Part shown: positions 1 through 64,000 of the stretch, piece after piece
Layout: every line of letters begins with the position of its first letter
Numbering within the stretch: position 1 is the first letter of the stretch
Assembly: GCA_965200315.1 (NCBI GenBank)
Contig: OZ241362.1
Span: 416,001 to 480,000 of the forward strand
Length of the DNA stretch: 64,000 nt
Direction of reading: 5' to 3'
Origin: Candidatus Latescibacterota bacterium
GTDB lineage: Bacteria > Latescibacterota > UBA2968 > UBA8231
Program-made: the position numbers and the translations under genes
The notes under the pieces: model-generated
Seen by the model: only the letters and a program-made list of their open reading frames with translations
What the model was told of the DNA's origin: nothing
Database searches by the model: none

Positions 1-315
1 ATCGGCATCCTAGATGTAAAAAAGATGTTTGGTGCGTGGAGGACTCGGCGGCAGAAGCGGGTGGAGGTAGTGGTTAACCTCGTCGATTGGGACGAAAAAT
101 ACGCCTACGAACGACTTGGCCTTGAAGACAATAAGGTGGTAATTCTCGGTGTCGAGGTGCCTGAGGTCTTCATCCCGCTGTTTCCCGGCAAAAATATCAC
201 GGTACTCGCCGAGACCATAGCGATAAGTTATCTCTTGCGCTTGGACGGTGAGTATGCGGCACGGACATTTAGCGATCGGCTCCAAGAGCGGATTAAGGCG
301 GGCAAAAAACCATGA
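1..315 (+). CDS. hprK: HPr kinase/phosphorylase, C-terminal part (5'-truncated by window edge)
   Basis: Open frame from base 1: IGILDVKKMFG...ERLG...ILGVEVP...IPLFPGKNITVLAE, matching the HprK C-terminal domain. Confidence 0.85.
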   Translation: MGILDVKKMFGAWRTRRQKRVEVVVNLVDWDEKYAYERLGLEDNKVVILGVEVPEVFIPLFPGKNITVLAETIAISYLLRLDGEYAARTFSDRLQERIKAGKKP

Positions 316-1115
316 TGACGCTTGGCGTGGCAGGCCATGATCACGAGATCGTCGCCCATCGGGATGCCTTGCGGGGTTGCCGCGATATCCAGCTTGTACA
401 CGAAGCCGACTGTGCCGCAGTCTTGGAACAAAAAATAGATGGGCTGGTGTTGTTGCACGTGGAAGATAAATCGCATTGGATCGGCGCGGCCCTAGCAGCC
501 GGTCTGCACGTTATGGCGACCCATCCGGTACAGGTGTCGAGCCCTTCCAAGGTGTGTGTGCTGTCCTTGGGGAGGCATACGCACTTTTGCTCGGCTTTAG
601 CCGCTCGACGGGGCGTAGCGCATTATTCACTGGAACTTTCTTTTAATTCGGCTTTATTCGATCCTATTGATCGCGAGACGATCTGCAACCAAGCGGCCTT
701 GGACGTATGCGACCTGTTGCTGAGTACGTGGGGGCCGGTAGATGTGCTGTACAGCAGGATGCGCAACTTCTTTCATCTTGGTCGGATGGAGGACGTGTCG
801 GTCGCGCTGCTGAGGATGCGCAACGGCGTCGAAGGCTCGGTTGCGATCCTAGACTTTCCGGCTGTGGCTCCGACGTTGTGCATCCGCGCATACGCACAAG
901 ACGCAATAATTGATACTTCTTGGCCTTGGGTATGGGAAGCGGGCGATCTGGCGGCGTACTATCGCAATTTTGTCGCCTGCATCCAAGGGCGCGCCCAGCC
1001 ATTGTTGCGTTTAGAGCAGGTGGCCGCAAGCTATCGTCTTTTGGAATGGATGCGCACATCGGCGAGACAAGATGTTATTTTGAACCGCAAGCAAGTAAAA
1101 CAATATGTCTTATAA
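312..1115 (+). CDS. Gfo/Idh/MocA-like oxidoreductase (divergent)
   Basis: Rossmann-like N-terminus, ALAAGLHV, EDVSVALLRMRNG and C-terminal FVACIQG patterns; ATGA overlap with hprK. Confidence 0.55.
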   Translation: MMTLGVAGHDHEIVAHRDALRGCRDIQLVHEADCAAVLEQKIDGLVLLHVEDKSHWIGAALAAGLHVMATHPVQVSSPSKVCVLSLGRHTHFCSALAARRGVAHYSLELSFNSALFDPIDRETICNQAALDVCDLLLSTWGPVDVLYSRMRNFFHLGRMEDVSVALLRMRNGVEGSVAILDFPAVAPTLCIRAYAQDAIIDTSWPWVWEAGDLAAYYRNFVACIQGRAQPLLRLEQVAASYRLLEWMRTSARQDVILNRKQVKQYVL

Positions 1116-1132
1116 AATTTTTTATGTAAATG
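1105..1132 (+). other. dif-like Xer recombination site 1
   Basis: ATGTCTTATAA-AATTTT-TTATGTAAATG, 11-6-11 layout; right arm resembles the XerD arm of B. subtilis dif (TTATGTAAACT). Confidence 0.7.
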
Positions 1133-1136
1133 AAAA

Positions 1137-1661
1137 ATGAAAGAACAATCAACGCAACCCACGTACTTCGCTCTTGCGCTAGCATTCTTCTTATTGGCGA
1201 TCGTGTTGCTGTTCAACATGCTGGGTCCTATGGCCGTGCCGGTTACTAGGGAACAGTTCGATCAGATACAAGAGGCCAATCTCATCGAGTATCTGATCGT
1301 GCAACCCCAAGGATTTACTTGGCAGCTTGCAAGAGCCGTCCGTGTCCAAGGTGCCAACGGCGAGACGGTAGCCAAGCGGATTGAGCTAGCCGAGCCGGAC
1401 CCAACCGTGGCCGAAGATTGGCGACAAAAGGGGGGCGCAGTGCGTCAAGAGCAAGATACCTCGTGGTGGGGAGGTGCGGTCTTCATGGCCTTGTTGCTCG
1501 GCGTGGGGGGATGGCACATCTGGTCCCAAATACGACTGGATATCAAAGGGGGAGGAGGGCCACGCCGCCGCTTGCGCGACTTGGAAGCCGCGCTCAAACA
1601 AGGCAAAATTACCCAAGCCGAATTCCGGCAGCAGGCCGAACGGCTCTGGGCCGAGTTGTGA
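1137..1661 (+). CDS. Membrane protein resembling the FtsH N-terminal region, with a C-terminal SHOCT-like helix
   Basis: Two hydrophobic helices flanking a soluble domain; C-terminal GKITQAEFRQQAERL. Confidence 0.55.
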   Translation: MKEQSTQPTYFALALAFFLLAIVLLFNMLGPMAVPVTREQFDQIQEANLIEYLIVQPQGFTWQLARAVRVQGANGETVAKRIELAEPDPTVAEDWRQKGGAVRQEQDTSWWGGAVFMALLLGVGGWHIWSQIRLDIKGGGGPRRRLRDLEAALKQGKITQAEFRQQAERLWAEL

Positions 1662-1667
1662 GGATAT

Positions 1668-3458
1668 ATGGCGAGTACTATTCGCGTTCTCGACGAAAGT
1701 CTCATTGGAAAAATAGCCGCTGGCGAGGTGGTGGAACGGCCCGCTTCGGTCGTGAAGGAATTGGTCGAAAACTCGATTGATGCGGGGGCCACTAAAATCT
1801 GCGTGGAAATCAGGGCCGGTGGCAAGCAGTCGGTCGTCGTGACCGACGATGGCTCGGGCATGAACAGAGAGGATATCGCGCTGTGTGTATGCCGTCATGC
1901 CACGAGCAAAATGGCTTCAGTGGCCGATCTGTTTCGCATTCAGACGCTGGGGTTTCGCGGCGAAGCCTTAGCCAGCATTGGTGCGGTAGCGCACTTGGCT
2001 ATTGAATCGCGTACAGAGCAAGACGAAACCGGGACGCGCTTGGTTATAGAAGGCGGCATAGAGCGAGAGATGCACAGCATCGGCCGAGCGCGTGGTACGA
2101 CCATTGTGGTAAAGAACCTGTTTTTTAATACGCCAGCGCGGCGCAAGTTCCTCCGCTCGGTCAATGCGGAAGCTCGCCACGTGGCGCAGACCATCATCCA
2201 TCTAGCCGCTGGTTATCCGGCTCTTGGTTTTGAACTAGAGCACCAAGATCGCCAAGTATTGAACTACGCCCCGGCGTCTCGTCGGGAACGGGCGGCCGAG
2301 CTGTTGGGCATCCAGACTGCTCCAGCCGACGAGTTGTTGGATCTCGCCCACGAGGAGGAGGGCCTCAAAATCGAAGGGGTCTTAGCCGGTCCCGAACACT
2401 GCGGCCGGAGCAAGGGCAAGCAGTATCTCATCGTACAAGGACGGCCCATCTCTTCGCGGCTGATGGCTACCGCTGTACAGCGGTGCTTTGAAGGTTTACT
2501 ACCCGAAGGACATCATCCAGTATTCATGCTCTGGATCGATATGGATCCCAAGAAAATCGACGTCAATGTCCATCCGACGAAGCGGGAGATTCGCTTGTCC
2601 AACGAAGGGCAAGTCATCGCGGCTATTGAGAGCAGCGTCCGGCATACCTTGCGCCTGCCCGATGTCCGATCCTTCGTCTATACTGCGGCCCCAAGGCCGG
2701 ACAGCACACCTCGCTTCAGCGAGACCAGCAGTGCTGCGGGCGTCGAGCCGGTTTCGGTGCGCGTGGGCGAATCGGCGGCACCGGTATTGCAAAGATTGCC
2801 TACGCCCGAAGCGCCCGAGTCAGCAGTTCATGCAAACGACCAACTCAATATGGCCCTCGTCGCTCCAGCCTCAGTCAAAGTCGCTGTCGCCGAAGATGCT
2901 GCGATGTGGCAGATCCACAACCAGTACATCCTCGTCGAGGTAGCCGATGGATTGCTCTTTGTCGACCAGCAGGCGGCGCACGAACGCATCAACTACGATC
3001 GGGCCATGGCGCAAGTGGACGGCGCGGCCAGTGAGAGCCAGCAGTTGCTCTTTCCCATACAGCTAGAAATGGGCGCAGAAGATTTCGAGATCTTCAACCA
3101 AGTGCGAGATGATATTACCAAGCTAGGCTTTGTCGCGCGCGATTTTGGTGCGCGGACGGTGTTGGTGGAAGCTGTGCCCGCTGAATTAGATCGCTTTGGT
3201 GAAGGCAATGCTTTTTATCAGCTATTGAACGATGTGCGCGATGGCCAGCATTCGGGCCGCTCTTGGCGCGAAGCACTCGTCTTGGCTTATGCGCGCAAGG
3301 CGAGCATTAAGAAAGGGCAGAAACTGAACGCCGAGGAAATAGCGCACTTGATCAACGAATTGCTAAAGGCCGACTCACCGCACGTAAGCCCAACGGACAA
3401 GCCGATCATGGCGAGGATGAAGTTGAGCGATATGGAGCGTCTATTGCGGAAGTTCTAG
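1668..3458 (+). CDS. mutL: DNA mismatch repair protein MutL
   Basis: KIAAGEVVERPASVVKELVENSIDAGA, TLGFRGEALASI, DVNVHPTK and QQLLFP clamp motif. Confidence 0.97.
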   Translation: MASTIRVLDESLIGKIAAGEVVERPASVVKELVENSIDAGATKICVEIRAGGKQSVVVTDDGSGMNREDIALCVCRHATSKMASVADLFRIQTLGFRGEALASIGAVAHLAIESRTEQDETGTRLVIEGGIEREMHSIGRARGTTIVVKNLFFNTPARRKFLRSVNAEARHVAQTIIHLAAGYPALGFELEHQDRQVLNYAPASRRERAAELLGIQTAPADELLDLAHEEEGLKIEGVLAGPEHCGRSKGKQYLIVQGRPISSRLMATAVQRCFEGLLPEGHHPVFMLWIDMDPKKIDVNVHPTKREIRLSNEGQVIAAIESSVRHTLRLPDVRSFVYTAAPRPDSTPRFSETSSAAGVEPVSVRVGESAAPVLQRLPTPEAPESAVHANDQLNMALVAPASVKVAVAEDAAMWQIHNQYILVEVADGLLFVDQQAAHERINYDRAMAQVDGAASESQQLLFPIQLEMGAEDFEIFNQVRDDITKLGFVARDFGARTVLVEAVPAELDRFGEGNAFYQLLNDVRDGQHSGRSWREALVLAYARKASIKKGQKLNAEEIAHLINELLKADSPHVSPTDKPIMARMKLSDMERLLRKF

Positions 3459-3482
3459 TGTTTGGACACCTGATGATCAGGA

Positions 3483-3514
3483 ATACTAACGATAACAGGC
3501 ATTATCGTTAGTAT
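3483..3514. other. Perfect 13-bp inverted repeat with 6-bp spacer; candidate tyrosine-recombinase core site
   Basis: ATACTAACGATAA-CAGGCA-TTATCGTTAGTAT, 120 bp upstream of the recombinase gene. Confidence 0.75.
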
Positions 3515-3634
3515 AACAAGTGTGCTACACAGCGGGCAAAATGCTGCGATGTTCGCTATATTTTTTCTTAGCCACTGTTAAGAACATCCCGGATATTTAG
3601 TCATCAGACCTTTAGCCCCTGTGAGCATATTCAG

Positions 3635-4609
3635 ATGAGCCGCGCACTCACTCCAGTCGTCCGCCAACTAACGCCAACACCAGCGTTGATGGCGGACGAT
3701 CCTCTGGAACAATTTCTCAGCGGTCAGCTCAGCGAGCGTACGCGACGTGCGTATTACGCCGATCTCCAGCATTTCTTTTTATCCATCGGCCTAGAACTAA
3801 ATGAAGTGTCGCTCGCTGTCTTGCAGTCAATCACCTTTGAGCACGTGGTCGCCTTTAGAAACCAGCTCGCCAGCGAAGGCTACAAGCGCAGCAGCATCAA
3901 CAGAAAGTTGTCCAGCCTGAAGTCGTTGTTCAAGATGTTGGTCGCCTTGGGCCACATTGAGAAGAATCCCGCCGACTCTACGTTGGTGCGCGGCTACAAG
4001 GTTGATGAAACGCTGGCTGGCAAAGCACTTTCCAATCAGGTGCTGAATAAGATTCAGCAAGCCATTGCCGAGGAAAAAGACGATTTGGTTCGTACGCGCG
4101 ATGCGGCCATGTTTCATTTGCTCACATTCGGCGGGCTGCGCCGCTCTGAAGTGGCAGGCGTCGCTTGGGAAGATATATCCTTGGAGGGCGTCTTTTACAT
4201 CCTGCACCTGCCCCAGACTAAATCGGGCGTGGTGCAGGAGATCAAACTGCAAAACATCGTCTTACATCATCTCGAACTGTACAAACAACAACTACAGGTG
4301 GCGGGCTTGCCGGCGACCGGCAAAGTCTTTATCAGCTTGTCGCGCAACCAATCTCGCGGCCGGCCGCTGACCGACCAATCGGTAAATCACATCGTCAAGA
4401 AATACGCCCTGCGCGCAGGCCTCCCCCAAAACGTCACTGCACACATGTTCCGCCACACATGCTGCACCCTAGCGATTGAAGGCGGAGCCAAGCCCCAGCA
4501 GGTGCAAGCCCATTTGCGCCACAAGGATCTAAAGACGACGATGCGCTACTACGAAAACCGCGAGAGGCTGCTCGATAATGCGTCTGATTATATTAGGATT
4601 GGTAGTTGA
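3635..4609 (+). CDS. XerC/XerD-like tyrosine recombinase
   Basis: SAM-like N-domain (SERTRRAYYADL, SSINRKLSSLKSLF); catalytic R (GLRRSE), K (QTKSG), HxxR (HMFRH), H (LRH), Y (TTMRYY). Confidence 0.93.
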   Translation: MSRALTPVVRQLTPTPALMADDPLEQFLSGQLSERTRRAYYADLQHFFLSIGLELNEVSLAVLQSITFEHVVAFRNQLASEGYKRSSINRKLSSLKSLFKMLVALGHIEKNPADSTLVRGYKVDETLAGKALSNQVLNKIQQAIAEEKDDLVRTRDAAMFHLLTFGGLRRSEVAGVAWEDISLEGVFYILHLPQTKSGVVQEIKLQNIVLHHLELYKQQLQVAGLPATGKVFISLSRNQSRGRPLTDQSVNHIVKKYALRAGLPQNVTAHMFRHTCCTLAIEGGAKPQQVQAHLRHKDLKTTMRYYENRERLLDNASDYIRIGS

Positions 4610-4627
4610 GTGTTTTTTGTTGTGTTT

Positions 4628-4655
4628 TATTTACATAAAAAATTTTATAAGACAT
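4628..4655 (-). other. dif-like Xer recombination site 2 (inverted copy of site 1)
   Basis: Minus strand reads ATGTCTTATAA-AATTTT-TTATGTAAATA; 27/28 identical to 1105-1132. Confidence 0.7.
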
Positions 4656-4681
4656 TATATTTTTCAGACTTCACTGAGACC

Positions 4682-7564
4682 TTACACCACGATATTAACA
4701 ATTTTATCCGGCACCCATATAAAGCGCTTTATTGCCGTTTCATCGGCCACGTATTTCTGGATGCTCTCCATATCGAGTACCAAGGACTTGATTGCGTCCT
4801 CGGCGGTGCTGACGGGCACTTTGACTTGTCCGCGCATTTTGCCGTTGACCTGAATGGGGACTACGATCAGGTCCTCAGCGGCCTTGGCTGCATCCCAGTC
4901 AGGCCAACTCTGGCGACTAAGCTCTCCCCTCCCCAAGCCCGCCAGTTCCCAGATCTCCTCGGCAATATGCGGAGCAAAGGGCACCAGCAGGATCAAAAAC
5001 GGCTTAGCAACCGCCTGCGGTACTTCGTCTAAAGACACCAACTGGTTGTTTAACTCGATCAAGGCGGCAATCGCCGTATTAAACCGCAACCCCTCTATGT
5101 CCTCAGCTACCTTTTGGATGGTTTGGTGCAGCTTTCTTTCTAGGTCAGGTCCCAACACCGCGCTCGCCCCTATCTTCACGCGCCGGTCCGAATCGACAAA
5201 GTTGCGCCAAACGCGCTGCAAGAAGCGCTGCATCCCGCGAATGCCTTCCATGCTCCACGGAGCACTCGCTTCGAGTGGCCCCATGTACATTTCGTATAGC
5301 CGCAGGGTATCCACGCCAAATTCCTCGCCAATTTCTTCGGGCGGCAACCCATTTTTGTAGCGCTTGCCCATTTTGCCGAAAGACTGGCGTAGCACCTTCC
5401 CCGTCCCCTTTTCAACAGGCTCCCCATCGCGGAATTCGACCTCGCGGATGTCGATATACACACCGCGCTCGTCCTGAAAGGCATCCGCGGTCATCATGCC
5501 TTGGTTGAACAACTTCTTAAACGGCTCAGGCGTGGATACGTGGCCCAAGTCGTAGAGGGCCTTGTGCCAAAACCGAGCGTAGAGCAAGTGCAATACCGCG
5601 TGTTCAGCACCGCCGATGTAGAGATCAACGGGCATGAAGTAGCTCTCTTTGGCCGGGTCGCAGAAGGCTTCTTCGTTGTGCGGATCGATAAAGCGGAGAT
5701 AATACCAGCAAGAACCGGCCCATTGGGGCATGACGTTGAGTTCGCGCCGGCAGGCCACTCCGTCAATTTCCACTGTCGTCCACTCTGTTCCGGCCCGGTG
5801 CAACGGCGGTGCAACGGGTTGGGTGGGATCGTCAGAGGTTTCCGGTCTGAAATCCTCTAAGTCCGGCAGCGCCACCGGAGGCACCACCGCGACGGAATAT
5901 CCATCGGGGTGCGTGGCCAGTGGAAAGGGCTCGCCCCAATAGCGCTGCCGAGCAAAGGTCCAGTCGCGCAATTTGTAGTTTACCGCGGCTTGGCCACGCC
6001 CTTGGGAGACTAGTACGGCGACGATCTGAGCTTTGGCCGCGCCCGTTGCCAAGCCGTTAATGGCGTATGGATTATCTCCGCCCCGTACTGGAGAATTGAT
6101 CGCAGTTCCCTCCCCGGCATACCACTCCTCGGCCCTTCCCTCCCCTCCAGTAACTACCTTCACAATGTCTACGTTATAGGTGGCGGCAAAGGCGAAATCG
6201 CGCTCGTCGTGGGCCGGCACCGCCATAATGGCACCCGCGCCATAGTCCATGCTGACGTAGTCGGCGACGAAAATGGGAATTTTTTGTCCGTTGACTGGAT
6301 TGCGGGCATAGATGCCGGAGAAAATGCCCGTTTTTTCCTTGGTTTCATCCGCTGTGGAGACGGCAACCTGAGCTACGTATTGGGCTACCGCTTCCCGGAT
6401 GGATTCCCCGCCTCCCTTCCACTGCTCCGGCGTTCCGTCGGGCCAGACGCTGGGCACTAAGTAGGCTTCCCCGGCGGGATCCACCAGCGGATGCTGAGGG
6501 GCAATCGCCATAAAGGTCGCTCCGAAAAGCGTGTCGGGCCGGGTCGTGAACACGGGCAATTGCCCAGCGACCGCGTCGCTTTGCGGGTCAAGGACATCGA
6601 AGCACACTTCAGCTCCTTCGCTGCGGCCGATCCAGTTGCGCTGCATCCGTTTGATAGGCTCTGGCCAATCGAGACGAAAGGGCGCGCCGTTGCGGTCCTC
6701 CAGCTCAAAGTCCAAGTCCTCTAAGAGCCGCTCGGCGTAAGCTGTTATGCGCATCGTCCATTGTCGCAGTGGTTTGCGATACACGGGAAAATCGCCCCGC
6801 TCGCTGCGGCCTTCGCTGTTTACCTCCTCGTTGGCCAATACAGTGCCCAAGCCCGGGCACCAGTTGACGACGGCCTCTTGCTGGTACGCTAGTCGGTAGT
6901 TGTTTAACACAGCTTGCTGCTGGGCCGTGGTTAGTGCAGACCAAGCTGCATCGGTGCTGAGCACTTGGCAATCTGCGGCCGACAGGGCCCTGCCAGCCGC
7001 AAATTGGGCCTCTAAGTCGGCGATGGGCTTGGCTCGTCCCTTTATTTGGCGTCCATTGCCGTCTTCCCAGAGCTCGTCTGCGTCGAAATAGCTGTCGAAT
7101 AGCTGGGCAAAAATCCACTGAGTCCAGCGGTAGTATGACTCCCGCGACGTGACCACTTCGCGGCCCCAATCAAACGAGAGTCCAAGAAACTGCAATTGGC
7201 TGCGCATCGCAGCGATATTCTGCTCTGTTACAGCCGCTGGATGGATGTTGTGTTCGATCGCGTATTGCTCGGCCGGCAATCCGAAACTGTCGAACCCCAT
7301 CGGATGCAGGACGTTAAATCCCTGCATCCTTTTGTAGCGGCTGTAGATGTCGCTGGCGATATACCCTTTGGGATGGCCGATGTGTAGCCCGGCGCCGCTG
7401 GGATAGGGAAACATATCGAGGATGTAGCACTTGGGTTTGCGGTCGTCGAAACCAACCTCCCCCGGCCCCAGCGTTTGATAGGTTTTCTCCTGCTCCCAAT
7501 GGGACCGCCATTTGGTTTCGATGTCTTGGAAATTGTATTGGTCTTTTTTTTGTTTTGTTGACAT
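4682..7564 (-). CDS. leuS: Leucine--tRNA ligase
   Basis: MFPYPSGAGLHIGH, FTTRPDTLFGATF editing domain, YIGGAEHAVLHLLYARF, KMGK variant of KMSKS. Confidence 0.97.
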   Translation of the reverse strand: MSTKQKKDQYNFQDIETKWRSHWEQEKTYQTLGPGEVGFDDRKPKCYILDMFPYPSGAGLHIGHPKGYIASDIYSRYKRMQGFNVLHPMGFDSFGLPAEQYAIEHNIHPAAVTEQNIAAMRSQLQFLGLSFDWGREVVTSRESYYRWTQWIFAQLFDSYFDADELWEDGNGRQIKGRAKPIADLEAQFAAGRALSAADCQVLSTDAAWSALTTAQQQAVLNNYRLAYQQEAVVNWCPGLGTVLANEEVNSEGRSERGDFPVYRKPLRQWTMRITAYAERLLEDLDFELEDRNGAPFRLDWPEPIKRMQRNWIGRSEGAEVCFDVLDPQSDAVAGQLPVFTTRPDTLFGATFMAIAPQHPLVDPAGEAYLVPSVWPDGTPEQWKGGGESIREAVAQYVAQVAVSTADETKEKTGIFSGIYARNPVNGQKIPIFVADYVSMDYGAGAIMAVPAHDERDFAFAATYNVDIVKVVTGGEGRAEEWYAGEGTAINSPVRGGDNPYAINGLATGAAKAQIVAVLVSQGRGQAAVNYKLRDWTFARQRYWGEPFPLATHPDGYSVAVVPPVALPDLEDFRPETSDDPTQPVAPPLHRAGTEWTTVEIDGVACRRELNVMPQWAGSCWYYLRFIDPHNEEAFCDPAKESYFMPVDLYIGGAEHAVLHLLYARFWHKALYDLGHVSTPEPFKKLFNQGMMTADAFQDERGVYIDIREVEFRDGEPVEKGTGKVLRQSFGKMGKRYKNGLPPEEIGEEFGVDTLRLYEMYMGPLEASAPWSMEGIRGMQRFLQRVWRNFVDSDRRVKIGASAVLGPDLERKLHQTIQKVAEDIEGLRFNTAIAALIELNNQLVSLDEVPQAVAKPFLILLVPFAPHIAEEIWELAGLGRGELSRQSWPDWDAAKAAEDLIVVPIQVNGKMRGQVKVPVSTAEDAIKSLVLDMESIQKYVADETAIKRFIWVPDKIVNIVV

Positions 7565-7583
7565 AATTATCCTTATAAGACAC
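7556..7583 (-). other. dif-like site 3 at the asnS/leuS junction
   Basis: Minus strand reads GTGTCTTATAA-GGATAA-TTATGTCAACA; overlaps the leuS ATG and abuts the asnS stop. Confidence 0.55.
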
Positions 7584-8888
7584 TTATGGATAGAGACGCT
7601 GTATCATGCGCGGAAATGGAATGGTCTCGCGCACGTGCTTGACGCCGCACAACCAAGCGACCATCCGCTCGATTCCCATGCCGAAGCCAGCGTGCTCGAC
7701 CGAGCCGTAGCGCCGCAAGTCGAGATACCAGCTAAAGGCTTCTTGGGGCAACTGATGCGCGGCAATTTTGTGCTGCAAGACAGCGAGATCGTCTTCGCGT
7801 TGCCCGCCCCCGATGATTTCCCCGTACCCTTCGGGGGCCAACAGGTCCATACACAGGGCCAAGCGGCGGTCTTGGGCATCTTCTTTCATGTAGAATGCCT
7901 TGACCGCGCTGGGATAGCGGTGGACGAAAACCGGCGACTCGAACTCGGCGGCGAGAATGGTTTCGTCATCCCCGCCCAAATCACTCCCCCAAGCGATGTC
8001 GCTGCCTAGGGCTGTCAGGCACTCGATGGCCTTATCATAGGTCAGGCGCGGAAAGGGCCGCCTGACCTGTTCCAGCTTGGCGGTATCTCGCTCAAGCAGC
8101 TCGAGCTCTGCGCGGCGGCCGTCGAGTACGCGGTCGAGCACGTACAAAACCATGTCCTCGGCCAAGGCCATCGCACCCTCTAAATCGCAATACGCCATCT
8201 CCGGTTCGATCATCCAAAACTCGGTCAGGTGCCGACGGGTCTTGGACTTTTCCGCACGGAACGTCGGGCCAAAACAATAGACCTTGCCCAAAGCCATGGC
8301 GGCCGCTTCCATATAGAGCTGGCCGCTCTGTGTTAAATAAGCCGTGTCATCGAAATACGCAGTCTCAAACAAGGTCGAGGTCCCCTCACAGGCCGCGGGC
8401 GTAAAAATCGGCGCATCCACGAGGACAAAGCCACGCGTTTCCATGAAGTCGCGGCAGGCTTTGCAAATTTCGCTGCGGATCTTGAGAATGGCCCCCGGAC
8501 GAGAAGACCGCAGCCACAAGTGGCGGTGGTCGAGGAGAAAGGACACCCCGTGTTCCTTCGGCGTGATGGGATAAGGCTCGGCCTCCTGCACGACTTTGAG
8601 ATCGCTGACCCCCACCTCATAGCCGATGGGCGAGCGCTCTTCCCGCCGCACTTGGCCGCGGACTACGAGCGAAGATTCTTGCGGCAAGTGATCGCACCGT
8701 TCAAACAGCTCTGATTCGACATCCCCCTTAAAAACAACGCATTGCACCACACCACTGCCGTCGCGCAGTTGCAAAAAATGCAGCTTGCCGCTCGAGCGCT
8801 TGTTGTACAACCAACCGCGCAACACCACTTCTCGGCCCTCATAGCGACCGATGTCAGCCACCTGAATCAACACCATTTGCTTATCCAT
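7584..8888 (-). CDS. asnS: Asparagine--tRNA ligase
   Basis: LRDGSG OB fold, [42 protein letters not shown], motif 3 GFGMGIER. Confidence 0.95.
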
Positions 8889-8902
8889 ATACCGTTATAA
8901 TA

Positions 8903-8940
8903 AGAAAAGACTATCGAGCTAGACTCGATAGCCTTCTCTT
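8903..8940 (-). terminator. Probable intrinsic terminator after pnp
   Basis: Stem CTATCGAG/CTCGATAG followed by a T-rich tail on the minus strand. Confidence 0.6.
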
Positions 8941-8961
8941 CGTCTAGCTCAAGGCCAGCAT

Positions 8962-11031
8962 TTACTTCTTTAACAGAGCCTTGTGGCTGAGCCGCATCTT
9001 GCCGCCGGTATCGATTTCGAGGACCTTGACGGCGATCCTGTCCCCTTGCCCAACGACGTCTTCGACCTTGTCCACGCGCCGATGCGCCAGCTCGGAGATG
9101 TGCAACAGGCCCTCCTTGCCAGGCAGAATCTCGACGAAGGCCCCAAAAGGCATGATCCGTTTGACCACCCCGTCGTACTCTTTACCGACTTCGGCGTCGG
9201 CCGTGATTCCCTCGATCATGCGCCGCGCCTCTTCGGCTGGACCTGCTTCAACCGAGGCAATGGTAATCGTGCCGTCTTCATCGACATTGACCGTGGCACC
9301 GGTCTTTTCGATCTCGCGGATGGTTTTGCCCCCCGGGCCGATGACCGCGCCGATTTTGCTCTGGTCGATCTTGACAAACTCAATGCGCGGTGCCCAGCGC
9401 GAAAGCTCGGGCCGCGCTGGGCTCAGACATTCGTTCATAAGGGCCAATACTTGGTCGCGCCCCTCCTTGGCGCGGTCAAGGGCCTCCTTGAAAATGTGGA
9501 GCTGCAAACCCTGGATCTTGATGTCCATCTGAATCGCGGTAATTCCGTCCTTGGTGCCAGCGACTTTGAGGTCCATGTCGCCGAGAAAATCTTCGGCGTC
9601 GCGGATGTCGGTCAGTAGCTCGTACTCGTCCCCTTCCTTGACCAAGCCCACACCCGTGCCGCACACCGCAGTTTTAACGGGAATACCGGCGTCCATCAAG
9701 GCGAGCGAGCAGCCACACACCGTGGCCATAGAACTGGAGCTGCTCGACTCGGTTATGTCGGACACTAAGCGAATCGTGTAGGGAAAAGATTCAACTGATG
9801 GGATGACCGGCTCTAAGGCGCGCTCGGCCAAATGCCCATGGCCGATGTCCCGCCGTCCCGGCCCGCGCTCAAAGCGCACTTCGCCAACCGAATACGGCGG
9901 GAAATTGTAATCCAAGTAATAGGACTTAAACCGCTTGCCTTGCAGATCGTCGGCCATGCGCTCGTCGAGCTTAGTGCCCAGCGTCGCCACGCAGAGCGCT
10001 TGCGTCTGTCCACGAGTAAACAGCGCCGAGCCGTGCGTCCGCGGCAACACCGTACTCTCGCAGGTAACGTCTCGCACCGCGTCGAGTGCGCGGCCGTCGA
10101 TGCGCCGCTTTTCCTTGAGGATCATGGTGCGCATGTCGGCCTTGAGTAGCGCTTCTAGCTCGGCCAAGATGAGCTTTTCCGAGTCTGGAAAGCGCTCGGC
10201 CAAACCCTCCAAAACGTCGGCATTGATCGCGTCGATGCGCTCTTGTCGCTCTTCTTTGCGCGGACTTCTGTTGGCCTCGGCGATCCGTTCTTGCGCCAGC
10301 TCGACAACGGCGTGGACCAGTTCGGGCTCGGCTTCTGCGACCTCGACGACAATTTTCTCCTTGCCGACTTCAGCAACCAGCCGCTCCTGTAGATCGACCA
10401 GTTCGGCGATGCATTCGTGGCCAAAGGCCAACGCATCCACCAGATCTTGCTCGGCAATCTCGTGGGCACCCCCTTCGACGCTGACGATGGAATCGGCCGT
10501 ACCGCAGACAATGATTTCGAGATCGGACTCATCTAGCTGGGCGGAAGTCGGATTGGCGACAAACTCGCCGTTGATGCGCCCGACTCGCACGGCCCCCATG
10601 GGGCCAGCAAAGGGAATGTCGGAGATACTCAAGGCCGCTGAAGCCCCGATTAAACCCAAGACATCAGCGTCGTTTTCGCCATCGTACGAAAGCACTGAAA
10701 CATAGACTTGGATCTCATAGGGAAACTTCTTGGGAAACATCGGCCGAATGGGGTGATCTATTAACCGGGCACTCAGGGTTTCCTTTTCGGAGGGACGCCC
10801 TTCGCGCTTGAAGATGTTGCCCGGTATCTTGCCGCCAGCGTAGGCCTTTTCCCGGTAATCTACGATCAAGGGCAGAAAGCCCCGATCTTCCGGCTTGTTA
10901 GTCCGGCAGGCTGTTACCAGCACTACGGTCTCTCCGTATTGCATCCACACAGCCCCGTTGGCTTGCTTGGCGATTCTGCCCGCTTCAAGCGACAGACTCC
11001 GCCCGCCTATTTCGCGTTCGAGTTTAGTCAT
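8962..11031 (-). CDS. pnp: Polyribonucleotide nucleotidyltransferase (PNPase)
   Basis: Two RNase PH domains (RLIDHPIRP, HGSALFTRGQTQ, GDMDLKVAGT), KH (IGPGGKTIR) and S1 domains. Confidence 0.97.
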   Translation of the reverse strand: MTKLEREIGGRSLSLEAGRIAKQANGAVWMQYGETVVLVTACRTNKPEDRGFLPLIVDYREKAYAGGKIPGNIFKREGRPSEKETLSARLIDHPIRPMFPKKFPYEIQVYVSVLSYDGENDADVLGLIGASAALSISDIPFAGPMGAVRVGRINGEFVANPTSAQLDESDLEIIVCGTADSIVSVEGGAHEIAEQDLVDALAFGHECIAELVDLQERLVAEVGKEKIVVEVAEAEPELVHAVVELAQERIAEANRSPRKEERQERIDAINADVLEGLAERFPDSEKLILAELEALLKADMRTMILKEKRRIDGRALDAVRDVTCESTVLPRTHGSALFTRGQTQALCVATLGTKLDERMADDLQGKRFKSYYLDYNFPPYSVGEVRFERGPGRRDIGHGHLAERALEPVIPSVESFPYTIRLVSDITESSSSSSMATVCGCSLALMDAGIPVKTAVCGTGVGLVKEGDEYELLTDIRDAEDFLGDMDLKVAGTKDGITAIQMDIKIQGLQLHIFKEALDRAKEGRDQVLALMNECLSPARPELSRWAPRIEFVKIDQSKIGAVIGPGGKTIREIEKTGATVNVDEDGTITIASVEAGPAEEARRMIEGITADAEVGKEYDGVVKRIMPFGAFVEILPGKEGLLHISELAHRRVDKVEDVVGQGDRIAVKVLEIDTGGKMRLSHKALLKK

Positions 11032-11121
11032 TAGATATATCTTTTACTCTTTCCTTTGGAGTTTTGAAATCTGCGCGGCACTCGTATGAGCACCGCAGTG
11101 AGTCGAGTCGTTTAATGCGAG

Positions 11122-11388
11122 CTAACGGCGCAATCCCAACTCGCGGATCAACGCCGCGTACGCCTGCGGGTTTTTCTTTTGGTAGTAGCTTTGCAATCGC
11201 CTCCTCTTGCCTATGAGGACGAGTAACCCCCGCCGGGTGGCAAAGTCCTTGCGCTGGTCTTTGAGGTGTTCGGTCAGGTTCCGAATGCGCTCGGTAAGAA
11301 TGGCAATCTGCACCGGGGTGGCCCCCGGACCGCCCTCTTGACCGAACTTCTCGATCAGTTCTTTCTTGCGCTCAGTTGTTATGGACAA
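11122..11388 (-). CDS. rpsO: 30S ribosomal protein S15
   Basis: VQIAILTERIRNLTEHL...RRGLLVLIGKRRRL; TTG start 6 nt after GGAGG. Confidence 0.95.
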   Translation of the reverse strand: MSITTERKKELIEKFGQEGGPGATPVQIAILTERIRNLTEHLKDQRKDFATRRGLLVLIGKRRRLQSYYQKKNPQAYAALIRELGLRR

Positions 11389-11810
11389 CGGCAACCTCCG
11401 TATTTCACGCCGCGCTTTCCGCCTTCAGCACCGGAGGCGAATAGGGCGCGCGTTTGGTTAATGTCTTTGCGGATTTGTCCTACCAGCTCGTCTGGACAGG
11501 CAAATGCGCGTTGGTCGCGCAGCTTTTTTACGAGGGCAACCTGTAGGGTTTGTCCGTAGAGGTCGCCGGTAAAATCGAGTATGTGCAACTCGATGACTAG
11601 TGCTGCTTCGGCAAATGTGGGCCGAGGACCGAGGTGAGCCACGGCCGGCAAAACCCCACTTATAGGGCCTTGTACTTCGGCGGCAAACACCCCCTGCGGC
11701 AAGGATTTATGGCCGTGGGGTAGCAAATTGGCCGTGGGAAACCCCAGCGTTCTACCGCGTCCTTGGCCTCGCGTGACGCGGCCGGAAAAATGAATGCCAG
11801 TGCCCTTCAT
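11379..11810 (-). CDS. Monofunctional riboflavin kinase (RibF C-terminal domain only)
   Basis: GRGRTLGFPTANL, GPRPTF, ELHILDF, DLYG; only 143 aa; sits in the usual truB-ribF-rpsO position. Confidence 0.88.
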   Translation of the reverse strand: MKGTGIHFSGRVTRGQGRGRTLGFPTANLLPHGHKSLPQGVFAAEVQGPISGVLPAVAHLGPRPTFAEAALVIELHILDFTGDLYGQTLQVALVKKLRDQRAFACPDELVGQIRKDINQTRALFASGAEGGKRGVKYGGCRCP

Positions 11811-12722
11811 CTAAGGTTGGCGCAAAACGCACAGGGGCCGCAATGCCCCCTTCTCCCACCGAGCGAGACCAAACAAGGTTTGTGCTGCGTCAAAAACTGC
11901 GCAAACTTCGCGCGGCCCTGCGCCAGTGGGGTGCTCAATTGCCTTCCCATGGGCAAAATCGACTAGCTTGCCTTCGCTCAGCTCCACGGCTGCTAGCTCG
12001 CTCAAGGCCAGTCGCGGATGGACGAGAGCCTTTTCAATTTGGCCTGCTCTACTCAGACTAGCTACTTGGTCTAACGTCAGGGCTTGGTCCAGCCCGAGAC
12101 CCCCGGCGCGCAGTCGGCACAATTCTGCCAAATAGGCACCCGTTCCCAAGGCGTACCCCAGATCGGCGGCCAGCGAGCGGATATACGTTCCCGCCGAGCA
12201 ATGGATTCTCACCCTTAGTCTGGGAAAATTGTAGCGGATCAATTCCATTGCGCGAATGTGAACTCGGCGGGATTTGAGGACCACCGCTTCCCCGCGACGC
12301 GCCCGCTTATACGAGCGCATCCCAGCTACCTTTACGGCTGAGTGCGCTGGCGGAACTTGGTCTATGACACCCGTAAAGTCGCGCAGGGCTTGGGCCACGC
12401 TTTGGTAGTCGGGAGGCGCGCAGTCGGCTTGGTGGTGGATCGGCCCTTCGGCATCGCCGGTAGCACTTACAGCCCCCAGACAAATCTCGGTCTCGTATTC
12501 TTTATCCGCGCCACTGAGAAACCGGTTGAGCCGGGTATAGCGCCCCAAACAAACGACCAAGACGCCGCTGGCCAAGGGATCGAGCGTTCCGCAGTGCCCA
12601 ATGCGCCGCAATTGCAACAGACGCCGGAGCGAGGCGATTACGTCGTGGGAAGTGGGGCCTTTGGCTTTGTCGATGACCAAAACCCCGGTCAGAGCCAGAT
12701 CAACCATGCTACGCGCTACCAA
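11811..12722 (-). CDS. truB: tRNA pseudouridine(55) synthase
   Basis: IDKAKGPTSHD, GHCGTLDPLASG, CSAGTYIRSLA. Confidence 0.95.
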   Translation of the reverse strand: MVARSMVDLALTGVLVIDKAKGPTSHDVIASLRRLLQLRRIGHCGTLDPLASGVLVVCLGRYTRLNRFLSGADKEYETEICLGAVSATGDAEGPIHHQADCAPPDYQSVAQALRDFTGVIDQVPPAHSAVKVAGMRSYKRARRGEAVVLKSRRVHIRAMELIRYNFPRLRVRIHCSAGTYIRSLAADLGYALGTGAYLAELCRLRAGGLGLDQALTLDQVASLSRAGQIEKALVHPRLALSELAAVELSEGKLVDFAHGKAIEHPTGAGPREVCAVFDAAQTLFGLARWEKGALRPLCVLRQP

Positions 12723-13053
12723 GACTATCGATGAGGGCCGTCAGGCGCACAGCGCGCTCGGTGGTTTCGTCGTATGCAACCCGCAACTGGGGTGCGTAGC
12801 GCAAGCGCATGCGTTGGGCAATCTCTCGGCGTATAAAACCCAAGCCCCGGTGCATCCCTTGGAGTACCTGCTTTTTGTCGTCTGCATTGCCGAGCGTACT
12901 GACAAAGATCGTGGCATAACTCATGTCGGCGGAGAGTTCTACATCCACTACTTGGACTAGCTGCAACCGAGGATCTTTCATCCGCCCTACGATGTCGGTC
13001 AACTCGCGCAGCAACTGCCCGCGCACTCGGCTAATTCGTTGCGGGGAGGCCAC
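12709..13053 (-). CDS. rbfA: Ribosome-binding factor A
   Basis: KDPRL, VELSADMSYA, LRYAPQL; located between infB and truB. Confidence 0.9.
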   Translation of the reverse strand: MASPQRISRVRGQLLRELTDIVGRMKDPRLQLVQVVDVELSADMSYATIFVSTLGNADDKKQVLQGMHRGLGFIRREIAQRMRLRYAPQLRVAYDETTERAVRLTALIDSLGSA

Positions 13054-13059
13054 CTGCCC

Positions 13060-13341
13060 TCAGTGTACTTCCATTTGGTAGTCGAGGATATGCACCCGGG
13101 GATCGCCTTCGACAAAGTTGACGATTTTGGTCAGCATCTCATCGCAGTGCTCAACGGCCGAACTCACCACGGCAATCCCCAACACCGCCCGCTGCCAAAG
13201 CGCGTGGTCATCTACTTCGGCCACGGCCGCGTTAAAGCGGTTGCGGATGCGCCCCTTGAGGCTGTTGAGGACTTGCCGCTTGTCTTTGAGCGAATGGCTA
13301 TCGCCGATATAGATTTGCACTGCACAGCTCATAACGATCAA
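13060..13341 (-). CDS. DUF503 family protein (YlxP-like)
   Basis: HSLKDKRQVL...RFNAAVAEVD..D.WQRA; conserved position after infB. Confidence 0.85.
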   Translation of the reverse strand: MIVMSCAVQIYIGDSHSLKDKRQVLNSLKGRIRNRFNAAVAEVDDHALWQRAVLGIAVVSSAVEHCDEMLTKIVNFVEGDPRVHILDYQMEVH

Positions 13342-13357
13342 AACAACTCAACCGCCC

Positions 13358-15721
13358 CTACAGCGTCCGCTCAGTCTCGACCATAACCAAGGATTCGACG
13401 ATGTCGCCTTCTGAGATGTCGTCGAATCCCGCAAATCCCATGCCGCACTCAAATCCCTCAGAAACCTCGCGCACATCGTCCTTGAATCGCCGCAACGAAG
13501 TAAGCTCCCCGGTAAAGACGACTTGGCTATCGCGCAAAATACGCACCTGATTGCTGCGGGCGATGGTGCCGTCTTGCACCAAACAACCACCAATCGTCCC
13601 CATGCGGGACGAGGTAAAGATCTGGCGGATCTCGGCCCGGCCCACCACCTGTTCTTCGGTCGTTGGGGCCAAAAGGCCAGCCAAGGCGGCTCGCACGTCC
13701 TCGATGACCTCGTAGATGATGCGGTAGTTGCGAATTTCCACGCCTTCCTGTGCGGCGAGGTCGCGGGCCGAGGGTTGGGTGCTTACGTGGAAACCGAGCA
13801 AAATGGCACTAGAGGCCGCCGCCAATAACACATCCGATTCCGAGATAGCCCCCACCGCACTGTGAATGACGTTGACCCGCACTTCCTCGTGGGTTATGCG
13901 GCCCAGCTCTTCGGCAATGGCCTCGACCGACCCATCGACATCGCCTTTGACCACCACCCGCAACTCTTGGATGTGGCCTTGCTGGATTTGATCGTGTAAG
14001 TCGCTGAGCGTAACCGTGCGCAGTTTGCGGTGATCCTGCTCGCGCTTGATGAGCTGCCGCCGTTGGCTGAGGTCCTTGGCTTCGCGCTCGGAATTGGCAA
14101 CGGCAAAAACATCTCCAGCTTGCGGCACCCCGGGCAACCCGAGCACTTGGACGGGCACGGAGGGTTTTGCTTCTTCGACGCGCTGGCCATGCTCGTCGAG
14201 CAGGGCGCGCACCCTGCCGCTGTGTACGCCGGTAATAAAAGGCTCGCCGACACGCAACGTTCCCTCTTGCACCAAAACTGTAGCCACGGCCCCCCGCCCC
14301 TTGTCGAGATGGGCTTCGACAATCGTCCCACGCGCTTTCTTATGGGGATTGGCCTGCAATTCGAGCAACTCGGCCACAATGAGGAGCACTTCCAGCAAGT
14401 GGTCTATGCCCTGTCCGGTCTTGGCGGAAATTTCGGCACAGGGAATCTGTCCTCCCCACTCTTCGATTAAAACCCCTCTTTCTGACAATTCCCGTTTGAT
14501 CTTGTCTGGATCGGCCGTAGGTAAGTCTATTTTGTTAATCGCGACGACTAAGGGAACCTGCGCGGCCTTGGCGTGATCGATCGCTTCAATGGTTTGCGGC
14601 ATGACACTGTCGTCGGCAGCCACGACCAAGATCACAATGTCAGTTACTCTTGAACCGCGCGCCCGCATCGCCGTAAAGGCCGCGTGCCCTGGGGTGTCGA
14701 GGAACGTCACGCCCCGACCATCTTCCATGTTGATCACATACGCCCCGATGTGCTGGGTAATGCCGCCAGATTCCCCCTCAACCACCTTGCTTTCGCGCAA
14801 GTAGTCGAGTAATGAGGTTTTGCCGTGATCGACGTGGCCCATGACGGTGACGACCGGCGGACGCGGCTCGGGCTCGCCGATTTCTTCCTCCTCGACGATC
14901 TCATCCAACTCGGCTTCTTCGGCCTCCAGCGGAACCACTTCAAAACCAAACTCATCGGCCAGCGTCTGCATGGTGTCCATATCGAGGCGTTGATTGATCG
15001 TCGCCATGGTACCCAACTGCAAACACAGGGCGATCACTTCGCTGACCTTGACACCGAGTTGTTCGGCAAATTCGCCGAGCGTGATAAACTCGCTGACTTT
15101 GATCTGGCGAATCTCACCATCTCCCTCGGCATCATCTTCGTGCGGGCCACGCTCGTAGCGCCGGCGCACCCGACCCTCGTTGAGCTGACTCAAGGTTCGC
15201 CGTACGCTTTCTTGGACCTCCTTGGCATCGGGTGCCCCTTTGCGCCGCTTCCCTCGTCGGCGCTTTGTCGGCGACCCGGACCCGGGCAAATTGGCTTGGG
15301 CGGTTACTTCTTGCTTCTCGCCCAAGCCTTCGCGGACACTTTCTAAGCCGTCCTGACCCTTGCCGCGGCGGCGGCCGCGCCGCCGCCCTCCCTCGGCTTT
15401 GTCGGGTAGGGACACGGTGCGCTCCTCGGCGGCCCCTTTAACGCGCTGCTTGCCAGTCGCCGCCCCCCTTTCGCGGCGACGCTCGGGTCGCGAGCCAGCG
15501 GCCTGTTTGCGGCTGTCCTCTTTGGCCTTCTGCCGCTTTACCTCCTCTATCGAGCTTTTCTTCTCTTCAGCCAGCTTGCGGTTGATGGCCTCCAACATCT
15601 CGGGCGTAAGTACGCTCATATGGCTTTTTACTGCCATGTCCATGCCCTTGAGCATAGATATGAGCGCATCACTGGACAGCTTCTGTTCTTTGGCTACTTG
15701 ATAAACCCGGCGCTTTTCCAA
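13358..15721 (-). CDS. infB: Translation initiation factor IF-2
   Basis: [32 protein letters not shown]. Confidence 0.98.
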
Positions 15722-15735
15722 AACTATTCCCTCAG

Positions 15736-17115
15736 CTACTCAGCCCTTTGGTCTGCCTCATCTTCTCCGCTCGCAGCGGGCGCGGCGAGCACTTCTTCAC
15801 TTTCTTGCTCAGCCGCTTCTTCCTCCTCAGCGGCGATCCATGCTTCAACATCGACCTCACCGTGTTCGGCAAGGAACGCGGCGGCGGCGGCCTTTACTCC
15901 TTGGGCGGTTTCGGCTAGTTCTAGGCCCGGCACGGTCTGTAATAGCCCTGTATCGGCCTCGGAGATCGCGGTGATGGAGTCGAAACCGGACGTGGTCAAA
16001 CTCAGGGCGATCAACTCACTAATGCCATCTATCTGGCGGAATACTTGCTGGTATTTCTCCTGCTTGGCGCGGCGCTCCTGGTATTGCTCGTCGGTGATGA
16101 TATCTAGCCCCCAACCCGTCAGTTGACTGGCGAGTTTGGTGTTTTGTCCGCCCTTGCCAATGGCCAGCTTTAGCGGATCTCCTTCTTCGACGATCACCAC
16201 CGCGTGCCGACGGCGCGAATCCGTGATGCAGCGCACTACGGAAGCCGGGCTTAGGGCGCGGCTTATGAATATATCCGGCTCGTCGATCCAAGGAACAATA
16301 TCTATGCGCTCGCCACTCAATTCTCGGACGATGGCTTGCACCCGCGATCCCTTCACCCCCACACAGGCCCCAACCGGATCGACGCGTTCGTCTCTGCTGC
16401 TAACCGCGATCTTGGCTCGCTCGCCCGGCTCGCGGACCGCGCCGTGAATCTCGACGATGCCCTCGGCTATTTCCGGCACTTCTGTGGCAAAGAGCTTCCT
16501 GAGAAATTCGGGCCGCGTGCGAGAAAGCAAGACCTGAGGCCCCCGGCTCGACTTGAGCACCTCGTATATATAGCCCCGCACGGCATCGCCTTGGCGGTAG
16601 CGCTCGCGGGGGATTTGCTCTTTTTTGGGCACGGCGGCCTCGGCCCGACCGAGGTTGAGAATGATGTCGCCGTGGCTGATCTGTTGCACAGTACCGGATT
16701 CGACGAGTCCGACCCGACCGATAAATTCGTCGTATATTCGCTCGCGCTCGGCTTCGCGGACCCGCTGAATGAGAATCTGCTTTGCGGTCTGTATGGCGTT
16801 GCGGCCAAAGTCAGCGAAATTGAGCTGCTGTACCAGCACGGAACCTAGTTGGGCATGAGGGTCGATGTTGCGGGCGTCGGCGAGGAGAATCTCCATGGAT
16901 GGCTCGACCACTTCTTCGACGACGGTCTTGCGGGCGTACACGGCCATCTTGCCTTGGGCCGCGTCGATGTCAACTTCGTAATTTTCGGTATTGCCGTAGT
17001 GCCTTTTGGCAGCGGAAATAAGGGCGTCGGCGAGGGTTTGTACCACCAATTCCCGATCGACGTTTTTTTCGCGGGCAATCTGCCCCAAGGCTTCGACAAT
17101 GTTCGCGTTGTTCAT
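15736..17115 (-). CDS. nusA: Transcription factor NusA
   Basis: FGRNAIQTAKQ, S1 and KH domains, DPVGACVGVKGSRVQ, AIGKGGQN. Confidence 0.97.
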   Translation of the reverse strand: MNNANIVEALGQIAREKNVDRELVVQTLADALISAAKRHYGNTENYEVDIDAAQGKMAVYARKTVVEEVVEPSMEILLADARNIDPHAQLGSVLVQQLNFADFGRNAIQTAKQILIQRVREAERERIYDEFIGRVGLVESGTVQQISHGDIILNLGRAEAAVPKKEQIPRERYRQGDAVRGYIYEVLKSSRGPQVLLSRTRPEFLRKLFATEVPEIAEGIVEIHGAVREPGERAKIAVSSRDERVDPVGACVGVKGSRVQAIVRELSGERIDIVPWIDEPDIFISRALSPASVVRCITDSRRRHAVVIVEEGDPLKLAIGKGGQNTKLASQLTGWGLDIITDEQYQERRAKQEKYQQVFRQIDGISELIALSLTTSGFDSITAISEADTGLLQTVPGLELAETAQGVKAAAAAFLAEHGEVDVEAWIAAEEEEAAEQESEEVLAAPAASGEDEADQRAE

Positions 17116-17138
17116 GTTTTTTGCTCGACCTTCACTAC

Positions 17139-17591
17139 TTACAATTCTGGTTCAATGTTGGCTTTAGCAATGTCGGCGCGTGCCACGACCTCGGCTGGGC
17201 TGGCGAGCTGAATCTGGTCGGCTTCCCAAGTGACCAGCCGACCTTTGACCGCTCGGCCGGACGTGAGCACGACTTTTAGCAACCGGCCCTCGGCGCGGGT
17301 AAAATCCCCATCGGTCTCTAAGGGCCGGTCCAAGCCGGGCGAGGTAACTTCAAGCCGATACCGTCCGGCAATGGGATCTTCTATGTCGAAAATATCGGCC
17401 ACTTCGCGACTGATTGACTCGCAGGTGGCCAAGGTTATACCGCAATTTTTGTGAACCAATAATCTGACTAGTTGATTACCTTGGACGCCGCTGAGTTCAA
17501 TATCGACGAGTTCGGCCTCGTGCTCGCGGACAATGGGGTTGACAAGGGCTACTAGATCGGCCTTTGATGCGAATTGATCTACAGCGGAAAT
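17139..17591 (-). CDS. rimP: Ribosome maturation factor RimP (start uncertain; ATT at 17591 proposed)
   Basis: GITLATCESISR, YRLEVTSPGLDRPL; directly upstream of nusA. Confidence 0.9.
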   Translation of the reverse strand: MSAVDQFASKADLVALVNPIVREHEAELVDIELSGVQGNQLVRLLVHKNCGITLATCESISREVADIFDIEDPIAGRYRLEVTSPGLDRPLETDGDFTRAEGRLLKVVLTSGRAVKGRLVTWEADQIQLASPAEVVARADIAKANIEPEL

Positions 17592-17607
17592 ACGCGCTTT
17601 CCCTTTA

Positions 17608-17635
17608 ACAAAAAAGCGGGCTATAATGCCCGCGC
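17608..17635 (-). promoter_or_regulatory. rimP-leader-type attenuator hairpin
   Basis: GCGGGC-ATTATA-GCCCGC followed by TTTTTT immediately upstream of rimP-nusA-infB. Confidence 0.6.
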
Positions 17636-17711
17636 CAATTTGAAGATTATAAAATATGGGATTGTATTGATTTAGGCAAGACGACTTAACAGCCTTGGTC
17701 AAAGGCCAACG

Positions 17712-18134
17712 CTAGAGGAGACGCAGAATCGCACGCAGTTCTTTTTTAGTCTCTTCGATCATTCTGAATGCAGCCTCCCGGACTTGTGCAGATTTGGGGT
17801 CTGGCTGCTTCACTATTGAATCAGGATTGCTCTGTTGTTCAGCGAGCAAAGCAGATGCTTGCTCGCCAACCTGACGCAGGAGTTGGGGGTCGTCTTTGAG
17901 TTTCTTCTTTACGCCTTGCGTCGTATAGTGCTCCTCGTAGAGGAGGCGTTTGAGCAATAGGATGATTCCTATATCGCGCACTCTATAGGCCCTGTTTTTG
18001 CCACCGTACGCGCGACGCGGCCGCAAACAGGAGAACTCCTTTTCCCACGCCCTGAGCGTATAGGGTTGCAGCTGTGTGAGTTCTGCAACTTCGCTGATGC
18101 TGTAATACAGCTTGTTTTGCAATGGATTTTTCAC
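17712..18134 (-). CDS. MerR-family HTH regulator
   Basis: KLYYSISEVAELT.L.PYTLRAWEKEF..LRP; GTG start overlaps the der stop. Confidence 0.85.
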   Translation of the reverse strand: MKNPLQNKLYYSISEVAELTQLQPYTLRAWEKEFSCLRPRRAYGGKNRAYRVRDIGIILLLKRLLYEEHYTTQGVKKKLKDDPQLLRQVGEQASALLAEQQSNPDSIVKQPDPKSAQVREAAFRMIEETKKELRAILRLL

Positions 18135-19486
18135 GATCGCACTTCCCTGTATCCTGTGCGTTGACGCCAAGTGATGCGCAAGGGCGTTCCCTCGAAATCA
18201 AACTCCGACCTCAGTCGGTTTTCAATGTGACGTCGGTAATTTCCCGGCACGGAGCGGGGCAGATTCGTAAAGATCGTAAACGCTGGCGGGTTAATCGCGT
18301 GCTGAGTGGCGTAGAGCAAGCGAATGTCGCGGCCCTCTTGAGTCGCTAGGTACTCGCCGGATAGCTGCTGAATAATTTTGTTCAGGTGCGCGGTGGAAAT
18401 CCGCGTACGGCGCTTGTTGCCCACCGCGGCCACTACTTCGAGACACTTGTGAACCCGCCGCCCGGTCAAACCCGATATGCACAGCACTGGATAGTCGCGC
18501 AAAAAGGGATAGCGGTCGCGCAACTCGCCGCGGTACTCATCCGCAGCGCCCTCGGAGACTAAATCCCATTTATTGATCGCCACCACCAAGCCGCAGCCAG
18601 ATTTTATCACTTGCTCCATGATGCGAGCATCCTGCATGACCCACCCCTCGGCCCCGTCTATGAGCACAACCGCCACATCGGCTTGGTCGATGCTATTGGC
18701 CGCCCGGCGCGTACTGTAGAATTCCACTGGATCATCGACCTTAGATCGCCGCCGCAAACCGGCCGTATCCACGAACTGCAGGTGGCTGCCCTGCCAAGTC
18801 AAGCGCAGTTGCGTTGGGTCGCGGGTCGTACCGGGCTGGTCGTGGACGATGGAAACCTGATAGCCGGCGAGGCGGTTGATCAGGGTGGATTTGCCCACGT
18901 TGGGACGCCCGACCAAAGCAACTCGAACAGCTTCTTCGTCCCATTCTGGCCCATAAGCCCCGGCCTCGTCGAAGAGTGCAATGAGCGCGTCGAGCAAGGC
19001 ACCAGAACGCCGCCCGGTAACGGCTGAAATCGGCAGGGGCTCCCCCAAGCCGAGCCGGTAGAACTCGTCGAGCGGCGCGACCGGCCCTACTTTATCGACC
19101 TTGTTGACGGCCAGCAAGCACTTCCCTCCCCCACTGCGCAGCATGGCTCCCATTTCTTGGTCGAGATCGGTCAAACCCGTAGTCCCGTCGCAGAGAAAAA
19201 TCGCTATATCCGCTTCTGCCAATGCCTTTGCCGCTTGGGAGCGCACGGCCGCGGATAGCGCGTCTTTGGCACTGGGCATATAGCCCCCGGTATCGACCAA
19301 CGTGAAGGACCGCCCTGACCACTCGGCCGCGGCGAAGATTCGATCGCGCGTGACCCCGGGCTGGCCGTCGGTTATGGCCCACCGGGTTCCCAAGATACGG
19401 TTGAAGAGGGTCGATTTGCCCACGTTGGGCCGACCGACAATGGCCACGATGGGCCGGCGATGGTTTTCGACGGTTCGGGTGCTCAT
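18131..19486 (-). CDS. der: Ribosome biogenesis GTPase Der (EngA)
   Basis: Two tandem G domains (GRPNVGKST twice, DTGG/DTAG, NKVD/NKWD) and a KH-like C-terminus. Confidence 0.96.
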   Translation of the reverse strand: MSTRTVENHRRPIVAIVGRPNVGKSTLFNRILGTRWAITDGQPGVTRDRIFAAAEWSGRSFTLVDTGGYMPSAKDALSAAVRSQAAKALAEADIAIFLCDGTTGLTDLDQEMGAMLRSGGGKCLLAVNKVDKVGPVAPLDEFYRLGLGEPLPISAVTGRRSGALLDALIALFDEAGAYGPEWDEEAVRVALVGRPNVGKSTLINRLAGYQVSIVHDQPGTTRDPTQLRLTWQGSHLQFVDTAGLRRRSKVDDPVEFYSTRRAANSIDQADVAVVLIDGAEGWVMQDARIMEQVIKSGCGLVVAINKWDLVSEGAADEYRGELRDRYPFLRDYPVLCISGLTGRRVHKCLEVVAAVGNKRRTRISTAHLNKIIQQLSGEYLATQEGRDIRLLYATQHAINPPAFTIFTNLPRSVPGNYRRHIENRLRSEFDFEGTPLRITWRQRTGYREVRS

Positions 19487-20841
19487 TTTTCACGCCCTAT
19501 GTAGTAACCCAACTCGGTTAGCTGCCGTCCCTCTCCTTGTACTCTCACGCTCTGCTCAGTCCAAAGGCGCTCGAGTGATTCGACCAAGTCGTACCCCCCT
19601 ACCGCAAGGGGGACGCCAGTCTCTTCCGCCAGTTGCGGCACGGTCATGTCGTCCAGTGTCAAACCCTCACCATTGACGCAATTGGGCGGCAGCAAGACCA
19701 AATCCCGCTCGATTCCGTCGCGCACTCTCGCCGCCATATCGCGTCCGGTCAGCAGGCCCGACACCGTGATACCGCGGCCGAAAAAGTCGTTATCTACCGG
19801 CAGGAGATCGATCTGTACGTTCTCGATGGCATTCAGCCTAGCCACTAGCGGCACGAGGATTCGCTCGGCCAAGCGCCCAGTCAGCAGGCCAATCCGCATG
19901 GCCTCGGTCGTGCGCGTCGGCAACCGCTTGCTGGCCTCGTCCCAAGTGCCGAGGAAGGAACGAACCATGCCGATGCCGTTTTCTAGCTGGGGAAACGCAT
20001 CGTAATACGACGCCTCTGGCACGGGCCGACCCGTCAGCAGAAAGAGCTCGTCGGCCGCATAGACGAACCGCTCGCCAAAGCGCGCTTTGAATTGCGAGCC
20101 CCACGCTTCGGCGGCGGCCGCGTACTCAGCGGCCTTGGCCGGGGTCACTGGGTCGAGCTGGACGAGCTGGCGCCGATGATCGGTCAGCCCCACGGGCACT
20201 AGTGCCACCGAACGAACCGCGGGATAGTACGCAGACAAATCGTCCACTGTGCGCTCTAGATGCGGTCCATCATTCCATCTTGGGCACAGCACGACTTGGG
20301 TGTGCATTTCAATGCCGTTGGCGGCCAGTTTGCGCAAGCGCTCGTTGATATCGACGGTCGCTTTTGTGCGCCCGAGCATGATTTGCCTCAGTTCGGGGTC
20401 GGTCGCGTGGACGGAGATGTATTGCGGCGTTAGCCCCTGTTCAATGATGCGGTCGATATCGCTTTCGCGGACATTGGTCAGGGTCACGTACGAGCCATGG
20501 AGAAAGGAGAGCCGAAAATCGTCGTCTTCAAAATACAGGCTGCGCCGCATGCCCTTGGGCATTTGATGGATAAAGCAGAAGACGCATTGGTTGTTGCAAC
20601 TGCGCAAGCGCATATCCTCGAAGACCAGCCCTAAGGACTCGCCGCTCTGGCGCACAATTTCGGCCTCGTACCGTTCTTTGTCGCGCTCGATTTCTACGCA
20701 GATTACCTCTTCGGCGCTGTTGACCTGCACATCGATCAAATCGCGCACTTCTTCGCCATTAATGCGCAAAATGCGATCGCCGATGCAAAATCCCGCGCGC
20801 GCACCGAGGCTATCGGGTTCAATTTGTTTTATGACAACCAT
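19483..20841 (-). CDS. DUF512 PDZ/radical-SAM-like Fe-S protein
   Basis: N-terminal PDZ-like region, CNNQCVFC, DDDFRLSFLHGSYVTLTN, PQLENGIGM. Confidence 0.85.
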   Translation of the reverse strand: MVVIKQIEPDSLGARAGFCIGDRILRINGEEVRDLIDVQVNSAEEVICVEIERDKERYEAEIVRQSGESLGLVFEDMRLRSCNNQCVFCFIHQMPKGMRRSLYFEDDDFRLSFLHGSYVTLTNVRESDIDRIIEQGLTPQYISVHATDPELRQIMLGRTKATVDINERLRKLAANGIEMHTQVVLCPRWNDGPHLERTVDDLSAYYPAVRSVALVPVGLTDHRRQLVQLDPVTPAKAAEYAAAAEAWGSQFKARFGERFVYAADELFLLTGRPVPEASYYDAFPQLENGIGMVRSFLGTWDEASKRLPTRTTEAMRIGLLTGRLAERILVPLVARLNAIENVQIDLLPVDNDFFGRGITVSGLLTGRDMAARVRDGIERDLVLLPPNCVNGEGLTLDDMTVPQLAEETGVPLAVGGYDLVESLERLWTEQSVRVQGEGRQLTELGYYIGREK

Positions 20842-20935
20842 AGTGAATCAAGCAATTAATCTACGTATCGTAGTGTGGGGCAAGACGTTTTATCGGTAAA
20901 GTATATGGATATTGCGCCGACGGCAATACCTTAAA

Positions 20936-20970
20936 AATAAAAAATCCGCCCGACCCAGTGGGTTAGGCGG
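20936..20970 (-). terminator. Probable terminator after tRNA-Gly
   Basis: CCGCCT...GGGCGG stem followed by a T run on the minus strand. Confidence 0.55.
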
Positions 20971-20975
20971 ATAGA

Positions 20976-21050
20976 TGGAGCGGGAGACGGGAATCGAACC
21001 CGCGACATCAAGCTTGGGAAGCTTGCGTTCTACCCCTGAACTACTCCCGC
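20976..21050 (-). tRNA. tRNA-Gly (CCC)
   Basis: GCGGGAG acceptor stem, CAAGC-TTCCCAA-GCTTG anticodon arm, TTCGATT T-loop, encoded CCA. Confidence 0.95.
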
Positions 21051-21090
21051 TAATTTTTGTGCATAAGGTACGTCGAGGCCCCAACCGCTG

Positions 21091-22041
21091 TCAACTCGCC
21101 CCACTATCCCATCGATGCTCCCACTCGCCGACGATGCGCTCGACGACGCCCGCCTTTCCCCATACGTCGAGGTCCAACTCGCGCAGGCGGCGGTCGCGGC
21201 GGCACCACGTTGTTTGCCGTTTGGCCAAATGTCGGGTGCGCTGTTTGGTCTGTTCGATGGCTTCCTGCCAAGGGCAATGCCCGGCCAGTGCGCTGCACAT
21301 TTCGAGATAGCCCAAAGTCCCCAAGGCGCTGTCGCTTGGATCGTAGCCCATTTCGCACAAGGAGCGGACTTCCTCGACCCATCCCCGCTCGACCATCTGT
21401 TCGACTCGCTGGTCAATTCGCTCGTAGAGCCGGCTGCGCGCCATGGTCAGACTGATCATTTGCGGCTGACTCACAAGGGGCTGTCCCTTGCGCTCCCGCC
21501 AGAGCTTGCTGAGCGTGCCCTTTCCGGCCAGTCCCACCTCCAATGCCCGTAGGATTCGCTGCGCATCACTCGGCGGCAAACGCGCTTGCGCGACCGGATC
21601 GCGACGACCCAATTCCTCGTACAGGGATGCAAGCCCCTCGCCGTGCAGGCGATGTTGCAATTCGGCGCGGATTGGCGCGTATTCAGTTTCATCCTCAAAG
21701 CATCCGTCTAAAGCACTCTGCCAGTACAAACCCGTCCCTCCTACCAAGACGGGCAGGCACCCTCTGTTCCAGATCTGCTCAATGACGCGCCGCGCGGCTC
21801 GGGCATACGCTCCGGCGCTGTAGTTTTCCTCGGGACCAAGTACGTCAAGCAGGTGATGGGGACATTGGTTCTGCTGTTCAGCGGTTGGCTTGGCCGTGCC
21901 AATATCCATGTAGCGGTAGATTTGCCGCGAGTCGGCCGAGATGATTTCCACTTTGGGCAAGTGCCGGGCTACTTCGAGGGCTATTTCTGTTTTGCCGGTG
22001 GCGGTGGGTCCGGTGATTAGGAGGAGAGGTTTGGTTGACAT
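21091..22041 (-). CDS. miaA: tRNA dimethylallyltransferase
   Basis: GPTATGKT, DSRQIYRYMDIGTAKP, VGGTGLY, AKRQTTW. Confidence 0.95.
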   Translation of the reverse strand: MSTKPLLLITGPTATGKTEIALEVARHLPKVEIISADSRQIYRYMDIGTAKPTAEQQNQCPHHLLDVLGPEENYSAGAYARAARRVIEQIWNRGCLPVLVGGTGLYWQSALDGCFEDETEYAPIRAELQHRLHGEGLASLYEELGRRDPVAQARLPPSDAQRILRALEVGLAGKGTLSKLWRERKGQPLVSQPQMISLTMARSRLYERIDQRVEQMVERGWVEEVRSLCEMGYDPSDSALGTLGYLEMCSALAGHCPWQEAIEQTKQRTRHLAKRQTTWCRRDRRLRELDLDVWGKAGVVERIVGEWEHRWDSGAS

Positions 22042-22060
22042 ATTAAAAATTATAGGACTA
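22033..22060 (-). other. dif-like site 4 (degenerate) at the rqcH/miaA junction
   Basis: Minus strand reads TAGTCCTATAA-TTTTTA-ATATGTCAACC; contains the upstream TAG stop and the miaA ATG. Confidence 0.4.
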
Positions 22061-23755
22061 TTCAATCAATTCTTTCTTTAACAAGGCCGGCTCTACGATG
22101 ATTGTTTTCTCGCGGCGCAACAACGCCTGACCGGGCGCACCGCCACGCGGTTTGGTGACGTGTTTTACCAAGGTGTACGCCACGGAAACCTTTTTCGCCG
22201 TTTTGCCCTTGCTCCAATACGCAGCTACGGCCGCGGCCTCCGCAATAGTTTGCTTGTTGGGGGCTTCCTTGCGGCCCTCGCTCCGCAGGACGACGTGCGA
22301 GCCGGCGTACCCCCGGGCGTGAAACCACAGATCGTTCTGGGCGGCCATTTTGTGCGTTAGCACGTCGTTTTCTTTGTTGTTGCGCCCGGCCCACACCGAC
22401 CACCCCGTAGAGGTCCTATAGCGCCGAGGATGGGCCTGGGGCTTCTTTCTTGCGGCTTTATCAGCCCTTGTCACCTTGCTCTCCAACCAGTTTTGCAGCG
22501 CATCGTTGGCTTCCCAAGTACCGGCCTCTACCGCGCCAATCCAATGCTCGTATTGATCGCACTGACGCCTGAGCGCGGCCAAACGCTGCGGCAGGACTTG
22601 TTGGCGGCGCTCGTATTTTTGCGCGGCCTTTAGATAGGATGCGGCGTTTTCCGCCAAGCTGCGGTTTACATCCAAATCAATGCGCAGGGTCGAGCCCCCC
22701 TCGGAATCGAAGAGGTCGGCCAGTTCTACTTGCGCGGGCCGACCGGATAGCTGCCCGATGTTGGCCCATAGCGCGTGGCCCTTTCGCTTGTATTCTTCGG
22801 CGTGCGCGGCCTCGTCGAGTTCGGTTTGCATGGCAGCCAAGCGCCGCCGGGCATTTTTCAGGGTTTGGCTCAGCCGCCGGCGAATCTGTTGCTGCGCCTG
22901 CTGGGCCCGGCGCTGGGCCCGCTCCTTTTGGTACGCTGCCCATATCGCTGTGCTGACCGCGGCAAACTGCTCGTAGGCCCCTTGCAAACGGCGCGGCTCA
23001 AGGGAGGAAAAGTGAAATCGACCGGCCTCTTGCCACACGTAGCTATGCCCAGAAGCGGCGCTGGTATAAGCCTCCGTGGCCGTGGTCCACAAGACGGCGG
23101 CCGGCTCGCCTGTGTCAGCAATACTGTTGACAGGAAGCACCCCACCCTGCTGGCTGCGGAAGATCAACTCGCGCACCACCGCCGCGTCCGCTCCGGCCAA
23201 CCAGCGCCGCGCCGCCTTTTCCAAAGAAGCATCCGCCCTCGCCAGCCGATCGCGCCACCTGCTGGGCTCATCCGTGCCGGGCAGCAGGCGGCCCGCGGGC
23301 TCGGGCGGCTGATACGGTGCGCCCACGGACGACTTGTCCTTGGCTGGGCCCCAGTAGCCCAAAATCGAGCCATCGGTTTGACGATGGAGAACAAATCGCA
23401 CCTTGTTGGGAATGAGTTCGCACACCAAGACGCCAAAGCTCACACGGCCTTCGCGGTTCCGGCGCTCTAAACGCAAGCGCAAGATGCGCTCGCGGCACTC
23501 GGCCTCCACGGCCACAATCCGCGCTCGCACCAAGTACTTTTCTGGGCCATCGCTCGCTTGCCAAGTCCGGGGCCAAGCCTCGCTCCGCAGACAGACCAAT
23601 CCCTCCCGGCCACTCGCACCGTACAGCCACTCGCCCTCGGCAATCGCAAAGGCGAGTTCCGTAGGCTGGGCATAGGCCCGCTCGATGACCGTCCCTTGCA
23701 GGCGCACTCGCAGTTCCTCGGCGAGGGCCTGAATGGTGAAGTAATCAAATGCCAT
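22058..23755 (-). CDS. rqcH: NFACT/RqcH (FbpA-like) ribosome quality control protein
   Basis: NFACT-N (ERILRL), coiled coil, NFACT-R (GRNNKENDVLT, DLWFHARGYAGSHV, AAYWSK). Confidence 0.88.
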   Translation of the reverse strand: MAFDYFTIQALAEELRVRLQGTVIERAYAQPTELAFAIAEGEWLYGASGREGLVCLRSEAWPRTWQASDGPEKYLVRARIVAVEAECRERILRLRLERRNREGRVSFGVLVCELIPNKVRFVLHRQTDGSILGYWGPAKDKSSVGAPYQPPEPAGRLLPGTDEPSRWRDRLARADASLEKAARRWLAGADAAVVRELIFRSQQGGVLPVNSIADTGEPAAVLWTTATEAYTSAASGHSYVWQEAGRFHFSSLEPRRLQGAYEQFAAVSTAIWAAYQKERAQRRAQQAQQQIRRRLSQTLKNARRRLAAMQTELDEAAHAEEYKRKGHALWANIGQLSGRPAQVELADLFDSEGGSTLRIDLDVNRSLAENAASYLKAAQKYERRQQVLPQRLAALRRQCDQYEHWIGAVEAGTWEANDALQNWLESKVTRADKAARKKPQAHPRRYRTSTGWSVWAGRNNKENDVLTHKMAAQNDLWFHARGYAGSHVVLRSEGRKEAPNKQTIAEAAAVAAYWSKGKTAKKVSVAYTLVKHVTKPRGGAPGQALLRREKTIIVEPALLKKELIE

Positions 23756-26515
23756 CTAGGCTTCGACGAGCTTGAGGCTGGCGTTTAGCTTCTCCTGCAC
23801 AGCGCGATATTCGGCTTGGCGCTGGCGCTCCTGTGCGACGATTTCGGGCGGCGCTTGGGTGAGGAAGCGGTCATTGGCGAGTTTGGCGTCTAGGCCCTTG
23901 AGCAGGCGGTCCATCTTTTGAATTTCTCGTTGGAGCCGCTGCCGCTCTGCCGCCAGGTCGATCAATCCCTCTAAGGGCACGAAAATCTCGGCCGCGGCCG
24001 TCATCGCGCTGCCCGAAGCTGGCGGCCGGACGAGCCTTTGACCGACTTGCACGGATGCGGCCCGAGTCAACAGCTCGATGTAGGGAATGGCTTGGCGCAG
24101 AGTCTGTTCCACCTCGTCTGAGACAGCCGAGATCAAGACCTCGACTTGACGCCCCGGCGGGACATTCATCTCGCCGCGAATGATCCGCACCCCAGTTACT
24201 ACCTCTTGCAGACACTGCATTTGCGCTTCGGCCTCCGGGTCTATCAGCGCGTCATCGCATTCCGGCCAAGCCGCAACCATGATACTCTTAGCCGACGAGC
24301 CGTGAGGCAGGGCCTGCCACAAGGTCTCGGTGATAAAGGGCATAATGGGATGCAACAGCCGCAGGGCGGTTTCGAGCACGCCCACGAGATGCTCTTGGGC
24401 TGTGCGCCGTGCCTCGGGATCGCCGCCCTGCAAGCGTACCTTGGCCAATTCGAGGTACCAATCGCAATAGTCGCGCCAGACAAAGTCGTAGATCGCCCGC
24501 GTCAGGTCGCTGAAGCGATAGGATTGCATGGCCTCGGTCATCTCGCGCACAGCCACCTGCAACCGGCTCCAAATCCAGCGGTCGGCCAATGCGCTGCGCT
24601 CGCAGGGGCCCGGCTCGTATCCGTCGATGTTCAGCAGCACGAAGCGGGTCGCATTCCATAGCTTGTTGCCAAAGTTGCGGCCGGCCTCCGCGCTGGCCGA
24701 AGCCTGCACTTGGTTGTTGGCAACAGCCGCATCAAAGCGCACGTCTTGGACGGCTCCGGCCTGTGCCAACAGACAGTAGCGGGTCGCATCCGCGCCATAG
24801 CGCGCGACCAAGTCGAGCGGGTTGAGGCCCGTGCCCAAGCTCTTGCTCATGCGGCGGCCGTCTTGGGTCAGAATGGTCGGATGGACCAGCACCGTCTTAA
24901 AGGGAATTTGCTCTATGCACTCTAGAGAGGTCATGGCCATCCGCAAAACCCACAAATAGAGAATGTCGCGGGCCGTGATCATCAAATTCGTGGGATAAAA
25001 GTAATCCAGCGCGTCGCTGCGCTGCGGCCAGCCGAGGGTGGCAAAGGGCCACAGGGCAGAAGAAAACCACGTGTCGAGCACGTCTGGGTCTTGCGCCCAA
25101 TCTCGGCCGCCGCACTCGGCACAGGCGGACGGCTCAGCCGCGCTGACTACGGGCTTGGCTCCAGCCGCCACCGAGACCCTGAAGTTGCCCTCGCGCAGGG
25201 CCTGCTCCCGGTCCAAGACGCCCATGGGGACCAGCCCATCGGCACTGCAATGGGTGCAATACCAAGCGGGAATGCGATGCCCCCACCAGATCTGCCGCGA
25301 CAAGGCCCAATCGCGTATTTGGTCCAACCATTCGATGGCATAGTGGCGGAAGCGGTCGGGTGCGTATTGGATGTCCTCCTGCACGAGCACGGGCCGCACC
25401 TTGGCCGCCAGCTCCTTCATGTCCATAAACCACTGCTCCATCGGCAGGGGTTCGACGATGGTGCCGCACTTGTCGTGATGGGGTACGGCGTGTTGGTGGT
25501 CCTCTATTTTTTCTAGTAACCCCTCGGCTTCCAACGCGGCCACGACCTCCTTGCGGGCTGCGTAGCGCTCCAACCCGGCAAAGCGGCCGGCCGCCTCGGT
25601 CATAATCCCGTCAAAGCCGATGACTTGGATTTGCGCTAGATCGTGGCGCAAGCCTAGCTCGTAGTCATTAGGATCGTGGGCCGGCGTGACCTTGACCGCT
25701 CCGCTGCCCAGTTCGGGATCGGCGTACTCATCGGCGACGATGGGAATGACTCTATCTGTCAGCGGTAGCTCGACTTGCAGGCCAATGGCCTCGCGCCAGC
25801 GGTCGTCGTTGGGGTGAACGGCTACAGCCGTGTCTCCGAGCATGGTCTCCGGCCGCGTGGTGGCAACCACAACTTGCAGCGCACCCTCTTGAGCCGGGTA
25901 GCGAATGTGCCACAAGTGGCCAGCGACCTCGCGCTCTTCGGTCTCTAAGTCGGAAATGACGGTGTGGCAATGCGGACACCAGTTGATCATGCGGGTGCCG
26001 CGGTAAATCCATCCTTTTTCCGCGAAACGCTCGAAAGACTGCAATACGGCTTCGACGTACTCATCGTCGAGCGTGAACCGTGCCTTGCGCCAATCGTAGC
26101 TGGCCCCGAGCTGGCGCAATTGGTGATAGATAGCGTCCCCGTATTTTTCCTTCCACTGCCAAATTCGGTCGAGCATGGCGTCGCGCCCCAAGTCGTAGCG
26201 GCTCTTGCCCTCGACTTCTAAAAGCTCCTGCTCGACCTTCATCTGGGTGGCAATGCCCGCGTGATCGGTGCCCGGCAGACAGAGCGTCTCAAAGCCCTGC
26301 ATCCGCTTCCACCTCACCACTAGGTCGTGGATGGCGTGTTGAATCGCGTGGCCCATGTGCAGTTCGCCCGTCACGTTGGGCGGGGGAATTACTATACTGT
26401 AAGAGGGCTTGTCCGGGTTGATCTCCGCGTTAAAAAGGCCGTTTTCCTCCCAGAAATCGTACCACTTTTTTTCGATCGCCACCGGATCGTACGTCCTAGC
26501 CAATTCTTCTGTCAT
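23756..26515 (-). CDS. valS: Valine--tRNA ligase
   Basis: PPPNVTGELHMGHA, TTRPETMLGD, SRQIWWGHRIP, DVLDTWFSS, RMSKS, C-terminal coiled coil. Confidence 0.97.
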   Translation of the reverse strand: MTEELARTYDPVAIEKKWYDFWEENGLFNAEINPDKPSYSIVIPPPNVTGELHMGHAIQHAIHDLVVRWKRMQGFETLCLPGTDHAGIATQMKVEQELLEVEGKSRYDLGRDAMLDRIWQWKEKYGDAIYHQLRQLGASYDWRKARFTLDDEYVEAVLQSFERFAEKGWIYRGTRMINWCPHCHTVISDLETEEREVAGHLWHIRYPAQEGALQVVVATTRPETMLGDTAVAVHPNDDRWREAIGLQVELPLTDRVIPIVADEYADPELGSGAVKVTPAHDPNDYELGLRHDLAQIQVIGFDGIMTEAAGRFAGLERYAARKEVVAALEAEGLLEKIEDHQHAVPHHDKCGTIVEPLPMEQWFMDMKELAAKVRPVLVQEDIQYAPDRFRHYAIEWLDQIRDWALSRQIWWGHRIPAWYCTHCSADGLVPMGVLDREQALREGNFRVSVAAGAKPVVSAAEPSACAECGGRDWAQDPDVLDTWFSSALWPFATLGWPQRSDALDYFYPTNLMITARDILYLWVLRMAMTSLECIEQIPFKTVLVHPTILTQDGRRMSKSLGTGLNPLDLVARYGADATRYCLLAQAGAVQDVRFDAAVANNQVQASASAEAGRNFGNKLWNATRFVLLNIDGYEPGPCERSALADRWIWSRLQVAVREMTEAMQSYRFSDLTRAIYDFVWRDYCDWYLELAKVRLQGGDPEARRTAQEHLVGVLETALRLLHPIMPFITETLWQALPHGSSAKSIMVAAWPECDDALIDPEAEAQMQCLQEVVTGVRIIRGEMNVPPGRQVEVLISAVSDEVEQTLRQAIPYIELLTRAASVQVGQRLVRPPASGSAMTAAAEIFVPLEGLIDLAAERQRLQREIQKMDRLLKGLDAKLANDRFLTQAPPEIVAQERQRQAEYRAVQEKLNASLKLVEA

Positions 26516-26657
26516 GCCGCGTCCTTATCCTTGTGTTTAATATGCAGGTTAAAATCAAAATATAACCCTTTCCCAACCCTGACAATTTTGCTCGCCGCGC
26601 TCGGCTGTCTATTTTGTGTCCAGTTCATTTCACCTGTCCTGTGATAGGCTATTCAAT

Positions 26658-27584
26658 ATGGGCAACTGGTCCAAGCTGCAAACCGAACAGCGCAATCCAG
26701 GCACGGAGCAGATCGACGAGGTCTCGACGCTAGAGATGCTGGCGATTATCAATCGAGAAGACGCCCTCGTACCGGCCGCAGTCGCCACGCAATTGGCCCC
26801 CATCGCCGCGGCGGTTGACTTGGTGGCCGGCCAGCTTGGAAGCGGAGGCCGCCTGTTCTACCTCGGCGCGGGGACCAGCGGCCGGCTCGGCGTACTGGAT
26901 GCGGCCGAATGCCCTCCCACTTTTGGCGCAAGCCCCCAGTTGGTTCAGGGCCTAATCGCCGGCGGACCAGCAGCTCTGCGCCAAGCTGTAGAAGGTGCCG
27001 AGGACGACCGCGAGGCCGCATCCAGCGAATTGGCTCGACAGGGCTTGGGCCCGGCCGACGTGCTCATGGGCATTGCCGCCAGCGGCGTAACCCCTTTCGT
27101 TATCAGCGGCATGGAATACGCCGAGCAGCAAGGTTGTCCGGCGATCTTTTTTACGTGTAGCCCCACGGCCGCCGAATCCGTTGCAGCCGCAATCAAGATC
27201 GTCCCCGAGGTCGGGCCAGAAGTTATCACTGGCTCGACGCGGATGAAGGCCGGAACCGCAACCAAGCTAGTGCTCAATATGATCAGCACCGGCGCGATGG
27301 TGAAATTGGGCAAGACCTACGGCAACCTAATGGTCGATCTCCAACCCACCAATGCCAAGCTGCGCGACCGCGCCGAGCGCATCTTGGCGACGTTGACCGG
27401 CACCTCACCCCAAGTGGCCGCCGCCCGGCTGCAAGCGGCCGGCGGCGATTTGAAGCTGGCGCTGGTCATGGAACTGTGCCAGCTAGATCGCGGCCAAGCA
27501 GAGCTCCTTCTCGACACCTGCGGCGGAAGCGTCAAGGCCGCCACCCTCGCCACTGGAGCAACCCCTTGCAATACGCAAACCTAG
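26658..27584 (+). CDS. murQ: N-acetylmuramic acid 6-phosphate etherase
   Basis: TEQRNP, GAGTSGRLGVLDAAECPPTF, GPEVITGSTRMKAGTATK, GNLMVD. Confidence 0.95.
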   Translation: MGNWSKLQTEQRNPGTEQIDEVSTLEMLAIINREDALVPAAVATQLAPIAAAVDLVAGQLGSGGRLFYLGAGTSGRLGVLDAAECPPTFGASPQLVQGLIAGGPAALRQAVEGAEDDREAASSELARQGLGPADVLMGIAASGVTPFVISGMEYAEQQGCPAIFFTCSPTAAESVAAAIKIVPEVGPEVITGSTRMKAGTATKLVLNMISTGAMVKLGKTYGNLMVDLQPTNAKLRDRAERILATLTGTSPQVAAARLQAAGGDLKLALVMELCQLDRGQAELLLDTCGGSVKAATLATGATPCNTQT

Positions 27585-28510
27585 GTCGCACAAACTTGCG
27601 CCTGTCCGTCTTGGGCCTTGGCACGGTGCAATTGGGCATGGCGTATGGCTGGGACCAGCAACCGCCGCCGCCTGACGCCCGCGTGATTGGCCTAATCCGC
27701 CGCGCCTTGGAGTTGGGCATCAACTACATCGACACGGCCGCAGAGTACGGCCGCAGCGAAAGCCTCGTGGGCCGTGCGTGTGCTGGGCTGAGGTGTCGGC
27801 CCGTGATTGCCACCAAGCTCTCCATCCGCGACGCCGACAGTACGCGGCTGTTGACCGGGCAGGCACTGCGGCAGTCGGTCGAGCAGGCACTGAGCCAGAG
27901 CTTGCAGAGGCTCGGCGTCGATGTACTCGAACTTGTGCAGTTGCACAGCCTCGACACGCGCTTTGCAACCCCGGAACTGCTGGAATTGTTAGCTCAGTAC
28001 AGCCAACGCGGCTGGGTGCGCTATTGGGGCGTTACCACGTATGGCGAAGAGGCACCGCTCGACGCCTTAGATCATCCCGAGCTAATTTGCTCGATGCAGA
28101 TACCGTATAGTGCGCTCGACCGCCGGATGGAACGCAAGGTGATCCCCCGCGCCCAAGCACAGAGGACGGGCGTCATCCTGCGCTCGATCTTCCTTCAGGG
28201 CGTCCTGTCGCATCGGCTCGACTCGCTCCCAGCCGCCCTCAACGATCTGTCCCCTTTGGCCGCTCCCCTGCTGAGGCTAGCACAGGACGCAGGTATAGAG
28301 CTGGCCGCACTATCTTTGCGCTTTGCCGCCTTTGCTTCCGGTGCTCATTCAGCTATTTTCGGCACCACGAACGTCTCCGAACTCGAAGCCAATATCCGCG
28401 CAGTCGAGGCCGGCCCTCTACCGCCCGATCTAGTAGCAGCCGTGCGCGCAATCGAGGTCGCGGATTCAGCCCTGCTCAACCCTGGCAACTGGAGGTTATC
28501 TACGCTGTGA
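27566..28510 (+). CDS. Aldo/keto reductase
   Basis: LGRTNLRLSVLGLGT, GINYIDTAAEYG.SE, IATK, QSLQRLG. Confidence 0.88.
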   Translation: MQYANLGRTNLRLSVLGLGTVQLGMAYGWDQQPPPPDARVIGLIRRALELGINYIDTAAEYGRSESLVGRACAGLRCRPVIATKLSIRDADSTRLLTGQALRQSVEQALSQSLQRLGVDVLELVQLHSLDTRFATPELLELLAQYSQRGWVRYWGVTTYGEEAPLDALDHPELICSMQIPYSALDRRMERKVIPRAQAQRTGVILRSIFLQGVLSHRLDSLPAALNDLSPLAAPLLRLAQDAGIELAALSLRFAAFASGAHSAIFGTTNVSELEANIRAVEAGPLPPDLVAAVRAIEVADSALLNPGNWRLSTL

Positions 28511-29604
28511 ATGAACCTATGCCCGGCCAAGCTCTAGACGATTTAGAGACCCCGGTACTGCTGCTCGATCTCGACCGCTTTGAATCCAATGTGCAGCAGA
28601 TGGCTGCGTATTGCCGCGACAACGGCAAGGCATGGCGGCCCCACAGCAAGGCACACAAATCCCCGGCCATCGCCCACATTGAGCTGGCCAATGGGGCTTG
28701 TGGCATCACCTGCGCCAAACTGAGCGAAGCCGAGTGGATGGTCGCGCATGGCGTACCTTCCATCTTGCTGGCCAACCAGATCGTCAGCCCAGCAAAATTC
28801 GCCGCCTTAGCCCGCCTGCAACACCAAGCAGAAGTCATTGCCGCCGTAGATAATATCGCCGTCGTCGAACCTATGGCCGCCGCCGCCGCCGCCGAGGGCG
28901 TCCGCATCCCGGTGGTCGTGGAAATCGACATTGGCATGAAGCGGGTCGGCGTGGAGCCTGGCCCTCCTAGTCTCGCTTTGTCCAAGGCCATTAGCGACCA
29001 ACCTAAGCTGGCGTTCAGGGGTCTGATGGGCTACGAAGGCCATGTGCTCGACTGCTGGCCACTCCAAGCTAAGAAAAAGGCCTGTTACCAAGCACTGGAT
29101 ATATTAGGAGAATCTCGTAACTTACTGGAAAACAATGGACTACAGGTAGAGATCGTCAGCGCCGGTGGCACGGGCTCCTACGAGCTCAGTGCTCTCCACG
29201 ACGGGATCACCGAAATCCAAGCTGGCGGCGGCGTGTTTATGGACGTCATGTATCGCCGGAAATGTCACGTCGAAGCGCACACCCCCGCCCTAACGGTACT
29301 CACCTCGGTCACCAGCCGTGCGGCGGACCGCGTCGTCGTCGATGCTGGCTTTAAGACGCTGTCGTCGGGCCACCAGCCGCCGGAGGTGCTGGGCCGAGAC
29401 GATCTGCGCTTGCGCGGCCTGTCTGCTGAACACGGCGTCTTCAACATCGTAGAGGGTCAGGCTGGCCCGGCCTTGGGCGAGCGGATCGAATTGCTCGTCG
29501 GCTATTCCGATTCAACGACCTTTTTACACAATTACTTCATCGCCGTCCGCAAGGGACGTGTGGAGAAAATATGGGACATCTCAGCGCGGGGCCTCTTGCG
29601 CTGA
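28507..29604 (+). CDS. Fold-III PLP enzyme (DSD1/D-threonine aldolase family)
   Basis: WRPHSKAHK, RVGV, GLMGYEGH, SAGGTGS, DAGFK, SAEHG. Confidence 0.85.
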   Translation: MNEPMPGQALDDLETPVLLLDLDRFESNVQQMAAYCRDNGKAWRPHSKAHKSPAIAHIELANGACGITCAKLSEAEWMVAHGVPSILLANQIVSPAKFAALARLQHQAEVIAAVDNIAVVEPMAAAAAAEGVRIPVVVEIDIGMKRVGVEPGPPSLALSKAISDQPKLAFRGLMGYEGHVLDCWPLQAKKKACYQALDILGESRNLLENNGLQVEIVSAGGTGSYELSALHDGITEIQAGGGVFMDVMYRRKCHVEAHTPALTVLTSVTSRAADRVVVDAGFKTLSSGHQPPEVLGRDDLRLRGLSAEHGVFNIVEGQAGPALGERIELLVGYSDSTTFLHNYFIAVRKGRVEKIWDISARGLLR

Positions 29605-29632
29605 CGCCGAGCAATAGCAACGGAGACAACAG

Positions 29633-29911
29633 ATGACTAAAGCCGAAATCGCCCAGCAGCTAGCCCAGAGTACTGGATTCTCCCAAGTCGATACCGCAGC
29701 CGTTATCGAGGGGTTCATCGAAGCCGTAACCCAAGCATTGGAAAAGGGCGATCACGTCGAAATTCGCGGCTTTGGCACCTTCAAGGTCGTGGAGCGCGCA
29801 CCGCGCACCGGCCGCAACCCCAAAGCCGACGCGACCATCGCCATCCCCAAGCGCAAGACCCCGACCTTCAAACCCTCCAACGCCGTAAAGAGCAGAATCG
29901 TCCAGCGCTAA
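29633..29911 (+). CDS. HU/IHF family DNA-binding protein
   Basis: MTKAEI, VEIRGFGTF, RTGRNPK, PTFKPS. Confidence 0.93.
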   Translation: MTKAEIAQQLAQSTGFSQVDTAAVIEGFIEAVTQALEKGDHVEIRGFGTFKVVERAPRTGRNPKADATIAIPKRKTPTFKPSNAVKSRIVQR

Positions 29912-29913
29912 CT

Positions 29914-31017
29914 ATGAACCTGCTGTTGATTTCGGTCGATAGCCTGCGCTTGGATTTTGCCCCGGGGATCAGTGCGGCCGTGCGCACGCCGCGATTTTCC
30001 GCCTTGACGCACGATTTTCGCATCTGCCAACACTGCTTTTCGGTCTCTTCGGCGACGCGCCCGGTCCACACCTCGCTTTTTACCGGGCTGTACCCGTTTG
30101 AACACGGCATAGCAGGCCAGCAGTCGCCTGCTATGCGACAAGGAGTCGCCGATCTTTTCGACCTCTGCCGTCGAGCGGGCTATGCAGTCGGTGCTTTCTC
30201 AGAGGCCCCGGACATTTTCACCGGCCTGAGCTATGCTGACCACATCGCCCCCTTGCCGGCCGACGAGCAGCTTGCCGGCTGGCTGCAACGCCGCGAGCCT
30301 ACTGTTCTCTTTTTGCACTACTGGAGCGTTCATCCCCCTTACGGCGCCGCAGACGGGCTGGCCTTTGGGGAGGTTGGCCAGTTGCTAGCGGCTGGGCGCA
30401 TCGACATGGTGCAGGCGCACTACCGCACGGCCATTGAACAGCTCTTTGAGCGGCACATCGCCCGGCTGTTGGCCGCTTTAGACCTGAGTGCGTGGGCCGT
30501 TTTTATTTTCAGCGACCACGGCCAGAGCTGGCGGGCCGACGAACCTTATCACGGTCAGACCCTGTGCAACGACGTGCTGCGGGTCCCTCTGTACTACCGG
30601 CTTCCCTCGCAGGAATCCGTCGGGCGCACGTTGATTTCCCTCGTAGATCTTTTTCCTACCTTCTTGTCGCTGTTGGAGTTAGAACACTGCTATCGCGGCT
30701 TTGCCCGCGACATCCGCACCCCTTCCCCACCCGAGTACTACTTGGCCGAAATCGACCCCGGCCCAGCCGCGCAACACGGCCGCCAATGGTCTCTCTTCAA
30801 TGCCAGCACCAAATTCACCTGCGATCAATCGACTCAGCGCGAGACCTTAGTCGAAACGTTTAGCGAGCGGCCGCTCGCGGCGCTGGACACGCTCCCCTAC
30901 CACCAAGCGTATGCGGCGCTCCGAGCGGCTTCTAGCTATGTACAAGCGGCGTTTGCCACAGCCGCCGACCAAGCACTGTTGGAGCAGCGGCTGCGAAAGC
31001 TAGGGTATCTAGAGTGA
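29914..31017 (+). CDS. Sulfatase/alkaline-phosphatase superfamily hydrolase
   Basis: NLLLISVDSLR, TRPVHTSLFTGLYP, H.PY, SDHG, LRVPL, C-terminal RLRKLGYLE. Confidence 0.8.
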   Translation: MNLLLISVDSLRLDFAPGISAAVRTPRFSALTHDFRICQHCFSVSSATRPVHTSLFTGLYPFEHGIAGQQSPAMRQGVADLFDLCRRAGYAVGAFSEAPDIFTGLSYADHIAPLPADEQLAGWLQRREPTVLFLHYWSVHPPYGAADGLAFGEVGQLLAAGRIDMVQAHYRTAIEQLFERHIARLLAALDLSAWAVFIFSDHGQSWRADEPYHGQTLCNDVLRVPLYYRLPSQESVGRTLISLVDLFPTFLSLLELEHCYRGFARDIRTPSPPEYYLAEIDPGPAAQHGRQWSLFNASTKFTCDQSTQRETLVETFSERPLAALDTLPYHQAYAALRAASSYVQAAFATAADQALLEQRLRKLGYLE

Positions 31018-31221
31018 GTCAATCGGTTACCGACAGCGGAAACACACCTCCCGACCTTTCGACGACAGTCCTTCTGCTTGACACATATATCAAATTGGCC
31101 ACCATTGCACGGCGGCTTCGACAAGCAAAAACAATAGCAGAGGAGAGAAGATCGTGAAAAAAGAAGCGTGGAAGATACCGAGTATTATGAGGGATCGACG
31201 AACGTTTACTCGGTTGCCTCT

Positions 31222-31399
31222 CCCAGACATGTTCACCGGCCTGAGCTACGCCACCACATCGCCCCTTGCCGGCCGACGAGCAGCTTGCCGGCTGGCTCCA
31301 ACGCCTCTCTTTTTGCACTACTGGAGCGTTCATCCCCCTTACGGCACCGCAGACGGGTTGGCCTTTGGGGAAGTGGGCCAGTTGCTAGCGGCTGGATAG
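31222..31399 (+). pseudogene. Degenerate partial duplicate of the upstream sulfatase-like gene (copy of about 30207-30396)
   Basis: Long exact matches (e.g. TCTCTTTTTGCACTACTGGAGCGTTCATCCCCCTTACGGC) with small deletions and substitutions. Confidence 0.85.
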
Positions 31400-31502
31400 T
31401 TTTTGCTTAGATATATAAGAAGCTCCCCGCATTTAGCAGGCGACTCCTCGTACGTACAGGATCCTACATGCGGACGCCCCCAATAGTCCATGCAGGCCAT
31501 CA

Positions 31503-34500
31503 TTAATCCCCCGCGACTTTGAGCAGGCGTACACCAATGGTATAGCTGCGGGAGTCGGGTGAGTGTAAGTGGCGATACGCCGACCGCACGCCGTCAATAT
31601 GGCCGAAGTGGCCACCTCGGATGACGCGACCAAGGCCGGATGTAGGCCCCTGCGGGTCAACCCGAGGCGAGCTATTATAATAGTCCTCGTCATACCAATC
31701 CTGAACCCACTCCCAAACATTCCCGTGCATATCGTACAAGCCCCAAGGATTCGGCTGCCTACTACCTACCTTTTTCGCTCCTTCAGTCTCAGCATCAGGA
31801 TTGCCAAAATACCACGCATAATCCTTCAGTTGGCTCTCGTCATCCCCAAACGACCACGGCGTCTGCGTCCCCGCTCGACACGCATACTCCCACTCCGCCT
31901 CGGTCGGAAGACGATACAATTCCTCGCCCACTGCCGCATTCAGACGACTGATAAACTCCTGCACCTCATCCCAAGAAATAATCACCGCCGGATAAGATGG
32001 ATCTGAAATAACTCTTTTCCGACCAGACCAAGGCTCATCATTCATCACCGCCTTCCACTGACCCTGCGTGATCTCATATTTCCCCAACCAAAAACCACGA
32101 CTAATCTCTACCTCATGCACCGGCCTTTCATCTGTCCGACCCGTATCCGACCCCATCTGAAACACCCCCGGCTCGATCCACGCAAACTCCATTGACGCAC
32201 CCCCCGGCAGTTCCACCATCCTCTCGGATCGGACATCGACTCTCAGAACAAAAGTCAACTCCGCCTCAGCGCCGTTGCTATCCTCCACCCGGTAGATCAA
32301 CGCATAGGCCCCGGCGACTGTCGGCGTACCCGAAAGCGTCCGAGCCGTCGCATCAAACGTCAAACCCGGCACCTCCGGCGACAAGCTATAGGTCAAATCG
32401 CCAGCGCCATCCGAACCCGCAGGCAACTCCAACGGGTGCATCTCCTCTCCTTCAGTAACCGTCCGATCGGCAACCCTGTCCGAGTCCGAGAACGTCGGCT
32501 GCAAATCAACGATCGACTCCTCAGTCGGCTGCAAATCAACGATCGGCTTACCTTTAACGGTCACCGTAAAGCGCAACTCCGCCTCAGCGCCGTTACTATC
32601 CTCCACCCGGTAGATCAACGCATAGGCCCCGGCGACTGTCGGCGTACCCGAAAGCGTCCGAGCCGTCGCATCAAACGTCAAACCCGGCACCTCCGGCGAC
32701 AAGCTATAGGTCAAATCGCCAGCGCCATCCGAACCCGCAGGCAACTCCAACGGGTGCATCTCCTCTCCTTCAGTAACCGTCCGATCGGCAACCCTGTCCG
32801 AGTCCGAGAACGTCGGCTGCAAATCAACGATCGACTCCTCAGTCGGCTGCAAATCAACGATCGGCTTACCTTTAACGGTCACCGTAAAGCGCAACTCCGC
32901 CTCAGCGCCGTTACTATCCTCCACCCGGTAGATCAACGCATAGGCCCCGGCGACTGTCGGCGTACCCGAAAGCGTCCGAGCCGTCGCATCAAACGTCAAA
33001 CCCGGCACCTCCGGCGACAAGCTATAGGTCAAATCGCCAGCGCCATCCGAACCCGCAGGCAACTCCAACGGGTGCATCTCCTCTCCTTCAGTAACCGTCC
33101 GATCGGCAACCCTGTCCGAGTCCGAGAACGTCGGCTGCAAATCAACGATCGACTCCTCAGTCGGCTGCAAATCAACGATCGACTCCTCAATTTCCATCAC
33201 GTAAATCCCCAAATTGCCGTCGCGATCCGACGAAAAGACGATCTGCTCACCATCCGCAGACCAAGAAGGCTGCACATCCCAACTCTTGTGGTTGGTCAGG
33301 CGGCGAGGGTTGCTCCCATCCGAACCCATCACGTAAATATCAGAATTGCCGTCGCGATCCGACGAAAAGACGATCTGCCGACCATCTGGAGACCAAGAAG
33401 GAGACCTGTCCCTAGCGTCGTTGTCGGTTAGCTGATGCACATCCGAGCCGTCCGCGGCCATCACGTAAATATCAGAATTGCCGTCGCGATCCGACGAAAA
33501 GGCGATCTGCCGACCATCTGGAGACCAAGAAGGAGACCTGTCCCAAGCCGGGTGGTCGGTCAGGCGATGGGGGTTACTCCCATCCGAATCCATCACGTAA
33601 ATATCAAAATTGCTCCTGCCCTTGCGAGTAGACGAAAAGGCGATCTGCCGACCATCTGGAGACCAAGAAGGATTCTCGTCTCTAGCGTCGTTGTCGGTTA
33701 GCTGATGCACATCCGAGCCGTCCGCGGCCATCACGTAAATCTCAAAGTTGTCGTTGCGAGTAGACGAAAAGGCGATCTGCCGACCATCTGGAGACCAAGA
33801 AGGATTCTCGTCTCTAGCGTCGTTGTCGGTTAGCTGATGCATATCCGAGCCGTCCGCGGCCATCACGTAAATATCTACATTATTATTACGGCTGGATTGA
33901 AAGGCGATCTGCCGACCATCTGGAGACCAATCAGGAGCCAGATCCTTACCTTCGTCGTCGCTTAGCCGGATCACACCTGAGTCATCCGAAACCCGTTTCC
34001 CACTCCCGATCCTTTGACCAACCCCCACAGGCAGGGCCCCATCCAACGGATTCGACATATACCTCATAAGCACCTGCACGTCCGTCAGATCAACTTGCCC
34101 GTCGCCGTTGACATCCCCCAAGCCAAGACTGCCGTTGTTCGGCATGACAATCGACGGATTGGAACGGGACACCGCCACGAGCATCGCGTCTTCCAGCCCC
34201 ACTTGCCTATCGTTATTCACATCGCCCAAAATGTCCCCCGCCGACACGTTGCCACCCGCCAAAGGTGCCGCATCCACGACCAACTCTATCGCTGCCGTCC
34301 CCACGCGCACTCCAAACGCTGCATCCGCGTAGGTCGTCAAGCCCTCGCCTGAAACGACGAGGCCATAGTCCCGCTCCACCGCTTCTGTGGATATAGTCGC
34401 CGCTGTCGAGGGAGTCGCTGCGATCCCCGCCTGCCCGTCAATGAGCACCATCCGCTGGGTCTGCTGCCCTCCACCGGCTGTCAACCGATAGAAATACACC

Positions 34501-34949
34501 CCAGCGGCCATCGCCTGTCCCGCCGCATCGGTCGCGCCCCACTGCGCCGCGTGAAAACCAGCCGGCCGCTCTGCGTCCACCAGCGTTGCAACGTGCTGCC
34601 CCAACACGTTAAACACATCGAGCCGCACGTGCGCAGCCGTGGGTAGCTGATAGGGGATCATCGTCGAAGGGTTGAACGGGTTGGGGTAATTCGGTCCTAG
34701 GGCAAATCCCTGCGGCAACGCCGACCTACCCAACGACGCCAGCGGCAGCGCGAAATGCCCAGACTCATCGGTCATCGCCCGTGCCACCGCGCCGCGATGC
34801 AAATCAGCCAAGTCAAACAGCACCACAGCCGCTCCAGCCACCGCCCGCCCATCGGCAAGCCGCACCTTACCGGAAATCGTCTGCTCCTGTGCCATGACAG
34901 CGTGGACGAAAACGAACAAGCCCATCAGACATACTCTTATAAATCTCAT
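31503..34949 (-). CDS. Secreted multidomain protein: FlgD-Ig/CTD-like, dockerin-like, PD40 beta-propeller, three Ig-like repeats, FGE-sulfatase domain
   Basis: Signal peptide; NYPNPFNP...GVYFYRL; GDVNND/GDVNGDG; six WSPDG-type repeats; GLTFDATARTLSGTPT x3; RLPTEAEWEYACRAG, GLYDMHGNVWEW. Confidence 0.9.
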   Translation of the reverse strand: MRFIRVCLMGLFVFVHAVMAQEQTISGKVRLADGRAVAGAAVVLFDLADLHRGAVARAMTDESGHFALPLASLGRSALPQGFALGPNYPNPFNPSTMIPYQLPTAAHVRLDVFNVLGQHVATLVDAERPAGFHAAQWGATDAAGQAMAAGVYFYRLTAGGGQQTQRMVLIDGQAGIAATPSTAATISTEAVERDYGLVVSGEGLTTYADAAFGVRVGTAAIELVVDAAPLAGGNVSAGDILGDVNNDRQVGLEDAMLVAVSRSNPSIVMPNNGSLGLGDVNGDGQVDLTDVQVLMRYMSNPLDGALPVGVGQRIGSGKRVSDDSGVIRLSDDEGKDLAPDWSPDGRQIAFQSSRNNNVDIYVMAADGSDMHQLTDNDARDENPSWSPDGRQIAFSSTRNDNFEIYVMAADGSDVHQLTDNDARDENPSWSPDGRQIAFSSTRKGRSNFDIYVMDSDGSNPHRLTDHPAWDRSPSWSPDGRQIAFSSDRDGNSDIYVMAADGSDVHQLTDNDARDRSPSWSPDGRQIVFSSDRDGNSDIYVMGSDGSNPRRLTNHKSWDVQPSWSADGEQIVFSSDRDGNLGIYVMEIEESIVDLQPTEESIVDLQPTFSDSDRVADRTVTEGEEMHPLELPAGSDGAGDLTYSLSPEVPGLTFDATARTLSGTPTVAGAYALIYRVEDSNGAEAELRFTVTVKGKPIVDLQPTEESIVDLQPTFSDSDRVADRTVTEGEEMHPLELPAGSDGAGDLTYSLSPEVPGLTFDATARTLSGTPTVAGAYALIYRVEDSNGAEAELRFTVTVKGKPIVDLQPTEESIVDLQPTFSDSDRVADRTVTEGEEMHPLELPAGSDGAGDLTYSLSPEVPGLTFDATARTLSGTPTVAGAYALIYRVEDSNGAEAELTFVLRVDVRSERMVELPGGASMEFAWIEPGVFQMGSDTGRTDERPVHEVEISRGFWLGKYEITQGQWKAVMNDEPWSGRKRVISDPSYPAVIISWDEVQEFISRLNAAVGEELYRLPTEAEWEYACRAGTQTPWSFGDDESQLKDYAWYFGNPDAETEGAKKVGSRQPNPWGLYDMHGNVWEWVQDWYDEDYYNSSPRVDPQGPTSGLGRVIRGGHFGHIDGVRSAYRHLHSPDSRSYTIGVRLLKVAGD
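32256..33189 (-). repeat. Three near-identical 318-bp tandem repeats (106-aa Ig-like unit) with an internal 30-bp duplication
   Basis: TCCTCCACCCGGTAGATC recurs at 32281, 32599 and 32917; EESIVDLQPT is duplicated. Confidence 0.93.
33195..33935 (-). repeat. PD40/TolB-like repeats (about 132-bp unit, 6 copies)
   Basis: GATCTGCCGACCATCTGGAGACCAA recurs; protein repeat PSWSPDGRQIAFSS. Confidence 0.88.
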
Positions 34950-35288
34950 ACTAAAGATCTCCCTATTAACGTGCGTTCAGGTTGACCGGCTCTACTCCTA
35001 GTGGGAGGAGCCATCGTTTTTTAGGTTAGTGAGCCAATTTTACTCAGGAACGAGCCGGAGGACATGGACGGCCCACAAGCTCAGAGCACACTGTGGGCGT
35101 GAGCTTGTCGAAGCTCACGCATGGGACAACTCCCAAGGTGCCGACAGCTTCCAATGCCACTGCGTAACATCAGTTTGGTTAGTGAGGCAATAATCCTCGG
35201 CATCCTTCCTGAGGGAGAGGAGATATGAGGGGAGGGATTCTTGGTGTTGCTTTTGAGTTCGCCTCGCCCTGCCATGAGGTGTTGTAGA

Positions 35289-35329
35289 AAGTCCCAGCTA
35301 GGCTACTGCCCAGCCGGGACTTCTTTTTT
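35289..35329. terminator. Hairpin with T tail, probable terminator
   Basis: AAGTCCC...GGGACTT followed by CTTTTTTT, just past the stop of the 35341 gene. Confidence 0.55.
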
Positions 35330-35340
35330 TGCATATTGTG

Positions 35341-36384
35341 TTAATCGGCGAATGTCGCCTTGATACGGCCCCAAGAGGAAGTCTCAGAGGAAGAGACAGG
35401 CTTAGCCGCCGGCCTAACATGAAAAGAGAGAGAATCCGGGTCTATAGTCGCCTCCTGCAAAAGCCTAATACTGCCCCAGTCAAAATCTACGAACGTAAGC
35501 GGTTCCAGGTCTCCTGTACGTTCTTCATTTAGTTCGTCCACAAAACCAAGAGAATCCCCAGGGGTGGGACTTATAAATGTAGAAGCGGCCTCGATCGTAA
35601 ACGAAATAATGCGAGGAGCAGCAAGCGGCGATATTACGTCTATTACTACGTCAGATGGAGGAACAGGCGGCACTTCATACGGTAGGGACACGTCCGGCAA
35701 TAGTAGGGACGGCAGTCGGGACGACGGGGACAGCGGCGGTAAAGGCCATGACGAAATTAGGGCTGAGAGGGCTGAGTCTGGCGATACTTGGGACGCGTCG
35801 TAGATCTCAACCAATTCCCTGAAGTGAGCATAAAACTCCTTGCGACAGCGCGGCTTTTCATCATCACATTTCCGAAAGTAATCAGGACTATCTCTGTAAG
35901 GCTCAGATCCGTCCAGTTCAAAAAACTCTCTCAAGGTCTGTGGTTGGCCCGCCTTTGGACCTGTTATGTAGCGCCTCCCCCCCGGAAGGTTTACAGCATT
36001 CTTGAAAAGCGAGTCCTCCGAAGTTTTAGCAAAGCCCAAAGGAATCCAAGACGGATACCAAGAGCTTGTACCATCTCCTCTCTGAGCTATATCTTCCATC
36101 AAAAAATCCACAGCTTTTTGTTTCCGCGTCGCATTGTCCCGCTCCACCTGGGCTATTTGAGCGTCTCTCGCATCCTGAAAATCTTGCTCAGTCTCCCAAG
36201 TGAAAGGGTCATTCAATTTGTCTAGATATTCTTTCGCTTCCTCTGCAAGTTGCTCATCAACCGGAATAGGATCCTCCATATAAAGAATAACCGTCCTCCG
36301 GCCGTCCTGAGCGAAAGACACGTTCAGAGCGAACAACACGGAAAGAAAAAGGGCAACCATTCGGCCCCCATTAAACGTAGCCAT
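35341..36384 (-). CDS. Hypothetical secreted protein with C-terminal SWGRIK motif
   Basis: GGAGG Shine-Dalgarno, signal peptide (VALFLSVLFALNVSFAQ), Pro/Ser-rich linker, ends PAAKPVSSSETSSWGRIKATFAD; lower GC. Confidence 0.7.
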   Translation of the reverse strand: MATFNGGRMVALFLSVLFALNVSFAQDGRRTVILYMEDPIPVDEQLAEEAKEYLDKLNDPFTWETEQDFQDARDAQIAQVERDNATRKQKAVDFLMEDIAQRGDGTSSWYPSWIPLGFAKTSEDSLFKNAVNLPGGRRYITGPKAGQPQTLREFFELDGSEPYRDSPDYFRKCDDEKPRCRKEFYAHFRELVEIYDASQVSPDSALSALISSWPLPPLSPSSRLPSLLLPDVSLPYEVPPVPPSDVVIDVISPLAAPRIISFTIEAASTFISPTPGDSLGFVDELNEERTGDLEPLTFVDFDWGSIRLLQEATIDPDSLSFHVRPAAKPVSSSETSSWGRIKATFAD

Positions 36385-36805
36385 AAATAGGCCTCCTCTA
36401 ACTATATACCAAGGGAGTTTTAGGTGAACCCTTTGGTAGTGTGTGATTGCCCATTTCAAGCGATTACTGAAACAGGCGACGAAAGCAATGGTATTCTGTA
36501 CGAAATGACTCCGACCCTAAAGGCCAGAATTAGTGGACTTGGGAATTGATTAATGCTGTTCAGCTACAAACCCTCCTTTCCAAGAGGCGTCTTAATAATG
36601 AATAATTTGCGATCTCCGACGCACCTCAAAGTATCTGGCCCGCGAAAAATGCCTACTAGTGCTTACTTGAATGATTAAAGAAAGAAAAACATGTATAGAA
36701 GTCAATAAATAAATTTCATAGCATGCCTTATAATACCTGTATTTACTCAAATAAATACAATAGTTTAAGAAAAAATTAGTTGTTTTATTGAGGATAGTGC
36801 TCGAT

Positions 36806-37153
36806 ATGGATACTGGTATAGCTGTCAGGGACGAGATCTGCTGTAGGGTGCAGCAATTGCGTCACCAGACAGGGATAACCCAAGAAAAACTGGCTGAACA
36901 GGCAGGACTTAGCGTGGACGGAATCCGCAAGATCGAGGGTCGGAGAGCAACGCCGAGCTTAGAAACGCTCTACAAAATCTCAAAAGCGTTGCGGGTACAG
37001 CCAGTGGACTTGATACGGCATGAAGGGGAAATACGAACGGAAAAAGACAGAGAACTGCAAGAATTTATCACGTATCTATCGACGAAAAAGCTGGAAGAAA
37101 TCAGACTGGCTAAGCGGATAACAAAAGCGGTAATGAAAGAATTAGACAGATAA
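36806..37153 (+). CDS. XRE-family HTH regulator
   Basis: RVQQLR..GITQEKLAEQAGLS..IRKIE.RRATPSLETLYKISKAL; AT-rich upstream region. Confidence 0.88.
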   Translation: MDTGIAVRDEICCRVQQLRHQTGITQEKLAEQAGLSVDGIRKIEGRRATPSLETLYKISKALRVQPVDLIRHEGEIRTEKDRELQEFITYLSTKKLEEIRLAKRITKAVMKELDR

Positions 37154-37288
37154 TGAGAAGTCAGCGATTCACACTCGTTCCACCGCCAAGGCGGCCACAT
37201 TGCGCGTCTTTTGGCTAAACCCGCCGCACGGCTCGGTGTGGCGAATGGTCAGGTATAACTGAATAGGGCTACAGGGAAGAAAACTCCA

Positions 37289-37840
37289 CTAGGCTGAGGG
37301 GACAAACCCGGGCTTTAGGCCCTGATAGTCCGCCCCCAAACGGGCAAAAATGTCGGCCCACCGGCGCGGGTAGGATGGATGGCTGTTATTGGGCAAGAAG
37401 CCCAACTTGAGATAGCAGCGCAGAGCTGGGATGCGGAAGTCGTCGGTCAGCAAGTATATGGGCCTAGGGCCTAGCTCTTTGGCTTGGGCCACGGCCGCCG
37501 CTACGATGAACTTGCCTAAGCCGCCCCCCTGAAAGTCCGGGTGTACTGCAACCCAACCGATTTCCCAACACGGCCGCAGTTCTCGGGTGCGGTCGTTGCA
37601 ACCTGTACAGGCGACGATCTGGCCCTCGCACTCGACAAAGAGCTGGACTCGAGTTCCTGCCAAGACGTCCTCTAGCCGCTGTCGATCCCAATGACCCAAT
37701 TCGCCATTGGCCTGCAATAGGGCCAACCAGCCTTCCTCGTCGCCTAACCTGTAAGTCCGCAGTCGATAGCCGGCCATTTCTGGTAAGTCCGGGGTCGTCT
37801 CGCGCCCATACCAGAGGATGAGCTGGGGCAAGGGACTCAA
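37289..37840 (-). CDS. GNAT family N-acetyltransferase
   Basis: VAVHPDFQGGGLG motif A; ALRCYLKLGF. Confidence 0.85.
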   Translation of the reverse strand: MSPLPQLILWYGRETTPDLPEMAGYRLRTYRLGDEEGWLALLQANGELGHWDRQRLEDVLAGTRVQLFVECEGQIVACTGCNDRTRELRPCWEIGWVAVHPDFQGGGLGKFIVAAAVAQAKELGPRPIYLLTDDFRIPALRCYLKLGFLPNNSHPSYPRRWADIFARLGADYQGLKPGFVPSA

Positions 37841-38247
37841 GTGCGGCCTTCCCGACGCCGGAAGAGGGACGACTTAAACTGCTCGGGGCAATGGGGTTGG
37901 AGCACGAAGATTTCGCAGTGGGGAAAGGCATCGGCCAGACCCGCTGGTCTCCCTTGGTCGTAGCCGAGGGCAATAATGTGGGGCGCTATTTCGCCGACGA
38001 TGCGCAAAAAGTTACACCCCTCGTGGCCGAGGCGGACTTCGGTGGCTTCGGGCAGCTTCTCCAGAGCGGCTTTGCGCTCCTCTTGGGATTGGTCGGGATA
38101 GTGCCCCTTGATGCGTCGGACGTTCTCATCGCGAGCGACCACCACGAATAGTTCGTCGCCCAGCGCAGCTGCCTGCGCAATGAAGGAGCGGTGGCCTGGG
38201 TGCAGGTAATCAAAAGTGCCGCAGCACAATACGCGAGTTTTATTCAT
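37837..38247 (-). CDS. Archaeal-type FAD synthase (RibL-like cytidylyltransferase family)
   Basis: GTFDYLHPGH, GDELFVVVARD, IALGYDQ, FKSS; 136 aa. Confidence 0.7.
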   Translation of the reverse strand: MNKTRVLCCGTFDYLHPGHRSFIAQAAALGDELFVVVARDENVRRIKGHYPDQSQEERKAALEKLPEATEVRLGHEGCNFLRIVGEIAPHIIALGYDQGRPAGLADAFPHCEIFVLQPHCPEQFKSSLFRRREGRT

Positions 38248-38668
38248 CGGCGCGTCGGTCTATCCAATACTCGACACCGCGATCCTTGGCAAAAATGCGG
38301 CCAAAGCGGTCGGCATCGGCGCGGCTGGAGAAATAGCCGATCCGCACCCGCACACCAGCATCGCTTTGCAGGCTATAGGCCGGATAGCCCTCGTCCTTCA
38401 ATTCGCGCACCTTCTGATCGGCGCGTTTCGCGTCTCGATAGACGCCGACTTGAATGGTGAATTGGCCGTCGGGATAAAAAAATACGGGGATAGCATCGCT
38501 GGTATCGCTGGTATCGGCTGGAGTGGACACAGAGTCAGCCGGCGTGAAGTGGACTATTTCGCTGCGGTCAGTGGGTTCGTCTTCGCCAACATCGGTGTCG
38601 GCGCATCCCCCGACCGAGAGGACTGTCCAAGCGAGCATCCATAGCCGATTGGGATTCGCCGCACTCAA
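38240..38668 (-). CDS. SPOR-domain lipoprotein
   Basis: Lipobox-like VGGC; FTIQVGVY...A...L...GYPAY...RVRIGYF. Confidence 0.8.
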   Translation of the reverse strand: MSAANPNRLWMLAWTVLSVGGCADTDVGEDEPTDRSEIVHFTPADSVSTPADTSDTSDAIPVFFYPDGQFTIQVGVYRDAKRADQKVRELKDEGYPAYSLQSDAGVRVRIGYFSSRADADRFGRIFAKDRGVEYWIDRRADE

Positions 38669-39954
38669 TGCACAGCCTTGAGCGCGTCAAAGTGAATGCG
38701 GAGCGTTTCTTCGATATCCCCTTCCCCGTGTGCGAGTGAGGGGAACATGCATTCGTATTGGGAGGGCGCCAGATAGAGGCCCCGCTCTAGGCAAGCCCAG
38801 AAATAGCGCTTAAAACGCGCCAGATCAACCGGTTCGACGCTGGCAAAATCCACCACCGGATGCGAAGTAAAAAACATGCAGAGCATGGCACCGACTCGGT
38901 TTAGCGCGTAGTTCAAGCCCAATTTTTGCAGATTGTCAGCCATGCCATCTGCCAAATCGGCGCAGCGGCTCTCCAGCGTTTCGTAGATCCCGGGTTCGGA
39001 CAGCATGTTCAATTGCTCCAAGCCCGCGGCCATGGCGAGCGGATTGCCCGATAAGGTGCCGGCCTGCGAAACCTTTATGCCCAGCGGAGACACGTTTTCC
39101 ATGATCTCCCGCTTGCCGCCGTACGCCGCAGCCGGCAAGCCACCCCCGACGATCTTGCCCAAGCACGTCAAATCGGGCATCACCCCATAGCGCTCTTGCG
39201 CCCCGCCCGGGCCGACGCGGAACCCGGTAATGACCTCGTCGAAAATGAGGACGATCCCTTCTGTGTCGGCTATTTGGCGCAGCGCGGGGAGGAAACCCTC
39301 GCGCGGCGGTACGGTTCCCATATTGCCGGCCACCGGCTCGACGATGATGGCGGCGATCTGGCCGCTATTTTCCCGCAAGGCCGCACGCACGGCATCCGCG
39401 TCGTTATACGGCAGCGTCAAGGTCGAATCAACCACGCTTTGCGGCACACCTGGGCTGGTGGGAACCCCCAAGGTCAGGGCCGAAGACCCAGCCTCGCTCA
39501 AGAAGCTGTCCCCATGCCCGTGCCAGCAGCCCTCGAATTTGGCGATTTTGTCACGGCCGGTATGGCCGCGGGCCAAGCGCACGGCCGCCATGGTGGCCTC
39601 GGTCCCCGAACTCACCATCCGCACCATTTCGATGGAGGGCACCATCGCCACAATGCGCTCGGCCAGTGCGGTTTCCAACTCGGTCGGGGCACCGAAACTG
39701 GTCCCCTTGGCGCAGGCTTGCTGCACGGCTTGTACGACGCGAGGATGGGCATGACCGAAAATGAGCGGCCCCCAAGAGCACACGTAGTCAATGTATTCGC
39801 GGCCATCGACATCAAAAATACGCGAACCAGCCCCCCGCTCAATAAATCGAGGACCACCACCCACTGCGCCAAACGCCCGCGCCGGACTGTTTACGCCTCC
39901 GGGAATGACCTGCTGCGCTTGAGCAAAAGCCTTTGCAGAGCTAGATGGCGACAT
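38665..39954 (-). CDS. hemL: Glutamate-1-semialdehyde 2,1-aminomutase
   Basis: IPGGVNSPARAF, SGTEATM, FDEVITGFR, LGKIVGGGLP, GTLSGNPLA. Confidence 0.96.
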   Translation of the reverse strand: MSPSSSAKAFAQAQQVIPGGVNSPARAFGAVGGGPRFIERGAGSRIFDVDGREYIDYVCSWGPLIFGHAHPRVVQAVQQACAKGTSFGAPTELETALAERIVAMVPSIEMVRMVSSGTEATMAAVRLARGHTGRDKIAKFEGCWHGHGDSFLSEAGSSALTLGVPTSPGVPQSVVDSTLTLPYNDADAVRAALRENSGQIAAIIVEPVAGNMGTVPPREGFLPALRQIADTEGIVLIFDEVITGFRVGPGGAQERYGVMPDLTCLGKIVGGGLPAAAYGGKREIMENVSPLGIKVSQAGTLSGNPLAMAAGLEQLNMLSEPGIYETLESRCADLADGMADNLQKLGLNYALNRVGAMLCMFFTSHPVVDFASVEPVDLARFKRYFWACLERGLYLAPSQYECMFPSLAHGEGDIEETLRIHFDALKAVH

Positions 39955-40199
39955 GAGTCTATGCCCTTTTAATCGCGAAACTGGAGCGGCCCACAGAAGA
40001 ATTAGTCGTCGTCATACCGATCAGCGCCATCGTCCTGTGAAAAGAGACATAGCCAACCCTTTTTAAGGTAACACTTTCTACAATTAAGGGGCAAATTCTC
40101 CGAAGCATTCTAACGTTCCGGGTTCGGCCTCTCCAGCGGCTCCCATCCGCTGGGAACGAGGGCGTCTCGCCCTCGAAAGTCCGACGGTGGTTTAGCGCA

Positions 40200-41192
40200 T
40201 CACCGTATCTGTAAAAGCGCGTCCTCTTCCTCTGCTAAACGCTCGAGCACGACCAGCCGATAGAGCCGTCCGCGCTCGGGCAAGCGCAAGTCGGCCAACA
40301 CGGCCAGCGGATACGCTCCGGCCTCTAAGCAGCCGATGAGCGCGTCAAAGTCGGCCACTTGGATAGCAGCGACCCCGCCCCAGCGCAAGACGCGCACCAA
40401 TTCGGCCAGCAGCCCAGCGCAATCGCCCGCAGCAAAGCCGAGTGCATAATCGATGCAGTCCGCTGCTAAAGGCAAGCGATCTGGCGCGGCCACGATTCCG
40501 GCTAGCCCGGGCCTGCTTTCGGCGGGCCGGATCCCCACCAATACACTCGGCTGAAACTGGGACTGCAAGGCGACCAACTCGCTCGGATCGCGGCGCGCCC
40601 ACAGGATGCAGGCACCCGGCGGCATGGCCAACAAGCGGCCCAAGCAATATATCACGGCCTCACTCGGCGCAGCACCTGCCCCCAGCCGCAGCCCCAACAA
40701 GGCGCGTCGCCCGGTTAGTTGTACGTGAAGGCGCAGCAGGTGCGGCCCTTTGCCCAAGCGCAACCCGTGCTCGTCGCGCAAAACCGCCGCCACGGCCGCG
40801 GTCAGCTCGGCCGTGCTGAACCGATACCGGCCGCGCAGCGTCGCGCTCAAAGAAAAAGCGTGGGTGTCGATCTTAGTGGATTGGACCTGCGCGAGACTTT
40901 TGACCGAGGTCAGATCGCAGCGGGCGATGCGTTTGCAGATGTACTCAAGGCCGGGTCGCCCCACTGTAACGCCGTGCATCTGGCTGATTAAACCAGCGCA
41001 CTGCACAGCCGAGCGCAGTTGTAGCAGCCGCCCCGGGCTGCGCTTGTACGTAAAGAAAATCTGCCCCACGCGCCCGCCCGGTTCAACTTCGACCTGCTGC
41101 ACCTCGGGCACGTGCTCGCGCAATTCGTCGAGTGCCACTGCCTCCAACCCGCTCGGCACTGCGATCCAATAGCGATAGATTTTGTCGGCCAT
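40200..41192 (-). CDS. THUMP-like/degenerate RNA methyltransferase family protein
   Basis: N-terminal VPSGLEAVALDEL typical of THUMP methylases; C-terminal ELVRVLRWGG; SAM motif not clear. Confidence 0.5.
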   Translation of the reverse strand: MADKIYRYWIAVPSGLEAVALDELREHVPEVQQVEVEPGGRVGQIFFTYKRSPGRLLQLRSAVQCAGLISQMHGVTVGRPGLEYICKRIARCDLTSVKSLAQVQSTKIDTHAFSLSATLRGRYRFSTAELTAAVAAVLRDEHGLRLGKGPHLLRLHVQLTGRRALLGLRLGAGAAPSEAVIYCLGRLLAMPPGACILWARRDPSELVALQSQFQPSVLVGIRPAESRPGLAGIVAAPDRLPLAADCIDYALGFAAGDCAGLLAELVRVLRWGGVAAIQVADFDALIGCLEAGAYPLAVLADLRLPERGRLYRLVVLERLAEEEDALLQIR

Positions 41193-42475
41193 TACTCGGC
41201 GCGTCCGGTGGGCACAAGCGGCATCGCGCTCAGGTTCGCCGGCGACAAGCAGCTTTCCAGCACTTCGAGGATGTCGCCGACTGCGACCTGCTCGTGTACG
41301 TCAAAATAGACGCTGGGGGACGCCCCACTCACCGCGGCCGCGCAAAGCATATCGGCCACATCCTCGGCTTGCTCCCACGCGCGCAGCAGCAGGCCGTAGG
41401 CTTTGCGCTTGGCGCGGCCCAAATCTGCGGCCACCACGCGCTCGTCTAGGCTGGCCAATGCGGCGTTTATTTCCGCGCACAATCGCTCGCTCTGCTGGGT
41501 ATATCCGCCCACCGTACAAAAGCAGAACGTCGGCTCGGCATAGACCTCGGCCCCAAAGGTATCGCCGTCTATCAGGCCGTCTTGGTAGTGCGCGGCAAAA
41601 AAATCGCTCGCTGGCCCCAAGGCAATGTCCAAGGCCAACTCCAAGGCCAATTCCCGCAAGAGCAAGTCGCGGCCCGACCGGCCGGCCTTGTCATCGCCGA
41701 AAAACAGCAAGGTATAGGGTCGGCTGACCGGCAGGGCCAAGGCCCCAAGCGGCTGCGGAGTGGGCAATACCACTGGGCGTTCCACTCGGTCCCATGCGGA
41801 GCGCGGCCGCCTGTACTTTAACAAAGTGGACTCGACGGCCGCGTAAGTGGTCTCTACGTCGAAATCCCCGCACAAGTACAGCCCCATGTATTCGGGCCGA
41901 TAAAATACCTCGTGGCAACGAGTTAGCGTGTCCTCGTCAATCTGCCCGATGCTCTCCCGTGTGCCAGCCATATCCCAAGCCAAGGGACCATTCTGGTATA
42001 GCCCCTCAAGACCGTGCAAAAACCCGATCCACTCCGGGTCGTCGCAGCTTATCTGGAGCTCGCGGTCGATGATTTCGCGCTCCTGAGCGACGTCTTGCGG
42101 CTGGACATGCAGGTCCAATGCAAGTTCAAACAGCAACGCTAGGTGGGCGGCAAAATGCTCAATACACGTCAGAGAAAAGACGGTTGAAGTAAAACTGGTG
42201 CTGGCGTTTATGTCGCCGCCGAGGCGATTGATTTGCTCGGTGATGTCGCCGTAAGTTTTGGCAAAAAGGCGGTGTTCGAGAAAGTGCGCGGTTCCAGCCG
42301 GCGTGGTCTGTATCTGCCCGGATCTGCGGGCGCGCAAGTGCAGATCGACCGAACCGTAGTCTATGTACAGCACGGCCGCTTTTTGCCGACTGCCCGGTCG
42401 CGGTACTGCCCACACGTCGAGGCCGCCCAAGCGGCTGCGGTACACCCCTTCCCCCCAAAGCGCATCTGCGATCAC
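41192..42475 (-). CDS. M16 zinc peptidase (YmfH-like)
   Basis: PAGTAHFLEHRLF (HxxEH), NASTSF, EREII..E. Confidence 0.88.
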   Translation of the reverse strand: MIADALWGEGVYRSRLGGLDVWAVPRPGSRQKAAVLYIDYGSVDLHLRARRSGQIQTTPAGTAHFLEHRLFAKTYGDITEQINRLGGDINASTSFTSTVFSLTCIEHFAAHLALLFELALDLHVQPQDVAQEREIIDRELQISCDDPEWIGFLHGLEGLYQNGPLAWDMAGTRESIGQIDEDTLTRCHEVFYRPEYMGLYLCGDFDVETTYAAVESTLLKYRRPRSAWDRVERPVVLPTPQPLGALALPVSRPYTLLFFGDDKAGRSGRDLLLRELALELALDIALGPASDFFAAHYQDGLIDGDTFGAEVYAEPTFCFCTVGGYTQQSERLCAEINAALASLDERVVAADLGRAKRKAYGLLLRAWEQAEDVADMLCAAAVSGASPSVYFDVHEQVAVGDILEVLESCLSPANLSAMPLVPTGRAE

Positions 42476-42479
42476 GGTC

Positions 42480-43748
42480 TCACGTCCCGTGCAATAAAAA
42501 GGCCGTGTCTGCTACAATGCCACCGGCCACGCGGGTTAGGTCCTCAACGCCGACTTGCTCGATGCGCTGCCATAGCGTTTCCGGGGACTGGCTGCCCCCT
42601 ATCAGTCCCTCGCGCAACTGATAGCGAAAAAAGCCCTCGCGGTCTTCGGCCAACCCCAACAGCCGCGCTCGCAACAAGTGCTGAGCTGCTTCGATCTCAC
42701 GGCAATCAAAGGCCCCTGCGCGCAGCGACTGGAGTTCCTGTTCCACCTTATCCTGGACCTCCGAGTATGCAGTAGCTTCAATGCCTGCGGCCACAAAGAG
42801 CAGTCCGCTCAATGCCTCGATATGCGATGCGATGTAGTAGCACAAGCCTTCTTCTTCGCGGAGGTGCTTGAACAGCCGCGATGGACCATCGCCGCCGAGC
42901 ATTAGGTTTAGGAGTGCCAAAGCCGGATAGTCGTCGGTGCCGTCCGCGCCATAAGCAACTTGAGTGCGATAGCCCAACACTACTTTTGCCTCTCGCACCG
43001 CTTGGCATTCAAAAACTTCGCGCGGCGGTCCAGCACGGCGCGGGCGCAGTAGCGGGGGCGGAGGCTGGCTCGCCCGCTCCCAAGTAAAGAGCGATTCCAT
43101 CAGGGGCTGAATCTGCTCCAAGCGTACATTGCCGCTTACGAAAAGATCGAGGCGGTCGGCCGCCATCCGCTCGCGGTAGAAAGCCCACAGTTCATCGGCC
43201 CGCACGGCGGCAAAGTCCGCGGGGTTGCCCAGCGGCGACAGGCCCGTGGGTTCGCCTCGGCACATTTCTTCGCGGCATCGCCCTTGGGCGTAGCCCAACT
43301 TGTCGTTAAAGCCATCGGCGATTTGCCGGGCGAGGCGGTGCTTTTCGCGCTCTAGATGGTCGCGTTGGAATCCACTACCATCGCGCAAGACATCGCGCAG
43401 GAAGATCAGGCCGCGCACCAGTATCCCTTTCTCCCCAAGGAAGTTATCATCGATAACCTCTAGGCATAAATGAATAAACTGATACCCGCCTACGCGATCG
43501 ACTTGCACCGAGTAATGCGCTCCGTAGAGGTCGTCGATGAAGCGGTTGAGGCTCTGGATATTGGGCAGTTTGTGCGTACCCCGCGCCAGCAATCGGCTGC
43601 TCAGAGCCACGAGCGAATGTCGCGGCGCACACAGCGGTGTGCTCAGGCACACATCCACCCGGATTGTTTTGTACAGCCCAATGCCGTGCAGATGCAAATA
43701 AACGCCGTCCGCGAGTTGGACGCGGGTGAATTCACCTGCTATGTACAT
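42480..43748 (-). CDS. M16 peptidase-like inactive subunit (YmfF-like)
   Basis: LLARGT, LYGA, LGGDGPSRLFKHLREEEGLCYY; no HxxEH; adjacent to the active partner. Confidence 0.8.
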   Translation of the reverse strand: MYIAGEFTRVQLADGVYLHLHGIGLYKTIRVDVCLSTPLCAPRHSLVALSSRLLARGTHKLPNIQSLNRFIDDLYGAHYSVQVDRVGGYQFIHLCLEVIDDNFLGEKGILVRGLIFLRDVLRDGSGFQRDHLEREKHRLARQIADGFNDKLGYAQGRCREEMCRGEPTGLSPLGNPADFAAVRADELWAFYRERMAADRLDLFVSGNVRLEQIQPLMESLFTWERASQPPPPLLRPRRAGPPREVFECQAVREAKVVLGYRTQVAYGADGTDDYPALALLNLMLGGDGPSRLFKHLREEEGLCYYIASHIEALSGLLFVAAGIEATAYSEVQDKVEQELQSLRAGAFDCREIEAAQHLLRARLLGLAEDREGFFRYQLREGLIGGSQSPETLWQRIEQVGVEDLTRVAGGIVADTAFLLHGT

Positions 43749-43788
43749 TGGCGCACAGTATCCTTCTTGGTTTAGTTTGGCACGCCGC

Positions 43789-44541
43789 ATGAATCCTCTC
43801 GACAACATCCGCGTCGTGCTCGTCGAGCCGGCGACACCCGGCAATATCGGCGCTACGGCTCGCGTGCTCAAAACCACGGGCATAAGCCAGTTGGCCTTGG
43901 TCAATCCCGGGGCATGGGACACGCCCCAAGCGCGCGCCTTTGCCCACGGCGCGGGCGATATTCTCGACGGCAGCCAAGTCTTCTCCAGCCTAGCCGCGGC
44001 CGTAGCCGATTGCCACATCGTCGTCGGCACGACCCATCGACAGGGCCGCTTCCGCGCGGTTACTTCCGAGCCGCACCCGCTGATTGCCCAGCTAGCCTCC
44101 CAAGCACACCGCCGCCGAATCGCCCTCGTGTTCGGACGCGAACGGGACGGCTTGTGGCACGAGGAACTCGCGCTCTGCCACCAAGTGCTGAAGTTCCCCA
44201 CAGCCGTGGCCTATCCCTCCCTCAATCTCTCTCACGCCGTGCTCCTGTTCACCTACGGCCTGTATGCGGCCGTGAGCGAAAAACCACCGGACCCGCCCGT
44301 GCAACTGGCTACGGCTGGCGAGCGCGAGCGCATGTTCGCTCAGATCCTGCAAGCCCTTGCCGAGATAGAGTTTACCCCGTACAACAACAAGCCGGACCAC
44401 TTTGGCCGCGTGTTGCGCCGCTTCTTCAACAAGGTCGATTTGGAAGTGCGCGATGTGCGGGCGATTCAGATGATCTGCGGCCAGATACGCAAGTTCGGCC
44501 GCCGCTATCGCCGCAGTGCCGGGCGTACTGAGGCCGACTGA
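43789..44541 (+). CDS. trmJ: SPOUT tRNA methyltransferase, TrmJ family
   Basis: [38 protein letters not shown]. Confidence 0.85.
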
Positions 44542-45503
44542 TGGACCACCTGCTCCAAGTCCCAGTCGACCATCTGCCGGACCATTTCCTCAAAGCCGAC
44601 CTCGGGCTCCCAGCCGAGTTTTTCCCGCGCCTTAGTTGCATCGCCCAACAGGGTATAGACCTCGGCGGGGCGCAAAAAGCGCTCATCCACGACCACGTAT
44701 TGCCGCCAGTCCAAGCCAGCGTGGGCAAAGGCGACCTCGCAGAATTCGCCAATGGTGCGGGAGGTGCCCGTGGCGACGACGTAATCGTCGGGTTCGTCCT
44801 GTTGGAGCATCATCCACATTGCGCGGACAAAGTCGCTCGCATAGCCCCAATCGCGGCGGGAATCGAGGTTGCCGAGGCGCAGCTCTTGGTCTAGCCCGCA
44901 TTTGATGCGGGCTACGCCGTGCGTGATCTTGCGGGTGACGAATTCGAGTCCGCGGCGCGGCGACTCGTGATTGAAGAGAATGCCCGTGCAGGCAAACATA
45001 CCGTAGCTTTCGCGGTAGTTGATGGTGATCCAATGCGCGTAGAGCTTGGACACCCCGTAGGGCGAACGCGGAGAGAACGCCGTTTGCTCGTTCTGCGGCG
45101 TCTCCTGTGCGTTGCCGAATAGCTCGCTGGTGCTGGCTTGGTAAAAGCGGATGTTCTCGTCGCAGGCGCGAATGGCTTCCAAAAGCCGCGTCACGCCCAA
45201 GCCGGTTACTTCGCCGGTCAACATGGGCTGCTCCCAAGAAACTGGCACAAAGGACTGGGCCCCTAAGTTGTACACTTCCTGCGGCCGCGCAGCTTGCAGC
45301 GCCGAAACCAAGGACTTCTGATCCAACAGGTCGCCGGAGATCAGCTCGATTTGATCCTGCAAATGGCCGATTCGCTCGAAATTGACCGTGCTACTGCGGC
45401 GCACCAGCCCAAAGACCTCATAGCCCTTTTCCAGCAGTAATTCGGCCAAGTACGAACCGTCTTGGCCGGTAATGCCAGTGATTAAAGCGCACTTCTGGCT
45501 CAT
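44505..45503 (-). CDS. gmd: GDP-mannose 4,6-dehydratase
   Basis: [44 protein letters not shown]. Confidence 0.95.
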
Positions 45504-45504
45504 T

Positions 45505-48357
45505 TCATGCCTCTTGAGAATATGCCGCTACAGGCGGACAGGAACAGATCAGGTTGCGATCGCCCTGCGCGTCGTTCAGTCGCCCGACGGCTGGCCAGAA
45601 CTTGCGCTCCAACAGCCAAGGAGCCGGCAGGGCGGCAACGGCTCTAGAATAGGGCCGATCCCACTCGGCGGCCAGCACGACGTCCAAGGGGTGCGGCGCG
45701 TGGACGAGGGGGTTGTTGGCGCGGTCCATCTCCCCGGCCGCTATTTGCTGGATTTCGCCGCCAATGGCGATCATGGCTTCGCAAAACCGGTCCAATTCGG
45801 CCTTGGACTCGCTTTCGGTAGGTTCGACCATCAGGGTTCCGGCGACTGGGAAGGATACCGTAGGAGCGTGGAACCCGTAATCCATCAACCGCTTGGCCAC
45901 GTCTTCTACGCCAATGCCGTGCGCCCGCGCCCAGCGCAGGTCGAGAATGCACTCGTGGGCCACGCGCCCGTTGCATCCCTTGTACAGCACGGGAAAGGAA
46001 TCCGCGAGGCGGCTGCTCAAATAATTGGCATTGAGGATCGCCACCTGCGTCGCTTCGGTGAGGCCCGCGCCGCCCATCAGCCGCAAGTACGCCCAAGATA
46101 TGAGCAGAATCGAGGCACTACCCCACGGAGCAGCCGCAATGGGGCCGATTGACTCAGCCCCGCCGGTATAGACGAGGGGATGCGAAGGCAAGAACTCCAC
46201 TAAGTGCTCGGCCACCGCTATGGGCCCCATCCCCGGGCCGCCCCCACCATGGGGAATGCAAAAAGTCTTGTGCAAATTCAAATGGCACACGTCAATGCCG
46301 ATTTCCCCAAGCCGGCACAATCCCACCAAGGCATTCATATTGGCCCCGTCCATATAGACCTGACCACCTGCTTGGTGGACGATCGTACAAATTTCGCCGA
46401 TGGCCTCTTCAAACACCCCGTGGGTCGAGGGGTACGTCACCATCAGGGCCGCTAGCCGCTCGCGGTGTGCGACGGCCTTTGCCCGCAGGTCCGCCAAGTC
46501 GATATTGCCCTCGGCGTCACAGGCGACGACGACCACGTCCAAGCCGGCCATAGCCGCGCTGGCCGGGTTCGTCCCGTGAGCCGAGGCCGGAATGAGGCAG
46601 ACGTTCCGTTGGGCCTCCCCGCGCGTTTGGTGGTATTTGCGCACGATGAGTAAGCCGGCGTATTCACCCTGCGAACCCGCGTTGGGTTGCAGCGAAACGC
46701 CCTCAAGGCCGGTGATTTCGCGCAGCATGTCCTCCATTTCGGCGAAAATTACCGCGTACCCTTGGGCTTGCTCTACGGGCGCAAATGGATGCAGCCCAGC
46801 GAATTCGGGCCACGTAATCGCCATCATTTCCGCGGCCGCATTGAGCTTCATGGTACACGAGCCGAGGGGAATCATCGCGTGGACCAAGGACAGATCCTTG
46901 GCTTCGAGCCGACGCATGTAGCGCATCATTTCGGTCTCGGAGTGATGCGATGCAAAGACGGGATGCTCCATAAAGCGCGAGTGGCGGACGTGGACAGGCC
47001 CCCAAGCAGGCTCTGCATCGACTGCGCTGGGCAACTCGCCACCCAGCAAGGTGAGGATAGCTTGCAAATCGGCCTTGTCGGTCGTTTCGTCGAGGGCAAT
47101 GCCCCAGTGCCCGTCCTCCAGATCGCGGAAGTTCATCCCCGCGGCCCGCGCCTGTGCCAATAGCGCATCTCCCCGTGTTCCCACTTCAACGCGCAGTGTG
47201 TCGAAGTACTGGTCGTGGATGACTCGATAGCCGGCTTCCTCTATCCCGCGGGCGAGCGTCCGCGCCTCGCGGTGTATGCGGTGGGCCATGCGCTGCAACC
47301 TATCCGGCCCGTGATACACCGCGTACATGCTCGCCACCACGGCCGGCAAGACTTCGGCTGTGCAGATATTACTCGTCGCCCGTTCTCGTTTGATGTGCTG
47401 TTCGCGGGTTTGCAAGGCCATGCGCAAGGCCGGCTGGCCACGGACATCCTCAGAGACGCCAATGATGCGCCCAGGCATCTGCCGCTGGAACTCGGGCCGC
47501 GTCGCCAAAAAGGCCGCGTGTGGGCCGCCGTATCCCATGGGCATACCAAAGCGCTGCGCGCTCCCGATGGCTGCATCGGCTCCAAACTCCCCAGGAGGTC
47601 GCAGCAAACACAGAGCGAGCAAATCGACGGCCACGCACACGAGCGTCTGCTCGGCGTGAGCCTGAGCGCAGAAATCGGCGTAGTCGTATAGCGCACCGTC
47701 CGAGGCTGGGTACTGGAGCAGAGCGGCGAAGGCTCCAGCCGCAAAATCCCATTCTCGATGATCGCCTACTACAACCTCCCAGCCCCGCGATTCGGCCCGG
47801 ACCTTGACCACCTCTATGGTTTGCGGGTGGCAGGCCGACGAGACAAAGACGCGCTGGCTCGCGTTTTTCTTTTGGACTGCCCGCAGCATGGCAATGGCTT
47901 CGGCCGCGGCCGTGGCTTCGTCCAACAAAGAGGCATTGGCCAAGGCAAAACCCGTCAGGTCGCCGACCATGGTTTGGAAGTTGAGGAGAGCCTCTAGCCG
48001 CCCTTGGGCAATTTCGGACTGGTAGGGAGTGTACTGGGTGTACCAGCCTGGATTCTCCAAGATGTTGCGCTGGATCACCGGAGGAGTTATGCAGTCTGAG
48101 TAACCTAGACCGATAAAACTGCGGTGTATGCGATTCTGGCCGGCCAATTCGCGCAACCTACCCATTAGCTCGTATTCGCTGATGCCTTCACCCAGCGCCA
48201 AGGAGCCTTGCATTCGAATCGCCGCCGGCAGGGCCTCGGCCATGAGGTCGTCCAAGCTGTCGGCCCCTACGGCTGCGAGCATCGCGGTTACATCTGCGTC
48301 CGTGGGGCCGATGTGTCGGCGGACAAAAGCATCGCTAGGTCCAAATTCGTCGCCCAT
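45505..48357 (-). CDS. gcvP: Glycine dehydrogenase (single-chain P protein)
   Basis: [45 protein letters not shown]. Confidence 0.97.
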
Positions 48358-48398
48358 GCGCCCTCCATTGCACTGCCTAAAAGCAGCGATTAAAACTT

Positions 48399-49508
48399 TC
48401 AGTCCTTTTTAGGGGCCGAAGGCACAAAGGGCAGCTTGACCACCACGGCGAGTTGCCGCTTGCCCTTCATACCAATGTACACTTGAGTGCCTATTTTTTG
48501 TGCACCGCGCTGTAAATAGGCCAGCCCGATCCCCTGGCCGAGCACCGGAGAGTGCGTCCCACTGGTCACGGTACCCACCTGCTCCTCGCGCTGGTCGAAA
48601 ACTGGGTACTCCGGCCGCGGAATCCCCCTTTCCAGCATGCGGAAGCCACGCAGACGGCGATAGCCTCCGGCCGCTCGCTGCGCCCGCAGCGCCTCGGCAC
48701 CGACAAAATTTGCCTCTTTTTTTAAATCCAAAGTCCAAGACAAACCCGCCTCTAAGGGAGTCGTCTGCTCGTTTAATTCGCGGCCATAGAGGCAAAACCC
48801 CATCTCGAGGCGCAAGGTGTCGCGCGCGCCTAGCCCGCAAGGCTGAGCACCGGCTGCGCGAAATTTGGCCCACAGCGCAGCGACTTGGTCGGCCGGGCAT
48901 ATAATCTCAAACCCGTCTTCTCCGGTGTAACCATTGCGGCTGAGCAAGGCTCGTATCCCGGCGATCTCCATGGCCGCGCAGCGATAGTAGCCCAGCACCA
49001 CGCTAGCCGGTCCAGCGAGTGCTTCGACTAGGGCAGCGGCCTGCGGCCCCTGCACCGCCACCATGCCCTTTTCATCGCTCAAGTCCTCGATTTGCACACC
49101 CGACCACCCCGCTGCACACGCGGTAATCCACTGCCAGTCAATGGCCTTCCGGCTCGCGTTGACCACCAAGAGATACTCCTGTTGTGCGAGCCGGTACACG
49201 ACCAGATCGTCCACGCATCCCCCCTGTTCATTGCACAGCGGCACGTAGAGCATCTGGCCGATGGTCAATTCGCGCACCCGCGCTGGCAAGAGGCTGTCGA
49301 GGAAGGCCAGCCCACGCTCCCCGGAAACGGCGATTCGGCCCATGTGCGATATGTCGAACAGCCCAACCGCTCGGCGCACCGCCCGGTGTTCGCTACGGAT
49401 GCCCTCAAACTGGACCGGCATTTCCCACCCGCCAAAGGGTGCCATGCGACCGCCTTCGGCGACGGCGACTTCATAAAGCGGCGTTCGCCGCAAGCACTCA
49501 TTGGTCAT
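48399..49508 (-). CDS. gcvT: Glycine cleavage aminomethyltransferase T
   Basis: [41 protein letters not shown]. Confidence 0.96.
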
Positions 49509-50148
49509 GGTTGCCTTTTCCCGGCGCGGCACTGACTAACTCGGCCCACAGTGCTTCCGCCTGCGCGGCGAGCGCGGTCAAGCCCTTGTTATTGTCGATG
49601 ACAAAGTCTGCGCGAGCCTTTTTTTCTTGTGGATCCATCTGGCGCACCAGCCGCTGCCTAATCTCGCACCCCGGCAAGCCGCTGCGCTGCTGCACCCTCG
49701 ACACGCACTGTTCCTCCTCAGCATCAACCACCACGATCCGGTCGAAGCTCGCCTCGTTTCCCCACTCGTATATCAGCGGCGCGTCAAATACCACGACTCC
49801 TCCAGCGGCTTTTTTTACAGCCTGCGCCAGCCGGTGCTCTATGGCCGCTGATAGTGGCGGCCGCATAATCGCCTCTAACCGCTGGCTCGCCTCGTCCGCC
49901 CCCAGGGCACGACGCCCCAACTCCCGGCGGTTCAAGCGTCCGTCTGGACCGAGCAGATCGCGGCCAAATGCCGCTTGTAGATTTTCTATCACCGCCGGGA
50001 TTGCCGCCACTTCGCGAGCCACTTCGTCGGCATTGACCCGCAGCGCACCCAACTCGGCAAGCATTTGCGCCAGTGTGGACTTGCCCGCCCCCATGCCGCC
50101 GGTGATGCCTACGAGCACACGTACCTGTGGCCCGCTAGGGCCAAGCAA
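49498..50148 (-). CDS. coaE: Dephospho-CoA kinase
   Basis: GITGGMGAGKST, DAPLIYE, ADFVIDN; start approximate. Confidence 0.92.
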   Translation of the reverse strand: MLGPSGPQVRVLVGITGGMGAGKSTLAQMLAELGALRVNADEVAREVAAIPAVIENLQAAFGRDLLGPDGRLNRRELGRRALGADEASQRLEAIMRPPLSAAIEHRLAQAVKKAAGGVVVFDAPLIYEWGNEASFDRIVVVDAEEEQCVSRVQQRSGLPGCEIRQRLVRQMDPQEKKARADFVIDNNKGLTALAAQAEALWAELVSAAPGKGNHDQ

Positions 50149-50172
50149 CAGAACTCAAAAAATTGTACCACT

Positions 50173-50311
50173 GTGCCTTACAGAGAGTTAAGGGACTGAC
50201 CTTCGGTGGGCAACGACGTGCTGCGAACAAAATAAAATGTACCGCGCCGCCCCAGCGCGGTCAACCAACCTGAAAGGTCCCATGAAGGAACGCTCAAGGG
50301 GGCTGCCGCAC
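50173..50311 (-). ncRNA. Candidate 6S-like rod-shaped RNA
   Basis: Long irregular self-complementarity (GAGCGTT/AACTCTC, GGGAC/GTCCC, GCTG/CAGC) with a TGCCCACC element; strand is a guess. Confidence 0.35.
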
Positions 50312-50605
50312 TTAGCATGGGCGAACGGATCGTGTATTTTCTCATAGAAATTACATTGACGCGGTTCAACATGTTGACGACCTTTCTTTGTGTAGAATCG
50401 CTCTTTGACAAGAGAATAGGTTGGCGGTTCCAGCGCCGAATTCGTGCGCTGGGTAAAACCTGTTGCGCGATCAACCGAAAGGGTGTGAACAAGGCTGCAA
50501 GAGCCGGTTCCAAACATCGCAAGGCCGTAACAGCTAGCGGTGCGGTTGTCGCTACTAAAGTCTCGGCTTCGGCGGTATATCGAGCCTGTCGAGATGTCGA
50601 GCAAC

Positions 50606-50697
50606 AAGGCCTGGTGCGGGCCTTCAGGTATCAACGTAGAGGTAGTCGCCTCAAGCGTGGCCTGAGAAGCGGTCGTCTTTAGGCGACGGTAGTTCAC
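50606..50697 (+). mobile_element. IS200/IS605-family right end / TnpB omega-RNA-like remnant with no tnpA or tnpB
   Basis: GCCTTCAGG..AACGTAGAGG..CGTGGCCTGAGAAGC, then a GTCGTC-TTTA-GGCGAC hairpin and terminal GTAGTTCAC. Confidence 0.7.
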
Positions 50698-50770
50698 TGA
50701 CACTATATTGGGCATCGCCTATAGTCCATTGACCCGTTAATAGGCTCTCTTCTCACAACCAGAATAGCAC

Positions 50771-51376
50771 ATGGCCATCGTACCTGTAGTAATCGAACAG
50801 ACCGGCCGCGGCGAGCGCGCCTACGACATTTTCTCTCGCCTCCTCAAGGAGCGGATCATCTTTATCAGCACTCCGATCGACGACCACGAAGCCAACCTCG
50901 TCATCGCCCAGTTGCTCTTCCTCACCTCAGAAGATCCCCAAAAAGACATCTCGCTCTACATCAACAGCCCCGGCGGCAGCCTCACGGCCGGCTTGGCCAT
51001 CTACGACACCATGAAGTACGTTCCCTGCGACGTAGCAACGCTCTGCATCGGTCAAGCGTACAGCATGAGCGCCATTCTTCTCGCCGGTGGAACCAAAGGC
51101 AAGCGCCACGCCCTTGCCCATTCTCGGCTCATGCTGCACCAGCCTTGGGGCGGCGTCCGCGGCCAAGCGGCTGACATCGAAATCCACGCCCGCGAAATCG
51201 TCGAGTGGCGCGACCGGCTCAACCAAATTTTAGTCCAAGATACCGGTCAGCCACTCGAGCGCATCGAGCTAGTCACCGAGCGCGATTACTTTCTGTCGCC
51301 GGCCGAGGCGATCGATTTCGGCCTAATCGACGGGCTGCTAGCGTCCGCAAAAGAGCTAGCAGCCCTCGCTGACTAA
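50771..51376 (+). CDS. clpP: ATP-dependent Clp protease proteolytic subunit
   Basis: [24 protein letters not shown], catalytic S (AYSM), H (MLHQP), D (RDYF). Confidence 0.96.
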
Positions 51377-52656
51377 TGCCCCGGCGGAAAGGCAATCACC
51401 TCGTCTAAGCAAGACGCGCCGGCAACGATCACAACCAGCCGATCCAACCCCAAGGCCACGCCACCAGCCGGTGGAATGCCTCGTTCCATAGCCGTGAGAA
51501 ACGCCTCGTCGGCCGGTGCCTGCCCCAGTCGCACACCCCGTGCAAAGCGCTCGCGCTGTTGGGCTGGATCGTTTAACTCGGTATAGCCGTTTGATAGCTC
51601 CACTCCCCCCAAGTACGCCTCCGTCCTCTCGGCTACTGTCGGATTGCCTTCTCTTAGCTTGGCCAATGCGGCTAGCTGCCAAGGATAATCGAAAAGGTGG
51701 ACAGTTCCTAGTTTGGCTAGCTCTGGTTCGACTTTTTCCAGCAGGATCTTGTGGAATAGATCTTCCCAACTATCCCCTCGTCTAGCGCTGTCATAGCCCA
51801 GAGCATGAGCGCGGCGAAAAAGCGACTCCGCGTCTGTACAGGCATCCAAATCAATGTCGGCCCAGCGCGCAAAAGCATCGCGGACGCGGACCCGCTCCCA
51901 CGGCGGCTGCAGGCCGATCGCGCGTCCTGCTCGGACCACGCTCGACCGCCCCAAAACGCTTTTCGCAACATGCGACACCAAATTCTCGACATCGGCCATG
52001 ATTTCTTCGTAACTAGCGTACGCCCGATACCATTCGATTAGGGTAAACTCGGGATTGTGTTGCGGTCCTATCTCCCCGTTGCGGTACGAGCGGCCAATCT
52101 GGTAAATCCGCTCAAAGCCCACCCCTAGCAATCGCTTCATGTATAGCTCGGGAGAGGGGGCCAGATAAAGCTGTTCTTGCGCCTTGTCGCCTTGGTATTC
52201 TGTGGCGAATAACTGGATGTGCTCCTCTTGCGCCGAGGCGCGGGCCAACGTGGGCGTCTCCACCGCGAGAAAGCTTGCATCCTTGAAAAAACCGCGTACA
52301 GCGTCTAACACTGCGGCCCGCACTCGCATGTTCTCCCACAGTCCATTGGCGTGGAATCGCGCCCAATCTCCTTGGTCCCAATCCGCTCGACTAGAAGCTA
52401 ACAAACGAATTTGAGTAACATCTATAACTCCTTCTGCAACAATCCCATATAACTCTACTATATCCCCGGCTTTTATCTCTTCTACCCGCGTCTTCACGCC
52501 GAAATCAATCTCCCCGCTCTCGTCTGCGATTCTCCCCTGCCCTTCGGCGAAGTGGAGGAGCCGCCCCCGCACAGCCACTTCCCCGACTGCGGTCGCCGCG
52601 GTGGCCGCAGGCTGGTGCCGCCACAACACCCGCGCTGGATAATGCCTAGCGTACAT
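51373..52656 (-). CDS. epmA: EF-P lysine aminoacylase EpmA (GenX) with N-terminal extension
   Basis: [52 protein letters not shown]. Confidence 0.8.
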
Positions 52657-52670
52657 TGCACTTTTCTCAC

Positions 52671-52713
52671 AAAAAACCCTTCTCCTCCAGCGAACGCGCC
52701 AGTAGAGAAGGGA
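52671..52713 (-). terminator. Probable terminator after clpX
   Basis: CCCTTCTCT/AGAGAAGGG stem followed by a T run on the minus strand. Confidence 0.5.
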
Positions 52714-52744
52714 CCTAGTTAAAGCTCAACGCCTAGTTTGAAAA

Positions 52745-53971
52745 TCAAGCTCGCTTCTTGTTGTACACGAAGGTGGGCGGGGCCTTATTTTCGATGAATT
52801 CCTTGGTAATGACGCATTCGGCGATGTCGTTTCGGGCTGGGAGATCGAACATGATTTCAAACATGGCGGTCTCTAAAACCGCCCGCAGACCACGCGCACC
52901 CATTTCCTTTTCTTGGGTTAATTCGACGACCTTGTACAGCGCCTCCTCCTCAAACCGCAGTGCAATGCCGTCCATTTCAAACAGTTTCTGGTACTGTTTG
53001 ACGAGTGCGTTCCGCGGTTTGAGCAGGATGTCCATTAGCGCCTTATCGCTCAGGGGGTGCAAGATACCCACCACTGGCAAGCGGCCAATTAACTCGGGAA
53101 TCAGGCCGTACTGGATCAATTCTTCGGGTTCGACTCGCGCCAACAGATTGGCCCCACTCACTTCCTCGCGGTCGTCGAAGGGGCTGCCAAAGCCCATGGA
53201 CTTGGTCCCGATGCGTTGGCTGATAATTTTATCTAGCCCATCGAAAGCCCCGCCGCAGATAAAGAGAATGTTTTTGGTGTTTATTTGCACCAAAGGCTGT
53301 TCGGGATGCTTGCGCCCTCCCTTCGGCGGCACCCCCGATACGGTTCCCTCTAAGATCTTGAGGAGTTCCTGTTGGACGCCTTCGCCTGAAACGTCGCGGG
53401 TTATGGAGGGATTGCCGGATTTGCGGGCGACTTTGTCCAGCTCGTCGATAAACAAAATCCCGCACTCGGCTTGTTTGACATCGTAATCCGCGGCTTGGAG
53501 GAGCCGCACGAGGATATTTTCCACGTCCTCGCCTACGTACCCGGCCTCGGTGAGGACCGTAGCATCGACGATCGCAAAAGGCACTTGTAATATGCGCGCC
53601 AATGTCTCCGCCAAAAGCGTCTTGCCCACTCCGGTGGGGCCGATGAGCAGAATATTGCTCTTGCTGAGCTGGACATCCGCAGCACCGGAATGCACCCGCT
53701 TGTAGTGGTTGTACACGGCGACCGAAAGCGCCTTTTTAGCGCGTTCTTGGCCGATAATGTGCGCGTCGAGATGGGCCTTGATTTCGGCCGGCTTGGGCAG
53801 GGGACGGCCATTGAGATTAGGCTCGTGCTTGTCGTCCTCTGCCAGCCTCTCATTGCACAAGCCGATGCACTCACTGCATATATACACTGAGGGGCCCTGA
53901 ATGACCTTCTCGACTTGGTCGCCCCCCTTACCGCAGAACGAACAGGCTATATCGGACGTTTTTTTACCCAT
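52745..53971 (-). CDS. clpX: ATP-dependent Clp protease ATP-binding subunit
   Basis: CSFCGK zinc finger, [40 protein letters not shown]. Confidence 0.97.
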
Positions 53972-53977
53972 CTCCCC

Positions 53978-54601
53978 CTACAGCCTGCCCTCGTCTCCTT
54001 GGGAGTCCGGGACCCTATCTTCGCTCTCAGCGGAATCGCCATCGACGTTTTCGACCGCCTCGATTTCGTCGGGGATCTCTGTCCCCTCAACCGAGGCCGT
54101 CTCCTCTTCGGCTTTGTCTTGGCCAGCCTTCATCACGTTGATGGCTTGGAATCCCTTGGCGGTGCGGGTCACCATGAACTCAACTTCATCATCTTGGGTC
54201 AAACTCCGGTCCCAAGATGAGATATCGCGCCAGTGGACGAAGACATCGACATGGCTGTCTGTCGAGATAAAACCATATCCCTTATCATTGTTAAACCACT
54301 TGACTATGCCACGAGTCCAGGTGTTTTCTGCCAAGGCGCGGCGTTCGTGCGGCGGGGGGCTGCTCTCTGTGCTGCTGGGAAGCGGACGAGATGGCTGTTT
54401 TTTTCCCTCGCTCTCTAGAACGCGGGCGAGCAGGTCTTGCTTGAGCCCTTGACCACCTTCGGCATCTTGGATCATCCATTCGACAGCCGTCATTATACCT
54501 ATGACGTAAGGACTATCGTTGCCATAGAGCTTGCGAGCGTCCCCTATGCGTTGAGCCAATTCGCTCACCGCCGTGCTTTCCAAGTGTATTGAACTACCCA
54601 A
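53978..54601 (-). CDS. Cold-shock-domain protein with N-terminal extension and acidic tail
   Basis: GIVKWFNNDKGYGFI, DVFVH, KGFQAINV. Confidence 0.85.
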   Translation of the reverse strand: MGSSIHLESTAVSELAQRIGDARKLYGNDSPYVIGIMTAVEWMIQDAEGGQGLKQDLLARVLESEGKKQPSRPLPSSTESSPPPHERRALAENTWTRGIVKWFNNDKGYGFISTDSHVDVFVHWRDISSWDRSLTQDDEVEFMVTRTAKGFQAINVMKAGQDKAEEETASVEGTEIPDEIEAVENVDGDSAESEDRVPDSQGDEGRL

Positions 54602-54676
54602 TTAATCTATTCCTCCTACCCTTAAAAGGGCCTTGAGTACCTCGTACCACAGTTCGAGATGTAAGGTGTAGTTAAG

Positions 54677-54710
54677 CAATTGAGATAGGTTTGTCAACCT
54701 ATCTCAATTG
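54677..54710. repeat. Perfect 15-bp inverted repeat with 4-nt loop
   Basis: CAATTGAGATAGGTT-TGTC-AACCTATCTCAATTG. Confidence 0.85.
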
Positions 54711-56081
54711 GTATTGCTTGACCCCTTGGTAGATGGTTTGGCCGCTCACTTTCGCGATGCCTGTGAGTGGCACGGCGATCAGCATCCCGACGATGCCCAT
54801 CAACTGGCTTCCCACCATGACGACAAAAAGGACGACCAACGGGTGCAGCTCGACGCTTTTGGCCACCATCGTAGGTTGAATGAGCACGTTGTCTATCAGT
54901 TGAATAACCAAGAACATGACGATCACTTTGGCCACCATCGCCAAGCCACCGCCGGTAGCCAAGGCCACAATCGAAGAACAGACGATCCCGATCAATGGCC
55001 CGAGAAACGGGATTACGTTGGCCAACCCGGCGAGCATCCCCAAAGGTAGGGCATAATAGACGCCAAGAATGGACAAGCCGCTAATCGCGAGCACCGATAC
55101 GACGAGGACGGCCAAAAGCTGGCCACGAATGTAATTCCCGATCTGCTTATTGGCTTGGTATATCAGGTTTAGGCACAATTCAAAATAGGCGTTGGGAACC
55201 AGTGCCATCAGGCACCGCGTCAAGCGCCGTCCTTCTTTGAGAAAGAAAAAGGCCACAAACGGCACGATCACCACAAAAGTAAGGCCCGAGATCACGCCTT
55301 CAATAAATAGCGTAGTGCCTCCCAACATGGTCCTCATCAGCCGCTCACCATGCTCTCGAATCAACTCGGCGAGGCGGAAATCGCTTCCTAAATAGGGCTG
55401 TAACATAGGCTCAATTTTTGCAGCTCTGGTGCTGGCTTCCGCCAAGATCCTATCGCCGATTTCCACCAAGACGTTGGGGTCGGCCTCGCCGAAGCCAATA
55501 TCGGTACGCGAAAACACAACAGAACCCAACCTACCGGCTTGGCCTCCTGCGGCCACACCGCCATTGCCGTAGACGCTAATGCGCTGACTATGCTCGGCAT
55601 GGCCCTGCGAGTACGCGATCAGGAGCGCGTTTGCAGCCGGTGCTTGGTCCTTGGGCACAAAGCGCAGGAGAACGACCAACTCCTCCGTGGGAGCGATCTC
55701 TAGCGGCCAGCGGTGTTCGTCTCTTAGGACAAACGGCTGATCCCGAGCATCGTCTTCCCAAGCCATCCCGTAGATGATTAGAGGTTTGTCGCCGGTGTTG
55801 GCGATGGTAAAAACCCTATCTACCGTTTCTCCAGTCAGCTTGTCTCCAACCTTGAATGCGCCTAGCCCCAACCCCGCAAAAACGAGCGAAAAGACGAGCA
55901 GAGTACTCCAAGCCCGCCCCAATCCCCTCCTCTCCATCCAATCGATGATTGGGTAGAGGACATAGGCCAAGATAAAAGCCAAAACGAAAGGAGTGAGGAT
56001 GCCGCGAATCTCATATACAAACCATCCGCCGACCGCTACGACCACCAAGGCGAGTACTAATTTAACTTGCCAATTCATCAT
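54699..56081 (-). CDS. AI-2E (UPF0118) family transporter with inserted Ig-like domain
   Basis: PFVLAFILAYVLYP, NYIRGQLL, ANVIPFLGP, QLIDNVLIQP, LHPLVV, GMLIAVP. Confidence 0.88.
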   Translation of the reverse strand: MMNWQVKLVLALVVVAVGGWFVYEIRGILTPFVLAFILAYVLYPIIDWMERRGLGRAWSTLLVFSLVFAGLGLGAFKVGDKLTGETVDRVFTIANTGDKPLIIYGMAWEDDARDQPFVLRDEHRWPLEIAPTEELVVLLRFVPKDQAPAANALLIAYSQGHAEHSQRISVYGNGGVAAGGQAGRLGSVVFSRTDIGFGEADPNVLVEIGDRILAEASTRAAKIEPMLQPYLGSDFRLAELIREHGERLMRTMLGGTTLFIEGVISGLTFVVIVPFVAFFFLKEGRRLTRCLMALVPNAYFELCLNLIYQANKQIGNYIRGQLLAVLVVSVLAISGLSILGVYYALPLGMLAGLANVIPFLGPLIGIVCSSIVALATGGGLAMVAKVIVMFLVIQLIDNVLIQPTMVAKSVELHPLVVLFVVMVGSQLMGIVGMLIAVPLTGIAKVSGQTIYQGVKQYQLR

Positions 56082-56656
56082 TGAATACTGCCTGTGCGCC
56101 GCACACCTTTTAACAGGCGCTCAGAGTCGCGCAACTGCTCCGAGAGTTTCTCTATGACTTCGAGTAGGTCGGTCGAGATGGCTTGCGCCAAGCCTTCGAC
56201 GATCTTCAAGGCAAGCGGGGTATTGCTTTCTATGAGTTCGAGTAAGTCGGGGCGGCAAAAAATGAGGAGACTACAAGGTTGGAGGGCGTAAGCTGAAGCG
56301 GGGCGCGGCGATTCATCTACGAGGGCCTGGGCACCAAAAAAATTCCCCCGGGTTAAGGTGGCTAGCTGCTTCTCAAACCCATCGTCGCCCATCTGTACGA
56401 TCCGTACTTGGCCGGAGGCGACGATGTACATCCCCATCCCGGGATCTCCTTGGTTGATAATCGCCTCGCCAGCGCACCAATCCCGCGGCCCATAGAGCAT
56501 CTCTTCTATCTTGTGCAACTCGCGCCCGCTTAGTTCCTGAAAAATGGGCACTTGCTGCAAGAGCTTGCAGGCGGCGGTTTCTTCCGCCTTGTGGCCGCTC
56601 CTTACGCGCTCTTGCAGACGACGAAGGACATGCCTCCAGAGAGAATCAGACGGCAT
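56078..56656 (-). CDS. Cyclic-nucleotide-binding domain protein
   Basis: IINQGDPGMGMYIVASGQV, FFGAQALVDESPRPASAYA. Confidence 0.82.
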   Translation of the reverse strand: MPSDSLWRHVLRRLQERVRSGHKAEETAACKLLQQVPIFQELSGRELHKIEEMLYGPRDWCAGEAIINQGDPGMGMYIVASGQVRIVQMGDDGFEKQLATLTRGNFFGAQALVDESPRPASAYALQPCSLLIFCRPDLLELIESNTPLALKIVEGLAQAISTDLLEVIEKLSEQLRDSERLLKGVRRTGSIQ

Positions 56657-56710
56657 GCTTAGGACTCCCGCTTAGACAGGTAACGCCCCACGTCCTCTCG
56701 TCCACACAAA

Positions 56711-57037
56711 CTAGACCAAGGCGGCCTCTAGCTTTTCGGTGATTTGCCCTTTGGGGATGGCACCAATGATCTGGTCGGCGACTTTACCCTCCTTGAAAAT
56801 GAGCAAGGTAGGAATGCTACGGATGCCGAATTCGGCCGCTGTTTTCTGGGCCGCGTCGACGTCCAATTTGCCCACTTTGGCCCGGCCTTCGTATTCGCTG
56901 CTCAATTCTTGGACAATCGGTGCGATCATTCGGCACGGCCCGCACCACGTCGCCCAAAAATCCACGAGCACGGGCTGGCTGGCGCTGAGGACTTCGGCAC
57001 TGAAATTGTCATCGGTTAAGACGATAGGTTCGCTCAC
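56711..57037 (-). CDS. trxA: Thioredoxin
   Basis: VDFWATWCGPC, IRSIPTL. Confidence 0.96.
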   Translation of the reverse strand: MSEPIVLTDDNFSAEVLSASQPVLVDFWATWCGPCRMIAPIVQELSSEYEGRAKVGKLDVDAAQKTAAEFGIRSIPTLLIFKEGKVADQIIGAIPKGQITEKLEAALV

Positions 57038-57131
57038 GGTAGATCATCCTTTGCTTGTTAGTTTATACTTTTCAACATGTTATAAACACAACACCTTGTG
57101 TTTCACATTATAGTTGCAGCACTACCCATTG

Positions 57132-58157
57132 TCAAGCTCGGTGCTTCCTGCACAACTTAGTCACCAACAGATCCAAAACCAGATGCTCTTGGCGTCGTCC
57201 CTGCGATTTCAGACGCCAATCGGCTTCTCTCAAGGCACTCAACGCCGCCCACAGCCAAGAGGCAGAACGCCGCTGGGCCTGCTCCAAATACCCGGGCAAA
57301 AAGAACGGTGCAACCCCCAATTCAGCGGCCATTTTGTCGCGTGGTAGCGACTGGTCCATTAGCCCCTTAGCCTTGAGCAAAAGCTGGAAGTGGCGGGTGA
57401 CCATGGCTACGGCGCGAGTTGGCTCTTCTCCTTGGCTGAGAAACTTTTGCATCAGCTTTTGGGCTAGCTTGCCCTGCCCTTTGCCGAGGGCATCGGCGAG
57501 TTCAAACACGCTAGCCCCGCGCGTGATGCCAGCGACTTGTTCGACCGCAGAGGCGGAGATCGGCCGGCCCACCCCGACGAAACTGACCAATTTTTCTATC
57601 TCGCTGACCAGCTCTCTTGGCTTGGCCCCTACGTACTGGCTGAGTAGCTGGACGGCCGCAAGCTCGATCTGCACTTCCTGACGCTTCGCGTACCGCTGTA
57701 TCCACTGCGGTACTTGGTTGTCGTAGGGCGGCCTAAATTCTAGCCCGCGACCTCGTCGCGAAAGTTCGCGAAAGAACTTCCGCCGCATATCGACTTTTTG
57801 GCCCACTACCAAGAGGCGACTGGTCTCCACCGGCGTTGCAAATACGCGCTCCAAGCCGCGACACTGGTCGGTCGTCAGAGCCTCGGCATCGCGCAGCACA
57901 ATTAGCCGACTCTCGGCCATCATGGGATAGGTCTCATAGATCTGAAAAAAATCCAGCACCTCTAGGCGTTCAGCTCTCAGTACGTCGAGATTAAAATCCC
58001 GCGTCTGAGCTGGCACCAAAGCTTCGATCATAGACGCGACCAAAGCTTCGCGTCCGTATTCCTCGTCCCCGTGCAGCAAATAAAAAGGCCGAACATCCCC
58101 CTTGGAGATTTCGGCTAGCAGTGCATCGGGACTTAGCCCTTTGGCTCTCTTAGCCAC
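57132..58157 (-). CDS. holA: DNA polymerase III subunit delta
   Basis: PFYLLHGDEEY, DFNL, PMMAESRLIV, EIEKL, VFELADA; GTG start. Confidence 0.9.
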   Translation of the reverse strand: MAKRAKGLSPDALLAEISKGDVRPFYLLHGDEEYGREALVASMIEALVPAQTRDFNLDVLRAERLEVLDFFQIYETYPMMAESRLIVLRDAEALTTDQCRGLERVFATPVETSRLLVVGQKVDMRRKFFRELSRRGRGLEFRPPYDNQVPQWIQRYAKRQEVQIELAAVQLLSQYVGAKPRELVSEIEKLVSFVGVGRPISASAVEQVAGITRGASVFELADALGKGQGKLAQKLMQKFLSQGEEPTRAVAMVTRHFQLLLKAKGLMDQSLPRDKMAAELGVAPFFLPGYLEQAQRRSASWLWAALSALREADWRLKSQGRRQEHLVLDLLVTKLCRKHRA

Positions 58158-58344
58158 GATCTTTGCGTTCGACCTCTTTTTCGTCCAATATGCTGTATTC
58201 GGCCTCGGCGACTCGGCTCGGATCAATGCTGCTGCGCTTGTTGGATGCGCCGCGGCGAGGACCGCTTCTTAGCTGCCGGTACACGGCATAACACAGCAGC
58301 ACGATGGCCGTCGCCAGCAGCAATTTGAACAACGCGAACATCAT
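58150..58344 (-). CDS. Small single-pass membrane protein
   Basis: N-terminal hydrophobic helix and a VAEAEYSIL tail; stop overlaps the holA start. Confidence 0.55.
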   Translation of the reverse strand: MMFALFKLLLATAIVLLCYAVYRQLRSGPRRGASNKRSSIDPSRVAEAEYSILDEKEVERKDRG

Positions 58345-58383
58345 GGTTTGCTCACCCCTTCCTGCTGCGCGGGCATTGAACAC

Positions 58384-58412
58384 AAAAAGCTCCCCCTGTT
58401 ACCGGGGGAGCT
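58384..58412 (-). terminator. Probable terminator
   Basis: AGCTCCCCC/GGGGGAGCT stem followed by TTTT on the minus strand. Confidence 0.65.
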
Positions 58413-58438
58413 CTAAGCGCAGCGGGCAACGGACTCAG

Positions 58439-58891
58439 CTAGTTTGCGGCTTCCCACTTGAGCGGGAAGGGTTCGGTCTTGCCGGCATCCTCCCAAATTT
58501 TCTTCAAGTTGGCATACACGGTGACAAATTCTTCTTCGACGACCGAAATGCTCTTTTGGGCATTGGGCACAAACGTCGGGAAGTCCGGCTCGACCAGCTT
58601 GCGCATCGCCGCCTTCAAGGCCCGCTTCTTTTTATTGTTCAAGGCTCGGAGATATTTGTCCTCCAGTTCGATTTTCTCCAGTTCGTCGAGCAAGGTCTGC
58701 ATGACCTGATTGACGTCGTGGGCCTGAGAGGTCATGCCCTCGGTCGTTAGGTAGACCTGATAGCGCATTAGCTGTTGGCTATGGTTATTCAAGCCCTGCA
58801 AGGTCTGGATATAAGGGGTCAGTTCGTCTTTTTTGCTCCCACAGGCCAAAAGCCCACTGACGAGCGCGAATAGGATTAAATTTTTACGCAT
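58439..58891 (-). CDS. Hypothetical lipoprotein
   Basis: GGAGGAG Shine-Dalgarno; MRKNLILFALVSGLLAC lipobox. Confidence 0.75.
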   Translation of the reverse strand: MRKNLILFALVSGLLACGSKKDELTPYIQTLQGLNNHSQQLMRYQVYLTTEGMTSQAHDVNQVMQTLLDELEKIELEDKYLRALNNKKKRALKAAMRKLVEPDFPTFVPNAQKSISVVEEEFVTVYANLKKIWEDAGKTEPFPLKWEAAN

Positions 58892-58936
58892 GGTCTCCTC
58901 CATTTCCCAAAGACATTACGCATAATAAGCCCCAAC

Positions 58937-59797
58937 CTAATAATCTGTTGGGTATGCGTCAAATGGATGGCGACGGCGATAGAGCACTGCGTTCAATTCG
59001 CCACCCAACAATAATGAAAAAGCCAGCAAGTACGCGGACAGCAGGAGGATGATGGCCGTCCCGAGTACTCCATAGATGATATTGTAATAGCTAAACCGCT
59101 CGATGTAATCCAAGGCAATGGCAATGACCCCGACCAGCCCAGAAGACATCACACTCCCCGGCAACACGTCCAACCAGCGCAGGCGCACGGCGGGCATGAT
59201 GTAGTAAATACAGGCGGCCGTGGCGACCATGCCGATCACGACCACTGTACGCCTCAACAAGGCCACCAACGGAGAAAAGTGTGAGGAAGTCCAATAGTCC
59301 CGCAGCCAATTCTCGACGTGTTCGCCAAATATGATGAGATTAAAGAAAAAAACGAAAGAAATCCCCAAGACGACGATTACGGCGAGCGAAAGAATGCGCC
59401 GCTTGTAAAAAGACCGATGCTCTTGCACGCCGTAGGCTCGATTAAGCGCCATCATCGTAGTGGACATGCTGGCTGACGCCGGCCAGATGACGCCCAAGAA
59501 CCCGAGGACGAACAAACTTTGCGACGAGAGAAAGTTGATATTGTCTTCGACGGCCTCCAGCAGCGGAAAGGGGATGACAATGCCCAAAATTTCGAGGACT
59601 TGAATAAAATCCCCAGACGATATACCCAAGAAACCCAATAGGGCCGTCAGAAAGAGAATGCCCGGGAAAATGGTAAATATAAAGTCAAAGGCCATGGCCG
59701 GAGCCGCAGTCGTGCAATCGTGGCGGTACGTCGCCACCACGGCATCGCGGCCAACAGCTAGCCAGAAGGCGATTCGGCTTCTAAGCGCGTCTATCAC
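58937..59797 (-). CDS. YihY/virulence factor BrkB family membrane protein
   Basis: APAMAF, ALNRAY, VLPG, YGVLG, LLGGELNA. Confidence 0.85.
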   Translation of the reverse strand: MIDALRSRIAFWLAVGRDAVVATYRHDCTTAAPAMAFDFIFTIFPGILFLTALLGFLGISSGDFIQVLEILGIVIPFPLLEAVEDNINFLSSQSLFVLGFLGVIWPASASMSTTMMALNRAYGVQEHRSFYKRRILSLAVIVVLGISFVFFFNLIIFGEHVENWLRDYWTSSHFSPLVALLRRTVVVIGMVATAACIYYIMPAVRLRWLDVLPGSVMSSGLVGVIAIALDYIERFSYYNIIYGVLGTAIILLLSAYLLAFSLLLGGELNAVLYRRRHPFDAYPTDY

Positions 59798-60570
59798 TGC
59801 CGCTGTCCCAGATGCTCCATGATAGACGCAAAGAGATGCCCATTGGAAGAAAAGGCGTCCTTGCCGTATATCGTCGGCCCCCCCTGCCAATCGGTAAAGG
59901 TGCCGCCAGCTTCCTGCAGAATCGGCAACAGTGGGCCGCAATCCCACGGATTCATAATGGAGTCAAAACTGGCCTCAGCTCGGCCGGTGGCCACGAGAAT
60001 ATGGCCGTAACAATCGCCCCACCCCCGGCGTAGCCGAGTGCTGGCGACTAGTTGCTGCCACTGCTGCTCGCGGCCTTGTTCGGCAAAGCTCGGCCATGAC
60101 GTATAGCAGATGCAGGCCTGGTCCAACGCGGCTACCCCAGACACTGTCGCCCGCCGGCCATTCCACCAACAGCCCTCACCCCTAGCGGCCCACACCATCT
60201 CGTCAAGGGCTGGCATATAGCAACAGCCTACGTCAACCCCATCCGGCCCTTCCCGCGCGATAAGTACTCCGTAGAGCGGCACACCTTGGACAAAAGATTT
60301 CGTACCGTCAATGGGATCAATAAGCCAGCGCATACCGGAGCTTCCCTCAACTCGGCCAAATTCCTCGCCGACAATCCCATCGTCGGGATAGGCCCTAGCC
60401 AATAAGTCCCGTATCTTGGCCTCGGCTTCGCGATCGGCGACAGTCACCGGCGATAGGTCTTCCTTCCTCTCGGCGCGGACGCCCGACTGGAAGTAGCGCA
60501 AAGTGATCTTGCCTGCTTGCCAAGCCGCATCTACTGCAAAATCCAAACAACTCCGCAGCGACGCGCTCAA
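59794..60570 (-). CDS. hisN: Histidinol-phosphatase, inositol monophosphatase family
   Basis: SPVTVADREAE, GEEFG, WLIDPIDGTKSF, GDCYG, WD. Confidence 0.8.
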   Translation of the reverse strand: MSASLRSCLDFAVDAAWQAGKITLRYFQSGVRAERKEDLSPVTVADREAEAKIRDLLARAYPDDGIVGEEFGRVEGSSGMRWLIDPIDGTKSFVQGVPLYGVLIAREGPDGVDVGCCYMPALDEMVWAARGEGCWWNGRRATVSGVAALDQACICYTSWPSFAEQGREQQWQQLVASTRLRRGWGDCYGHILVATGRAEASFDSIMNPWDCGPLLPILQEAGGTFTDWQGGPTIYGKDAFSSNGHLFASIMEHLGQRQ

Positions 60571-61415
60571 CCCAAAATCTCTCGGCGCAGATCGGTGAGT
60601 AGCTGCAAGGCCGCGCGGATATCCCCGACTTGGTCCGGAGCGTATTCGCGCTCAATGGTCAGCGGCCCCTCGTACCCCAAATCGCGCAACTTCAAGAGGA
60701 AGGCCCTAATGTCGACGTCGCCTTGACCCAGCGGTGCGTCCTCATACCAAGGCTGGCCCGGGCGGCGCTCAATCGCGGCGTCTTTGCAGTGTACGCTACG
60801 GACAAAACGCCCCACCTGCTCCAAGGCCGCTAGCGGCGGGCCGGCTTGATAGAGGATCATATTGGCCGGGTCGAAATTGACCGCGAGGTTCTGGCGATCA
60901 ACCGCTTCGATAAAAGTGAGAAGTTCGTCGGCGGTCTCTTGACCGGTTTCTAGGTGAAAATACTGGCCGTGCCCCCGGCAGTGATCGCATACCGTGCGTG
61001 CAACTTCGACGACCGCGGCAAAATCCGAATCCGACGCCTCCGGTACAAAGCCCAAGTGCATACCGACAGCATCTACGCCTAGCGCAGCGGCAAAGTCCGC
61101 GATAGCCAGCGTCTCTTCGAGCCGGCGCTCCCGGCACTCTAAAGGCACGAGCCCGACCGTTTGCTGGGCGATCTCCGGCGTGGTGTAATCGTCGTCGGGA
61201 AAACCGGCGAAAACCACGCTGATTTCGATCCCGGCCGCGGCGAACTGGGCCTTGATTTCCGCTGTTTTCTCGGCAGTGCGAAAATCGCGACCCGGAGCGT
61301 GCAAATGCACTGTGGAAACCCCTAGCTCCTTCACCGAATCCAACCCGGCCCCTAAGCCCTCGTCAATCGAGGTAAATATGCCTGTTGCCCATTTATCCAT
61401 TTCGGTCCTCTCCAT
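60567..61415 (-). CDS. Sugar-phosphate isomerase/epimerase (xylose-isomerase-like TIM barrel)
   Basis: LETG, NFDPAN, VHCKD, GQGDVD, LTIERE. Confidence 0.85.
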   Translation of the reverse strand: MERTEMDKWATGIFTSIDEGLGAGLDSVKELGVSTVHLHAPGRDFRTAEKTAEIKAQFAAAGIEISVVFAGFPDDDYTTPEIAQQTVGLVPLECRERRLEETLAIADFAAALGVDAVGMHLGFVPEASDSDFAAVVEVARTVCDHCRGHGQYFHLETGQETADELLTFIEAVDRQNLAVNFDPANMILYQAGPPLAALEQVGRFVRSVHCKDAAIERRPGQPWYEDAPLGQGDVDIRAFLLKLRDLGYEGPLTIEREYAPDQVGDIRAALQLLTDLRREILG

Positions 61416-61484
61416 TTGGTTGCAGACAAATTAAAAGAGGGGACAGCCAAGCCATCCCCTCTTTGGTAACATGCCACGCGCCGC

Positions 61485-61640
61485 TTATCGCCTCGCGCTC
61501 CCTTCCTTTTCGTTGCGCCGCGTTCCCTCGGCCTGGGCAGCGTCCAAAACGGCCCGCACCCGCTGGCGAAAATTTTTGATCTGATCGTCTACTTCATCTA
61601 TAGAATTCAGTAGATCCTCCTCAACTGCATCTTCTGGCAT
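61485..61640 (-). CDS. Small hypothetical protein (51 aa, helical)
   Basis: AGGAG Shine-Dalgarno, MPEDAVEEDLLNSIDEVDDQIKNF; followed by a hairpin at about 61435-61464. Confidence 0.5.
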   Translation of the reverse strand: MPEDAVEEDLLNSIDEVDDQIKNFRQRVRAVLDAAQAEGTRRNEKEGSARR

Positions 61641-61692
61641 GGCATACTCCTGCGTACTTTTGGGGAGCAGGGGAGCCTGTGGGGGGTCATCT

Positions 61693-62553
61693 TCAAGCGC
61701 GGCTGTAGGAGCGCAGATGATCGCAGCGGCTGGGGTGGCGCAAGCGGTGCAGTGCTTTCTCCTTGATTTGCCGGACTCGCTCGCGCGTAAGCCCAAAACG
61801 CATGCCGATCTGGTCCAAAGTCATAGGCTCTTCCCCGTTCAATCCAAAATAGAGGCGGAGAATCTCGGCCTCGCGTCCGATGAGCCTATTCAGAGCCGAG
61901 TCAATCTGCCCGCGCAGGCAGCCGCGCATCACTTGGTTTTCAGGGGACTCTTGCCGCTCGTCTGGCAACACGTCTAGCAGACTGTGATCTTCTTCGCCGA
62001 GAAAAGCCGCGTCGAGCGACCGCATCGAACGACTGCACATCAAGGTCTCCTTGACCTCTTCAACCGGGACATCAAGCTGCTCGGCGATAGCTTCTGGGTA
62101 GGGATCGTCGGTGCGCTCTTGCTGCAAGATGCGGGATGCTTTGGATATCTTGTAGAGTAAACCGATCTTGTTCAGCGGCAGGCGGACCGTACGCGACTGT
62201 TCAGCCAGCGTCTGTAGGATGGCTTGGCGAATCCACCAAACGGCATAGGAGATGAACTTGAACCCTTTGTCTTCGTCAAAGCGCTCAGCGGCTGTGATCA
62301 ATCCCATGTTCCCAGCACTGACCAAATCTGCGAGGGGGACGCCGCGATTTTGGTATTCCTTTGCCACGCTGACCACAAAGCGCAGATTCGCTTCGACTAA
62401 GCGATTGCGTGCGTCCTCATCCCCTTGCTTGATCTTCCGCGCTAGATTGACCTCATCGGCCGGGGAGAGCGGTTTGGAATGGGCAATTTCAGCCAGATAG
62501 CTCCCGAGGCAATCTTCCAGATCCCAAAATGGAGCTTTAGTCGTACCCGCCAT
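61693..62553 (-). CDS. RNA polymerase sigma-70 factor, RpoD/SigA-like, lacking region 1.1
   Basis: ANLRFVVSVAK, GFKFISYAVWWIRQAI, TLDQIG...TRERVRQIKEKAL. Confidence 0.92.
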   Translation of the reverse strand: MAGTTKAPFWDLEDCLGSYLAEIAHSKPLSPADEVNLARKIKQGDEDARNRLVEANLRFVVSVAKEYQNRGVPLADLVSAGNMGLITAAERFDEDKGFKFISYAVWWIRQAILQTLAEQSRTVRLPLNKIGLLYKISKASRILQQERTDDPYPEAIAEQLDVPVEEVKETLMCSRSMRSLDAAFLGEEDHSLLDVLPDERQESPENQVMRGCLRGQIDSALNRLIGREAEILRLYFGLNGEEPMTLDQIGMRFGLTRERVRQIKEKALHRLRHPSRCDHLRSYSRA

Positions 62554-62626
62554 GGAACCATCCTCTTCGTTATAGAGTGGGGAGGAAAAGGAAAGCTACA
62601 CGTTCTTCAAACTAAAGATTGGGTAT

Positions 62627-62655
62627 AACTTAGCCGGGGGCACAAAACCTGTCAA
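62627..62655 (-). promoter_or_regulatory. Sigma-70-type promoter for the sigma factor gene
   Basis: TTGACA-17 nt-TAAGTT on the minus strand. Confidence 0.55.
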
Positions 62656-62673
62656 GCAATTTCTCCCAAACCC

Positions 62674-63393
62674 CTAAGCCCCCGTAAGTTCGCTTAAAAC
62701 AGACTGTTGCACATCTAGTAGGCGCTTTATGCCCACAGCAGCCAAGTCAAGTAACTCAATGGCCTGCACCCGGGTAAAGGGACGCCCCTCGGCCGTGCCT
62801 TGGACTTCGACTATCCCCTCCGAGCTGGTCATAACGACGTTCATATCGGTTTCGGCGCGGCTATCTTCCTCATAGCACAGATCCAATAGGGGCTGGTTCC
62901 CTACTATCCCAACGCTAACGGCGGCGACCTGATCTACTAGTACAGGGACAGGGCCTTGCAGCGTCTGCAACGCCTCTACTAAAGCTACATAAGCTCCTGT
63001 TATTGAGGCCGTGCGCGTTCCGCCATCCGCTTGTATGACATCGCAATCGACATACAGCGTCCGCTCGCCTATTTGCTTCAAATCCACTACCACTCGCAAC
63101 GACCGACCGATTAGACGCTGAATTTCACGCGCCCGACTATTGGGTTCGCGGGCTACCCGGCGTGTAGAGGAGCCGGGGAGCATGCTATACTCCGCAGTCA
63201 ACCAGCCCTTGCCGGTCCCCACCAGAAAGGGCGGGACCCCATCGACGGACGACACTGTGCAGAGCACCTTTGTATCGCCCATTTCGATCAGGGCCGATCC
63301 AGCCGCCGTTTTCAAGTACCTCGGCGAGATCCGCACCGACCGCAATTGATCGGGCTGGCGGCCATCGCTGCGCTTCCAGCTTGTCTCATTCAT
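62674..63393 (-). CDS. rph: Ribonuclease PH
   Basis: [52 protein letters not shown]. Confidence 0.96.
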
Positions 63394-64000
63394 TGATATG
63401 CATCCGATAATCAGGGCCGTCCATAGGGATGAACTGGCACATCTCCACTAGGCGCGAATAGATGCGGCCTTCGGCGAGCTTCTCAAGTTCGTCGAGGGGC
63501 TGATTGGTGGTAACAACCGTGAATCGCTGATCGCCGTAGCGGGCATCTACGAGATCGTAGAGCATTTCTATTTCCCACTCGGTCCCCCGCTGAATACCGA
63601 AGTCGTCTAGGACGAGGTAGGGCATAGTACACAACTCTTCGAGCATTGACCAAGTGCGGCCATAGCGCTCGCTATCGGCTGAATAGGTATCGCGCAATTT
63701 CTGAAAATACGTGCGCGACAGACTAAGGAAGCGACCCGGCTTGGTCCAGCGCAGCATGAGTTCGTTGAGTGTGATGCAGCCCATCAAGGTCTTGCCCGTG
63801 CCGGGATTTCCTTGGAGGAGATAGCCGCGCTTAGGCTCTTCTGCTGAATCAATCAGATCTTGGTGAATGCGGAGATAGACCGTGGCCGCTAGGTCAATGC
63901 GAGCCCCGTCTGGTGCCGCCATTCGGAAATCATCGACGAACTTCCACTTGTAGCGCTCGGGGATATCGGCTTGGCGAAACAGGCGGTTGGTTTCCGTCAT
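63386..64000 (-). CDS. DnaC/IstB-like ATP-binding protein (probably 5'-truncated by window edge)
   Basis: IPERY, Walker A GNPGTGKT, Walker B LVLDDFG, VTTN, RIYSRL.EM. Confidence 0.85.

Follow-up and report, generated by a model that had tools for sequence, protein, structure and literature searches.

In the chromosome of a Latescibacterota sponge symbiont, six dif-like sites are arrayed on either side of the replication terminus, opposite to dnaA, and converge on it. The innermost two sites are inverted relative to each other and enclose a 3.5-kb module that, as judged from related genomes, has been flipped repeatedly during their evolution. Most likely, this is an Xer-based organization of the terminus that is specific to the lineage and whose centre is inverted from time to time; the explanation as a whole, a polar array of dif-like sites at the terminus whose central module is occasionally inverted by site-specific recombination, is favored with moderate confidence. 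The stretch of DNA analyzed comprises 64,000 nucleotides and is referred to as the window; coordinates are window positions unless indicated as genome positions.

The inner left site s-1 (1105-1132, + strand, ATGTCTTATAAAATTTTTTATGTAAATG) has the layout ATGTCTTATAA-AATTTT-TTATGTAAATG, and the inner right site s+1 (4628-4655, - strand) is its reverse-complement copy with a single difference at the final base (A versus G). Both copies described in the initial annotation were re-found, with 27 of 28 positions identical and the same 6-bp spacer AATTTT. At up to three mismatches, the 28-bp site had exactly two matches in the window (versus an average of 0 across 100 shuffles preserving dinucleotides), and the 27-mer matched only this pair in the whole genome of 5,359,245 bases (reversed control, 0 matches). 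A chance origin of the sites was ruled out by the shuffles and the reversed-pattern controls. The anatomy is that of dif as initially proposed, with two partly palindromic 11-bp arms, a 6-bp centre and inner ATAA/TTAT motifs; from their sequence, both are identified as XerC/XerD-type dif core sites. Their right arm TTATGTAAAT is nearly identical to the XerD arm of B. subtilis dif. The TAA in the left arm of s-1 is the stop codon of the upstream gene orf267, the first gene of the module starts 5 nt past the site, and s+1 is located between the stop codons of the recombinase gene and leuS.

The maximum of the cumulative GC skew was at genome position 419,551 (3551 in the window), inside the module and between the inner sites, and the minimum at genome position 2,963,490, adjoining dnaA at 2,962,028. 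The inner sites had been regarded as the only dif-like sites; a genome scan with a degenerate pattern instead revealed six within 43.8 kb around the terminus (genome positions 394,268+, 411,547+, 417,107+, 420,630-, 423,558- and 438,035-). Their order is + + + followed by - - -, with three sites per replichore and the inner pair as the innermost two. Each of the six contains the XerD-like arm TTATGTAAA oriented toward the terminus, and both arms are conserved in all of them. The remaining genome-wide matches to the pattern (three, plus four to the reversed control) all had three mismatches and were dispersed. With six sites, the array departs from the single copy that characterizes a chromosomal dif.

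All array sites are placed exactly at gene borders, with a stop codon, and at times also a start codon, within the site. The third site s+2 (7557-7583, - strand, GTGTCTTATAA-GGATAA-TTATGTCAAC) follows the asnS stop; its spacer contains the ribosome-binding GGA of leuS and its right arm the leuS ATG. A counterpart of s+2 at the 5' end of leuS was present in 23 of 23 loci having both leuS and asnS. The outermost right site s+3 (22033-22060, - strand, core GTCCTATAA-TTTTTA-ATATGTCAA) falls on a gene junction; its right arm contains the ATG with which a P-loop protein, presumably resembling miaA, begins. Both outer left sites (genome positions 411,545-411,572 and 394,266-394,293, + strand) are outside the window. 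The duplicated-dif terminus mentioned as an alternative in the initial annotation comes closer to this arrangement, except that no duplicated DNA was found beyond the 28-bp sites.

Matches to the site were obtained in 29 of the 31 genomes of the genus (2 to 7 per genome), with only two control matches in total. All + sites preceded all - sites in each of the 25 genomes that had both site orientations on one contig, as read by eye from the match list. Site pairs or arrays were also found in other genera of the family (G049, G053, G054 and G060). In five complete genomes of the sister family, a single dif-like site was found at the local switch in skew, and the module recombinase had no orthologue. 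Diverged sites were missed by the first regular-expression scans, and more were recovered by a weight matrix and an inverted-repeat search; at the threshold used, distant loci such as L085, L088, L089, L094, L098, L099, L103 and L104 yielded no XerCD-type site.

The inner pair encloses exactly three open reading frames, confirming the gene content given initially. A small membrane protein (1137-1661, + strand, 174 aa, no family above cut-off) is encoded by the first gene of the module throughout the genus. It is followed by mutL (1668-3458, + strand, TIGR00585 with 482 bits), present in one copy in the genome, and by a gene for a third Xer-like tyrosine recombinase (3635-4609, + strand, 324 aa, PF00589 with 97 bits). 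The catalytic residues of the latter are complete (R169, K204, H270, R273, H296 and Y305), and its scores were below the cut-offs of the XerC, XerD, XerA and XerS models (XerS, 81.3 bits versus a cut-off of 267; XerA, 109.4 bits versus 220). It is conserved across the family, and had no relatives above 32% identity among 72,556 plasmid records and none above 30% identity among 50,697 phage records. Canonical XerC and XerD are encoded elsewhere in the genome, apart from this third recombinase. XerD passed its cut-off of 329.6 with 346.9 bits; XerC, with 316.5 bits, was slightly under its cut-off of 335.15 and passed the subfamily model NF001399. An FtsK gamma domain (FtsK_gamma, 98.8 bits) and an SMC hinge are encoded as well.

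On the left, the module is flanked by orf267 (312-1115, + strand), the last gene of the hprK-side operon, which is unmoved when the module flips. On the right it is flanked by leuS (4682-7564, - strand, 960 aa), bounded by the direct repeats s+1 and s+2; direct-repeat sites generally bound the blocks neighboring the central module. The gene order around the module is conserved through the genus. A scan for promoters and terminators gave only weak sigma-70-like matches (9 of 12 positions), overlapping the right arms and directed out of the module.

The initial annotation had suggested that the 3.5-kb segment may invert and that its orientation be compared in related genomes. Among 26 typed related loci, 16 had the orientation of the window (A) and 10 the flipped one (B); one further locus, L078, was not typable. 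Sister species differed in module orientation, and well-supported branches of a leuS+asnS+hprK tree (24 rows) force at least five independent changes. On the species tree the orientation was nearly random (5 changes versus a shuffled mean of 6.9). Orientation B was present in single-contig chromosome assemblies, and so was A; this disposes of the assembly artefact that had been named as a refutation, as do contigs of 28.5 and 44 kb from two studies, possibly both derived from the source sample, which each hold the whole stretch unbroken. In three sister comparisons, the shared flanks reached across the left arm, and the spacer, together with the right arm, traveled with the module end; the breakpoints are thereby placed within the sites, to the left-arm side of the spacer. 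A C/T difference at left-arm position 6 moved with the module in the sister pair L058/L059, which implies either a crossover left of the canonical cleavage point or a second event. No other rearrangement of the region was observed in the 26 typed loci. Together, these comparisons indicate repeated flipping of the module during the evolution of the relatives.

The inner spacers were identical within the genome in 6 of 20 cases (permutation mean 2.1, P=0.008, with the related genomes not being independent of each other). They were unequal in the other 14, which should hinder a complete Xer reaction. L066 has a 7-bp spacer in the recombinase-side site, and L072 has lost this site. In both orientations, the same three genes are co-directional behind an operon, either on the orf267 or on the leuS side, and the distance from the site to the first gene is 5 to 30 nt. 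Since an operon of the same direction precedes the module in either orientation, on/off control of mutL by inversion is unlikely; the idea that the inversion tunes mismatch repair accordingly lost ground, with no on/off logic visible.

Orientation within the species was checked in assembled Logan contigs from four metagenome runs of two studies, two of the runs possibly being the source of the assembly. Contigs of the four runs span or bridge both junctions in orientation A only, with no alternative junction; two strain variants, differing at 12 to 14 bases, are among them. Since contigs lose rare variants, this result limits the flip rate only weakly; no sign of a fast switch was seen in these contigs. 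A joint of positions 1966 to 2967 seen in contigs was set aside, as it stemmed from other contigs touching 24-26 nt of mutL.

Between mutL and the recombinase gene, a palindromic site P was identified (3483-3514, no strand assigned, ACTAACGATAA-CAGGCA-TTATCGTTAGT). It forms a perfect 11-6-11 structure at 3485-3512, which the flanking AT extends to 13-6-13, and is unique in the genome. P is located 40 bp from the cumulative GC-skew maximum and 122 nt upstream of the third recombinase gene. It was present upstream of this gene in 44 of 53 loci; in the other nine, two of which have less than 250 bp of upstream sequence, P was absent at up to two mismatches. The two arms covary, with 89.8% of the cells paired and 12 cells changed on both sides, a value reached by none of 500 shuffles. 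A strict P pattern matched 10 of 63 genomes of the family and none of the 53 genomes from the other three families. P is probably the module recombinase's own site, and its symmetric arms suggest that one protein species occupies both halves. The P spacer was found in both orientations. In RNA, P would also form a hairpin downstream of mutL; no T-tail is present at P.

The region shares several traits with the chromosomal dif/XerCD/FtsK system of E. coli and B. subtilis, namely the 28-bp 11-6-11 core with ATAA-N6-TTAT, the location at the GC-skew switch and the encoded XerC, XerD and FtsK gamma domain. It differs from this system in having six sites rather than one, in the inner two being inverted and apparently recombining together, and in the extra recombinase and extra palindromic site at the centre. 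Hin/hix, Gin/gix and FLP/FRT of the 2-micron plasmid are invertible segments that carry their own recombinase; here, too, a recombinase gene lies between short inverted sites and both orientations exist, but the sites are of dif type and at the terminus, and no logic based on promoters or alternative genes is visible. The likeness to Tus-Ter and RTP-Ter fork traps, in which polar sites likewise flank the terminus in two opposing groups, is one of geometry only. In the B. subtilis terminus, XerD-specific dif-like sites (XDS) reportedly unload Smc-ScpAB (Karaboja et al. 2021, as cited in PMC11840125 and PMC10945525). As with XDS, several dif-like sites are clustered around the terminus, and XerD and SMC are encoded. 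In the B. subtilis XDS sites the XerD half alone is conserved, whereas both arms are conserved in the array, which does not allow XerD-only sites to be deduced. To our knowledge, inward polarity, placement at gene junctions and a central invertible module have not been described for XDS.

Lactobacillus delbrueckii ssp. bulgaricus has two inverted dif sites within a large terminus inverted repeat, and the authors of that study state that recombination between them would invert the DNA. These sites are reported to have been duplicated within decaying inverted repeats of 38-76 kb (PMC5345009). The array differs from what is presented there in that the 28-bp sites alone are repeated, the arrangement is family-wide and flips are documented. 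The pdif/dif module islands of Acinetobacter are described as having alternating C/D and D/C sites and a cargo of accessory and resistance genes, and as being transferred between plasmids and chromosomes (PMC12907356). They resemble the array in that Xer core sites bound genes, several in a row, with an inverted pair around a central module; the array is unlike the islands so described in its polar order at the terminus, its housekeeping genes and the lack of a plasmid link among 72,556 plasmid records. In single-recombinase Xer systems (XerS/difSL, XerH/difH and archaeal XerA/dif), as far as the available portions of the sources describe them (PMC1914069, PMC5357621), the recombinase gene and a dif-like 11-6-11 site are neighbors at the terminus, as are the third recombinase gene and P. 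In contrast to these systems as portrayed there, XerC and XerD are kept here, and the protein does not reach the cut-offs of the XerS and XerA models.

In the mechanism we propose, a tyrosine recombinase occupying the left arm, which could be XerC or the enzyme encoded in the module, would catalyze the exchange. It would be a first-strand exchange with the Holliday junction resolved by replication or repair, so that the spacer would stay with the right arm. Flipping may be rare and nearly neutral, given that the module follows an operon of the same direction both before and after a flip; rather than a mutL switch, it would be a side effect of maintaining two inverted sites that are proficient in recombination. 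The array would organize the terminus, with differing spacers blocking deletions between direct repeats, and each site could still pair with its sister copy. The polar XerD-type sites may work like XDS, by unloading SMC, or may stop FtsK, and the third recombinase may act as a homodimer at P. For the array, we infer a function in dimer resolution, SMC unloading or as a fork barrier. A more elaborate Xer terminus of three layers, composed of the homodimeric third recombinase on P, the flippable XerCD pair and outer polar barrier or unloading sites, is conceivable but doubtful. At the outer junction sites, SMC, FtsK or forks would then be blocked in one direction or unloaded, and a flip of the centre would shift the effective replichore junction between the inner sites.

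Were the module a fast phase-variable switch, frequent flips would place mutL behind the hprK or the leuS operon, altering its expression and creating mutator and non-mutator subpopulations. The inverted inner sites with identical spacers in this genome, a recombinase encoded within the segment as in Hin/Gin-type switches and the almost random orientation on the species tree would suit such a switch. It is nevertheless improbable given the single orientation in the contigs of four runs, two strain variants included, the co-directional placement behind an operon both ways with no visible promoter-in/promoter-out logic, and the unequal spacers in 14 of 20 relatives. The flips could also be non-site-specific, arising by RecA or template switching at short inverted repeats when forks meet, with the sites being no more than dif and XerD sites. 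The crossover can be placed only to within the identical 11-nt left arm and seemingly lies left of the canonical cleavage point in one pair, and a hairpin-mediated loop flip would explain the two orientations of the P spacer without a recombinase. This origin has a low probability in our view: just 11 to 28 bp of identity would be available, yet at least five flips in 24 species occurred independently with identical end points, unaccompanied by any other rearrangement in the 26 typed loci.

A polar fork trap, in which the opposed site groups are Ter-like barriers bound by an Xer-family protein, possibly the third recombinase, and inversion is a side reaction, would fit the geometry, with asymmetric sites in two opposing groups on either side of the skew switch. 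A gene for a DNA-binding protein between the innermost pair also fits, similar to B. subtilis, where rtp adjoins the inner Ter pair. We know of no Xer protein that acts as a fork barrier; furthermore, the recombinase has kept all its catalytic residues, which would be dispensable in a protein that acts only as a barrier, and recombination at the sites has evidently occurred, so that we consider a fork trap unlikely. Finally, the sites might border mobile cassettes of the dif-module/IMEX type, mobilized by Xer, in an island located at dif by coincidence. The position of each site exactly on a gene border and the inverted sites around the central module are compatible with this, as is G054, which lacks the 960-aa leuS between two direct sites and encodes a leuS of 844 aa (45% identity) elsewhere. 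Such cassettes are very unlikely, however, as the cargo consists of single-copy housekeeping genes (the only mutL, leuS and asnS), the gene order is conserved genus-wide and the recombinase has no plasmid or phage relatives beyond the identity levels given above. The + + + - - - polarity also differs from the alternating C/D and D/C sites reported for module islands (PMC12907356). The pdif-like module considered in the initial annotation thus fails on the site orientation pattern and on the cargo.

An inverting module at the centre of a polar, Xer-based terminus hence is the preferred reading. A textbook bacterial chromosome has one dif, and deletions or inversions would be expected from additional functional copies. 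In this case, a converging array of multiple sites, six in this genome, is retained throughout a family, with a documented inversion history of the inner two and, at its centre, a conserved third Xer-like recombinase with its own predicted symmetric site. If functional, the array would represent a natural case of spacer divergence insulating neighboring recombination sites, a possible second example, outside the Firmicutes, of XerD-type sites organizing the terminus, and a new recombinase/site pair. The host organisms are uncultured sponge symbionts, and the parts of the array are all short.

The left inner site, s-1, reads ATGTCTTATAAAATTTTTTATGTAAATG on the + strand at 1105-1132, and the right inner site, s+1 (4628-4655, - strand), is its reverse complement with A replacing the last G, 27 of 28 positions being identical, the spacer AATTTT included. 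At up to three mismatches the window (genome 416,001-480,000) held exactly two matches to the 28-bp site, 100 dinucleotide-preserving shuffles held none, and the whole genome, a single contig of 5,359,245 bases, held the same two only. Three ORFs lie between the sites, a membrane gene encoding a 174-aa protein (1137-1661), mutL (1668-3458), which is present in one copy in the genome, and a tyrosine recombinase gene (3635-4609). The description in the initial annotation, two inverted, near-identical 28-bp sites around three genes, thus holds in both respects. The left flank carries hprK (1-315) and a 267-aa ORF, orf267 (312-1115, +), and the right flank carries, on the opposite strand and in this order, leuS, a class II aminoacyl-tRNA synthetase gene (Pfam tRNA-synt_2) that we presume to be asnS and name accordingly, and pnp. 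The 267-aa and 174-aa proteins stayed below the cut-off of every Pfam and NCBIfam model; across the family the two are kept beside mutL, the 174-aa protein at 31-51% identity in other genera. Weak sigma-70-like matches (TTTACA, 17 nt, CATATT or CATTAT; 9/12) were seen at 1102-1130 (-) and 4630-4658 (+); each takes its -35 element from the right arm of an inner site and faces outward from the module, which makes it antisense to the flank genes.

The cumulative GC skew of the genome reaches its maximum at 419,551 (419,555 after detrending), corresponding to window position 3551 between s-1 and s+1, and its detrended minimum at 2,963,490 adjoins the sole dnaA match (2,962,028-2,962,516). Genes run on the + strand as far as the recombinase and on the - strand from leuS onward. 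Together, these three features place the sites at the replication terminus, the expected location of a dif site. Measured from dnaA, the skew maximum divides the chromosome into unequal replichores of about 2.82 and 2.54 Mb, and on the given strand C outnumbers G by 32,798.

A whole-genome search with the pattern GTCYTATAA-N6-WTATGTMAA at up to three mismatches gave nine places, six of which fall within 43.8 kb around the terminus, at genome positions 394,268(+), 411,547(+), 417,107(+), 420,630(-), 423,558(-) and 438,035(-). In all six, the XerD-like arm (W)TATGTMAA faces the terminus; the remaining three hits, like the four hits of the reversed control, each have three mismatches and are scattered. 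This polar array is conserved. Matches at no more than one mismatch occurred in 29 of 31 genus genomes (control matches: two in all), and a shorter exact pattern was matched in 27/27 other genus genomes with a completeness of at least 85%. As read from the match list, every + site precedes every - site in all 25 genus genomes with both orientations on one contig, and complete genus genomes (e.g. G002, G003, G012, G014, G043) show + + + - - - across about 44 kb. Other genera of the family have pairs or arrays: an inverted pair 1.1-1.3 kb apart in G053 and G060, + + - in G049, and + + + - - in G054. Five complete genomes of the sister family each have one good site of the type TATAA-GATNCA-TTATGTAAAC at a local skew switch, further matches being scattered.

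Several of the sites are built into gene junctions. The left-arm TAA of s-1 serves orf267 as stop codon, and the start of the membrane gene follows 5 nt after the site. The next site to the right, s+2 (7557-7583, -), starts directly after the asnS stop codon, its spacer GGATAA gives the GGA preceding leuS, and its right-arm ATG is the leuS start codon; likewise, the right-arm ATG of s+3 (22033-22060, -) starts the next gene. Outer spacers are kept between species, with CATATA at s-2, one of the outer left sites, in 12/22 and GGATAA at s+2 in 12/23, and inner-site spacers are varied, with 11 distinct spacers in 22 loci at one site and 13 in 23 loci at the other. The array would serve the terminus in dimer resolution, in SMC unloading like that at the XerD-binding dif-like sites termed XDS, in FtsK arrest or in fork arrest. 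The genome encodes an FtsK with gamma domain and an SMC hinge protein; the SMC unloading role of XDS is recounted in passages of PMC11840125 and PMC10945525.

The central module has inverted repeatedly at the inner sites. Orientation A, as in the window, has the membrane gene by orf267 and the recombinase by leuS; B is the reverse. Among 20 loci from genus genomes, 14 were A and six B, and after the addition of database records 26 loci were typed (16 A, the window counted, and 10 B), the short contig L078 being left untyped. A maximum-likelihood tree of LeuS, AsnS and HprK from the 24 rows holding these genes (16 A, 8 B) required five orientation changes, each forced by well-supported branches (mean of 6.9 with shuffled labels). 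Sister loci of opposite orientation are L058/L059 and L070/L071 (support 100), L062 versus L065+L101 (100), and L068/L069 (91). Because B is present in single-contig chromosome assemblies (L065, L069, L070, L074, L075), the flips are unlikely to be assembly errors. Apart from this inversion, the region showed no rearrangement in the 26 typed loci. The earlier proposal that the segment may flip is therefore borne out across relatives.

Comparison of L070/L071, L062/L065/L101 and L058/L059 located the exchange point. The flank (orf267 or leuS end) is common as far as the left arm, all 11 nt of it included; spacer and right arm travel with the module, the membrane-gene end having ATAATT-TTATGTAAAT and the recombinase end AATTT(A/T)- or AAATT(A/T)-ATATGTAAAC/T. 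This puts the breakpoint within the site and, relative to the spacer, towards the left arm. In canonical XerCD/dif recombination, the cut by the left-arm-bound recombinase falls within this interval; here the left arm would be bound by XerC or by the module recombinase. In L058/L059, a C/T difference at left-arm position 6 also moves with the module, which requires a crossover further left or a second event. Retention of the spacer with the right arm would fit a pathway in which one strand is exchanged at the left arm and replication or repair then follows, as is known of Xer-exploiting phages. The two inner spacers are equal within a genome in six of 20 genomes, the window's included (permutation mean 2.1, P = 0.008, related genomes not being independent), an excess suggesting that the two sites exchange with, or convert, each other. 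Differences between spacers would guard adjacent direct repeats against deletion. In L066 the recombinase-side inner site (about 11,010-11,040) has a spacer of 7 bp, and L072 (G009) has lost this site downstream of the recombinase gene; both look like natural 'locked' variants.

Orientation A was the one seen in assembled contigs from four runs of two studies, which spanned either the entire stretch or the two junctions; the runs carrying this DNA are labelled sponge metagenomes. Two of the four runs are near-identical to the window DNA and possibly its source, and the other two are strain variants. None of the assembled contigs contained the alternative junction; as contigs drop rare variants, this excludes only a balanced mixture of orientations. 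The idea that inversion switches mutL between operons and so tunes mismatch repair found no support, since the module lies behind a co-directional operon in A and B alike and the populations sampled show a single dominant orientation.

Four tyrosine recombinases are encoded in the genome. XerD scored 346.9 bits with TIGR02225 (cut-off 329.6), and a XerC-like protein scored 316.5 bits with TIGR02224 (cut-off 335.15) and passed a subfamily model. The module recombinase is a third, divergent member whose top score (128.8 bits, XerC) is far below every cut-off; among solved structures, E. coli XerD is the nearest to it (E = 3.5e-17). Alignment with host XerC and XerD showed that R169, K204, H270, R273, H296 and Y305 are all kept in this third, intact Xer-like recombinase. 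Of 24 other genus genomes, 22 carry an orthologue with 78-95% identity, all but G024 and one genome of 58% completeness; the other three families, represented by 16 genomes, gave best matches of 27-32% identity. A wide search yielded 316 proteins at E ≤ 1e-10 among 2,258 candidates, and the best 120 of these are all 60-91% identical, none with a specific name. Nothing above 32% identity was found in a plasmid collection and nothing above 30% in a phage collection. On these results, the protein family seems to represent a conserved chromosomal gene rather than a mobile-element integrase. The fourth tyrosine recombinase (genome 1,219,121-1,219,681; L006:1465-2502, - strand; 345 aa) is weakly Xer-like (57 bits to XerA) and kept in some relatives.

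Between mutL and the recombinase gene lies a perfect palindrome, P, ACTAACGATAA-CAGGCA-TTATCGTTAGT (3485-3512; 13-6-13 counting the flanking AT), which is unique in the genome and 40 bp from the skew maximum. P has the inner ATAA-N6-TTAT in common with dif. Of 53 loci, 44 have a P-type site upstream of the recombinase gene, and two of the nine misses have <250 bp of upstream sequence. Arm variants keep the symmetry (ACTACCGATAA/TTATCGGTAGT, ACTCCCGATAA/TTATCGGGAGT, ACCAACGATAA/TTATCGTTGGT), and the arms covary (89.8% of cells paired, 12 cells changed on both sides; neither value was reached in 500 shuffles). Many genus members have a right arm with two mismatches (TTATCAATAGT); the strict pattern occurs in 10/63 family genomes and in 0/53 genomes of the other three families. 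P is read as a putative symmetric binding or recombination site of the recombinase itself. A function as hairpin is a conceivable alternative; the RNA would form a 13-bp hairpin, one that has no T-tail. The spacer (3496-3501) reads CAGGCA or TGCCTG relative to the gene and differs even between the sisters L074/L075, a reversal for which a hairpin loop flip or a core inversion made by the recombinase could account. In L067, L074, L077, L081, L086-L089, L096, L098 and L104 the spacer was CAGGCA-like or the reverse complement TGCCTG-like, with arms unchanged.

We rate the terminus array, the flipping module and the third recombinase as belonging among Xer/dif systems. Sections of PMC5345009 describe two inverted dif sites in L. 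delbrueckii ssp. bulgaricus, a similar inverted pair that differs in sitting within 38-76-kb inverted repeats, and sections of PMC12907356 describe chromosomal dif-module islands of Acinetobacter in which site orientation alternates and the cargo is accessory. The literature searched on these themes contained no account of complete dif-like sites arrayed convergently at the junctions of housekeeping genes, of an evolutionarily flipping terminus module, or of this recombinase family.

In more distant relatives (L082, L086, L092, L093, L106, L109), the only gene inside the inverted XerCD-type pair is that of the recombinase, and P may be present or absent. P-like sites recur in G046 (five on contigs C6, C9 and C12, each with the same spacer) and in G051 (three on C4 and C5), which may reflect a repeated or mobile element using a related site. 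In G054 (L082), the recombinase gene is reversed relative to mutL. The 960-aa leuS, elsewhere between two directly repeated sites, is absent from the terminus of this genome (L082/L123), and an 844-aa leuS with 45% identity lies elsewhere, at G054:C1:305,890-308,334.

Follow-up and report, generated by a model that had tools for sequence, protein, structure and literature searches.

A Xer-like recombinase and its linked 13-6-13 site form a conserved module at the replication terminus in one family of Candidatus Latescibacterota

Introduction

Why should a chromosome that encodes recombinases of the XerC/XerD type also hold, at its replication terminus, a further Xer-like recombinase with an inverted-repeat site of its own? 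Known chromosome dimer resolution depends either on XerC and XerD acting together, or on one recombinase that replaces them (XerS, XerH, XerL, or XerA). The question is raised by a locus in the genome of a Candidatus Latescibacterota bacterium, for which a sequence-only reading of the window (the whole 64,000-nucleotide stretch of DNA that was analysed) had proposed a lone recombinase with a perfectly symmetric site. It could, according to that reading, be a single-Xer resolution system or carry an autoregulatory operator.

A literature search for Xer or dif in Latescibacteria found no paper. If true, a conserved extra recombinase with its own site among terminal XerCD sites would be a new arrangement, and one may ask why two such systems should exist side by side. 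The pair is compact and easily tested, with an enzyme of 324 aa and a 32-bp site of which there are natural spacer variants. It also allows uncultured phage-like elements and phase-variable surface genes to be assigned to their hosts, in a candidate phylum without genetics.

Results and Discussion

The recombinase and its neighbourhood

The 324-aa open reading frame next to the palindrome (Table 1) belongs to the tyrosine recombinase superfamily, as judged by the gathering cut-off of PF00589 and the R-K-H-R-H/W-Y set. It scores 97.1 bits against a cut-off of 27.1 for Phage_integrase (PF00589) and 42.7 bits against 22.3 for the SAM-like N-domain. Residues R169, K196, H270, R273, H296, and Y305 align with the catalytic positions of E. 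coli XerD (PDB code: 1a0p), and all six are invariant in 22 relatives; the enzyme is thus intact, as the sequence-only reading had held. E. coli XerD is also its best sequence match among solved structures (E 3.5e-17). An AlphaFold2 model built from 22 sequences has a mean pLDDT of 75.6, with the invariant C-terminus below 50. Foldseek comparison of the model with the PDB returned lambda Int, XerD, Tn1549 Int, XerA, Cre, and XerH at about 1e-8 to 1e-10, and on these model-based scores no one tyrosine recombinase appears to be set apart as the closest fold. A protein atlas search returned generic tyrosine recombinases only.

The recombinase falls well below the cut-offs of the models for XerC (TIGR02224, 128.8 bits against 335.15), XerD (TIGR02225, 118.3 against 329.6), XerS (NF003462, 81.3 against 267), and archaeal XerA (NF040815, 109.4 against 220). 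A maximum-likelihood tree was built from 31 recombinases of the family genomes, without reference XerS, XerH, XerL, and XerA; in it the protein and its orthologues form a clade of their own (support 99/97), apart from both the XerC-like clade (100/99) and the XerD clade (96/94). Of the phylogeny that had been suggested as a check on the earlier reading, the part with XerC-like and XerD proteins thus sets it apart from both as a third recombinase.

The surroundings are housekeeping genes, as had been described: mutL lies upstream, and leuS, asnS, and pnp lie downstream on the other strand. Upstream of mutL, family-wide, there is an open frame of 174 aa (orf174, window 1137-1661; 24-41% identity), whose only family match is a sub-threshold one to GvpG.

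Table 1. Positions of the features of the locus in the window, and of the related sites at two replaced loci.
Feature	Position	Strand	Basis or remark
XerCD-type asymmetric dif-like site, left bracket, A+T-only spacer AATTTT	1105..1132	+	conserved in relatives
mutL, upstream neighbour, inside the bracketed segment in the genus	1668..3458	+	synteny
13-6-13 core recombination site 'pal' (putative)	3483..3514	.	perfect inverted repeat
Promoter-like block ending TATATTT(T/G), inferred to serve the recombinase gene	3535..3564	+	genus alignment and distant loci
Xer-like tyrosine recombinase P0001, 324 aa, family-specific third recombinase	3635..4609	+	Pfam, alignment, tree
XerCD-type dif-like site, inverted copy of 1105-1132 (1 mismatch, same spacer)	4628..4655	-	between the stops of the recombinase gene and leuS
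leuS, convergent downstream neighbour	4682..7564	-	synteny
Third XerCD-type dif-like site, spacer GGATAA, between leuS and asnS	7556..7583	-	several genus loci
Quasi-palindrome of the cassette in G134	L116 ~2546-2577		upstream of distant recombinase
Quasi-palindrome of the cassette in G172	L117 ~1565-1598		upstream of distant recombinase

The palindrome in its own genome

The palindrome reads ATACTAACGATAA-CAGGCA-TTATCGTTAGTAT (32 bp), with fully complementary arms at 3483-3495 and 3502-3514 and the spacer at 3496-3501. It begins 24 nt past the mutL stop and ends 120 nt short of the recombinase ATG, so that its sequence, its coordinates, and its 120-bp spacing are all verified. A perfect palindrome per se is not statistically special in this genome. 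Perfect arms of at least 13 nt with loops of 0-10 nt give 90 register-hits at a few dozen places in the 5.36 Mb, most of them G+C-rich hairpins, and the observed count of the arm word (up to 2 mismatches) was reached in 6 of 100 shuffles. The sequence of the palindrome itself has a single occurrence, even with a degenerate pattern and 2 mismatches. Its significance lies in its conservation together with the recombinase gene.

Its place just past mutL could suggest a transcription terminator of that gene, an RNA hairpin, or a chance palindrome, since it can form a stem of 13 bp and the surrounding 121-nt region has a z of -3.7. However, there is no T-run, no terminator was called at the palindrome, and an Rfam search gave no match. 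Most orthologous sites have uncompensated arm mismatches, and the site is kept where mutL is not upstream (L015/L047, L060). RNA-library contigs bridging 1731-4953 and 1205-4454 run through the site, which is weak evidence, with DNA carry-over possible. Such an origin is therefore considered highly improbable.

Conservation of the site and gene as a pair

With a presence threshold of E up to 1e-60, the orthologue was found in 60 of 168 Candidatus Latescibacterota genomes, in one copy each. All sixty belong to one GTDB family (59 of 75 genomes, plus the genome of the window), and none of the 92 genomes from the 13 other families of the phylum has it. A protein search gave 363 relatives; the 120 matches listed are 60-91% identical, and the C-terminal 50 residues are nearly invariant. 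Loci from MAGs encode orthologues 89-95% identical to the recombinase. Across the family the order orf174, mutL, site, recombinase gene, and leuS on the opposite strand is kept. Relative to the genome of the window and in the same loci, identity is 61-68% for the recombinase, 62-66% for leuS, and 39-44% for mutL. The recombinase is therefore under as much constraint as an aminoacyl-tRNA synthetase.

The site is conserved along with the gene. Sixty loci from public collections were compared, of which 54 match the site with up to 8 mismatches and one variant (L093) was added from the alignment; two loci whose upstream sequence is missing (L079, L090) were left out. Thus 55 of 58 assessable loci, all from one GTDB family and with protein identities of 58-95%, have the site upstream of the orthologue, and in all 23 loci of the genus it is at the matching place. 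Neither mismatch search nor alignment found it upstream of the orthologue in L062, L070, and L078. The sequence-only reading had named a lack of the palindrome at orthologous loci as its own refutation; with the site present at 55 of 58, it is not refuted on this ground.

Whole genomes gave the same result. Searched for with at most 1 mismatch, the pattern ACYANNGATAANNNNNNTTATCNNTRGT matched 49 of the 60 recombinase-positive genomes and none of the 16 recombinase-negative genomes of the family, and the reversed pattern used as a control matched 0 of 76 family genomes. Exactly one site is present in 42 of the 49 matched genomes; the additional copies, in 7 genomes, carry other spacers. Linkage of the gene to an inverted-arm site with a short spacer, and one such site per chromosome, as in the genome of the window, are two features expected of single-recombinase Xer/dif systems.

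An 'empty' mutL-dif-leuS locus was sought in five drafts that lack the orthologue, and the mutL C-terminus was matched in only one of them (G140), where it abuts a convergent and unannotated open frame of 340 aa. Some of the absences in drafts may therefore be assembly gaps or rearrangements.

Polarity and orientation of the site

The typical site of the genus is ATACTAACGATAA CAGGCA TTATCAATAGTAT, and most orthologous sites have 1-3 arm mismatches. The conserved parts are GATAA-N6-TTATC and the outer ACTA/TAGT, and some sites of the genus are changed on both arms and remain perfectly symmetric (ACC/GGT, CCC/GGG). When 51 distinct sites were oriented by the spacer alone (consensus C-A/G-G-G-C/T-A), the TTATC of the right arm proved invariant, with C in 51 of 51, and the mirror position of the left arm was G in 32, T in 15, and C in 4; TAGAA variants were all in the left arm. 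The site therefore has an intrinsic polarity, one arm being invariant and the other variable. The perfect symmetry that had been claimed thus holds for the genome of the window and does not hold as the conserved state; across the family, comparison of the sites indicates a quasi-symmetric and polar element. Template switching at quasi-palindromes is a possible source of both the perfect arms and the flipped sites.

The second alternative of the sequence-only reading, a palindrome that is mainly an autoregulatory operator bound by the recombinase or by another dimeric regulator, can be weighed on this anatomy. The palindrome is upstream of the gene, a conserved promoter-like block (Table 1), which presumably resembles the Bacteroidetes-type -7 motif TAnnTTTG, follows it, and symmetric arms would suit a dimer. 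On the other hand, the site may be anywhere from about -60 to -870 from the gene, or at -2498 as in L071, with insertions between; in about 25 of 56 loci its orientation is opposite to that of the gene; the spacer of 6 bp is conserved, and is coupled to the asymmetry of the arms; and the same type of site occurs far from any recombinase gene. An operator is thus a poor fit and is regarded as improbable. The anatomy of the site is typical of tyrosine-recombinase core sites, and an operator or a transcript hairpin fits it poorly. Very probably, the palindrome is the cognate core site of the adjacent recombinase.

Position at the replication terminus

The module sits at the replication terminus. 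The window covers 416,001-480,000 of one 5.36-Mb contig. The cumulative GC skew of this genome peaks at about 410-420 kb, with its maximum ending at 420,000 (2-kb resolution), close to the site at 419,483; dnaA, at 2.96 Mb, is roughly opposite, some 47% of the circle away from the site. Genes converge on the module, with 91 long open frames on the plus and 43 on the minus strand in the left 300 kb, and 48 and 74, respectively, in the right 300 kb. When 20 kb on each side of the recombinase gene were compared in 10 other genomes, the skew flipped from plus to minus across the gene in nine, with values of +0.04 to +0.10 to the left of the gene and -0.03 to -0.11 to its right. These include G041, G042, G043, and G045, at 63-66% protein identity. 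In one genome, G044/G169 (68-70% G+C), the flip is absent at the locus over the same 20 kb per side. A left-minus-right difference of at least 0.08 is found at 3.45% of random positions in the genome of the window. The terminus position of the site, in this genome and in nine of the ten others, is another feature shared with single-recombinase Xer/dif systems. Overall, the site and gene are a conserved, terminus-located, single-recombinase module of the Xer kind.

The XerCD-type machinery

The module is not the only Xer system of its genome. The sequence-only reading had suggested a search for xerC, xerD, and ftsK elsewhere, and all have counterparts: XerD (345.5 bits against a cut-off of 329.6, TIGR02225), a XerC-like protein (316.5 bits against 335, TIGR02224), and FtsK with a gamma domain. 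XerD and the XerC-like protein match E. coli XerD at 1e-55 to 1e-60. A fourth, distant recombinase is also encoded, with no palindrome nearby. At the XerD locus (L002:1495-2742, minus strand), the longest open frame has about 125 residues before the match to the XerD model, and an open frame of 426-428 aa over XerD is common to many genomes of the genus.

The asymmetric dif-like sites that had been noticed nearby are three 28-bp sites of the form TGTCTTATAA-N6-TTATGTAAAT, all inside 6.5 kb at the terminus (Table 1). Elsewhere in the genome there are weak matches only, 4.5 kb further left and, with 4-5 mismatches, at 1.57 and 2.07 Mb. We take the right arm of these sites to resemble the XerD arm of canonical dif. 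With XerD, the XerC-like protein, and the three sites found, the proposal that the module works alongside a XerCD-type system holds as far as co-presence is concerned. At least one XerC/D-type match is present in 74 of 76 family genomes. An ancestral XerCD dif was also sought in other families, where matches were no commoner than in the control, apart from one 20-mer common to G029 and G082. In the relatives, the XerCD-type sites keep their arms and the A+T-only spacers vary between genomes, often being identical within one genome (L036, L042, L050).

In G134, G135, G169, and G172, each of which has a terminus recombinase module, the sole XerC/D-type gene (E up to 1e-60) belongs to the XerD clade. 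These genomes may therefore lack XerC, and since they form one clade, a possible loss of XerC would be at most one evolutionary event. A reading of the sole Xer of some genera as XerC-like was rejected on the tree, which places it in the XerD clade.

Bracketing and replacement of the locus

Between the inverted sites at 1105 and 4628 lie orf174, mutL, the palindrome, and the recombinase gene. With up to 4 mismatches, a minus-strand XerCD-type site just past the recombinase stop was found in 32 of 60 related loci, a plus-strand site upstream in 24, and both in 20. In L060, L064, L072, and L073 the brackets enclose the palindrome and the gene only, and the module of L060 is turned round with respect to its two flanks.

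Two genomes without the orthologue hold something else at the locus. At the mutL/leuS locus, G134 and G172 encode distant tyrosine recombinases of 309 and 319 aa (45 and 36 bits with the XerD model), which have a quasi-palindromic site of about 13-6-13 of their own upstream and XerCD-type sites alongside. In the tree they group, on long branches, with the fourth recombinase of the genome of the window. Cassette replacement has therefore occurred at this locus. The cassette in L117 appears to be flanked by two XerCD-type sites in direct orientation.

These observations favour another reading of the module, as a 'dif module' captured or domesticated between inverted XerCD sites. Its terminus position would be a by-product, dimers would be resolved by XerCD, and the recombinase would serve other reactions, such as multimer resolution or integration of mobile elements, promoter inversion, or its own maintenance. 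The bracketing in 20 of 60 loci, tight around site and gene in four, the inverted module of L060, and the different cassettes of G134 and G172 all point this way, as do the confinement of the orthologue to one family and the further sites in mobile-element contexts and in an inverton-like pair (see below). The terminus position could indeed have been inherited from the flanking XerCD sites and not selected for the module. However, the module is single-copy and syntenic, and diverges like leuS, which is the behaviour of a vertically inherited housekeeping gene; a cassette of recombinase and site only has no evident selfish means of persistence; the genome of the window has no second site to serve as a substrate; and inversion joints are absent from the contigs. 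The capture of such a module is thus possible, although doubtful.

As to the joints, the DNA contigs from two runs show a single, collinear arrangement across window 1-9000. The sole joint reported (window 6655/7115) lies inside leuS, comes from one RNA-library contig, and is unrelated to the XerCD-type sites. There is therefore no sign of inversion between 1105 and 4628, which decides nothing, since contigs drop rare forms.

Site mimics in other contexts

Further copies of the site, with the same arms and other spacers, have no recombinase gene beside them, and they lie in a phage-like element, in islands rich in insertion sequences and restriction-modification genes, and in inverted pairs. 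In G151, five further copies are on the small contigs C9, C12, and C6. On C9 the site recurs about every 10.4 kb, in a roughly twofold repeat with 99% self-identity (L143, 1-10417), and C12 and C6 are related variants of this unit (94-97% over most shared segments). The 10.4-kb unit (64% G+C) encodes a portal, prohead protease, capsid, HNH, large terminase, and endolysin, as well as an 854-aa protein without an assigned function, and no integrase is recognisable in it. Its site mimic is at about 8839-8866 of L143, with the spacer ATCCTA. The islands, which contain two copies in G128, encode transposases of the IS481, IS110, and Mutator types, together with a group II intron reverse transcriptase and a type ISP restriction enzyme.

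In G148, each of two loci has an inverted pair of sites, 158 bp from start to start (L146 5159-5344; L147 5039-5224), with matching spacers TAAAAG/CTTTTA, enclosing a sigma-70-like TTGACA-17-TAAGTT motif. The pair is upstream of a 943-aa leucine-rich-repeat protein with a weak secretion-tail match, and it could be an invertible promoter; L146 and L147 have the same internal orientation. Two same-orientation mimics in G150 (C1:3848691 and 4093145; spacers CTAGAG and CCAGAG) are 244 kb apart and might bound a large integrated element. Mimics of this kind without a recombinase are the pattern expected of a dependable host recombinase that is exploited by mobile elements.

Exact matches to the degenerate site pattern were also seen in 36 viral contigs (L149-L184), most with 27-38% G+C, and many of these sites read TATTACTAACGATAA-N6-TTATCGTTAGTAATA. 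In the six contigs checked (L149, L159, L173, L178, L179, and L184) the site is about 250-350 nt upstream of an open frame of 422-492 aa; two of these frames resemble large terminases, and a portal gene comes after four of them. Within 6 kb of the viral-contig sites no recombinase homologue was found, except a 29% match in L170.

Proposed role

The reading that we favour, and to which we give an even chance, is that the module is a single-copy, host-encoded terminus system of one recombinase and its linked site that resolves chromosome dimers alongside XerCD. Two recombinase protomers would bind the two 13-bp arms, and two sites, one per sister chromosome, would synapse into a homotetramer. 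Y305 would then cleave where the 6-bp spacer meets the arms, and strand exchange would turn the chromosome dimer into monomers, perhaps under FtsK control and in parallel to XerD (with or without XerC) acting on the bracketing XerCD-type sites. On present knowledge no second dimer-resolution system is required, because XerD, the XerC-like protein, FtsK-gamma, and XerCD-type sites at the terminus are all present. A broader scheme would be a composite terminus, in which the third, polar-site recombinase, nested between inverted XerCD dif sites, is a hub that resolves dimers, perhaps partners or replaces XerC in G134, G135, G169, and G172, and is borrowed in trans via mimics by integrase-less phage-like elements and promoter invertons. 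This scheme is considered unlikely.

Comparison with known systems

Among single-recombinase systems, XerS/difSL is described as a single module, in which one recombinase and its site are linked genetically (PMC5357621). Like the present module, XerS/difSL of streptococci and lactococci has a linked recombinase, imperfect inverted arms in difSL, and an association with the terminus. However, XerS replaces XerCD, whereas the present genome keeps XerD and a XerC-like protein, and difSL is a 31-bp site with an 11-bp centre, in contrast to the 13-6-13 arrangement here.

XerH/difH of Helicobacter and Campylobacter is likewise described as a single recombinase acting on a near-palindromic site. The two arms of difH differ functionally. 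Unlike the recombinase in this study, XerH is the only chromosomal Xer of its genomes; XerH chains are absent from the solved-structure sequence matches of the recombinase at E up to 1e-5, and XerH has rank 30 among its fold matches.

XerL/dif is reported as a lineage-restricted single recombinase of the Legionellales, revealed through a mobile element with a site mimic, in genomes described as having no XerCD homologues, and its activity and phenotype were demonstrated (PMC9765430). The 10.4-kb phage-like element here carries a site mimic in the same manner; the likeness is one of description, the present system being known from its sequence.

XerC and XerD are the nearest sequence relatives of the recombinase, and the core ATAA-N6-TTAT is common to both types of site. 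Replicons that have only a XerCD site, such as cer, are described as using the host recombinases in trans (PMC5357621). The dif site has distinct XerC and XerD arms, whereas the present site has two near-identical arms. XerC/D-like sites around plasmid modules of Acinetobacter are reportedly oppositely oriented. Modules bordered by such sites are described as carrying resistance genes in Acinetobacter plasmids (PMC5790767, PMC11705084). As in the present case, a short gene module lies between XerCD-type sites; those modules, however, are plasmid-borne and encode no recombinase, whereas the present module is chromosomal, sits at the terminus, and has a recombinase and a site of its own.
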